Assembly: GCF_004353825.1 (NCBI RefSeq) | Contig: NZ_SMNA01000002.1 | Span: forward strand, 558,001 to 582,751 | Length of the DNA stretch: 24,751 nucleotides | Source of the DNA: Occultella glacieicola | Lineage (GTDB): Bacteria; Actinomycetota; Actinomycetes; Actinomycetales; Beutenbergiaceae | Reading direction: 5' to 3' | Part shown: positions 1 to 24,751 of the stretch, in pieces | Position numbering within the stretch: position 1 is the first letter of the stretch | Layout: the number at the start of each line of letters is the position of its first letter | The notes under the pieces: generated by a model | What the model was told of the DNA's origin: nothing | Seen by the model: only the letters and a program-made list of their open reading frames with translations | The model's database searches: none | Translations under genes and position numbers: made by a program

Positions 1-723
1 GATCGCACCTGGATCGACGGTCCCCTGCTCGGGTTCGACACCGAGACCACGGGCGTCAACCCGTTCAAGGACAGGATCGTCAGCGCCGCCCTGGTGGGAC
101 GCGGTCGCCGGGGCACCGAGCAGCGCACCTGGCTGATCGACCCGGGCGTCGAGATCCCCGAGGAGGCGGCGGCGATCCATGGCATCTCCACCGCGCACGC
201 CCGCGAGCGCGGCATGGACCCGGCCACGGCCCTGGCGCAGATCTCCGCCGAGCTCGTGGCCGCGTTCCGGCACGGGGTTCCGGTCGTGGCCTTCAACGCC
301 TCGTTCGACCTGACCATCATCGAGCGGGAGCTCGAGCGGCACGGCCTGGTCACGATCGGTGAGCGGCTCGGCAGTCCGCTCGCTCCCGTCCTCGACCCGC
401 TGGTGCTGGATCGTGGGCTCGACCGGCACCGGCTGGGCAAGCGCAAGCTCGTCGACCTCTGCGGGCACTACGGCGTGCAGGAGCGGGGCGAGCTGCACAC
501 CGCCGACGTGGACGTGGCGGCCACCCTGGACGTCCTCGCGGAGCAGACCAGGCGCCACCCCGGCCTGGCGGACCGGTCGCTGCCCGAACTGCAGCGCTGG
601 CAGACCGAGCAGCACCGGTCCTGGGCCGAGGACGTGAACGCCGACCGCGCCGACAAGGGACTACCGGGTGCGATCACGCTCGAGTGGCCGCTGTGCACGG
701 TTCCGGAGACGATGACCGCCTGA
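1..723 (+). CDS. DEDDh 3'-5' exonuclease (DnaQ/DNA polymerase III epsilon-like), 5'-truncated by the window edge
   Basis: Frame 1 is open from base 1 (DRTWIDGPLLGFDTETTG..., ExoI D-x-E), then FNASFD (ExoII) and HTADVD (ExoIII); stop TGA 721-723. The ORF-track start at 94 is internal. Confidence 0.88.
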   Translation, partial: DRTWIDGPLLGFDTETTGVNPFKDRIVSAALVGRGRRGTEQRTWLIDPGVEIPEEAAAIHGISTAHARERGMDPATALAQISAELVAAFRHGVPVVAFNASFDLTIIERELERHGLVTIGERLGSPLAPVLDPLVLDRGLDRHRLGKRKLVDLCGHYGVQERGELHTADVDVAATLDVLAEQTRRHPGLADRSLPELQRWQTEQHRSWAEDVNADRADKGLPGAITLEWPLCTVPETMTA

Positions 724-761
724 GACCGCGCCAAGATCGAGGGGCGTCCCGGCCCGGCGGG

Positions 762-2297
<1,536 letters not shown>

Positions 2298-2300
<3 letters not shown>

Positions 2301-3299
2301 ACCGTCACCTGCCGGGTTCCCGGTGTGAGGTGCCTCGCTCAGGAGGGCCTCGATCTCGTGCACCGCGCCGGCGAGGGTACGGGCCCGGTGCACGTCCGGG
2401 ATGTCCGCGGCGATCCGGGCATGCGAGATCACGAACACATGCCCGCCGGTGGCGCTCACGCTGGCGGCGACCTCGGCTGCCCCGTCGGGTTCACCGAGGA
2501 TGACGACCATGCGCATGCCGCGCCGGCGCACGACCGCGAGGGCCTCGTCGGTGCTGCGGGTGCGAGGTCGGACGACCCGGGTGGGCAGGCCTCGGTGGCT
2601 GAGCTCACCGGCCAGGACGTGCGACTCCACGACGCTGGCCGCGTCGGTGAGGATCACCACCTCCCCGGCAGTGCCGCTCGCGGTGCTCCCGAACTCCCGG
2701 ACGGCGGCGAGCATCGCCCCCCGGAGCACGATCTCCGGGTCGTGCCCGGGCCGGTCGGCGTTGTCACGACCGGCCAGGAGCTCGAGAGCAGGGAGCACGA
2801 GCGTGCGCCACGCGCCCAGGAGCGAGGTGCCGAGCGCGGACCGGCGGACCAGGCGCCGGACCCGGCCCTCGTCGGACTCAACGGCCGCAGCCGCGAGGGA
2901 CAGCGGGTCGACGATCTCCAGCGTGGGCCCGTCATCGAGATCCGAGCTGGCCAGCCCCGCGACCTCCTGCGTGCCGGCGTACGAGTGGCCATCACGGTGC
3001 TCGGCATCTGCGGACAGGTCGACGGAGGAGAGCGCACTCCGGGTCGCGAGCTTCGCGGCGTCCGCCGGCGCCACGCCCTCGAGGGTGAGCCGCCGCATCG
3101 TCTCCAGCCGGCTGATGTCGCTGGCGTTGTAGCGCCGGTGACTTCCCGCGGTGTGCCCGGAGGGCCCGAGTCCGTAGCGACGGTCCCAGGTCCGCAGCGT
3201 CGGCGCGGCGACTCCGAGACGCGCGGCGACCGCGGCGACCGTCAGACGGATGCCGTCATCGGAACCCGAGGCATCTGATCGTGAACGGGCCGCCACCAC
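2298..3299 (-). CDS. MerR-family regulator with CarH-like architecture (HTH, helical bundle, degenerate Rossmann-like domain)
   Basis: LTVAAVAARLGVAAPTLRTWDRRYGL...GSHRRY MerR HTH; SD AAGGGGAG precedes tandem GTG GTG (3299 or 3296); the ORF-track start at 3455 runs into the whiB promoter and is unlikely. Confidence 0.85.
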
Positions 3300-3412
3300 C
3301 GGTACTCCCCTTCGCTCGTGTCGGCCGCGAATCGGCCTGCCTATCGAGGGTAAGCGGCCCGCTGGGATCGAACAACTTTTGCCACGCCGGATGAACCAGT
3401 TCTGGAAGGGTC

Positions 3413-3441
3413 TTGAATAACTTCTGAAGCGGTTGTACGTT
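3413..3441 (+). promoter_or_regulatory. Putative sigma70-type promoter of whiB3 (TTGAAT-N17-TACGTT)
   Basis: -35 at 3413-3418, -10 at 3436-3441, 17-bp spacer, in a locally AT-richer intergenic region. Confidence 0.6.
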
Positions 3442-3488
3442 GTCCACATCAGCATGAACGCTCAAACGCATCGACGGAAGGACCTACC

Positions 3489-3782
3489 GTGGCTGAACTA
3501 TCCCGGCTCCCCGGACCAGTGATGGATCTTTGGGAGTGGCAGTACGAGGGGGCCTGTCGGGACGTCGGAACCGAGCAGTTCTTCCACCCCGAGGGGGAGC
3601 GGGGGTCGTCGCGTCGCCGCCGTGACGCCGGCGCCAAGGCGGTCTGCGCCACCTGCCCCGTGATCCGGCAGTGCCGGGAGCACGCCCTGCAGGTGCGCGA
3701 GCCGTACGGGGTCTGGGGCGGCCTCTCCGAGGATGACCGCGCCGCGATCCTGGCGAACGAGCACGTGGCCGCGGCGAGTTGA
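3489..3782 (+). CDS. whiB3: WhiB-family Fe-S transcription factor, WhiB3/WhiD type
   Basis: LPGP..D.W.WQ..G.C, FFHPEGERG, C-x2-C-x5-C, EPYGVWGGLSE; GGAAGGA SD-like sequence before GTG 3489. Confidence 0.9.
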   Translation: MAELSRLPGPVMDLWEWQYEGACRDVGTEQFFHPEGERGSSRRRRDAGAKAVCATCPVIRQCREHALQVREPYGVWGGLSEDDRAAILANEHVAAAS

Positions 3783-3807
3783 CCGGCCCGGCCACTCGAA
3801 CGAAACG

Positions 3808-3845
3808 ACGAAGGCTCGGCCCCCGATCGGGGGCCGAGCCTTCGT
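3808..3845. terminator. Bidirectional intrinsic terminator between convergent whiB3 and groES
   Basis: ACGAAGGCTCGGCCCCC-GATC-GGGGGCCGAGCCTTCGT: 17-bp perfect arms; T-containing tails on both strands. Confidence 0.85.
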
Positions 3846-3861
3846 GTGCGTCAGGCGCGGG

Positions 3862-4158
3862 TCACTTCTCGACGATCGCGAGGATGTCGCGCGCGGACAG
3901 GATGAGGAACTCCTCGCCCGCGTACTTCACCTCGGTGCCGCCGTACTTGCTGTAGATCACCGTGTCGCCCACGGCGACGTCCAGCGGGACGCGGTTGCCG
4001 TTGTCGTCGACGCGGCCCGGGCCGATGGCCAGGACCTCGCCCTCCTGGGGCTTCTCCTTGGCGGTGTCCGGGATGACGAGTCCGGACGCGGTGGTCTGCT
4101 CGGCCTCGAGCGTCTTGACGACGATCCGGTCCTCGAGCGGCTTGATGGAGACCGACAC
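3862..4158 (-). CDS. groES: Co-chaperonin GroES (Cpn10)
   Basis: [48 protein letters not shown] before GTG. Confidence 0.98.
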
Positions 4159-4298
4159 TGCGGACCTCCCCTTCGCATGAGTGTGTTGAACAGGACAGTG
4201 TTACCCGCAGCCCCTGGCCGAGTCCGCCGTCGCGGGGGTCGGACGCCACCTGAGTCTGCAAGGGAACGCTGCACCTCGCGATGCAGCCTTCACCACAA

Positions 4299-4327
4299 AA
4301 TCTAGGCGGCGATTAGCACTCGGTCAA
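4299..4327 (-). promoter_or_regulatory. groES promoter TTGACC-N17-TAGATT
   Basis: -35 at 4327-4322, -10 at 4304-4299, 17-bp spacer; -35 lies in the CIRCE spacer. Confidence 0.75.
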
Positions 4328-4339
4328 GGTGAGTGCTAA
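4313..4339. promoter_or_regulatory. CIRCE element (HrcA operator)
   Basis: Exact consensus TTAGCACTC-N9-GAGTGCTAA upstream of groES. Confidence 0.97.
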
Positions 4340-4384
4340 GCCGTGAGCGCAAATCGTGGGCGCCGCCTCCGGCGCTCGAGCGGC

Positions 4385-5785
4385 TCACGCTCCGACGGCA
4401 GCCCGGAATTGGGCGCGCGAGCGCCCGATCTCCTCGAGGAGGGCGAACTCGTCCTGGCGGGCCCGAATCCCGGTGTGCCCGGTGTAGAGGTCCTGGCGCG
4501 CGTACGCGAGCGCGACGGCGGCACGCTGGAACTCCTTCATCGCCTTCGCACCGTTCGGCCCACCCCGGCCGGCCCAGTCCCGTGCCTGCTTGCGGGCCCG
4601 CAGGGAGGACAGCATGTCCACCTCGTGCGGGGCGATCCACCCGGAGGGGATGTACTCGGACAGCCGCGAACGCAGGATCCCGATCTCCTTGCGGCGCAGC
4701 CACACCACGATGAAGGCCCAGACCGCCAGCGGCAGCCAGTTCACGAACACGACCAGGATCACGAGCGTGCCGACTCCGCCACCGAGCGCGGTCGCGAGAC
4801 CGTTCCAGAGGCCGTGCAGAAGGGCTGCGAGCAGGTACCCGATCGGCATCATCCACATCCAGGCGAGCTTGTTCCGGTTCCGCGACGCGAGGCCGAGCGC
4901 GAGTCCCATGCAGGAGGTGTAGATGAGGTGACCGAACGGCGAGACCAGCCCGCGGATGACGAACGTGAACGTCACGGTCTCCTCGTAGACCGCGAAGTAC
5001 TGGATGTTCTCCACGAACGCGAAGGCCGCCGCGATCACCGAGGCGTAGACGATGCCGTCGACCGGGCCGTTGAACTGGCGCCGCCGGAGCAGGAAGATCA
5101 ACAGGAGCCCGAGCCCCTTCCAGAACTCCTCGACGACCGGGGCGCCGAAGATCGCGCTCGCCGAGTCCGGGTCGAGGCCGGTGCCGAGCGCATCCGCGAG
5201 GGCGGGGCCGACCACGGAGTTCAGCAGGCTGGACATGAACACGGCCACGCCGCCGCCCCAGACGAACGCCACGATGAGCAACAGCCGCGGCTCGGGTTCC
5301 CATCGGTCCACGAGAAGGACGGTGGATCCGACGATCAGCAGCGGGATCAGCGCAAGCACGAACGCCTGGAATGTCGAACCGGTCCCGAAGGACAACGTGA
5401 ACAGGAACACGACGAACAGCAGGGCAGCCACACCGACCGAGAGCAGGACCACCTCCGCCGCGATCCGGCGGCGCCGCATCGGGGCGGGCGGGTGCACCGG
5501 CATGAACTGGTTCTGCGGCATCGGCGCGTACTGGGCCGACGGCGCGGCAACGGTCGGCTGCGACGGGGCGGCGCCGTATCCGTATCCGGGTTGGCCGTAC
5601 CCCTGTGGGGCGTAGCCCTGGTGGGGGTGTGGTTGCTGGCCCTGCGGGTACTGCTGTTGGCCGGGTCCGGGCTGTTGTGGGTAACCCTGCTGACCGGGTC
5701 CGGGCTGCTGTGGGTGACCCTGCTGACCCTGCGCGGGCTGCTGTGGGTACCCCTGCCCGGACTGCGGGAACTGTTGATTGCTCAC
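4385..5785 (-). CDS. PrsW-family intramembrane glutamic/metalloprotease with Q/P/G-rich N-terminus
   Basis: Motifs VVEEFWKG, FAFVEN, PFGH, LHGLWN; multiple hydrophobic helices; DRWEPEP; start chosen at GTG 5785 (MSNQQ...) downstream of TAGCGT. Confidence 0.88.
   Translation of the reverse strand: MSNQQFPQSGQGYPQQPAQGQQGHPQQPGPGQQGYPQQPGPGQQQYPQGQQPHPHQGYAPQGYGQPGYGYGAAPSQPTVAAPSAQYAPMPQNQFMPVHPPAPMRRRRIAAEVVLLSVGVAALLFVVFLFTLSFGTGSTFQAFVLALIPLLIVGSTVLLVDRWEPEPRLLLIVAFVWGGGVAVFMSSLLNSVVGPALADALGTGLDPDSASAIFGAPVVEEFWKGLGLLLIFLLRRRQFNGPVDGIVYASVIAAAFAFVENIQYFAVYEETVTFTFVIRGLVSPFGHLIYTSCMGLALGLASRNRNKLAWMWMMPIGYLLAALLHGLWNGLATALGGGVGTLVILVVFVNWLPLAVWAFIVVWLRRKEIGILRSRLSEYIPSGWIAPHEVDMLSSLRARKQARDWAGRGGPNGAKAMKEFQRAAVALAYARQDLYTGHTGIRARQDEFALLEEIGRSRAQFRAAVGA
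5661..5759. repeat. Three imperfect 33-bp tandem repeats in the prsW 5' end (QQGxPQQPGPG)
   Basis: Units 5661-5693, 5694-5726 (2 differences from the first) and 5727-5759 (more diverged). Confidence 0.85.
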
Positions 5786-5870
5786 GCGCCCACACGCTAG
5801 CGGCTCCCCAGGGTGCTCGGGCACGAACGCGCGGGCAGAACTGCCCTCGGTTCGGTGGGAGGATCGACCC

Positions 5871-7067
5871 GTGGATCCCCGTCACCTGAGCCTGCTGCTC
5901 TCGCCGGACGGGTGGGCGCTGCTCTCCCGCCTGCCCCCCTACGACGAGGACCAGACCCTGCGGCTCTCCGAGGGCCTGCGCGCCCGCGGTCTCGACCCGG
6001 ACCTGATCGCGGCGGCCCTGACCCAGAGCCGGCTGCGCGCTCGCGCGGAGGCGAAGTTCGGCGAGTTCGCCCGGGACATGCTGTTCACGCCCGACGGCCT
6101 CGAGCAGGCCACCCGGCTCCCGGTGGCCGCGCTCCACGCCGCCCGGTATGCCCGTGCGGGTTCGCTCCGGGTGGCCGATCTCGGCTGTGGGCTCGGCGGT
6201 GACGCCATGGCACTGGCCGGGCTGGGCGTGCAGGTCCTCGCCGTGGAGCAGGACGAGGCGACGGCGGCGATCGCCACGGTGAACCTGCGCGCCTTCCCGG
6301 AGGCGACCGTGCGGCACGCCGACGCGATGTCGCTCGATCTCGCCGCCGAGGGCGTCGATGCCCTGTTCGCGGACCCGGCCCGACGCACCCGGCGGGGCAA
6401 CCGGGTGTTCGACCCGAGCGCCTACTCCCCGGATCTCGACTCGCTCCTGGCGCTGCGCGAGCAGGTCCCCGACCTGGGCCTGAAGGTCGGGCCCGGGATC
6501 CCCTACCAGGCCCTGCCCTCGCAGACCCATGCCCAGTGGGTCTCCGTGGACTCCTCCGTGGTGGAGGCCGGCCTCTGGTACGGCCGCCTGGCCCCCGAGG
6601 GCTCCGGTCGCAGCGCGCTGGTCATCCGCGGCACGGACCAGCACCTGCTGTCCTGGCCCGGCGACGCGGACGCCCGGGCCGAGCAGGCCCCGACCGGCGA
6701 CCTCGGCGCCTACCTGTACGAACCCGACGGCGCCGTGATCCGTGCCGGTCTCGTGGCCCGGGTCGCCGCCGAGCTCGAGGGGACCCTGGTCGACGAGTCG
6801 ATCGCGTACGTGACGACCGGAAGCCGGCGCACGACCCCGTTCGCGACCTGCTACCGCATCCTGGACAGCTTCGACTTCGGGCTCAAGCGGCTCCGGTCCT
6901 ACCTGCGCACCCGCGACGTGGGGCGAGCGACCATCAAGAAGCGAGGCACCGCCGTCGTCCCCGAGCAGTTGCGGCAGCAACTTGCCCTCAAGGGCCCGAA
7001 CGAGGCGACGATCGTGCTCACCCGGCTGCGCGGGCGGCAGAGCGTGCTCGTCGTCGAACCGGTCTGA
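5871..7067 (+). CDS. Class I SAM-dependent methyltransferase with C-terminal THUMP-like domain
   Basis: FTPDGLEQAT, VADLGCGLGGDA (motif I), FADPARR, LYEPDGAVIRAGL, IKKRG; GTG 5871 follows TGG-GAGGAT-N6. Confidence 0.85.
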   Translation: MDPRHLSLLLSPDGWALLSRLPPYDEDQTLRLSEGLRARGLDPDLIAAALTQSRLRARAEAKFGEFARDMLFTPDGLEQATRLPVAALHAARYARAGSLRVADLGCGLGGDAMALAGLGVQVLAVEQDEATAAIATVNLRAFPEATVRHADAMSLDLAAEGVDALFADPARRTRRGNRVFDPSAYSPDLDSLLALREQVPDLGLKVGPGIPYQALPSQTHAQWVSVDSSVVEAGLWYGRLAPEGSGRSALVIRGTDQHLLSWPGDADARAEQAPTGDLGAYLYEPDGAVIRAGLVARVAAELEGTLVDESIAYVTTGSRRTTPFATCYRILDSFDFGLKRLRSYLRTRDVGRATIKKRGTAVVPEQLRQQLALKGPNEATIVLTRLRGRQSVLVVEPV

Positions 7068-7135
7068 GTCGTCCGAGCGGTGAGTGGTGCGCGCGATGGT
7101 GGGCACGCCCCGAACCCAGGTGCCAAGATGAGCCG

Positions 7136-8284
7136 GTGACGATCGAGTTCGCGAGTTCGGCCCGCTCCAGCCTCGGCGTGGAGTGGGAACTGGCCCTCGT
7201 CGACACCGACTCCGGGGACCTGCGCCAGGTGGCGCAGACGGTCCTCGACGCGGTCGCGCCGGCGGACGGCTCGCAGCACCCGGCGATCCGCCAGGAGCTC
7301 CTGCTGAACACGGTCGAGGTCGTCTCCGGGGTGCGCACCACGGTGTCGGACGCCATGGCGGACCTCGCCGCGGGCACGGCGCTCGTGCGCGAGGTCACCG
7401 ATCCGCTGCGGGTGGAGCTGATGAGCGCCGGCACCCACCCGTCCGCGCACTGGGGCAACCAGAAGGTGACGGACAAGGCCCGCTACGCCACCCTGATCGA
7501 CCGCACCCAGTGGTGGGGTCGGCAGATGCTGATCTACGGGGTGCACGTGCACGTCGGAATCGAGGACCGGGACAAGGTGCTCCCGATCCTGAACGCGCTG
7601 CTCGCCTACTACCCGCACCTGCTCGCCCTCTCGGCGTCGTCGCCGTTCTGGGACGGCCGGGACACCGGGTACGCGTCCAACCGCGCGCTGCTGTTCCAAC
7701 AGCTGCCGACGGCGGGGCTCCCGTTCACGACGATCGGCACCTGGGCGGAGCTCGAGCACTACGTCGGGGACATGCTGCACACCGGCGTCATCGACGAGTT
7801 CGACGAGATCCGGTGGGACCTGCGCCCCTCCCCCAAGTTCGGCACCCTCGAGATGCGCATCTGCGACGGCATCTCGAACGCGCTCGAACTCGGTGCGATC
7901 GCCGCCCTGACCCACTGCCTCGTGGAGCACCTGTCCCGACTCATCGACGCCGGCGAGCCCCTGCCGAGCATCTCGCCCTGGTTCCTCGCCGAGAACAAGT
8001 GGCGTTCGGCCCGGTACGGGCTCGAGGCCATCGTGATCCTCGACGAGGACGGCACCGAGGAACTGGTCACCGACCACCTCGACCGCCTGCTGGGCACCCT
8101 GGCCCCGGTCGCCGCGGACCTCGGCTGCGTGGCGGAGCTCGAGGGGGTCCGCGAACTCATCGCGAGCGGCGGCTCCTACCGGCGCCAGCGCGCCGTGGCC
8201 GCGCGCCACGGCGGGGCCTTGGATGCGGTGGTGGCACACCTGGTCGCCGAGTTCCGGGCCGGCCGGCCGCTGCCGGTGGACTGA
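7136..8284 (+). CDS. YbdK/GCS2-family carboxylate-amine ligase (putative glutamate-cysteine ligase 2)
   Basis: LGVEWEL, ELLLNTVE, GTHP, GVHVHVG, SASSPFW, WDLRPSPKFGTLEMRICD, ENKWRSARYG; GTG 7136 follows TGC-CAAGAT-N6. Confidence 0.9.
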   Translation: MTIEFASSARSSLGVEWELALVDTDSGDLRQVAQTVLDAVAPADGSQHPAIRQELLLNTVEVVSGVRTTVSDAMADLAAGTALVREVTDPLRVELMSAGTHPSAHWGNQKVTDKARYATLIDRTQWWGRQMLIYGVHVHVGIEDRDKVLPILNALLAYYPHLLALSASSPFWDGRDTGYASNRALLFQQLPTAGLPFTTIGTWAELEHYVGDMLHTGVIDEFDEIRWDLRPSPKFGTLEMRICDGISNALELGAIAALTHCLVEHLSRLIDAGEPLPSISPWFLAENKWRSARYGLEAIVILDEDGTEELVTDHLDRLLGTLAPVAADLGCVAELEGVRELIASGGSYRRQRAVAARHGGALDAVVAHLVAEFRAGRPLPVD

Positions 8285-8302
8285 GCCGGCACCCGGTCGG
8301 TC

Positions 8303-8689
8303 CTAGGCGCTCGCCTGCAGCCGCGCGTGGGCGGCCCGGCCGCGGATCCACAGCACGGCCAGGATCACGAACCCGAGCCCCACGCACGCCGGCACCACGA
8401 ACCCCCAGACGCCGCCGGTCACGGAGCCGGCCCGGAACAGGTCCGTGATCAGGGTTGCCCACAGGGGCGCACCGATGATCAGCGGCAGCCCGAGCACCGC
8501 CAGGGAACGCTCGGCCGGTGTCCACAGCGGCGAGGCGGCGACGAGGACGATGCCGGCCAGCAGCAGCACGAGCGGGTAGACGAACACCGCGAGCAGGGCG
8601 CCCGCGCCGATCGACAGCAGCGCGACCGGTGGCACCCAGGCGCCGGCCAGTCGTGGCGTTCGCGTCGTCGGGCTCGGATCGGTTCCCAT
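8303..8689 (-). CDS. Small hypothetical membrane protein (about 4 TM helices)
   Basis: 128 aa with long hydrophobic segments and S-P-L-W-T-P-A-E-R loop; fills the gap between two confident genes. Confidence 0.7.
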   Translation of the reverse strand: MGTDPSPTTRTPRLAGAWVPPVALLSIGAGALLAVFVYPLVLLLAGIVLVAASPLWTPAERSLAVLGLPLIIGAPLWATLITDLFRAGSVTGGVWGFVVPACVGLGFVILAVLWIRGRAAHARLQASA

Positions 8690-8744
8690 CTCGAGGCCAC
8701 ACGCTAGTGCCTCGGCCGGGCCTCTATTCGATCTCGGCCACTAC

Positions 8745-8773
8745 TTGTCAATACCGAATAGCTGGCGTAGTCT
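8745..8773 (+). promoter_or_regulatory. sigma70-type promoter of padR (TTGTCA-N17-TAGTCT), leaderless
   Basis: -35 8745-8750, -10 8768-8773, ATG 7 nt later at 8781. Confidence 0.75.
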
Positions 8774-8780
8774 CATTCGC

Positions 8781-9134
8781 ATGGAGCCCGAAGCGCCGCT
8801 GGTGCGCGACCCGCAACTCCTCAAGGGGGTGCTGCCGATGCTGGTCCTGGCGCTGCTCGAGGGGGACGAGTCCTATGGCTACGAACTCGTCACCCGGCTG
8901 CATGGCGCCGGACTGACCGGCGTCGCCACCGGAACCGTGTACCCCGTCCTGACCCGCCTGGAGCGCGACGGGCACCTCGCCTCGCGTCTGGTCGCCTCGG
9001 ACGCGGGGCCCGCCCGCAAGTACTACCGCCCCACCGACGCCGGCCGCGCGGCCCTCGCCGTCGCGAACGCGAGTTGGCACTCGCTCGCCGCCGTCGTCGA
9101 TCACGTGCTCGCCGCCCCCGAGGAGGAACGATGA
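8781..9134 (+). CDS. PadR-family transcriptional regulator
   Basis: QLLKGVL.MLVL, SYGYEL, GTVYPVLTRLE, GPARKYYRPTDAG, C-terminal W. Confidence 0.93.
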   Translation: MEPEAPLVRDPQLLKGVLPMLVLALLEGDESYGYELVTRLHGAGLTGVATGTVYPVLTRLERDGHLASRLVASDAGPARKYYRPTDAGRAALAVANASWHSLAAVVDHVLAAPEEER

Positions 9135-9655
9135 CCACCACGACCCTGTCCCTGGCCGACCGCTGGCGGCGCTTCACCTACGTCCAGACCGTCGAACTGT
9201 TCCTCGATGCGATGCCGCGCCGGCGCCGGCGGGCCGTGCTCGCCGAGCTGCGCGAGAACATCGACGCCGCGACCGCCGACGTCGGCCTGCCGACCGCCCT
9301 CGCCGACCTCGGTCGGCCGAGCGACCTGGCCGCCCGGTACCTGGAGTCCGAACCACCCGACCGGCCGACCTGGCACATCGGCGCCCTTGCCGCCTCGATC
9401 GTGTTCGCGGCCTGGCTGCTCGGTACCGTGGTGTACACGTTCGGCATGCTGGACGCGCTCCTGGCGCTCTCCCCGGCGACCTCGGTCGCGGAGGGCAGTT
9501 TCTTCGGGGTCGGGATCCGCGCCGAGGCGGGCCCGGAGGTGCTCGCCGCCGAGTTCCGCGGCGTCTCCTGGCCGGCCGTGGTCGCGATGGTCGTGATCTT
9601 CGGGCTGTTCTCGCGCCTCTGGCGGGTCCTGCCCGGCGCGCGCCGGGTCTCCTGA
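9131..9655 (+). CDS. Membrane protein with N-terminal HAAS/DUF1700-like helical domain
   Basis: ATGA overlap with padR stop, SD GAGGAGG; Y...V...L..MP...RRAVLAELRENI...ALADLGRP..LA..Y followed by hydrophobic helices, the typical PadR partner. Confidence 0.78.
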   Translation: MTTTTLSLADRWRRFTYVQTVELFLDAMPRRRRRAVLAELRENIDAATADVGLPTALADLGRPSDLAARYLESEPPDRPTWHIGALAASIVFAAWLLGTVVYTFGMLDALLALSPATSVAEGSFFGVGIRAEAGPEVLAAEFRGVSWPAVVAMVVIFGLFSRLWRVLPGARRVS

Positions 9656-9668
9656 GCCGGCCGCCGGT

Positions 9669-11330
9669 TCAGCAGACCGTCGCGGGCAGACCGGAGACCT
9701 CGACCGGCAGGGTCCCCGGCGCGGGTGCGGCACCGGTCAGTACGGCGGCCACCGCCTCGAACGCCTGCGCCGTGCGGCCGTAGACGGCGAGCCGCGTCGG
9801 CGCGTCGGTCTCGGTGAGCAGCCAGGGCTCGTCCAGGAGCACGGCCACGTCGGCACTGCCCGACGGCGTCGCTCCGGTCAGCAGCCGCACGTCGGTGTCC
9901 GCGGGCTGCTCGAGCGCGACCACGTCGAGGCCGGCGGCCTCGGCCGCGGCCACGAAACCATCCCAGTCCGCGCGGCTGCCGCCCCGCACGTGGATCGTGT
10001 CGCCGGCAAGGGCACGGCCGCACTGCCCGGCCACCTGGGTGATGGCGGCCGCCGACAGCGCGAGCGACGCCGGTGCCGCGGACCCGACGTCCGCCGTCGT
10101 CACGGCCTGCGCGTCGGCGGCGATCGCGGCCTGCCAGCGCATCAGGGCGATCACCCGGCCCGCCGCCTCGTCCACCCGGTCCCGGCCCAGGCTGCCGTCA
10201 GCGAGTGCGGCGACGATGCCCGCGTGTGCCGCCGGGACGTCGACCGGCCCGAGCAGCAGGTCTGCGCCGGCCTGCAGGGCCAGGACGGCGATCTCGGCGG
10301 AGCTCCAGGTCTGGGTGAGCGCACCCATGTCCAGGCCGTCGGTGATCGCCACCCCAGTGAAGCCGAGGTCCTCGCGCAGGACCCGGTAGGCCTCGGGCGA
10401 GACCGACGCGGGCACCCCCGGGTCCCATGCCTCGACGGCGATGTGGCCCATCATCACGGTCGGGGCACCCGCGTCGACGGCCCGCTCGAACGGCACCAGG
10501 TCCCGGGCCGCGAGCTCGGCGGCGCTCGCTCCCTGTACGGGCAGCCCCTGGTGGGAGTCGACGGTCAGCGAGCCGTGCCCCGGAAAGTGCTTGACGCTCG
10601 AGATCACGCCACCGGCGGTGAAGCCCGCAGTCGCGGCGGTGACGGCACGGGCGGCTCGTTCGGGGTCGGAACTCGCCGCCCGCATCCCGATGGTGACGTC
10701 CGCGGGCCCGACCGTGACGTCGGCGTCCGGGGCGAAGTCGTAGTTCAGGCCGGAGGCCCGCAGTTCCAGCGCCATCGCCTCGGCGGCCGCCGACGTCACG
10801 GCCGGGTCGTCCGCGGCGCCCGCGGACATGAAGGTCGGGAACGAGGTCCAGGGTCCCGCCGCGGCACCGAGCCGTTGCACCAGCCCGCCCTCGTTGTCCA
10901 CCGCGAAGGCCGCCGGCCAGTCCCGGCCCGACTCCGCCTGGGCCGCCTGCAGCGCCGAACCGGTGGCGGCCACCTGGTCCACGGAGGCGACGTTCTCGGA
11001 GAACAGCACGAGGCCGGCGAGGTGATGGGCGGTGAGGGCGGCGGCCGCTGCCGCGGGGTCGGTACCGGGGTAGCGGGCGAGCAGCACCTGCCCGGCGACC
11101 TCCTCGGGACTCATCGCGGCGGCAACGGCCGTGGCCTCCGCGACGTCGGTGGGGGTCGGCCCCCAGGCGAGCGGCTCCTCCGTCGGCTCCGGGCTGGTCG
11201 GCGTCGGGCTCTCGGTGGTGCCTGTGGGTTCGGTCGGGGTCGGTTCGGGCGGTGAGGTCGGGGTGCAGGCGGTCGCCGCGAGCGCCAGTGCCACCGCAAG
11301 CCCGAGGACGGCCGATCCCGGCCGCCTCAT
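9669..11330 (-). CDS. Glycoside hydrolase family 3 beta-N-acetylhexosaminidase (NagZ-like), predicted lipoprotein
   Basis: KHFPGHG-x4-DSH signature, VDNEGG, ITDGLDM nucleophile; signal MRR...LALAATA-C then P/T/E linker; ATGA overlap with tsaD stop. Confidence 0.9.
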
Positions 11331-12376
11331 GCGTGGGCGAGCACGTCGGTCAGGGGCATGCCGGAGTCGATGGTGATGTCCAGGGTCGAGGGCGGGAGTC
11401 CGGCGGCGACGACCGCAGAGCCGAGGGCCGCGATCATGGCGCCGTTGTCCGTGCAGTACCGGATCGGTGGGATCCGGACGGTGACGCCGGCCTCGCCGAG
11501 TCGCTCGGCGGCCAGCGCTCGCAGCCGGGAGTTCGCCGAGAACCCGCCACCGATGACCACCGTGTTCACCCCGTGTGCCTCGCATGCGGTCAGGGTCTTG
11601 GTGACCAGGACGTCCGCGACAGCCTCGGAGAACGAGGCTGCGATGTCGGCCGCGGGAACCTCCTGGCCGGCGTCCTGGTAGCCCTCGACGACCCGGGCCA
11701 CGGCGGTCTTGAGCCCGGAGAACGAGAAGTCGTAGGGGTGCCGGGCGAGGTCCTTGCCCCGGCTGAGGCCGCGGGGGAAGGCGATCGCGGCCGGGTCGCC
11801 CGTCTGGGCGAGGCGGTCGACGTGCGGGCCGCCGGGGTACGGCAGCCCGAGGAGGCGGCCGACCTTGTCGAACGCCTCGCCCGCCGCGTCGTCGAGGGTC
11901 TGGCCGAGCTCGGTCACGTCGGTCGCGATGTCCCGGACCAGGAGCAGGCTCGAGTGGCCTCCGGAGACCACGAGGCCGAGGAACTCCTGCGGGAACGGCC
12001 CGTGCACGAGCGCGTCGACGGCCACGTGGCCGAGCACGTGGTTCACCCCGTAGAGCGGCCGGTCGATCGCGACCGCGAGCGCCTTGGCCGCGGACACACC
12101 GACGGTCAGCGAGCCCACCAGGCCGGGTCCCGCCGTCACCGCGACGGCGTCGACGTCGGCCAGGTCCACCTCCGCACGCTCGAGCGCGGCGTCCAGGGTC
12201 GGAACGAAGGATTCCAGGTGGGCACGGCTTGCGACCTCGGGCACGATGCCGCCGAACCGGGCGTGGTCGTCCATCGACGACGCGGTCACGTCGGTGAGCA
12301 GGTCCAGACCCCGGGTCAGGGCGATCCCGGTCTCGTCGCAGGAGGTCTCGATGCCGAGGACGAGCGGTTGCACCAT
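11327..12376 (-). CDS. tsaD: tRNA N6-adenosine threonylcarbamoyltransferase
   Basis: [60 protein letters not shown]. Confidence 0.97.
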
Positions 12377-12431
12377 GGCTCAACCTTACGTCCCGCGGGT
12401 GGCTCGGTGCCCCGCCGGTGGGGACGTCGGG

Positions 12432-13373
12432 CTACTCGCCCGGGTCCGGCGTGGCCGCGGACGGCGGGACCGGGTCGAACCCGGTCGCCACCGGCCGGTC
12501 GGAGTCGGCGGACCACTGGGACCAGGAACCCGGATACAGGGTCGCGGGTACGCCGATGCTGGCCAGGGCGGCGACCTCGTGGGCAGCCGTGACGCCGGAC
12601 CCGCAGTAGACGACGACCTCCACGTCGGGTGCGACCCCGGCCAGGGCGAACCGTTCCCGGAGTTGCTCCGCGGGGCGGAAGGTGAGGTCCTCGGTCAGGT
12701 TCGCGTCGGTCGGCGCACTCCGGGCACCCGGGATGTGCCCGGCGCGTGGGTCGATCGGTTCGTTGGCACCGGAGTAGCGCTCCGCGGCGCGCGCGTCCAG
12801 GAGTACCGCGCCTGCGCCGTCGGGACGGTCGGCGAGCTCGGCCACCCGTGCCGCGTCGGCCACGGGCATGCCACCGGCGCTCAGCCGCACGCCGCCCGGG
12901 TCGACGCCGACCGCCCCGTCCTCGAGAATCCCACCGATGCCGTGCCAGGCGGCGAGGCCGCCGTCGAGGATGCGGACGTCGGCGATGCCGCCCCACCGCA
13001 GCAACCACCAGGCGCGCGCGGCGGCGGTGCCGCCCGAGTCGTCGTACACCACCACGGTGTCGCCGTCGTCGATGCCCCAGCGCCGCGCCGCGGCCTCCAG
13101 GTCCGCGACCTCGGGGAGCGGATGACGCCCGGCCTCGGGTGCCGGTGGGCCGGACAGGTCGCCGTCGAGGTCGACGTACTGAGCACCGGGGATGTGGCCG
13201 GCGATGTAGAACCGGCGCCCGTCGGGTTCGGCGAGCGACCAGCGCACGTCGAGGACCACGAGGCGAGCGGCGCCGTCGGACCCGAGCAGGTCCTGCAGTT
13301 CGGCGGCGGTGATCAGGACCGAGGCCCGATGGGCGCTGGTGCCGCTGCTGCCGGTGTCGCCTTCGAACGTCAC
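12432..13373 (-). CDS. Tandem-domain rhodanese/3-mercaptopyruvate sulfurtransferase (SseA-like)
   Basis: GHIPGA twice, GRHPLP, ARAWWLL, LDGG, active loop YCGSGVTA, LYPGSWSQW; SD GAGGAG before GTG 13373. Confidence 0.92.
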   Translation of the reverse strand: MTFEGDTGSSGTSAHRASVLITAAELQDLLGSDGAARLVVLDVRWSLAEPDGRRFYIAGHIPGAQYVDLDGDLSGPPAPEAGRHPLPEVADLEAAARRWGIDDGDTVVVYDDSGGTAAARAWWLLRWGGIADVRILDGGLAAWHGIGGILEDGAVGVDPGGVRLSAGGMPVADAARVAELADRPDGAGAVLLDARAAERYSGANEPIDPRAGHIPGARSAPTDANLTEDLTFRPAEQLRERFALAGVAPDVEVVVYCGSGVTAAHEVAALASIGVPATLYPGSWSQWSADSDRPVATGFDPVPPSAATPDPGE

Positions 13374-13377
13374 GTGC

Positions 13378-13890
13378 TCACTCCTCGATCGCCTCGGCTC
13401 CGACCGGGCCGAGTCCCCGACGGTGGGGGCGCTCCAACGGTAGCCGCATCACGAGCGCGTCCGCGCCCTCGGGCTGGTAGTAGCGACGCCGGACCCCGAG
13501 GGCCTCGAACCCGAACGACCGGTACAGCGCCTGGGCGCCCTCGTCGTGCAGGCGGACCTCGAGGAACACGGCCTCGGCCGACACGGACCGGGCTCGCGCG
13601 ATCAGTTCGGCGAGCATCAGCCGGGCCAGTCCGCGGCGGCGGTGTGTCGGGGCGACGCCGATCGTCATGACCGTGCTCTCGGGCGCCAGCGCGACGCCGG
13701 CATACCCGACCACCAGACCGGGCTCGGTCTCGACGACGACGTAGTGCCGGTCCGACCGGGCCAGCTCGGACTCGTACGAGGCGCGCGACCAGGCGCCGGC
13801 GCCGAAGAGCACCGGCTCCAGTTCGATCACCCGGTCCAGGTCCGCCCCCGACATCGGGCGCAGGCGGTCGGGCGGCGCACCATCGGTCAC
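13378..13890 (-). CDS. rimI: Ribosomal-protein-alanine N-acetyltransferase (GNAT)
   Basis: VMTIGVAP..RRRGLA, FLEVR, AQALY..FGF, RRRYY, DALVM; GTGA overlap with tsaB stop. Confidence 0.9.
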   Translation of the reverse strand: MTDGAPPDRLRPMSGADLDRVIELEPVLFGAGAWSRASYESELARSDRHYVVVETEPGLVVGYAGVALAPESTVMTIGVAPTHRRRGLARLMLAELIARARSVSAEAVFLEVRLHDEGAQALYRSFGFEALGVRRRYYQPEGADALVMRLPLERPHRRGLGPVGAEAIEE

Positions 13891-14603
13891 GAGGCGCGCT
13901 TGCGGCCGGGTGCGGCGTGGATGTCCGGGCGGCGTAGATAGCGGGGGGCCGTGGTGAGGTCTCCACCGGAGCCGAGCCGGGCTGTCGTGATCCGGCCGAG
14001 GACGATCGGGTCGACGACCGCAGCGAGTGCGTCGGGTACGGCGTGGGCGGCGAACGCGTCGGGGTACAGGGCCGCGCCGCGCCCGACCACCGCCCCTTCG
14101 GCGATCGGGTCCGGGAACCGGGATGCCACCTCGGCGGGGGTGTCCACCCCGGGACCGCCGAGTGTGTGCACGTCGAAGGGGGCTGGGCCGTCCGCCAGGG
14201 CGGCGGGGCGGTAGTGCGCCCAGTAGACCTCGCGCCGGCGGGCGTCCGTGAGTGCGAGGACCTCGGCGTCCGGCCCGGCGCTCACCAGGGCGGCGTAGCC
14301 GAGCGCGTCCAGCGAGCACACCCCGTGCACACCGATGCCCAGGGCCCGGCCCATCGTCATCGCGGTGACCAGGCCGACCCGCAGCCCGGTGAACGGAGCC
14401 GGGCCCGTGCCGACCGCGATGGCGGTGAGGTCACGTGGCGTGATCCCCGCCCCGTGCAGCACGGACTCGATCATCGGAGTGAGGGTCTCGGTGTGCCTGC
14501 GGGCGTCGCCGCTCCGCTCGGTGCCGAGCGGGTCCTCGCCACACAGGAGCCCGACGGCGCCGCCGTCCGAGGTGTCGAGGCACAGGATCAGTGGTTCACG
14601 CAC
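13887..14603 (-). CDS. tsaB: tRNA threonylcarbamoyladenosine biosynthesis protein TsaB
   Basis: LCLDTS, RHTETL, VGTGPAPFTGLRVG, DARRREVY, PRYLRRPD; GTG 14603 overlaps the tsaE-domain stop. Confidence 0.95.
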   Translation of the reverse strand: MREPLILCLDTSDGGAVGLLCGEDPLGTERSGDARRHTETLTPMIESVLHGAGITPRDLTAIAVGTGPAPFTGLRVGLVTAMTMGRALGIGVHGVCSLDALGYAALVSAGPDAEVLALTDARRREVYWAHYRPAALADGPAPFDVHTLGGPGVDTPAEVASRFPDPIAEGAVVGRGAALYPDAFAAHAVPDALAAVVDPIVLGRITTARLGSGGDLTTAPRYLRRPDIHAAPGRKRAS

Positions 14604-16293
14604 GGTCCCACTGTAGGTCGATCCCGGCCCAGCGTGGGCCGACGCCATGCAGCCGCGCCACCCGCCCGGGTTCGGGCCCCTCCGGGTCGGTTCCGGCACC
14701 GCGTGGCCGCTCAAGGCTGACCTCCAACCGATCCTCGGACAGGGACTCGACCATGCCCTCGCCCCACTCGACGACCGTGACCGAGTCGTCCAGCGAGGCA
14801 TCCAGGTCGAGTGCGTCGACCTCGTCGAGGGAGCCGAGCCGGTAGGCGTCCACGTGCACCAGGTCCGGCCCGCCGACGAGGCTCGGGTGGACTCGGGCGA
14901 TGATGAAGGTGGGCGAGGCGATCGGGCCGCGGACCCCGAGGCCGTCGCCGACCCCCCGGGTGAGGGTCGTCTTGCCGGCGCCGAGGTCGCCAGTGAGGAC
15001 CACCAGGTCCCCCGCACGCAGCAGACCGGCCAGGTGTCGCCCGAGCGCCTCGGTCGCCTCCTGGTCCGGCAGGTTCACAGCGAGCGCCGCGCCGCCGGTC
15101 CCCGTCGCGTCCGTGGCCTGGGCCGCGCCGAGATATTCGCGCGGGATCCGCGGACCGATCCGGGTGACGATCTCGTAGTCGATCGTGCCGACGGCGTCGG
15201 CCCAGTCGCGTACGGTCGGTTCGCCGTCGTCCCCGGCACCGAACAGCACGGCGACCTCCCCCGCCTCGAGGCGGCCGGCATCGGGGCCGAGGTCGAGGAC
15301 GAACTGGTCCATGCAGACCCGGCCGGCGACGGTGTGCCGGCGGCCGGCGACCTGGACCGGCGCGACGTTGGAGGCGTGCCGGGGGATGCCGTCGCCGTAG
15401 CCGAGCGGCACCACCCCGAGCACCGTGTCCCGGGTCGTCGTGTAGGTGTGGCCGTAGGAGACGCCCTGGCCCGCCGGGGCCGCCTTGACCAGTTCCAGGT
15501 CCGCCTCCAGTCGCATGGCCGGGCGCAGGCCGAGGTCCGCGGCGCTGCGGTGCGCGAACGGGGACAGCCCGTACCCGGCCAGGCCGGGACGGACGAGGTC
15601 GTAGTGGGTCCGGGGATGGGCGAGGGTCGCCGCCGAGTTCGCGAGGTGGCGCACCTCGAGCCGGGCCCCCGCCGCCTCCGCGCGGCCCAGGGCCTCGTCG
15701 AAGACCTCGATCTGCGCCGCCACGCTCGGGTGGTCCTCCTCGTCGGCGCGCGCCAGGTGGGACCAGACGCCGACCACGCGTACCTCGCCGCGCTGCTCCG
15801 CGTCGAGGGCGGCATGCAGCAGGTCGGTCCAGGGTTCCAGGAACGACCCGCCGCGGCCGAGCCCGGTGTCCACCTTCAGGTGCACCCGCGCGGGCCGGCC
15901 CGCGACCCGGGCCGCATCGACCACCTCGGTGAGGGCCCACCGCGCCGGCACGGTGACGTCGATGTCGGCAGCGATCGCGGCCTCGAACGGTGCCCCCGGC
16001 GCGTAGACCCAGGCGAGCACGGGGACCTCGTGGCCGGCCGCACGAAGCGCGAACGCGCCGTCGAGCTGCGCCGTGCCGAGCCACGTGGCCCCGGCCTCGA
16101 CGGCGGCCCCCGCCACCGGGAGCAGACCGTGTCCGTATCCGTCCGCCTTGACCACGGCCATCAGCGCGGCCGACGGCGCCGCGTACGCCAGGCGGCGCAG
16201 GTTCGCCCTGATCGCGTCGAGATCGACGATGACTCGGGCCGGGTAGTAGCCCATGCCCGTGTCGGGTGCGGGCTCGCTCATGCTGGGTTCCAC
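14596..16293 (-). CDS. alr-tsaE: Fused alanine racemase / TsaE ATPase
   Basis: Alr: AVVKADGYGHG, HLKVDTG, HLANS, VSYG, GYGDG, GRVCMDQ, YEIVT; in-frame TsaE: GDLGAGKT, SPTF, HVDAYRL, VEWG; no intervening stop. Start GTG 16293 (alternatives ATG 16281, 16254). Confidence 0.92.
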   Translation of the reverse strand: MEPSMSEPAPDTGMGYYPARVIVDLDAIRANLRRLAYAAPSAALMAVVKADGYGHGLLPVAGAAVEAGATWLGTAQLDGAFALRAAGHEVPVLAWVYAPGAPFEAAIAADIDVTVPARWALTEVVDAARVAGRPARVHLKVDTGLGRGGSFLEPWTDLLHAALDAEQRGEVRVVGVWSHLARADEEDHPSVAAQIEVFDEALGRAEAAGARLEVRHLANSAATLAHPRTHYDLVRPGLAGYGLSPFAHRSAADLGLRPAMRLEADLELVKAAPAGQGVSYGHTYTTTRDTVLGVVPLGYGDGIPRHASNVAPVQVAGRRHTVAGRVCMDQFVLDLGPDAGRLEAGEVAVLFGAGDDGEPTVRDWADAVGTIDYEIVTRIGPRIPREYLGAAQATDATGTGGAALAVNLPDQEATEALGRHLAGLLRAGDLVVLTGDLGAGKTTLTRGVGDGLGVRGPIASPTFIIARVHPSLVGGPDLVHVDAYRLGSLDEVDALDLDASLDDSVTVVEWGEGMVESLSEDRLEVSLERPRGAGTDPEGPEPGRVARLHGVGPRWAGIDLQWDRA

Positions 16294-16297
16294 CGAC

Positions 16298-17953
16298 TCA
16301 GTGTGCCAGGATTCCGCGGATGGCCTCGGGCACGGACGCGGCCACGTCCGACGCCGTGATCGGTGCGCCGTGGGCGGCGAGGACTCCGGCGCGCCCGTGC
16401 ACGAGGGCGCCCGCGGCAGCCAGCACGGCCGGCGGACCGTCGGAGCCCGCCAGCAGGGCCCCGACGATGCCGGCGAGGACGTCCCCCGATCCGGCCGTCG
16501 CGAGCCAGCCGGTGCCGTCGGCCTGGCTGTACCACGCCCCCTCGGGACCGGCGACGACGGTGACCGGCCCCTTGAGCAGCACCACGGCCCCGGTGAGCTC
16601 CGCCGCCCGCTGCGCCCACCGGCCCGGGTCCGCCTCGATCGCGGCTCGCTCGACCGGTTCGCCGCGGCCATCCAGCAGGCGCGCGAGCTCGCCGGCGTGC
16701 GGGGTGAGGACCACGCGCCGGCGGGCCAGGGCGGTGGGGTCGGCAGGCAACCAGTCCAGTCCGCCGGCATCCACGACCAGGGCCACGCCGGGGTCCGCGA
16801 TCGCCTGGGCGGCCGCCTCCGGAACGGGTTCCCCGGCGGCGATCCCGGATCCCATCACCATGGCCTGCACCCGGCCGGGGGCGGTGACGACCTCGGGGTG
16901 CCGGGCCAGCACCATCCGGGCCGCGCCCGCGGGACCGAGGTAGCGGACCATCCCGCAGCCGGTCCGTAGGGCGCCGCTGCTGGAGAGGACCGCCGCCCCC
17001 GGATAGGCGTCCGAGCCCGCGACCAGCCCGAGCACCCCGCGCGTGTACTTGTGGTCCGCGGGACCGGGAACGGGCCACAGGTCGGCCACGTCCGCGTCGA
17101 GCAGGCGGCGCACCACGGCGGGCCGCGCCGCGACGGCCTCGGCCAGACCGAGGTCGACGACCTGCACGTCGCCGGCCTCGGCAGCGGCGGGCGGCAGCAG
17201 AAGGGCCGGCTTGAGCCCGATCATCGTGACCGTGATGTCGGCCCGGAGCACCTCGCCCGGCACCGCGCCGCCGTCGGCCTCGAGCCCGCTGGGCAGGTCG
17301 ACGGCCACGACCAGCGGGGCCACGGCGGACCGTTCCCGGCGCTCGTTCAGAGCCCTCGCGACCTCACCCGACACCCCGCGCAGGCCGCCGGTGAGGCCGA
17401 TACCCGCGATGGCGTCGACCCAGATCTCCGCCGCCTCGGCCGCGGCGAGCACGGGAGCCAACTCGGCCCTGTCGGCCCTGTCGGCACTCTCGCCCCTGTC
17501 GGCACTGTCAACGCCTTGGGCACTGTCGGCGCTCTCGGCACTTTCGGCACTGTGGCCGCTGCTCGCCTCGGCATCGGCTCGTCCGGCCGCCCGGTCCGGC
17601 GTCGGGGCCGGTGGCGGTGGCGGTGGCGGAGTGGTGGTCGGTAGGAGTCGGACCCCGGCTCGTCGCGCGGCGGCGAGTCCCTCGGGATGTACCCGCTCGC
17701 GCAGCAGCGCGGCGGTGACCAGCAGGCCCCGGCGGGCGAGGTACGCGGCCGCGAACAGCCCGTCGCCGCCGTTGTTCCCACCGCCGACCAGGACCAGGGC
17801 GCGGGCGCCCACGAGAGCGAGCCCCCGCCGTCGGGCCTCGGCCACGGCCGCGGACGCGACCGCGTAGGCGGCCCGCTCCATCAACGGCTCGCCGGCCGCG
17901 AGCGCCGGCGCCTCAACGGCCCGGATCGACTCGGCCCGATACGCGAGTCTCAT
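16298..17953 (-). CDS. nnr: Bifunctional NAD(P)H-hydrate epimerase/dehydratase
   Basis: LMERA, GGGNNGGDG, AVDLPSG (YjeF_N); HKYTRG, YPGAA, TPHAGE, LKG, LATAGSGDVLAG (dehydratase); start ATG 17953. Confidence 0.93.
   Translation of the reverse strand: MRLAYRAESIRAVEAPALAAGEPLMERAAYAVASAAVAEARRRGLALVGARALVLVGGGNNGGDGLFAAAYLARRGLLVTAALLRERVHPEGLAAARRAGVRLLPTTTPPPPPPPAPTPDRAAGRADAEASSGHSAESAESADSAQGVDSADRGESADRADRAELAPVLAAAEAAEIWVDAIAGIGLTGGLRGVSGEVARALNERRERSAVAPLVVAVDLPSGLEADGGAVPGEVLRADITVTMIGLKPALLLPPAAAEAGDVQVVDLGLAEAVAARPAVVRRLLDADVADLWPVPGPADHKYTRGVLGLVAGSDAYPGAAVLSSSGALRTGCGMVRYLGPAGAARMVLARHPEVVTAPGRVQAMVMGSGIAAGEPVPEAAAQAIADPGVALVVDAGGLDWLPADPTALARRRVVLTPHAGELARLLDGRGEPVERAAIEADPGRWAQRAAELTGAVVLLKGPVTVVAGPEGAWYSQADGTGWLATAGSGDVLAGIVGALLAGSDGPPAVLAAAGALVHGRAGVLAAHGAPITASDVAASVPEAIRGILAH
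17463..17552. repeat. Ten imperfect 9-bp tandem repeats (TCGGCACTG consensus on +) inside nnr
   Basis: Units tcggccctg, tcggccctg, tcggcactc, tcgcccctg, tcggcactg, tcaacgcct, tgggcactg, tcggcgctc, tcggcactt, tcggcactg; encode S/R-A-D/E tripeptides. Confidence 0.85.
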
Positions 17954-17960
17954 CGCCGGG

Positions 17961-18311
17961 TCACCGTTCGGCGACGGCGACCGCGGAGGCGATGCCGGCA
18001 TCGTGGGAGATCGACAGGTGCCAGGACGTGATACCGAGGCGCTCGGCGACGGCGGCCACCGACCCGGTCAGGTCGACGACCGGTGCGCCACCGATGACGC
18101 GGTGCACGGTGGCGTCCTGCCAGCTCATGCCACCGGGTGCGCCGAGCGCCTTCGCGATGGCCTCCTTCGCGGCGAACCGGGCGGCGAGCGAGGCCGGCGG
18201 GAGTTCCCGTTCGGCCGGGGTGAACAGACGCTCCCGCAGTCTCGGGGTCCGCTCCAGCGTCGCGAGGAAGCGGGCGACATCCACGACGTCGATGCCCACT
18301 CCGACGATCAC
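17961..18311 (-). CDS. acpS: Holo-[acyl-carrier-protein] synthase
   Basis: [35 protein letters not shown]. Confidence 0.95.
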
Positions 18312-18321
18312 CGCGAGATCC

Positions 18322-20181
18322 CTACTCCACCGTGACGGACTTGGCGAGGTTGCGCGGCTGGTCCACATCCAGGCCCTTCGCGGTGGCGAGCGCCGCCGCG
18401 AAGATCTGCAGTGGCACCACCGAGACGAGCGGCGCGAGCAAGGTCGGGGTCTGCGGGATCCGGAAGACCTCGTCGGCGAACGGGACGACGGCCTCGTCCC
18501 CCTCCTCGGCGATCACCAGGGTGTGCGCGCCGCGGGCCCGGATCTCCTGGATGTTGGAGATGACCTTGGCGTGCAGGGCGTCCCGCCCGCGCGGGGACGG
18601 CACGATCACGAACACCGGCTGCCCCTGCTCGATCAGCGCGATCGGGCCGTGCTTGAGTTCCCCTGCGGCGAAACCCTCGGCGTGGATGTACGCGAGCTCC
18701 TTGAGCTTGAGGGCACCCTCGAGGGCGACCGGGAAGCCGACGTGCCGGCCGAGGAAGAGCACGGTCGGCTCGTCCTTCATGGCCCGGGCGACGGCGCGGA
18801 CCTGCTCCTCGTTGTCCACGACCCGCTGGATCTTCTCCGGCATCGCGCGCAGCTGGGCGAGGTCCTCGGTGATCTCGTCCGCGAACTTGTTGCCGCGCAG
18901 TTGCGCGAGGTAGAGACCGAGTAGGTAGCAGGCGGTGATCTGAGCGAGGAACGCCTTGGTGGAGGCGACCGCGATCTCCGGACCGGCGTGCGTGTACAGC
19001 ACCGCGTCCGACTCCCGCGCGATCGTGGACCCGTGGGTGTTCACGATCGCGAGCACCTTGGCGCCCTGCTCACGGGCATGCCGCACGGCCATGATCGTGT
19101 CCATCGTCTCCCCGGACTGGGAGACGGCGACCACGAGGGTCTTCTCGCTGACGACCGGGTCCCGGTACCGGAACTCGTGCGCGAGTTCCACCTCGACGGG
19201 GACCCGGCACCAGTGCTCGATGGCGTACTTAGCCACGTGCCCCGCGTAGGCGGCGGTGCCGCACGCGATCACGACGATCTTGTCGACGGTGCGCAGGACG
19301 GACTCCTTGATGCGCATCTCGTCGAGCTGGAGCCTGCCGTCGGTGCCGGCGCGGCCGAGGAGCGTATCGGCGACGGCCTGGGGCTGGTCGTGGATCTCCT
19401 TGTCCATGAACGTCGCGAAACCGCCCTTGACGGCCGCCTCCGCGTCCCAGTCCACCGTGTACCTGCGCGGCTCGACACTGGTGCCGTCGGCATCGATCAC
19501 CCGGATCTGATCCGCGGTGATCGTGACGATCTGGTCCTGGCCCATCTCCATCGCCTCGCGGGTGGAGGAGATGAACGCCGAGACATCGCTGCCCAGGAAG
19601 TTCTCACCCTCGCCGACGCCGATCACGAGCGGCGAGTTGCGACGGGCCCCCACCACGGTGTCGGGCTCGTCGACGTGCGTGGCCAACAGGGTGAACGCAC
19701 CCTCGAGGCGGCCGACGGTCAGCCGCATCGCCTCGGTCAGGTTCTGGGCATCGTCGTAGGCGCGCGCCAGGAGGTGCGCGACCACCTCGGTGTCCGTCTC
19801 GGACAGGAACTGGACGCCGGTCTCGACGAGCTCCTCCTTGAGCTGGGCGAAGTTCTCGATGATCCCGTTGTGGATGAGCGCCAGCCGGCCGCCGGCGGCC
19901 AGGTGCGGGTGGGCGTTCACGTCGGTCGGCCCACCGTGGGTGGCCCAGCGCGTGTGCCCGATGGCGGCGGTCCCGGCAGGCAGCTGGCGTCGCTCGAGCT
20001 CGTCGAGCAGGTTCACGAGCTTTCCGGCCTTCTTCGCCGAGACCATGCCCTCAGGGGTGGTCACCGCGACGCCCGCCGAGTCGTACCCCCGGTACTCCAG
20101 GCGGCGCAGCCCCTCGACGACCACTTCGAGCGGCCGCTGACCGGGCGCGGCAGGGCCCACATATCCGACGATTCCACACAT
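18322..20181 (-). CDS. glmS: Glutamine-fructose-6-phosphate transaminase (isomerizing)
   Basis: N-terminal MCGIVG (catalytic Cys), [31 protein letters not shown]-terminal [11 protein letters not shown]; true start ATG 20181. Confidence 0.98.
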
Positions 20182-20259
20182 GGGGCCCAGCGTATCCGTC
20201 GCCGCGGGTGATTCCGTGTTCGCGCGCGTGCGGCGTGGATCACGTCGGAGTGGGAGAGT

Positions 20260-21243
20260 ATGGGCGTGGTCCTTCCCGACGTCACCCGGTTCCAGCCGTT
20301 GCCCAGCGACTCCGGTTCTCCGTTCGTGGAGTTCGACCGGGCCGCCTGGAGCCGGCTGTCGGCATCGACGCCGCTGCCTCTGACGGCAGCGGACATCGAG
20401 AACCTGCGCGGCCTCGGCGACCCGATCGACCTCGCCGAGGTGGACACCGGCTACCGCCCGCTCTCGAGACTCCTCACGCTGTACGTGGCGGCCTCGCAAC
20501 GGTTGCGCGCGACCACCTCCACGTTCTTAGGCGAGCCGGCGCACCGCACCCCGTTCGTGATCGGGGTGGCCGGGTCCGTGGCCGTCGGGAAGTCCACCGC
20601 GGCCCGGGTGCTGCGGGAGATGCTGCGCCGGTGGCCGGAGACACCGCGGGTGGAGCTCGTCACCACGGACGGGTTCCTGTACCCCAATGCCGAGTTGGAG
20701 CGTCGGGGCCTGCTGGAGCGCAAGGGTTTCCCGGAGTCCTACGACCGTCGGGCGCTGCTGGACTTCCTGATCGAGGTCAAGGCCGGGACCGAACAGGTCA
20801 CCGCGCCCGTCTACGACCACGTGCGCTACGACATCGTGCCGGACCGCCGCGTGGTGGTCCGCAGTCCGGAGGTGCTGATCGTCGAGGGTCTGAACGTGCT
20901 CGCCCCGGCCCGGGTCAGCGCGAGCGGTGAGCCGTCGCTGGCGGTCAGCGACTTCTTCGACTTCTCGATCTACATCGACGCCGCCACCGAGCACATCCGT
21001 CGGTGGTACGTGGAGCGCTTCCTGGACCTGCGGCAGACGTCATTCTCGAATCCGGACTCCTACTTCCACCGGTACGCCGACCTCGACGACGTGCACGCAC
21101 GCCGCCGTGCCGGGCAGATCTGGGAGAGCATCAACGGTCCGAACCTCGTCGAGAACGTCCTGCCCACCCGCGGCCGGGCCACCCTGGTGCTGAGCAAGGA
21201 CGCCGATCACCGGCTCAGCCGGTTCCGGCTCCGGAAGATCTGA
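20260..21243 (+). CDS. coaA: Type I pantothenate kinase
   Basis: GSVAVGKST Walker [40 protein letters not shown]; start ATG 20260 or GTG 20266. Confidence 0.96.
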
Positions 21244-21246
21244 CCC

Positions 21247-22800
21247 ATGGTCGTCCCCCTCGACGCCGGCGTGGACCCGGTGGTGGCCACGCGGTCCGGC
21301 CGGGTGCGGGGCGTCCGGCGGCCCGGTTCGTTCGCGTTCCGCGGAATCCCCTACGCGGCGGCCCCGGTCGGCCCGTTGCGGTTCGGCCGGCCGGCCCCGC
21401 ACCCGGGCTGGTCCGGTGTCCGTGATGCCACCCGCAACGGCCCGACCCCGAGTCTGGGGCCCACCACGGACACCTACTCGATCCCGGAGCCGGTGGTGCC
21501 GGGCGAGCAGATCCTGAACCTGAACGTCTTCACCCCGACGCTCGACGGCGGCGCCCGGCTACCGGTCTACGTCTGGATCCATGGTGGTGGGTTCGTCGGC
21601 GGCTCTCCGGGTGGGCCCTGGTTCGACGGCGCCGCCTTCAACGCCGACGGTGTGGTCACCGTGGCGATCACGTACCGGCTGGGGTTCGAGGGGTACGGGC
21701 ACGTCCCGGGAGCTCAGGAGAACCGGGCCCTGCGGGACTGCATCAGCGCCCTGGAGTGGGTCCAGGAGAACATCGCGGCGTTCGGCGGCGACCCCGGCCG
21801 GGTCACCCTCGGTGGCCAGAGCGCCGGCGGCGGCGCCGCTCTCGCCCTTCTGGCCGCGCCCGCAGCCCAGGACCTGTTCGGGGCCGCGATCGTGCACTCG
21901 GCACCGCTGCCGGACATCCGGATCGCCGACGCGGTCGGTCAGAGCGCCGTGATGGCCCGACTCTGCGGGGTGGAGAACACCTGGGACTCCTGGCGCGAGG
22001 TGCCACGGGAGCAGATCGTCGCCGCCGAGCGCAGCCTCGACCGCGCGGATCTGTGGTCGGCGGTCCGGGACCTGCACCGGATCCTGGGTACGTCGGCACC
22101 GCTGACCGCGTTCGGTCCGGTGATCGACGACGACCTGGTCCCGGTGGAACCACTGGCCGCGTTCTCCGCCGGGACCGGCGCTGCCAAGCCGGTGCTGATC
22201 GGCGCCACCAGCCACGAGTTCAACGGGGTGACCGCGCATGTGGATCGCTTCCTGGCCCAGGGGTTCGCCGGTGCCATCCTGGTGGGTCTCGGGGTGCCTG
22301 CGGTGCTGGCCCGCGCCTACCCGCGCGCCTATCCCGACTTCTCCCCAGCCGAACTGCTCGGTCAGGCCGTCACGAACCGGGTATTCCGTATTCCGACCGT
22401 TCGGGTCGCGCTCGCCCGGACCGCGACGTCCGGGGCGACGCCACCGGTCCCCGGGGCCGCGGCCCGCCCGGGAGCCGGCCCGATGGCCCCGACCTGGCTC
22501 TGGGACTTCCGCTGGCGTTCGGCCGCGACCGGACGCTCGCCGCACTGCCTCGATCTGCCCTTCGCATGGCACGTCCTCGACGCCGAGCGGGTGACCCGCA
22601 TTGCGGGGACAGACCCACCACTCCCGCTCGCCGACCACATGCATGGCGAGATCGTCCGGTTCATCACCGAGGGCACGGTCGGCTGGGAGCCGTTCCGACC
22701 CGAGGCGCCGGTCGCCCACGTCTTCGACGAGGAGTCGGTGACCGGCCGGGACCCATTTCGCTTCGAACGGTTGGCGCTTCAGGCCGTCGATGACGACTGA
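21247..22800 (+). CDS. Type B carboxylesterase/lipase (PnbA-like)
   Basis: FRGIPYA, LNLNV, VWIHGGG, YRLG, FGGDP, GQSAG nucleophile, candidate E (TSHEF) and H (SPHCLDL). Confidence 0.92.
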   Translation: MVVPLDAGVDPVVATRSGRVRGVRRPGSFAFRGIPYAAAPVGPLRFGRPAPHPGWSGVRDATRNGPTPSLGPTTDTYSIPEPVVPGEQILNLNVFTPTLDGGARLPVYVWIHGGGFVGGSPGGPWFDGAAFNADGVVTVAITYRLGFEGYGHVPGAQENRALRDCISALEWVQENIAAFGGDPGRVTLGGQSAGGGAALALLAAPAAQDLFGAAIVHSAPLPDIRIADAVGQSAVMARLCGVENTWDSWREVPREQIVAAERSLDRADLWSAVRDLHRILGTSAPLTAFGPVIDDDLVPVEPLAAFSAGTGAAKPVLIGATSHEFNGVTAHVDRFLAQGFAGAILVGLGVPAVLARAYPRAYPDFSPAELLGQAVTNRVFRIPTVRVALARTATSGATPPVPGAAARPGAGPMAPTWLWDFRWRSAATGRSPHCLDLPFAWHVLDAERVTRIAGTDPPLPLADHMHGEIVRFITEGTVGWEPFRPEAPVAHVFDEESVTGRDPFRFERLALQAVDDD

Positions 22801-22813
22801 TGGCGCCGGCCGG

Positions 22814-23503
22814 TCACGGCGTGCGCTCGAGCACTCCCGGACCCGGCGCTGGCTCCGGGTCGTCGTCACCGTCCGCGCCGGCGCTTGCACTCGGTCCGGG
22901 CCCGTGCGGGTCCAGGCCGGCGCGGCGGAAGAACCGCCGCATCACGAGGTCGATGATCGTGCCCATGACGACCCCGACCAGGACCCCGACCAGCACCGCG
23001 ATGATCGGGTGGTCGTGCAGCACGGCGCCCGCACCCACTCCGAGCAGCACGGAGTAGAGGGACCAGGTCACCGCGGCCAGTGCCGCGAAGCCGACGAACC
23101 GGCGGAACCCGAACCCGACCGCTCCGGCAGTCATGTTGACCGCGACCCTCCCGATCGGGATGTATCGCGCCGAGAGGATGAAGGCCCCGCCCCGTCGTTG
23201 GAGCGCGCTCTCCGCCCAGGCCAGGGCCCGCGCTCCACGCTTGGTCCGGAACAGCCGCAGCCGCCGGATGGGTACCCGGGTGCCGATGAGGTAGGCGATC
23301 ACGTCACCGCAGAACGCCCCGAGGGCGGCCACCGGCAGGATCAGCCACAGACTCGGGGCGAGCCCGGCGACGGAGAGGCTCGCCAGGGCGATGACGACCG
23401 ACTCGCTGGGTACCGGGGGGAAGAAGCCGTCGATGGTGCAGAACAGGAACAGGGCGAGCAGGACCCAGTGCGACGCCGCCATCGCCAGGATCGTCTCGAC
23501 CAT
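22814..23503 (-). CDS. DedA/SNARE-associated (VTT) family membrane protein
   Basis: DGFFPPVPSE, GAFCGDVIAYLIG, ARYIPIGR, TAGA; SD GGAGG before ATG 23503. Confidence 0.92.
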   Translation of the reverse strand: MVETILAMAASHWVLLALFLFCTIDGFFPPVPSESVVIALASLSVAGLAPSLWLILPVAALGAFCGDVIAYLIGTRVPIRRLRLFRTKRGARALAWAESALQRRGGAFILSARYIPIGRVAVNMTAGAVGFGFRRFVGFAALAAVTWSLYSVLLGVGAGAVLHDHPIIAVLVGVLVGVVMGTIIDLVMRRFFRRAGLDPHGPGPSASAGADGDDDPEPAPGPGVLERTP

Positions 23504-23804
23504 CAGTTCCTCCGTCTTCCACCAGCAGTCAGGGGCACCCGTTCGTGACGTGCCCTCGCCACCAACGCTAAGCGAGCAGGGCCCCGAACCGGAATGGGTG
23601 ACCACCCTGATCCTGCCCGGAACCTGCGACAACCGACTCCCCCGGTCGTGTGATTCCTGGGTCACAGGCTCATCCCACGGAAGGATGGACGCCCGGGACC
23701 GGGTCAGCTGATCCGACGGGTCTCGCAGAACGTCAAGGATAAGCCGTCGGGCAGACCACTCCGCAATGCGAATACGCGCAACCGGCGGCCGGCCGGCCGC
23801 CGAC

Positions 23805-24284
23805 TCACCCCGATGGTCGCTCAAGCCGCCAGGCCATCCTGAGGTCCGGTGCCCGTTCCTCGTTCCCGGCACCATCGGTCCGCTGGACCTCCACCAGACC
23901 GTGCGCCGCGTAGAAGCGTAGCGCGGCCGTGTTCGTGACGAACGCCCATAGATCGAAACCCTCCGGGCACACCTGCTTGACCTTCGCGAGCAGGGCGCTG
24001 CCGACGCCGGAGCCCTGAACACGCGGATCCACGTAGAGCCCTTCGAGATGGTCAGCCGAGACCCACGCAAATCCCTGCAGTCGGCCGTCCCGGCCGAAAC
24101 AACCGAGCACGAGGTCCTCGGACAGATCCCAGGACCGGACCCACGCCCGAACCTCACGATCCGAGTGGACGCTCGGCGGAAACGCCGCACCGGCCGCATG
24201 GCGTGCGTCCAGGTAGACCTCGGCGGCCGCCGGCAGCTCCGCACGGCGCATCGCCCGAATCGTCACTCCGGTCCCCAAGCTCAT
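23805..24284 (-). CDS. GNAT-family N-acetyltransferase
   Basis: LYVDP..QGSGVGSALL (motif A), LW.F..N..A.RFY..HG, NEERAPD; ATG 24284 after GGAGG / GAGGCT-N6. Confidence 0.88.
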   Translation of the reverse strand: MSLGTGVTIRAMRRAELPAAAEVYLDARHAAGAAFPPSVHSDREVRAWVRSWDLSEDLVLGCFGRDGRLQGFAWVSADHLEGLYVDPRVQGSGVGSALLAKVKQVCPEGFDLWAFVTNTAALRFYAAHGLVEVQRTDGAGNEERAPDLRMAWRLERPSG

Positions 24285-24388
24285 GAGGCAAGCCTCCACC
24301 ACCCGCGCCCCGCAAGGCACGGTGATTCCACGGTCACCGGGCCACCGGGTCACCGCGACGCCGGCGGTAACGAACGCGCCGAGAATGC

Positions 24389-24423
24389 GACAAGGGCCAC
24401 CCCGGTGTGGGGTGGCCCTTGTC
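24389..24423 (-). terminator. rRNA operon terminator hairpin
   Basis: GACAAGGGCCACCCC-N5-GGGGTGGCCCTTGTC, 15-bp perfect stem about 10 nt after the 5S 3' end. Confidence 0.85.
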
Positions 24424-24432
24424 TGAAGTGTT

Positions 24433-24551
24433 GTCCGGCGGCGTCCTACTCTCCCACGTAGTCTCCCACGCAGTACCATCGGCGCAGAGGGGCTTAGCTT
24501 CCGGGTTCGGAATGGGTCCGGGCGTTTCCCCCTCGCTATGACCGCCGTAAC
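24433..24551 (-). rRNA. rrf: 5S ribosomal RNA
   Basis: Minus strand GTTACGGCGGTCATAGCG...CCCATTCCGAACCCGGAAGCTAAG...GCCGATGGTACTGC...GGGAGAGTAGGACGCCGCCGGAC; ends +/-2 nt. Confidence 0.97.
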
Positions 24552-24637
24552 TCTATGGAGATGTTTCGGGTTTGGTGCCCGTATCTCGGGAACCGCACAG
24601 TGGACGCGTAGCACACAGTTTTGACTTTTTGTTGTGT

Positions 24638-24751
24638 GGTCAAGTTATCGGCATATTAGTACCGGTCAGCTTCATGAGTCTTGGTGTCCTCACTTCCACA
24701 TCCGGCCTATCAACCCAGTAGTCTAGCTGGGAGCCTCTCGGGGTCGAGCCC
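24638..24751 (-). rRNA. rrl: 23S ribosomal RNA, 3' end (partial)
   Basis: Minus strand ...GGGTTGATAGGCCGGATGTGGAAG...GCTGACCGGTACTAATATGCCGATAACTTGACC, the conserved 23S 3' terminus; end +/-3 nt. Confidence 0.95.

What the first reader, a model, noticed from the sequence alone, without database searches (positions are those of the whole stretch)
4203..4262. groES leader displays a CCCGCGACGG loop: candidate in-trans kissing partner of the unlinked groEL mRNA
Seen: the ~135-nt groES leader (minus strand) folds by eye into a stem GUCCG/CGGAC (4244-4240 with 4226-4222) closing a 13-nt loop ACCCCCGCGACGG, extended by UGGC/GCCA and UGCAG/CUGCG pairings. Recalled, not verified here: the mycobacterial groEL2 (hsp60) leader contains CCGTCCGTCGCGGG, whose CCGUCGCGGG is the exact 10-nt complement of this loop. 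Established: actinobacterial groEL2 is transcribed apart from groES yet needs GroES. Inference: complementary leader loops could let the two separately encoded chaperonin mRNAs pair, coordinating translation or stability as a virtual operon. I know of no description of this, but cannot exclude one.
Basis: partly seen in the sequence, partly recalled or inferred. Interest (0 to 1): 0.75.

Follow-up and report, generated by a model that had tools for sequence, protein, structure and literature searches.

The report
Complementary RNA loops link chaperonin mRNAs
In most actinomycete bacteria, the two separately located genes for the GroES and GroEL protein-folding machine carry folded RNA leaders with exactly matching loops, which suggests the two messenger RNAs pair with each other to keep the partners in step; the pairing has not been shown in cells.

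Summary
This genome's single, unlinked groEL has the exact complement in its leader. Among 198 genomes with both genes in hand, 156 carry the pair (groES CCGCGACG, groEL2 CGUCGCGG). Another 26, all in one family, carry a different pair that is again complementary (CGUCAGC, GCUGACG). Fifteen lack both, and 1 mismatch is a pattern hit probably outside the transcript. Each motif sits in an RNA fold with covarying stems. Losses go together in 6 of 6 independent pairs. The motif was not found in 27 groES leaders from other classes, 46 groES-groEL1 spacers, 8 extra groEL copies, or two other CIRCE genes. Best reading: a trans kissing interaction of 8-9 bp between the two mRNAs (about 0.7). Its likeliest effect is mutual stabilisation that matches their levels (inferred). 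Against: the canonical core is invariant, so it shows no base-by-base covariation; the groEL2 loop can fold on itself; there are no experimental data. No Rfam match, and no description found in 10 literature searches.

The parts
4313..4339 (-). CIRCE inverted repeat (HrcA operator), overlapping the -35 hexamer; separate from the RNA element
   Evidence: the name CIRCE/HrcA is established knowledge
4299..4327 (-). Promoter-like site, -35 at 4327-4322 and -10 at 4304-4299; start of transcription inferred near 4292
   Evidence: start site inferred, not measured
4267..4290 (-). First small leader hairpin; appears lineage-specific (by eye), not part of the conserved core
4203..4262 (-). groES leader hairpin that displays the loop
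4240..4244 (-). 5' arm of the loop-closing stem
   Evidence: pair 2 is C-G 109, U-A 32 of 146
4227..4239 (-). 13-nt loop; first and last bases probably form a purine-purine pair
4228..4236 (-). Conserved 9-nt core CCCGCGACG. Its complement lies outside the window, in the groEL leader at G000:C19:403095-403087 (minus strand), within a 13-nt internal-loop strand at 403099-403087, about 46 nt before the groEL start (403040)
4222..4226 (-). 3' arm of the loop-closing stem
4165..4174 (-). Shine-Dalgarno sequence of groES; not overlapped by the core
3862..4158 (-). groES coding sequence (98 aa); no groEL follows it
3808..3845 (-). Terminator-like hairpin after groES, so groES is probably transcribed alone

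Best explanation
The groES leader and the leader of the unlinked housekeeping groEL (groEL2) are two halves of one RNA device. groES shows an 8-9 nt segment in a hairpin loop. groEL2 carries the complement on the long strand of an asymmetric internal loop (AG opposite 13 nt). Shown here: complementarity, both folds, conservation, joint loss and joint replacement. Inferred: the two mRNAs form a loop-to-loop duplex in trans. Inferred further, and weaker: because the duplex lies well away from both ribosome-binding sites, it acts on mRNA fate, not by direct occlusion. My likeliest version is that paired leaders are protected and the unpaired excess decays, which matches the two transcripts (about half of the weight within this explanation). 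Tethering for side-by-side translation, or a refolding switch of the groEL2 leader, share the rest.
For: Unbiased k-mer count: the top conserved 8-mers are exact reverse complements (groES 144 of 156, groEL2 146 of 156). In family f35 the top 7-mers differ from these and are again complements (25 of 30, tied top, and 26 of 30). Final tally of 198 pairs: 156 canonical, 26 f35-type, 15 neither, 1 discordant. All 146 canonical pairs tested keep at least 8 contiguous Watson-Crick pairs. groES stem pair 2 is paired in 143 of 146 (shuffle maximum 124); the tree needs 21 and 19 changes for the two sides but only 22 jointly. The groEL2 architecture is found in 143 of 146, with G-U 125 against A-C 14. 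The f35 motifs are also in hairpin loops (21-25 of 26 paired over the first four stem pairs). G120 has a C-to-U change that keeps a U-G pair. Joint loss: 6 of 6 independent pairs on well-supported branches, p 0.031. Controls without the motif: 0 of 27 groES leaders of other classes (25 of them have groEL directly downstream), 0 of 46 groES-groEL1 spacers, 0 of 8 extra groEL copies, and the hrcA and hsp20 leaders here. Energy: 9-bp core -17.7 kcal/mol against median opening costs of 2.3 and 5.8; cross-type pairs only -3.6 to -5.6. Both leaders are transcribed at near-equal level in M. tuberculosis (549 and 542 RPKM, the top two 5' UTRs; PMC3207917, passages).
Against: The canonical core is essentially invariant, so there is no base-by-base covariation between the genes; invariance could also reflect a protein contact. 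Three natural changes are not compensated: G166 and G206 at core position 9, G241 at position 10. Most groES loops with A at position 10 face a C. The groEL2 core can fold on itself (MFE), and its mean unpaired probability (0.40) equals the leader mean. Joint loss mostly comes with short leaders in both genes, so it may partly reflect general leader shrinkage. The f35 pair is one lineage, with the strands swapped between the genes, so it counts as one event. The 8-mer occurs 1989 times in this genome. Blocking the cores does not change predicted ribosome-site access (0.320 to 0.321; 0.348 to 0.367). In S. incarnatus groEL2 and groES-groEL1 are reported to respond differently to stress (PMC13284173, passages). 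There is no expression or interaction data for this genome.
Confidence: 0.7

Rival explanations
1. Each leader is an RNA element bound by a protein, and the two never pair; the complementarity is a by-product, for example of an ancient inverted copy.
For: Invariant cores and conserved unpaired features: the AG bulge, the purine-purine pair, and a recurring inner-hairpin loop in 42 of 156 groEL2 leaders.
Against: The two folds differ from each other, yet their loops are exact complements in two unrelated sequence versions, and at least 8 pairs are kept in 146 of 146.
Confidence: 0.12
2. The motif is a DNA site for a transcription factor, lying in opposite orientations in the two promoter regions.
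For: Same core on opposite strands. With G at position 10 the segment is a weak CCG-N3-CGG palindrome. Joint loss and joint replacement also fit loss or change of a factor.
Against: Covarying flanking stems with G-U 125 against A-C 14 and 56 against 20. Orientation is fixed in 156 of 156. A at position 10 breaks the palindrome in more than half of the groES loops. The motif is absent from the hrcA and hsp20 leaders.
Confidence: 0.06
3. A third RNA is the real partner of one loop, and the other mRNA mimics or sponges it.
For: Deleting the sRNA F6 raises groES and groEL2 in M. tuberculosis, with no direct target predicted (PMC8557902, passages). The f35 groES 7-mer also occurs in 16S rRNA, and the canonical groEL2 7-mer in 3 of 56 tRNA/tmRNA genes.
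Against: No canonical 8-mer in either sense in the rRNA operon of G080, and no 7-mer in RNase P RNA or tmRNA here. Matches of 7-8 nt are expected by chance in several kb. The groEL2 14-mer occurs only 3 times in this genome. No genome-wide search for a conserved sRNA was made.
Confidence: 0.07
4. Each loop acts only in cis, pairing with its own Shine-Dalgarno region or coding sequence as a thermometer-like switch.
For: The loops pair with their own SD region slightly better than shuffled loops (105 of 143 and 124 of 145; about 2 kcal/mol). Pseudoknots were not modelled.
Against: No conserved cis partner: 4 of 110 in groES; the 55 of 114 hits in groEL2 coding sequence are 7-mers at a few recurring, probably codon-determined sites. 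It does not explain why two genes are complementary. No Rfam thermometer hit.
Confidence: 0.05

Closest known systems
Listeria hly-prsA2 mRNA-mRNA pairing (PMC8722363, abstract seen)
   Same: Two coding mRNAs from separate loci pair in trans, coupling a chaperone to its partner; the effect is on stability (RNase J1).
   Different: There a 3' UTR pairs with a 5' UTR, one way, in one pathogen. Here two structured 5' leaders carry matching loops, for two subunits of one complex, conserved across a class; the effect is unknown.
S. aureus vigR 3' UTR and S. mutans irvA-gbpC trans-acting mRNAs (PMC9217812, passages)
   Same: An mRNA stabilises another mRNA by base pairing.
   Different: The partner region is coding sequence, and the predicted vigR duplex is described as extensive; no reciprocal leader-leader design is described in the passages seen.
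Loop-loop kissing complexes: RNAIII-coa (PMC9217812 passage); CopA/CopT and RNAI/RNAII (recalled)
   Same: A short duplex between loops held open by stems.
   Different: Those use a dedicated sRNA or a cis-antisense RNA with long complementarity. Here both strands are mRNA leaders from unlinked genes, with 8-11 bp.
RNA thermometers on heat-shock leaders (ROSE, FourU; recalled) and CIRCE/HrcA
   Same: Structured leader of a heat-shock gene; CIRCE is present just upstream.
   Different: The element does not cover the ribosome-binding site and has no Rfam match; CIRCE is a separate DNA repeat.

Membership tests
Trans-acting mRNA-mRNA regulation (hly-prsA2 type) | Complementary segments in two coding mRNAs from unlinked loci | tested here: met
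   groES on contig C16, groEL on C19; 182 of 198 paired genomes
Trans-acting mRNA-mRNA regulation (hly-prsA2 type) | Both segments accessible for pairing | tested here: inconclusive
   groES core 0.64 unpaired against 0.43 for the leader; groEL2 core 0.40, median opening cost 5.8 kcal/mol; the comparative fold shows it open
Trans-acting mRNA-mRNA regulation (hly-prsA2 type) | Compensatory change keeps the pairing | tested here: inconclusive
   Whole-motif replacement in f35 and one U-G wobble; canonical core invariant, three uncompensated edge changes
Trans-acting mRNA-mRNA regulation (hly-prsA2 type) | Duplex shown in vitro or in vivo, with an effect on stability or translation | not testable with these tools
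   needs bench work
RNA thermometer | Element sequesters the Shine-Dalgarno sequence | tested here: not met
   core lies a median of 74 nt (groES) and 50 nt (groEL2) from the start; SD access unchanged when the core is blocked
RNA thermometer | Match to a curated family | tested here: not met
   no hit at gathering score in the window leader; only sub-threshold unrelated hits in 6 loci
CIRCE/HrcA-type DNA operator | 9-bp inverted repeat shared by the regulon's promoters | tested here: not met
   CIRCE lies separately at 4339-4313; motif absent from hrcA and hsp20 leaders
Cis-antisense kissing systems (CopA/CopT; recalled) | Partner transcribed from the opposite strand of the same locus, with long complementarity | tested here: not met
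   unlinked loci; 8-11 contiguous pairs in 145 of 146, 14 in one

The most novel reading that the evidence does not exclude
groES and groEL2 mRNAs form a dedicated heterodimer through their leaders, an operon rebuilt in trans. It arose when the housekeeping groEL left the groESL operon in the ancestor of the Actinomycetes, was rewritten with a new sequence and swapped strands in one family, and couples the output of the two subunits.
Probability: 0.5. Interest if true: 0.93.

Novelty: new variant of a known kind. Interest (0 to 1): 0.85.

Why it matters
The bacterial mRNA-mRNA pairings I read about are single-species cases found by experiment. This would be a class-wide, structurally encoded pairing between the mRNAs of two subunits of an essential machine. 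It offers a testable answer to how a lone groEL2 stays matched to GroES. It also defines two structured RNA motif pairs that Rfam 15 did not match. A practical side, from recall and not checked here: mycobacterial hsp60 expression vectors use the groEL2 upstream region, so transgene mRNAs that include this leader might pair with groES mRNA.

Tried and rejected
Rfam scans gave nothing on either leader. Overall folding energy of the leader is uninformative (z -0.69). A loose groES-hairpin descriptor matches 27 sites in this genome, so it has no specificity within one genome. A hunt for core variants in family f33 found none: 30 of 30 groES leaders are canonical, and so are 10 of 10 partners fetched. 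No release of either ribosome-binding site is predicted. An rRNA or tRNA partner was not supported beyond chance-length matches; no Ms1 RNA was found here. By eye, no alternative complementary pair is evident in the 15 genomes lacking both motifs; this was not tested statistically. The first tree run did not finish; a FastTree tree was used, with 38 of 188 rows under half filled. In one search a stricter pattern mislabelled G105 and G120; both carry the f35 pair. Genomes left out of the pair count for lack of a usable groEL2 or groES locus: G007, G014, G020, G029, G044, G049, G124, G176, G177, G213, G214, G230; also 18 f33 genomes and 70 of 80 named loci whose partners were not fetched, and 25 of 27 other-class genomes. 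Earlier scan notes held nothing relevant. No sequencing reads were examined, so transcription of the leader in this genome is inferred.

Full report
Observation. groES lies at 3862-4158 on the minus strand, with no groEL after it and a terminator-like hairpin at 3845-3808. Upstream are a CIRCE (4339-4313) and one promoter-like site, giving an inferred leader of about 134 nt. The leader as a whole does not fold better than shuffles (z -0.69), and Rfam has no match.

The partner in this genome. The genome has one groEL, on another contig. Its leader holds the exact 10-nt complement about 46 nt before the start codon, downstream of two CIRCE copies. About 0.0012 copies are expected by chance in a leader of that length.

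Conservation. I paired groES and groEL2 leaders in 198 genomes, sampled by class, own order, family f35, the order of a named Micromonospora locus (42, 44), the family of G181, family f33, ten named loci and two genomes of other classes. Result: 156 with both canonical motifs, 26 with both f35 motifs, 15 with neither, 1 discordant. The discordant hit (G109) lies 107 nt before the start, by my reading upstream of the promoter. In the 188 pairs then in hand, the most conserved k-mers of the two leaders, counted separately, are exact reverse complements in both groups. Among 80 named groES loci, 48 have the 8-mer, including Georgenia, Cellulomonas, Arthrobacter, Kineococcus, most Nocardioides, Amycolatopsis, Micromonospora and Kribbella; 0 of 24 named Microbacteriaceae have it. 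Family names for unnamed handles are my inference: f36 Microbacteriaceae (leader likeness to named loci), f35 Bifidobacteriaceae (small genomes, single unlinked groEL), family of G181 Mycobacteriaceae. Unpublished genomes G019 and G024 are among the 156, and G127 and G143 among the 27 controls; no claim depends on them.

Both halves are RNA structures. In 146 canonical pairs, groES stem pairs 2-5 are paired in 143, 140, 111 and 118 genomes, against shuffle maxima of 124, 119, 82 and 83. Pair 2 switches between C-G and U-A, with 21, 19 and 22 changes for the 5' side, 3' side and both together. The loop's end bases switch between G..A and A..G. The groEL2 element is an outer stem, then AG, an inner stem of variable length, a 13-nt strand ending in the core, and the outer stem again; it was found in 143 of 146. 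G-U outnumbers A-C 125 to 14 there and 56 to 20 in groES. Related genomes inflate shuffle tests, so the tree counts carry more weight. In f35 both motifs sit in hairpin loops.

Evidence that the two belong together. All 146 pairs keep at least 8 contiguous Watson-Crick pairs. Loss is joint in 6 of 6 independent pairs on well-supported branches (p 0.031; 10 pairs on all branches), including Nocardioides-like genomes of 4-5 Mb whose relatives keep both. Family f35 uses a different duplex, CGUCAGC with GCUGACG. It resembles the canonical one with one added A-U pair, but the strands are swapped between the genes. One f35 genome shows a U-G wobble. The motif was not found where groES and groEL share an operon (0 of 27 other-class leaders, 25 with groEL adjacent), in groES-groEL1 spacers (0 of 46), in extra groEL copies (0 of 8), or in this genome's hrcA and hsp20 leaders. 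An unlinked groEL does not require the device: two other-class genomes with a separate groEL (G149, G160) lack it, as do the Microbacteriaceae.

Evidence against. The canonical core does not vary, so base-by-base covariation between genes could not be shown; three edge changes are uncompensated. In five genomes of the Micromonospora/Stackebrandtia type groEL2 has U at position 10, and four of them face A in groES, but most A-bearing loops face C. The groEL2 core can form a small hairpin of its own, 6 kcal/mol better than the open form in this genome. Joint loss usually comes with short leaders. The 8-mer is common in this 71% GC genome.

How it most likely works. The duplex is worth -17.7 kcal/mol for 9 bp against about 8 kcal/mol to open both sites, ignoring the geometric cost of a kissing complex. 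The cores lie a median of 74 and 50 nt from the start codons, with wide spread, and blocking them does not change predicted SD access. Direct occlusion or release of a ribosome site is therefore unlikely. The known bacterial mRNA-mRNA pairs act by nuclease protection (PMC8722363 abstract; PMC9217812 passages). I therefore favour mutual stabilisation that trims the excess partner; this step is inference. The two leaders are the two most abundant intergenic 5' UTRs in M. tuberculosis, at 549 and 542 RPKM (PMC3207917 passages). B. breve has a 96-nt groES and a 118-nt groEL leader, at 4901 and 6121 RPKM (PMC5746004 supplement rows); the f35 cores start 57-96 and 52-77 nt before the start codons, which fits those lengths. 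GroEL2 is described as the essential generalist chaperonin of mycobacteria (PMC5904260 passages).

Novelty. Ten full-text searches listed no paper describing this pairing. Passages read in PMC8557902, PMC6009599, PMC3207917 and PMC13284173 do not mention it. The library lacks most subscription journals and bioRxiv supplements, and I did not read the supplements of large RNA-motif surveys, where either half could be listed as a candidate motif. I file it as a new variant of trans mRNA-mRNA pairing, not as a member of a described family.

Verdict. Observation confirmed. Interpretation supported by comparative evidence and unproven by experiment. Probability of direct trans pairing about 0.7; interest 0.85.

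Noticed in passing
L001 groEL leader (G000:C19, about 403130-403105) and relatives: The inner hairpin of the groEL2 element ends in a recurring loop (GACGUGA-like) in 42 of 156 genomes, and a GACAC motif occurs in 26 of 156; possibly a protein or tertiary contact.
   Followed up: partly
L235, L236, L237 (G100, G109, G117): These f35 genomes lack both RNA motifs, and my CIRCE pattern found nothing in their leaders; their groEL upstream regions show a HAIR-like inverted repeat (name recalled), suggesting a change of regulator.
   Followed up: no
L513 position 1476; L514 position 1440: The f35 groES 7-mer also occurs in 16S rRNA, and the 8-nt f35 groEL loop appears complementary to that 16S stretch; likely chance.
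   Followed up: partly
groES-groEL1 spacers, e.g. L006, L008, L018: Most of the 24 spacers printed hold a GC-rich hairpin with CCCCGG/CCGGGG-like arms and often no U tail (by eye); it may set the groES to groEL1 ratio.
   Followed up: no
L510 870-415 (G000:C18) and L509 561-1622 (G000:C1): The other two clear CIRCE sites of this genome precede an Hsp20-like gene and hrcA-dnaJ (named from the translations).
   Followed up: partly
L266 (G133): The long groES leader of this other-class genome has GGCGAGG and CCCGCGUCG, which recall pieces of both canonical elements in one leader; it may be chance or an ancestral state.
   Followed up: no
L448 (G192): A second groEL2-like copy (80% identity) near groES, on the opposite strand, has a CIRCE-like repeat and a short leader without the motif.
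   Followed up: no
window 762-2288, 3489-3782, 24433-24751: Neighbours: an IMP dehydrogenase-like gene, a WhiB-like gene convergent with groES (named from the translations), and 5S plus the end of 23S rRNA.
   Followed up: no
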